From assembly GCA_046861385.1 (NCBI GenBank), contig JBHHTW010000051.1, positions 1 through 11,374 on the forward strand: DNA of 11,374 nt, read 5' to 3'. This document shows, in pieces, positions 1 to 11,374 of the stretch (position 1 is the first letter of the stretch; every line of letters starts with the position of its first letter). This stretch comes from Fidelibacterota bacterium (GTDB lineage Bacteria > Fidelibacterota > Marinisomatia > Marinisomatales > TCS55). Position numbers and translations under genes: made by a program. The notes under the pieces were generated by a model that worked only from the letters and a program-made list of their open reading frames with translations, searched no databases and was not told the DNA's origin.

Positions 1-129
1 TGTGCTGATAAAGAGAAAACGAAAGTTGAATACGCCACCGCCGGATTAGACAATACGTTATTCGTTTCAAAATACCTTGTTGAGTTACCTGACAAGAAAG
101 AATTGGAAGCCCTGTTAAGGAAAAAATAA
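1..129 (+). CDS. 3' end (partial) of DUF1016/YhcG-family PD-(D/E)XK nuclease-domain protein
   Basis: Manual translation of frame 1 gives CADKEKTKVEYATAGLDNTLFVSKYLVELPDKKELEALLRKK* (TAA 127-129). This matches the recalled DUF1016 C-terminal pattern C..K....VEYA..G.DN.LFVSKY...LP...EL. The gene is truncated by the window edge and is not in the ORF track. Confidence 0.8.
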   Translation, partial: CADKEKTKVEYATAGLDNTLFVSKYLVELPDKKELEALLRKK

Positions 130-459
130 TGGATTATAACTCCGCAAAAAAAACTTATTAAAGACACATTTAATTATGTAAAACGTAAAGTATAATTAAT
201 TCAGAATATGACAAACACCATTTTTCAAATGAATGTTAAGATGGATAGAGTTAAAATTCAGTAGAGATTATTGAAATAACTGAGAGGATTATGAGCACAG
301 ATTTAGCATTATTTGTATTTAAAAAAAATACGACTATGAAAAAAAAGGACTGGATGAGGTGATTCCCATTATTAATAAAACCAAAATAGACCGAATTGTG
401 TATGAACATTAAGGGTTGATGTGCAATTTCAAATTGTAGAGGAAAGTGTTTATAATTAA
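129..459 (+). pseudogene. Degraded, internally deleted remnant of a type IIG/Eco57I-like restriction-modification (N6-adenine methylase fusion) gene
   Basis: ATG 129 overlaps the upstream stop (TAATG). Removing one A from the A8 run at 146-153 gives MDYNSAKKLIKDTFNY. Positions 386-421 read IDRIVYEH*GLM and 427-459 read FQIVEESVYN* in a shifted frame, resembling the recalled C-terminal motif IDRLVYELYGLTEEEIKIVEE. Multiple stops and frameshifts are present. Confidence 0.55.
428..456 (+). promoter_or_regulatory. Candidate sigma70-type promoter for the ORF6N gene
   Basis: TTCAAA (428-433), 17-bp spacer, perfect TATAAT (451-456), ending 25 bp upstream of ATG 482. The AT-rich background makes a chance match possible. 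Confidence 0.35.
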
Positions 460-481
460 GAATTACAAATTGGAATAAGGA

Positions 482-1023
482 ATGGACAATACGAAAAAAA
501 TAATGATACCCATTGAACAAATTTCCGGTAAAATCCTATTGATCCGAGGAAAAGAGGTAATTCTGGACAGAAATTTAGCGGAATTGTATGGTGTAGAAAC
601 AAAACGACTTAAAGAAGCTGTTCGAAGAAATATTGAACGTTTCCCATCTGATTTCATGTTTGAAATGAATGATAAGGAATTCAGGGATTGGAGGACGCAA
701 TTTGCGACCTCCAATTCTCAAAAGATGGGAGTAAGGTATAATATAAACCAATGGTTTTCACTGAACAGGGCGTGGCAATGCTATCATCTGTATTGAGGAG
801 CAAAAGAGCCGTCGAGGTGAATATTTTAATCATGAGAGCTTTTGTTCGGATGCGTGAATTGTTGTATTCGGATAATAACCTAGCTTTGAAAGTGGAAAAG
901 TTGGAAAAAGAAATGGAAACCCAAGGGAAATCACTACAGCAGGTGATTCAAATTATTAATCGATTATTAGAGCAACCGGAACCAGAACCGAAAAAAATGG
1001 GATTTAATGTCGAGGATAACTGA
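482..1023 (+). pseudogene. ORF6N-domain (KilA-N-like) DNA-binding protein, frameshifted into ORFs 482..796 and 751..1023
   Basis: The N-half (IRGKEVILDRNLAELYGVETKRLKEAVRRNIERFPSDFMF) and C-half (FTEQGVAMLSSVLRSKRAVEVNILIMRAFV...KKMGF) are both typical ORF6N segments. Deleting one TATAA of the tandem copy at 737-746 restores MGVRYKPMVFTEQG and a 178-aa ORF. Confidence 0.88.
737..746 (+). repeat. 5-bp tandem duplication TATAA-TATAA causing the ORF6N frameshift
   Basis: The sequence reads gtaagg TATAA TATAA accaatg; removing one copy joins the two reading frames. Confidence 0.8.
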
Positions 1024-1112
1024 TCCTAAAAGCGGTACCTTAATTTTGGTATTTAAGCAGGGAAATTATATTTTTTAGAAAAATTTATTTAAGTCACATT
1101 AATAAGCCTACT

Positions 1113-1128
1113 TGTTTCACGGAAAACT
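1113..1128. promoter_or_regulatory. Degenerate parS-like site upstream of parA
   Basis: TGTTTCACGGAAAACT matches the parS consensus TGTTTCACGTGAAACA at 13/16 positions with one perfect half-site, and ends 56 bp upstream of parA. Confidence 0.5.
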
Positions 1129-1184
1129 CTACTCCTAAATTATAGAGTTTCTTTCATGATGAATAATATCACATACCCAGAACC

Positions 1185-1952
1185 ATGTCAAAAATTATAG
1201 CGCTCACAAACCAGAAAGGCGGTGTCGGAAAAACGACGTCGGCTGTGAATATTGCCGTGAGCCTCGCGGTATCCGAAGAAAAGACGTTGCTGATTGATTT
1301 GGACCCTCAAGCCAATACCACCACAGGTGTATCTAATTTGATAGAGGATGAAAATAAAAAAACCATCTATGATGTGCTGATACGAGATACGGACATCAAT
1401 GATGCTATCATCAAAACGCAATTTAATTATTTAGATATCGTTACATCGAATAGCGATTTAGTTGGTGCGGAAGTTGAATTAGTGAGCCTGATTGCCAGGG
1501 AATATCAATTAAAAACAGCCTTTGAATCAATAAAACAGAAGTACAAATATATCTTGATTGATTGTCCCCCATCGCTTGGATTGTTAACGGTCAATGCGCT
1601 CACAGCTGCAAAGTCAATTATTATTCCAATCCAAAGTGAGTATTATGCTCTTGAAGGACTTGGTCAGCTGTTGAATACCATAAGACTCGTCCAGCGTAAT
1701 TTGAATGAAAAATTGCAAATAGAAGGTGTATTATTGACTATGTTTGACAGCCGTTTGAATTTATCTAAACAAGTGGCGGAAGAAATAAAAAGTTATTTCG
1801 GAGATAAATTGTTCAAAACAATCATTCATCGTAATGTCCGTTTAGGTGAGGCTCCCAGTTTTGGCAAACCGGCATTGCTGTATGATGCCAATTCAGTGGG
1901 AGCCAGAGATTACATGGATTTAGTAGAGGAGATTTTAGACAGTGGTAACTAA
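1185..1952 (+). CDS. parA: Chromosome partitioning ATPase ParA/Soj
   Basis: Deviant Walker A NQKGGVGKTT, LLIDLDPQAN, YILIDCPPSLGLLT, EYYALEG and RNVRLGEAPSFGKP motifs; 255 aa. Confidence 0.97.
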   Translation: MSKIIALTNQKGGVGKTTSAVNIAVSLAVSEEKTLLIDLDPQANTTTGVSNLIEDENKKTIYDVLIRDTDINDAIIKTQFNYLDIVTSNSDLVGAEVELVSLIAREYQLKTAFESIKQKYKYILIDCPPSLGLLTVNALTAAKSIIIPIQSEYYALEGLGQLLNTIRLVQRNLNEKLQIEGVLLTMFDSRLNLSKQVAEEIKSYFGDKLFKTIIHRNVRLGEAPSFGKPALLYDANSVGARDYMDLVEEILDSGN

Positions 1953-2808
1953 ACGGCTAGGGAAAGGGCTTGAAGCCCTCATCAGACCTTTCGAGGAAAC
2001 GCAAGCTGAAAAACCATCCGGCATAACTGAAGTCCTCATTTCCAAAATTAAGGCCAATCCAAATCAGCCCCGGAAAGATGGATTTGACAAAGTGAGTTTA
2101 GGTGAACTAGCTGCATCTATAAAGGAAAAAGGAATTATTACTCCCATTACGGTTCAGGAAATAGATAATGGCTATATGCTCGTGGCGGGTGAACGGCGAT
2201 GGCGTGCCTCCAAAATTGCCGGATTGAAAAAAATACCGGCCTATATCCTAAAAGTTGCCGACGAGGCGGAGTTAATGGAATTGGGATTGATTGAAAATAT
2301 TCAACGGGAAAACTTAAACGCCATTGAAGAAGCGGAAGCCTATGCTGTTTTGCAGAATGAGTTTAAATTAAATCAATCCACTATTGCGAAAGCAGTGGGT
2401 AAAAAAAGAGTCACGATATCGAATTCCCTTCGTTTATTGAATTTGCCGGCTGAGATAAAAAGCAGTCTGAGAAAAGGTGAAATCAGTGCCGGCCACGGAC
2501 GGGCTATTCTGGCCATGAAAACGCCAACGTCACAGGGAAAATTGTGGGACAGAATTATTCAAGAGAAATTGAGTGTCCGGGCGGCCGAAGATATTGTCAA
2601 AGGAAAAGCTGCAGCTCATTTAAAAAAGAAGAAAAGGCCTATTCGTAAACCTACCGCAGCTGTAAGAACGTTGGAAAATGAATTAATCGGACTCCTCGGA
2701 ACAAAAATTCGTATTTATCATAAAGGTAAATCCGGCAGAATAGAAATAGAATATTTTTCAGATGATGATTTGGAACGAATATTGGATCTTCTTCGAACAA
2801 TACAATAA
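1942..2808 (+). CDS. parB: Chromosome partitioning CTPase ParB/Spo0J
   Basis: N-terminal LGKGLEALI ParA-interaction peptide, NPNQPRK, AGERRWRA CTP-binding arginine patch, IENIQRENL, HTH region GKKRVTISNSLRLL and ISAGHGRAIL. GTG start with GAGGAG at 1926-1931; overlaps the parA stop. Confidence 0.97.
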   Translation: MVTKRLGKGLEALIRPFEETQAEKPSGITEVLISKIKANPNQPRKDGFDKVSLGELAASIKEKGIITPITVQEIDNGYMLVAGERRWRASKIAGLKKIPAYILKVADEAELMELGLIENIQRENLNAIEEAEAYAVLQNEFKLNQSTIAKAVGKKRVTISNSLRLLNLPAEIKSSLRKGEISAGHGRAILAMKTPTSQGKLWDRIIQEKLSVRAAEDIVKGKAAAHLKKKKRPIRKPTAAVRTLENELIGLLGTKIRIYHKGKSGRIEIEYFSDDDLERILDLLRTIQ

Positions 2809-2811
2809 ATA

Positions 2812-3582
2812 ATGAAATCAACTCGGTATACAATTCATATAATCCCGGATAATGTTGATGGACAAAAAAGTTTTTCCATCAGTCGCTTTTGGATTTGGAT
2901 TTTAAGCCTACTATTTTTTGTATTTATGTTGAGTATTGGAACTGGCCTTTGGTATTATGTTCCCCGAATTACAAAATTTCATGAAAAGGATCACCAATAT
3001 GAAAAAATGCTTTCAGAGCGGACTCAAGTATTGGAACTATACCGCAATCTGAATCGATTGGGTCAAATGGAGGAAATCATACGAACGAATTTAGGTGTTG
3101 TGGACGGTGGAGAACTCGGGGTCAATCCGTTTGCAGAAAAAGAATTTACAATTTCTTATGTTGAAAATATTCCATCCCAAGCGCCAGTTGACGGGTTTAT
3201 GACTCAACGAATGATGGATAATTCTCACGTTTGGCAGAAAAATCATTATGGTATCGATATTGCGGTAAGTGAAGGAGAACCGGTGTTGGCTGCTGCCAGC
3301 GGACGAATTATTTTTTCCGGATGGACCTATAATTTGGGAAATTTAATTATTATTTATCATGGTGATGGCTATTTTACCCATTATGGCCACCATCAATTAA
3401 ATCTGATGCAGACCCATGGAATTGTAAAGCGAGGAGATGTTATTGCCTTATCGGGTAGTACAGGTATATCTTCCGGTCCGCATTTACACTTTGAAATTTG
3501 GAAAAATGGAAGGGTTATTGATCCTTTGGAATTTTTTCCTGAATACAAAAAGAAGGATTTGAGTGTGAACAAAAATGGCTAA
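2812..3582 (+). CDS. Membrane-anchored M23 (LytM-type) metalloendopeptidase
   Basis: Short N-terminal segment, one TM helix (FWIWILSLLFFVFMLSIGTGLWYY), helical linker, and Zn motifs HYGID (HxxxD) and GPHLHFEI (HxH). Confidence 0.92.
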   Translation: MKSTRYTIHIIPDNVDGQKSFSISRFWIWILSLLFFVFMLSIGTGLWYYVPRITKFHEKDHQYEKMLSERTQVLELYRNLNRLGQMEEIIRTNLGVVDGGELGVNPFAEKEFTISYVENIPSQAPVDGFMTQRMMDNSHVWQKNHYGIDIAVSEGEPVLAAASGRIIFSGWTYNLGNLIIIYHGDGYFTHYGHHQLNLMQTHGIVKRGDVIALSGSTGISSGPHLHFEIWKNGRVIDPLEFFPEYKKKDLSVNKNG

Positions 3583-3982
3583 AATAAATTTTCAGAATAT
3601 GAATAGTATGGTGGGTTTGGATGCAACAGTGAATGGTAATATCAAACTTGACGAAGGTATTATTATTTATGGAACCGTTTTCGGCACGATTGAAACCAAT
3701 GGTGCAGTAAGGATTTCCAGATCTGGTAAGGTTCGCGGTAATATTGTTTGCAGTGATATTCACATCGGTGGTGTGGTTGAGGGAAATGTTGTTGTTGAAA
3801 ATCGTGCGGTGCTTGGAGATGCGTCGAATTTAGATGGTGATTTGACATATAAAACGCTCATTATCGAAGAAGGCGCACAATTCCAGGGGCAATGTATGAT
3901 ATTGGGGACTGACCAGTTAATCCAGGGAAATTCTATTAAAGAGACAGATCCTGCCGGCGATTCATTATCAGTTAATGAATGA
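3575..3982 (+). CDS. Bactofilin (polymer-forming cytoskeletal protein, CcmA family)
   Basis: Beta-helical repeats (ATVNGNI, GTVFGTI, GKVRGNI, GVVEGNV, LDGDLTYKTLIIEEGAQFQGQC); overlaps the M23 gene stop. Confidence 0.93.
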   Translation: MAKINFQNMNSMVGLDATVNGNIKLDEGIIIYGTVFGTIETNGAVRISRSGKVRGNIVCSDIHIGGVVEGNVVVENRAVLGDASNLDGDLTYKTLIIEEGAQFQGQCMILGTDQLIQGNSIKETDPAGDSLSVNE

Positions 3983-4217
3983 CAACAGGAACGAGTTTCT
4001 TGCTCGTTCGATGCAGTATTTTCAAAAAATTGTCAAGGATTCCGGCCCGGCTGCCGCAGCATCATATTCATTAATTGGCGGCGTAATCATTTTCGTACTG
4101 CTTGGATATTTTTTGGATGAATGGCTGAATACAAAACCATGGCTAATGTTGATTGGTTTGACAATCGGTTTGTCAGCTGGATTTTATGAAATAGCTAAAA
4201 CAATCTGGCACAAATAA
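3975..4217 (+). CDS. AtpZ/AtpI-family (ATPase gene 1) small membrane protein
   Basis: Two TM helices with the LGYFLDEWLNTKPWLMLIGL signature (G..LD....T.PW); lies upstream of the atp genes. Confidence 0.85.
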   Translation: MNDNRNEFLARSMQYFQKIVKDSGPAAAASYSLIGGVIIFVLLGYFLDEWLNTKPWLMLIGLTIGLSAGFYEIAKTIWHK

Positions 4218-4219
4218 CG

Positions 4220-4585
4220 ATGTCAGCCATAAAATTTGCCATATTCATCAGTCTATTTTGTTTAGGAACTTTTGGACTCATTGTCGGGGGAATGGAATCT
4301 AATTACAGAGAAATATTTCTGGGTATGATTGCACCGTTAATTATAGGGATTGTGTCCATACTGTTTATATCTGATGTTCAGAAAAAGTCACCAGAAAAAG
4401 TAACAAATATCTTAATAAAAACCTTTCTAGTTAAAATGATTTTCTACGGTGTATATTTTATATATATTTTTACTTTTTACACTTTTAATCCAAAGCCATT
4501 TATTATTAGCTTCACCGGCTATTTTTTAACACTTCACGTAAGTGAAGCGTTGTTTTTAAAAACTATATTTACAAACAAACAATAA
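4220..4585 (+). CDS. AtpI-like four-TM membrane protein (ATP synthase accessory)
   Basis: 121 aa with four hydrophobic segments, located directly before atpB. The family call rests on position and hydropathy. Confidence 0.65.
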   Translation: MSAIKFAIFISLFCLGTFGLIVGGMESNYREIFLGMIAPLIIGIVSILFISDVQKKSPEKVTNILIKTFLVKMIFYGVYFIYIFTFYTFNPKPFIISFTGYFLTLHVSEALFLKTIFTNKQ

Positions 4586-4601
4586 TTTCAACTTTTTCAG
4601 A

Positions 4602-5537
4602 ATGAGTGTAGCAGCAGAGCAAATCAACGGAGCGGGCGGGAGTGTGTTAGAGCAGGTTGGTGATAATATTATACATCATGTATCCAACAGTTCATTAGAC
4701 CATCCCATTATTCACTTCCCATCCATATTTGGAATAGATTTTTCTGTTACAAAGCATGTTTTGATGCTTTGGGTTGTGTTTGCACTGGTGTGCTGTGCGA
4801 TTATCATCCCTGTCAGACTCTATTTAAAACAGGAAAAAGCCATCCCCTCCGGGTGGATGAATGCCTTGGAGATGGTTATAAAATTTATTCGTGATTCTAT
4901 TGTTAAACCCAATGTCGGATCGAAATATACTGATACATGGGCACCCATTATTTTTACTTTTTTCTTTTTTATTCTTTTTGCCAATGGAATTGGACTTTTA
5001 CCTGTATTTGATATCATCGGCTCAGTCAACCGATTCATATTTCAAGTACCGGCCTCCGAACATCATAATTTTGTGAACACTCTTTTGCATGGTGGCTCTA
5101 CTGTCACCGGTAATTTCAACGTGACCGCAGGTCTGGCTATCATAACATTTATTTCAATCATGATTGCCGGAACAAAAGCACATGGTTTTTTAACCCATTG
5201 GAAAAATTTGGTACCCCACGGATTGGCATGGCCAGTCTACATCATTCTCATTCCGATTGAAATTATTGGTCTGTTCGTAAAACCGTTTGCATTAACGATG
5301 CGGTTGGCGGCCAATATGACCGGTGGACATATTGCAATATTAGCTATTTTATCATTTATGGCCATATTCGCAGATATGTTTCATAGTGTGTTTGCCGGTA
5401 TTGGGATTTCGTTTGTATCTATACCCATGGCAGTCGCTATTAATGGGTTGGAAATAATCGTTGTATTGGTACAAGCATACGTTTTTACATTATTGTCATC
5501 GGTATTTATTGGGATGGCAATTAACGTTCATCATTAA
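4602..5537 (+). CDS. atpB: F0F1 ATP synthase subunit a
   Basis: DFSVTKHV, TFFFFILFANGIGLLP, KPFALTMRLAANMTGGH (essential Arg) and LVQAYVFTLLS motifs. Confidence 0.97.
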   Translation: MSVAAEQINGAGGSVLEQVGDNIIHHVSNSSLDHPIIHFPSIFGIDFSVTKHVLMLWVVFALVCCAIIIPVRLYLKQEKAIPSGWMNALEMVIKFIRDSIVKPNVGSKYTDTWAPIIFTFFFFILFANGIGLLPVFDIIGSVNRFIFQVPASEHHNFVNTLLHGGSTVTGNFNVTAGLAIITFISIMIAGTKAHGFLTHWKNLVPHGLAWPVYIILIPIEIIGLFVKPFALTMRLAANMTGGHIAILAILSFMAIFADMFHSVFAGIGISFVSIPMAVAINGLEIIVVLVQAYVFTLLSSVFIGMAINVHH

Positions 5538-5562
5538 ATAAACAGTTAAGGAGAAACAAACG

Positions 5563-5787
5563 ATGGAAAATCTACAGTACTTTGGTGCCGGTCTTGGTTT
5601 GGGAGCTATTGTAATTGGTGCCGGTCTTGGCATTGGTCGTCTGGCTGCAGCAGCCGCAGATGGAATTGCCCGCCAGCCTGAAGCATCAGATAAAATTACA
5701 GGTGCAGTTAACCTGCCTTTATTCCTGCTAGAAGGTGTTGCCATTTTAGGGGAAGTATTTGCCCTGTTAATTGTGTTAATGAAATAA
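5563..5787 (+). CDS. atpE: F0F1 ATP synthase subunit c
   Basis: GxGxGxG helix, ARQPEA loop, essential Glu57 (LLEGVA); RBS AAGGAG at 5548-5553. Confidence 0.97.
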   Translation: MENLQYFGAGLGLGAIVIGAGLGIGRLAAAAADGIARQPEASDKITGAVNLPLFLLEGVAILGEVFALLIVLMK

Positions 5788-5806
5788 TAACCTTTAAGGA
5801 TATTTC

Positions 5807-6310
5807 ATGAATAACCCATTAGTCCAGCTTGATCCGGGACTATTCGTCTGGACCATTCTGACATTTTTACTGCTTTTGTATGTCTTGGCGAAATTTGCCT
5901 GGAAACCATTGCTGAAAATGCTGAATGACCGAGAGGAATTAATCCGGTCTTCGTTGGAAGATGCCGAAAAAGCAAAAGGTGAACTGGAACGATTAAATAC
6001 GGAAGGTGAAGCCATTATCAACCAGGCTCGATCAGAAGCGCAATCGATTTTATCTGAAGGTAAAGCAGCTGCGTCAAAATTGAAAGATGAAACACTGGAA
6101 ACGGCCAAAGAACATGCAAAAAAAATCGTCACAGACGCTGAAAAACAAATAACCATTGAGAGAGATAAAGCTATTGCTGAAATCAAAGGAGAAGTGGTCA
6201 ACATTTCTCTTGCAGTGGCTGAAAAACTCATCCGGAAAAATCTATCTTCGGAAGATAATCAAACGCTAATTGATCAATCTCTCGCCCGGTTAAAGGATTA
6301 TGAGGCATAA
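5807..6310 (+). CDS. atpF: F0F1 ATP synthase subunit b
   Basis: PGLFVWTILTFLLLLYVLAKFAWKPLL TM anchor followed by REELI and a long coiled coil. Confidence 0.96.
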   Translation: MNNPLVQLDPGLFVWTILTFLLLLYVLAKFAWKPLLKMLNDREELIRSSLEDAEKAKGELERLNTEGEAIINQARSEAQSILSEGKAAASKLKDETLETAKEHAKKIVTDAEKQITIERDKAIAEIKGEVVNISLAVAEKLIRKNLSSEDNQTLIDQSLARLKDYEA

Positions 6311-6827
6311 ACAGCAGTCAAAAAACTTAGCGTCTATTTTGCTGGAAACAGCTAAAGATGCCGGCGGTGAAGTCAATAAATCTCTTCAGCGAATAGATAC
6401 ATTGCTGAAAAAAGATGCACAATTCAAATCTTTATTTCTGTCTAAACGCATTTCGCTTGAACAGAAGGTAGACATATTTCGATCTGCATTGACCAATGTT
6501 TGTCATCCGATTGTCATAGAATTTTTAGCTTTAATCGCCAAAGAAAGATCTGTTCAATTAATTCATCGGGTAGCTAAAACATTCAACCGTATCTACAAAG
6601 AAAATAAAGGAATAGTCTCTGTGACTGCGCATTTGGCAAATACCATGGAAACAGAAGAAAAAAACCTGTTTCATGTTCACCTTGAAAATTTATTGTCTAA
6701 GAAAGTTGATCTGGAAATTCAGTTGGATGAAAACCTATTAGGCGGTCTCAAGTTAAGAATTGAAAACACGTTTTTGGATGGGTCTTTGCAAAACAATTTA
6801 AATCGTTTGCGCAGAGAACTTATGTAA
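6300..6827 (+). CDS. atpH: F1 ATP synthase subunit delta
   Basis: C-terminal LDENLLGGLKLRIENTFLDGSLQNNL motif; positioned between atpF and atpA and overlapping the atpF stop. Confidence 0.93.
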   Translation: MRHKQQSKNLASILLETAKDAGGEVNKSLQRIDTLLKKDAQFKSLFLSKRISLEQKVDIFRSALTNVCHPIVIEFLALIAKERSVQLIHRVAKTFNRIYKENKGIVSVTAHLANTMETEEKNLFHVHLENLLSKKVDLEIQLDENLLGGLKLRIENTFLDGSLQNNLNRLRRELM

Positions 6828-6848
6828 ATCCGGAAACAAGGAAAAATA

Positions 6849-8372
6849 ATGGAAATAAAAACGGAAAATATTACTGAATTGCTCAAGCAACAGATAGAAA
6901 AATTTAATGTATCTGTTGATGTATCTGAAGTGGGAGAAGTTATCGAAATAGGTGATGGTGTTGCCCGCGTCAGTGGATTGGAAAATGTCATGAGTTCCGA
7001 ATTAGTGGAGCTACCAAATGATGTATTTGGTATGGCTCTGAATTTGGAAGACGATAATGTCGGCTTGGTTCTTTTTGGTGAGAGCAGCAAAGTGAAAGAA
7101 GGTGATTTAGCCAAACGGACGAAACGAGTTGTGGAAGTTCCTGTTGGAAAAAGTATGTTAGGACGTGTGGTAAATCCCCTCGGGCAGCCGGTGGACGGTA
7201 AAGGCCCCATAGAGGCGAAAGATTTTCTACCCATTGAACGAAAAGCTTTGGGTGTGATGCAGCGTCAGCCGGTAACGCAGCCCCTTCAGTCTGGTATAAA
7301 AGCAATTGATTCAATGATCCCCATCGGTCGCGGCCAGAGAGAATTAATTATTGGTGACAGACAAACGGGTAAAACAGCCATCGCCATTGATACGATTATA
7401 AATCAAAAATATACTCATAAAACTAATGAACCGGTTTATTGTATCTATGTTGCTATTGGTCAGAAGGCGTCTACTGTTGCTTCTCTGGTTAGCGAATTAG
7501 AAGCCAACGGTGCCATGGAATTTACTACTGTCGTTACAGCCAATGCTTCCGACCCGGCTCCGACACAATATATTGCTCCTTATGCCGGCTGCGCTATGGG
7601 TGAATATTTTCGAGATAATGGTCAACATGCCTTAATTATTTATGATGATTTATCCAAGCAAGCTGTAGCTTATCGACAAATGTCTCTCGTCCTTCGCCGA
7701 CCTCCCGGTCGTGAAGCTTTCCCGGGAGATGTATTTTATTTGCATAGCCGCTTGCTGGAAAGGTCTTCCAAACTTTCAAATGATTTGGGTGGAGGTTCAT
7801 TGACAGCACTGCCAATTATTGAAACACAGGAAGGAGATGTTTCTGCTTATATACCAACAAATGTAATTTCCATCACTGACGGTCAAATTTACCTGGAAAC
7901 CAATCTGTTTAATTCAGGTATCCGTCCCGCCATTGACGTGGGTCTTTCCGTTTCCCGTGTAGGTGGAAATGCCCAGATAAAGGCCATGAAAAGTGTGGCA
8001 GGAACCCTCCGTCTTGACTTGGCCCAATATCGCGAACTGGAAGCATTTGCCAAATTTGGTTCTGATTTGGATAAAGCCACTCAAGCACAGTTGACTCGTG
8101 GTGGACGTATGGTAGAAATTTTAAAACAAGATCAATATGTTCCCATGGAGGTGGCAAAGCAGATTGCCATTATTTTTACGGCCGCAAATAGCCATTTGGA
8201 TGATATTCCACTGGAAAGAATCAGTGAATTTGAAAAAAACTTTTTTGATTATTTGGACGCAAATAATTCAAATGAATTAAATGCCATTACTGCTGAAGGA
8301 AAAATAAGCAAGGAAGTCGAAACAAAACTGAATGAAGCCATCCTTGCATTTAAAGGAGGATTCATCGCCTAA
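6849..8372 (+). CDS. atpA: F1 ATP synthase subunit alpha
   Basis: GDGVARV, Walker [32 protein letters not shown] and [12 protein letters not shown] motifs. Confidence 0.99.
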
Positions 8373-8374
8373 CC

Positions 8375-9229
8375 ATGGCCAATCTAAAAGATATTCGGGA
8401 TCGGATCAAATCCGTTAAAAGTATCCAAAAAGTAACCAAAGCTATGAAAATGGTAGCAGCAGCAAAAATGCGCAGAGCCCAGGAACGTATGGAAGAGGCT
8501 CGACCTTATACCAAGCGTTTAGCTGGAGTGATTAATGATTTACTCCCGGATGTGGATCGTGATTTACTAGAATTATTGGATGTTCGAGAAGTAAAGCGAG
8601 TGGGATATGTTGTTGTAAGTTCCGATCGGGGAATGGCAGGATCTTTTAATACAAATCTTCTGAAGATTGCCCAGAATGAAATCGATAAAATTGGAAAAGA
8701 AAATGTGGATGTCTTCTGCATCGGGAAAAAAGCTCGGGACTATTTTAAGCGCCGCAACTATACGATGGTTCAATATTATACCGGCTTTTGGAACGAATTA
8801 AGTTTTGGCCATGCCATCAGTATTGGAGATAAAATTATCCATCACTTTACGGATAAACAAGTAGATGCAATTCACGTGGTTTATAATGAATTTATTAATG
8901 TAGCATCTCAGGAAGTACGATCTGAACTACTGCTGCCCTTAGTATTCGGAGAAACTATAAACCAAACTGCCGGTCGGATTTATGAACCCAGCAAAGAAAA
9001 AATTGTCAAAAGTTTAATTCCCCGTCACCTGAATATTCAAATGTGGAAATATTTATTGGAATCATTTGCGAGTGAACAGGCGGCTCGGATGCTTGCCATG
9101 GAAAATGCCACAGATAATGCTCAGGAAATGATTAAAGATTTAACATTGGAATTCAACAAAGCTCGGCAAGCAGCCATTACCACTGAAATGCTGGAAATCG
9201 TCAGCGGTGCTGAAGCTTTGAAAACTTAG
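8375..9229 (+). CDS. atpG: F1 ATP synthase subunit gamma
   Basis: RIKSVKSIQKVTKAMKMVAAAK, SSDRGMAG, SEQAARMLAMENATDNA and NKARQAAITTEMLEIVSGA motifs. Confidence 0.99.
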   Translation: MANLKDIRDRIKSVKSIQKVTKAMKMVAAAKMRRAQERMEEARPYTKRLAGVINDLLPDVDRDLLELLDVREVKRVGYVVVSSDRGMAGSFNTNLLKIAQNEIDKIGKENVDVFCIGKKARDYFKRRNYTMVQYYTGFWNELSFGHAISIGDKIIHHFTDKQVDAIHVVYNEFINVASQEVRSELLLPLVFGETINQTAGRIYEPSKEKIVKSLIPRHLNIQMWKYLLESFASEQAARMLAMENATDNAQEMIKDLTLEFNKARQAAITTEMLEIVSGAEALKT

Positions 9230-9299
9230 TGGTTAATTACAAAAAATTAAAATAGTCAATCAAAAAGAAAAAAATGAGAAATTATGAGAAAGAGATAAT

Positions 9300-9357
9300 G
9301 AATCGAGGAGTCAATGAGTCTGGAGTCGAGGAATCAGGAGTTAGGAGTTGATGAGCT
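9300..9357 (+). repeat. Left array: eight degenerate 7-8-bp units with a GAGTC-like core
   Basis: Cores at 9300 GAATC, 9308 GAGTC, 9316 GAGTC, 9323 GAGTC, 9331 GAATC, 9338 GAGTT, 9345 GAGTT and 9353 GAGCT (periods 8,8,7,8,7,7,8). Confidence 0.85.
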
Positions 9358-9418
9358 CATGTCTTTTTCGTTTCTGCCAGTTGACGGATTTGGAATAGAT
9401 GAGGAAAACAAAATATTA

Positions 9419-9464
9419 GTCTCACAGACTCCAAGACTCACAGACTCAAAGACTTATTAAACTC
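9419..9464 (-). repeat. Right array: six degenerate ~8-bp units with a GACTC core, inverted relative to the left array
   Basis: Cores on the + strand at 9419 GTCTC, 9427 GACTC, 9435 GACTC, 9443 GACTC, 9451 GACTT and 9460 AACTC (periods 8,8,8,8,9). GACTC is the reverse complement of GAGTC. Confidence 0.85.
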
Positions 9465-9480
9465 CAGAAATTAAAAATGA

Positions 9481-10910
<1,430 letters not shown>

Positions 10911-10911
<1 letters not shown>

Positions 10912-11303
10912 TGAAATCCTATCAACTTGAAATTGTTACTCCAACTAAATTCCATGACGAAGGCATGATTGAACATGTTCGGTGTCCCGGATTGGATGGG
11001 TATTTCGGTGTAATGGCTAACCATCGTGATGCCATAATTGCCTTGGGGATCGGTGAAATTAAAATTACGCAAAATGGGAAAGATGAATATTTAGCAACCA
11101 GTGGCGGATTTGTAGAAATTTCGAAAGAAAAAGTCGAGCTGTTGTTGGAAACATTTGAACGAGCCGATGAAATTGATACGGCCCGAGCTGAATCCGCTCT
11201 CCATAGAGCACAAGATCGGAAACGAGCAAAATCCATCGATGAAGCACGGAATAAAGTCTCACTTCTGAGAGCAGTGAATCGATTGAAAGTATCGAAACGA
11301 TAA
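10911..11303 (+). CDS. atpC: F1 ATP synthase subunit epsilon
   Basis: LEIVTP, PGLDGYFGVMANH, SGGFVEI and a C-terminal helical hairpin beginning EIDTARA; TGATG stop/start overlap with atpD. Confidence 0.97.
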
Positions 11304-11374
11304 TTTTTATATTTAAACTATTTTTTAAGAATATTTTTTCTATTCATTCAAAAGTTAGAAAATGATGACAACGA

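Follow-up and report, generated by a model that had tools for sequence, protein, structure and literature searches.

Intervening sequences (IVS) of 23S rRNA are the closest described counterparts of the element analysed here. Those of the Salmonella type hold no open reading frame (ORF) and comprise approximately 100 nt, and an ORF-bearing 23S rRNA IVS was reportedly described in Leptospira by Ralph and McClelland in 1993. To our knowledge, the function of the PF05635 protein family has not been established since the 1990s. Comparable short repeats occur in cyanobacteria as the STRR heptamers. The IVS in helix 45 of the 23S rRNA of Coxiella burnetii holds an S23p ORF and a stem of terminal inverted repeats that is cut by RNase III. 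This stem is 28 bp long and near-perfect, the S23p ORF is preceded by direct repeats of the heptamer GACAGAT, which vary in number, and the ORF itself decays (PMC4990558). Short tandem units also form inverted structures in Xanthomonas, where a survey describes 70–75 inverted pairs of convergent heptamer repeats (GGGAATC), along with an overabundance of heptameric repeats among bacteria in general (PMC4692102). Outside rRNA, and subscription journals excepted, no description of PF05635 genes lying between inverted short-unit arrays was found in the literature.

The element lies in an 11,374-nt stretch of DNA from a Fidelibacterota bacterium (contig JBHHTW010000051.1), analysed at its full length and hereafter called the window. 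According to Pfam, the contig holds, in this order, parA, parB, genes for an M23 peptidase and a bactofilin, an atpZ-like gene, and an unassigned 121-aa ORF, followed by atpB, atpE, atpF, atpH, atpA, atpG, atpD, and atpC. An earlier note on this DNA had singled out the atpG-atpD gap as by far the largest of the run, and it does stand apart: it measures 284 nt (atpG ends at 9229 and atpD starts at 9514), and all other junctions between 1942 and 10911 overlap or span at most 25 nt. The same note had placed a potential hairpin element at 9300–9464. The arrays are indeed found there, but the true element is wider since, judged against 33 empty junctions of related genomes, the whole of 9230–9513 is inserted DNA (Table 1). 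The insertion starts directly 3' of the atpG stop codon TAG (9227–9229) and ends before the AAGGGA of atpD. Its left flank can be aligned to the left flanks of the gene-bearing alleles described below, with 39 of 50 aligned positions identical to those of the relative G001. The ORF list contains no ORF of at least 60 aa in 9230–9513, and an Rfam scan over 9150–9600 (E up to 10) returned four chance-level matches, all well under their gathering scores. No convincing promoter was found in the gap, nor any promoter-like site within the arrays or the spacer between them.

Table 1. Features of the atpG-atpD region, in coordinates of the window
Feature	Coordinates	Strand	Basis
atpG (ATP synthase gamma), upstream host gene	8375..9229	+	PF00231, E 7.6e-102
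A-rich left flank of inserted cassette, outside arrays	9230..9299	+	missing from 33 short junctions
Left arm, GAGTC-type array, period 7-8	9300..9357	+	homologous to left arms of G001, G018, L042, L150
Spacer module with inner hairpin	9358..9418	+	fold; 51/58 positions identical to G001; unique in this genome
Right arm, GACTC-type array, 6 units	9419..9464	+	9419-9431 = codons 2-6 of G001 ORF
Right flank of cassette, then atpD ribosome-binding site (RBS) AAGGGA 9502-9507	9465..9513	+	aligns to G001, G018, L150
atpD (ATP synthase beta), downstream host gene	9514..10911	+	PF00006, PF02874

Both arms, which a 60-nt spacer keeps apart, consist of short units, counted here as five-mers within one mismatch of GAGTC (left) or GACTC (right). 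The left arm had been credited with eight units, seven of which stand (at 9300, 9308, 9316, 9323, 9331, 9338, and 9345; three exact), but the eighth, GAGCT at 9353, has two mismatches. All six units proposed for the right arm (at 9419, 9427, 9435, 9443, 9451, and 9460) are within one mismatch, three of them being exact. In 20,000 random segments of equal length drawn from the genome, counts peaked at 5 GAGTC-type and 4 GACTC-type units and averaged 0.55 and 0.46, respectively. TRF calls both arrays, with periods of 15 and 8/16, and a repeat finder places them in inverted relation, with arms of 23–26 nt that are 71–74% complementary; the complementarity of the arms is matched by 2 of 200 shuffles. 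In agreement with the earlier note, the linkers are not complementary: each arm has purine-rich ones (GAG, AAT, TG, and AG versus ACA, CAA, and AAA), so that only the GAGTC/GACTC cores pair. All exact units are also GANTC sites, which is probably a matter of chance.

When 9290–9475 is folded with RNAfold, the plus strand reaches -53 kcal/mol, compared to -40.7 +/- 3.7 for shuffled controls (z -3.3, 0 of 200), and the minus strand -48 kcal/mol (z -3.6), in line with the long stem that had been predicted; with a second shuffle set (n=100), the z-score of the element is only -2.55. The predicted stem is a series of 5–6-bp helices split by 2–3-nt purine-purine internal loops, and the RBS of atpD, approximately 40 nt 3' of it, stays free. 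Because many pairing registers compete, this long stem is confined to the MFE structure, which represents 0.002 of the plus-strand ensemble, and the plus-strand centroid holds the inner hairpin only. The latter, formed by 9364–9373 with 9397–9406 and by 9377–9380 with 9390–9393, appears in both MFE and centroid structures, just as the earlier note had drawn it. By eye, 10 nt of the spacer can be matched to complementary bases at the 3' end of the G001 ORF, probably by chance.

The history of this insertion can be read from the same junction in relatives. Among 41 genomes (the genome of the window and 40 relatives), atpG was found in 39, and the junction with atpD could be read in 37, two being cut by contig ends. 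In 33 of these 37 genomes the junction measures 12–67 nt and contains little beyond a TAAGGA-type RBS. The four long ones comprise the 284 nt of the window, 201 nt in G004, 694 nt in G001, and 884 nt in G018. G004, the closest relative, holds a GAGTC array, a scaffold gap of exactly 100 N, and the right flank. The G001 allele comprises, in this order, the left flank, the GAGTC arm, a spacer like that of the window, an ORF, the GACTC arm, and the right flank; its ORF encodes 135 aa, begins with ATG followed by GACTC-containing codons, and matches PF05635 at 3.8e-36. The G018 allele carries the cassette as in G001 but without the spacer module, and its PF05635 ORF is interrupted by an 86-aa GIY-YIG gene (PF01541, 3.3e-17) edged by a 12-nt inverted repeat. 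Two further alleles hold an intact copy of the gene: in L042, a Neomarinimicrobiota bin, it begins directly after atpG, and in L150, an unbinned metagenome contig whose atpD is 93% identical to that of the window, a long left arm and a partly deleted spacer are followed by the ORF directly before atpD.

Empty, gene-less, and PF05635-filled alleles are therefore all present, as an alignment of relatives had been expected to reveal. In the four filled ones (G001, G018, L042, and L150), GAGTC and GACTC arrays surround the PF05635 gene at the same junction, and their MFE folds pair the left arm with the right arm. The complete spacer is missing in three of the four. Comparison of filled with empty junctions gave no target-site duplication. 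In a metagenome scan, a 24-nt piece of the spacer had no matches. A 19-nt piece of the right flank gave 51 loci; 50 of these lacked any atpG or atpD match at E 1e-8 and were set aside as chance matches.

In a global alignment with G001, the gap of the window matches the left flank, the left arm, the spacer, and the first GACTC units, then leaves out approximately 410 nt corresponding to the ORF before picking up again in the right arm and the flank beyond it. The idea of the earlier note that this could be a cargo-less version of an element carrying a four-helix-bundle gene is thus directly supported, as a deletion of the gene is what separates the window from the filled allele. The window keeps a relic Shine-Dalgarno sequence (GAGGA, 9401–9405), and has ATA at 9413–9415 where the G001 ORF has its ATG start. 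The part of the right arm beyond 9431 is the counterpart of the G001 right arm downstream of the ORF, and the deletion junction falls at approximately 9430–9434, a position blurred by the repeats themselves. In an alignment of five alleles, the differences arise through deletions between short direct repeats, either in the leader or across the ORF, and in G001 the repeats common to both ends of the deletion comprise approximately 8–13 nt; the order of events rests on these five alleles, all genomes being metagenome bins. No close copy of the lost gene is found elsewhere in the genome, the best match (52% identity) being that on contig C78, where the arms are of the AAGGTTC type. As no PF05635 ORF lies between its arms, the element of the window is a derivative of the PF05635 cassette class rather than a full member.

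The identity among these cassettes exceeds by far that of the genes on both sides. Between the window and G001, 215 of 263 positions of the element are identical, the spacer being the best-conserved part (reaching 93% over 9388–9447), whereas only 30 of 87 fourfold sites in atpG and 36 of 125 in atpD are, which amounts to saturation. Similarly, the cassettes of G001 and G018 are 80–100% identical per 40-nt segment, and 98–100% over 120 nt of the ORF, versus 38 of 86 and 41 of 98 fourfold sites in atpG and atpD, respectively. On the AtpG tree, all carriers fall within one clade of 10 rows (support 100/97), where they form three sub-lineages, two of which have near relatives whose junctions are empty: G005, the sister of G001 (its atpG is 89.7% identical at the nucleotide level), and G008, which adjoins G018 and L042. 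With an identity of 82–100%, set against synonymous sites that have reached saturation, the cassette is far more recent than the genomes carrying it, which indicates horizontal spread, and spread to the same junction within one Marinimicrobia clade is the simplest reading. Between G001 and G018, no clear step in identity marks a recombination tract reaching into atpG or atpD. Without a sharp drop at the borders, site-specific insertion and homologous recombination through the conserved atp flanks leave the same picture.

The remainder of the 2.43-Mb genome is rich in similar structures. TRF finds many arrays of 7- or 14–15-nt periods, with units such as TGGTAAC/TGGTGAG, ATGGAAG, TAAAACG, and GATTGGT, and many of its contigs end within short-unit arrays, indicating that these repeats disturb assembly. 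The genome contains ten PF05635 matches, nine of them above the curated cut-off. For each, the 220 nt upstream were compared with the reverse complement of the 260 nt downstream against 200 shuffles. Inverted arrays around PF05635/TIGR02436 genes, which the earlier note had proposed, are recovered in this way: at eight of the ten loci, the flanks beat all but 0–7 of the 200 shuffles (0–2 at five loci, 5–7 at three). The flanks on C76 were reached by 15 shuffles, and those on C45, where the contig start cuts the left flank, by 137; for the atp element itself, the count is 2. Each PF05635 cassette of this genome carries its own unit. The nine other PF05635 matches have units different from that of the atp element, and six of them score against the G001 protein (at most 52% identity), with no score for the remaining three.

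No second paired array of GAGTC/GACTC is present in this genome, contrary to what the earlier note had suggested might be found; a 12-nt coding repeat on C70 is the sole other occurrence, and the atp element is consequently not multi-copy here. Its spacer and flanks have no other copy in the genome either. Gene-less hairpins built of other units do exist. Folded singly, 4890–5000 of C103 gives a z-score of -5.5, and candidates on C48, C6, and C42 give -2.9, -2.3, and -1.75, respectively; a further one, at 2670–2800 of C103, is unsupported as a hairpin (z 0.06). Of three genome-wide detectors of paired arrays, one was too strict and returned no pairs, another was too insensitive, with six pairs among which the atp element was missed, and a third was too noisy, with 30 null hits in 320 control segments.

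Beyond this genome, a search of public contigs with the G001 protein yielded 80 loci with 45–100% identity, 78 of which had flanks long enough for analysis. A 6-mer repeated upstream, whose reverse complement is repeated downstream, is present at 60 of these 78 loci, compared to 2 of 78 control segments. At least two GAGTC upstream together with at least two GACTC downstream of the ORF were found at 54 loci, and at least three of each at 44, whereas the reverse polarity (GACTC upstream, GAGTC downstream) occurs at one of the 78; among control segments, 6 of 144 contain at least two of either motif. The core is present down to approximately 47% protein identity, and remains constant while the linker sequence, the period (7–9 nt), and the copy number vary freely. 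More distant proteins are accompanied by AAGTCT, AAGTCCA, GGTTCAA, or AGTTTCC units. GAGTC-positive records come from Acidobacteriota (most of them), Marinimicrobia, Elusimicrobia, Desulfobacterota, Clostridia, and Acidiferrobacterales, six phylum-level groups whose labels were taken from the titles of bins and are to be read with that caveat. Both neighbours are co-directional with the gene at 41 of 70 loci, by a crude ORF call, and no rRNA or other Rfam family reached its gathering threshold in the 40 loci scanned of the 80.

Some of the association between the core and the protein clade is accounted for by co-inheritance alone. Nevertheless, that both arms have preserved a core of 5 nt, at a protein divergence that randomises neutral DNA, argues for a sequence-specific constraint on the core, beyond the structural constraint that pairing would impose. 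Since the core tracks the protein clade with a fixed polarity, a concrete hypothesis can be formulated, in which the PF05635 protein binds the repeats that flank its own gene. A tentative extension of this hypothesis, which we hold to be possible but not probable, is that the arms are arrays of a sequence-specific site, with the core GAGTC upstream and GACTC downstream on the coding strand, bound by the cassette's own four-helix-bundle protein, and that both travel together as a junction-targeting, horizontally spreading cassette. If so, the cassette would be an mRNA-borne counterpart of the rRNA IVS, and copies without the gene would represent operator arrays left without their protein, perhaps still subject to processing as dsRNA.

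Taken as a whole, 9230–9513 is quite probably the gene-less remnant of a horizontally acquired, IVS-like PF05635 cassette, whose gene was lost through a deletion of approximately 410 nt. This reading rests on results shown above, namely that the gap is homologous to the filled alleles but has lost the gene by deletion, that carriers are patchily distributed, that the cassette is young, and that a long stem is predicted. In the proposed sequence of events, the cassette would have consisted of a small gene for a PF05635 four-helix-bundle protein, with a (GAGTC-N2-3)n arm upstream and a (GACTC-N2-3)n arm downstream. Horizontal transfer inside one Marinimicrobia clade would have brought it to the atpG-atpD junction, where it came to occupy precisely the space from the atpG stop codon to the RBS of atpD. 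There it would ride on the transcript of the host operon, its arms presumably closing a stem as in an rRNA IVS. A deletion in this genome, with one end among the GACTC units where the ORF begins and the other in the GACTC right arm, would then have removed the gene. Both arms would have survived it, along with the one-time 5' leader and its hairpin, the relic Shine-Dalgarno sequence, and an inactivated start codon. This remnant is expected to be co-transcribed with the atp operon, and predicted to fold into the long stem.

Other origins of the element account for parts of these data. An intrinsic terminator or attenuator might be suspected behind a strong hairpin within an operon, as might arrays generated by replication slippage without any link to a cassette, but both appear scarcely credible: no T-run follows the stem, 9150–9600 contains no terminator-like sites, and the homology to the filled alleles reaches into the non-repetitive flanks and the spacer. 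An assembly artefact, in which the gene was lost when a short-read assembler skipped from one GACTC repeat to another, would fit the many contigs of this genome that end in short-unit arrays, as well as the scaffold gap of G004 at the same place. Nevertheless, it is highly improbable, as the repeats shared by the deletion ends are below usual k-mer sizes, the start codon has mutated independently, and no other contig contains a close copy of the gene. The order of events could also be reversed, with the gene-less hairpin as the primary element or landing pad, and the four-helix-bundle gene entering the right arm elsewhere. The structure of G001, which resembles nested hairpins with an inner left arm pairing with short internal GACTC units, is compatible with this, but the insertion of a gene into a pre-existing gene-less hairpin is less parsimonious. 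Moreover, the Shine-Dalgarno sequence and the opening codons of the G001 ORF persist in the window, as does the place of the start codon, now ATA instead of ATG; the complete spacer is missing from three of the four filled alleles, and L150, G018, and L042 are explained by further deletions in the same leader. The reversed order thus seems distinctly unlikely, and the descent of the gene-less allele from a filled one is preferred.

A different matter is whether the remnant, once formed, has been put to use. It might be an exapted regulatory RNA, the hairpin being kept after the loss of the gene for the benefit of the host; it could, for example, determine RNase III cutting or stability and thereby release the atpIBEFHAG and atpDC messages from a common stoichiometry. 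The conservation of the spacer between the window and G001 would be consistent with such a role, as would the significant stem and the presence of an RNase III gene in the genome, on contig C15 at 20713–21078; IVS stems are RNase III substrates (PMC4990558). However, 33 of the 37 junctions in related genomes do without the element, including sisters of carriers, and the youth of the cassette explains the high identity equally well, which makes exaptation an unlikely reading. As no cognate protein is left in the genome, the remnant of the cassette is most likely a tolerated orphan scar. If it still acted, it would do so as a dsRNA processing site for RNase III, splitting atpIBEFHAG from atpDC, by analogy with rRNA IVS. 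With its stem interrupted every 5–6 bp, it would be a poorer substrate than the near-perfect stem of Coxiella. Given these interruptions, the lack of a cognate protein, and the free RBS of atpD, a tolerated scar, possibly still nicked as dsRNA, is rated above an exapted regulator.

Compared to other mobile or repetitive elements, the atp element shares separate features with several of them. Like MITEs and REP palindromes, it is a small, non-autonomous-looking intergenic inverted repeat, and the product of an internal deletion in a gene-carrying parent; unlike MITEs, it is single-copy in its genome, shows no target-site duplication at the insertion borders, and has arms made of tandem arrays, and its parent cassette encodes no recognisable transposase. 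The four-helix-bundle fold family of its former cargo is related to that of Avd/bAvd from diversity-generating retroelements, and the G001 protein matches PF22296 weakly (E 0.0049, below the cut-off); among solved structures, it comes nearest to 2gsc (E 1.9e-12) and 2rld, each deposited with five chains. However, neither a reverse transcriptase nor template/variable repeats are found here; the filled alleles contain a single ORF between atpG and atpD, plus the GIY-YIG gene in G018. The inverted pairs of Xanthomonas are likewise intergenic, made of tandem 7-nt units, capable of forming stem-loops, and subject to fast length variation among close relatives, but they are tied to G-quadruplexes, and the available portions of that survey name no enclosed gene (PMC4692102). 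In contrast, the arrays of the atp type enclose, or once enclosed, a PF05635 gene, and their unit is clade-specific. The allele series would explain at least part of the inverted arrays of short repeats found between bacterial genes, as decayed cassettes of the rRNA-IVS protein family. As frequent contig break points, such arrays can also hide or delete small genes in annotation and assembly.

The 23S rRNA IVS themselves offer the closest comparison. With the ORF-less IVS of the Salmonella type, the atp element has in common that it is a short, gene-less hairpin in a housekeeping transcript, although the host context differs and, in the present case, descent from a gene-bearing allele is documented. 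The likeness to the ORF-bearing IVS extends further: the cargo belongs to the same PF05635 family, the inverted terminal sequences on either side of it form a closing stem, and the host is a highly expressed housekeeping transcript. Both also hold short tandem direct repeats in variable number between the stem and the start of the ORF, and in both the RNA stem tends to outlast a decaying ORF (PMC4990558). On the other hand, the atp element is found in an mRNA operon junction rather than in 23S rRNA, the defining location of an IVS, its arms are arrays of a 5–6-nt core with unpaired linkers, and its ORF is gone. What this locus adds to the described systems is a documented route from filled to gene-less allele at one orthologous site, the use of synonymous-site saturation as evidence of recent horizontal spread, and a GAGTC core that is found across phyla with a fixed polarity. 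The element is, in sum, an IVS-like cassette relic in an operon junction, which supports the earlier interpretation, and a single junction displays the life cycle of such elements as empty, filled, GIY-YIG-invaded, leader-deleted, and gene-less alleles.

In the arms of the gene-less cassette relic in the atpG-atpD gap of the window, between positions 9300 and 9447, every exact array unit is a GANTC site, as are two left-arm variants, with GAATC and GAGTC forms in the left arm and GACTC in the right. GANTC is the recognition sequence of HinfI/CcrM-type enzymes. In the genome holding the window (G000), GAGTC occurs 1034 times and GACTC 1004 times, about 0.6 of the number that base composition would predict by our own calculation.

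Where the left arm begins, ATGAGAAA is conserved in all five alleles of this junction, namely the window and the filled loci L013, L018, L042, and L150, where the L150 version reads GTGAGAAA. A short reading frame begins at this sequence and continues across the GAGTC units. In the two alleles translated by eye, the window and the relative G001 (locus L018), it spans 25 and 19 codons, respectively, and it is probably not coding.

Two of the filled alleles hold further features within the cassette. In G001, the spacer hairpin includes in its 3' strand the Shine-Dalgarno sequence (GAGGA) that precedes the four-helix-bundle ORF, and this hairpin could therefore make the cassette gene's ribosome-binding site inaccessible. 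In G018 (locus L013), the four-helix-bundle ORF is interrupted by a GIY-YIG gene that leaves pieces of 55 and 74 aa, and the borders of the insert carry a 12-nt inverted repeat (CCCCGTGAAATA / TATTTCACAGGG). This insert resembles a small selfish element that sits inside the cassette.

Features of the atp region and of arrays elsewhere in G000 (C-numbers, contigs of G000)
Feature	Location	Details
ATGAGAAA and frame opening there	window 9275-9352	also left flanks of L013, L018, L042, L150
Spacer hairpin, filled allele (G001)	L018:1300-1400, minus strand	counterpart of window 9360-9415
GIY-YIG gene, 86 aa	L013:2620-2910	G018, atpG-atpD junction; PF01541, E 3.3e-17
121-aa ORF	window 4220-4585	between atpZ-like gene (PF09527) and atpB
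Contig-end arrays	C15:1-75; C42:1-45; C75:1-34; C86:1-26 and 3740-3780; C93:47496-47551; C96:3-71; C99:3120-3179; C103:11454-11523	
Gene-less hairpin	C103:4890-5000	fold z -5.5
Gene-less hairpin	C48:1-110	fold z -2.9
Gene-less hairpin	C6:79310-79385	fold z -2.3
CTCCG blocks	C17:8-186	8-32, 85-109, 162-186

Many G000 contigs start or stop within 7/14-nt arrays, indicating that these arrays break the assembly and that the cassette count in this genome is therefore probably too low. Gene-less hairpins made of other units (TAAAACG, TGGTAAC) are found at three G000 sites, with folding scored against shuffled sequences. Near the start of another contig, three blocks of five CTCCG units each follow one another at a regular 77-nt spacing.

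Upstream of atpB, a Pfam search with the 121-aa ORF gave no match; judged by its position, this ORF may encode an AtpI-like protein.

The nearest solved relative of the cassette protein is XCC0516 from Xanthomonas campestris (PDB 2gsc). A strain of this species has also been reported, without explanation, to carry 70 convergent GGGAATC heptamer pairs (PMC4692102).
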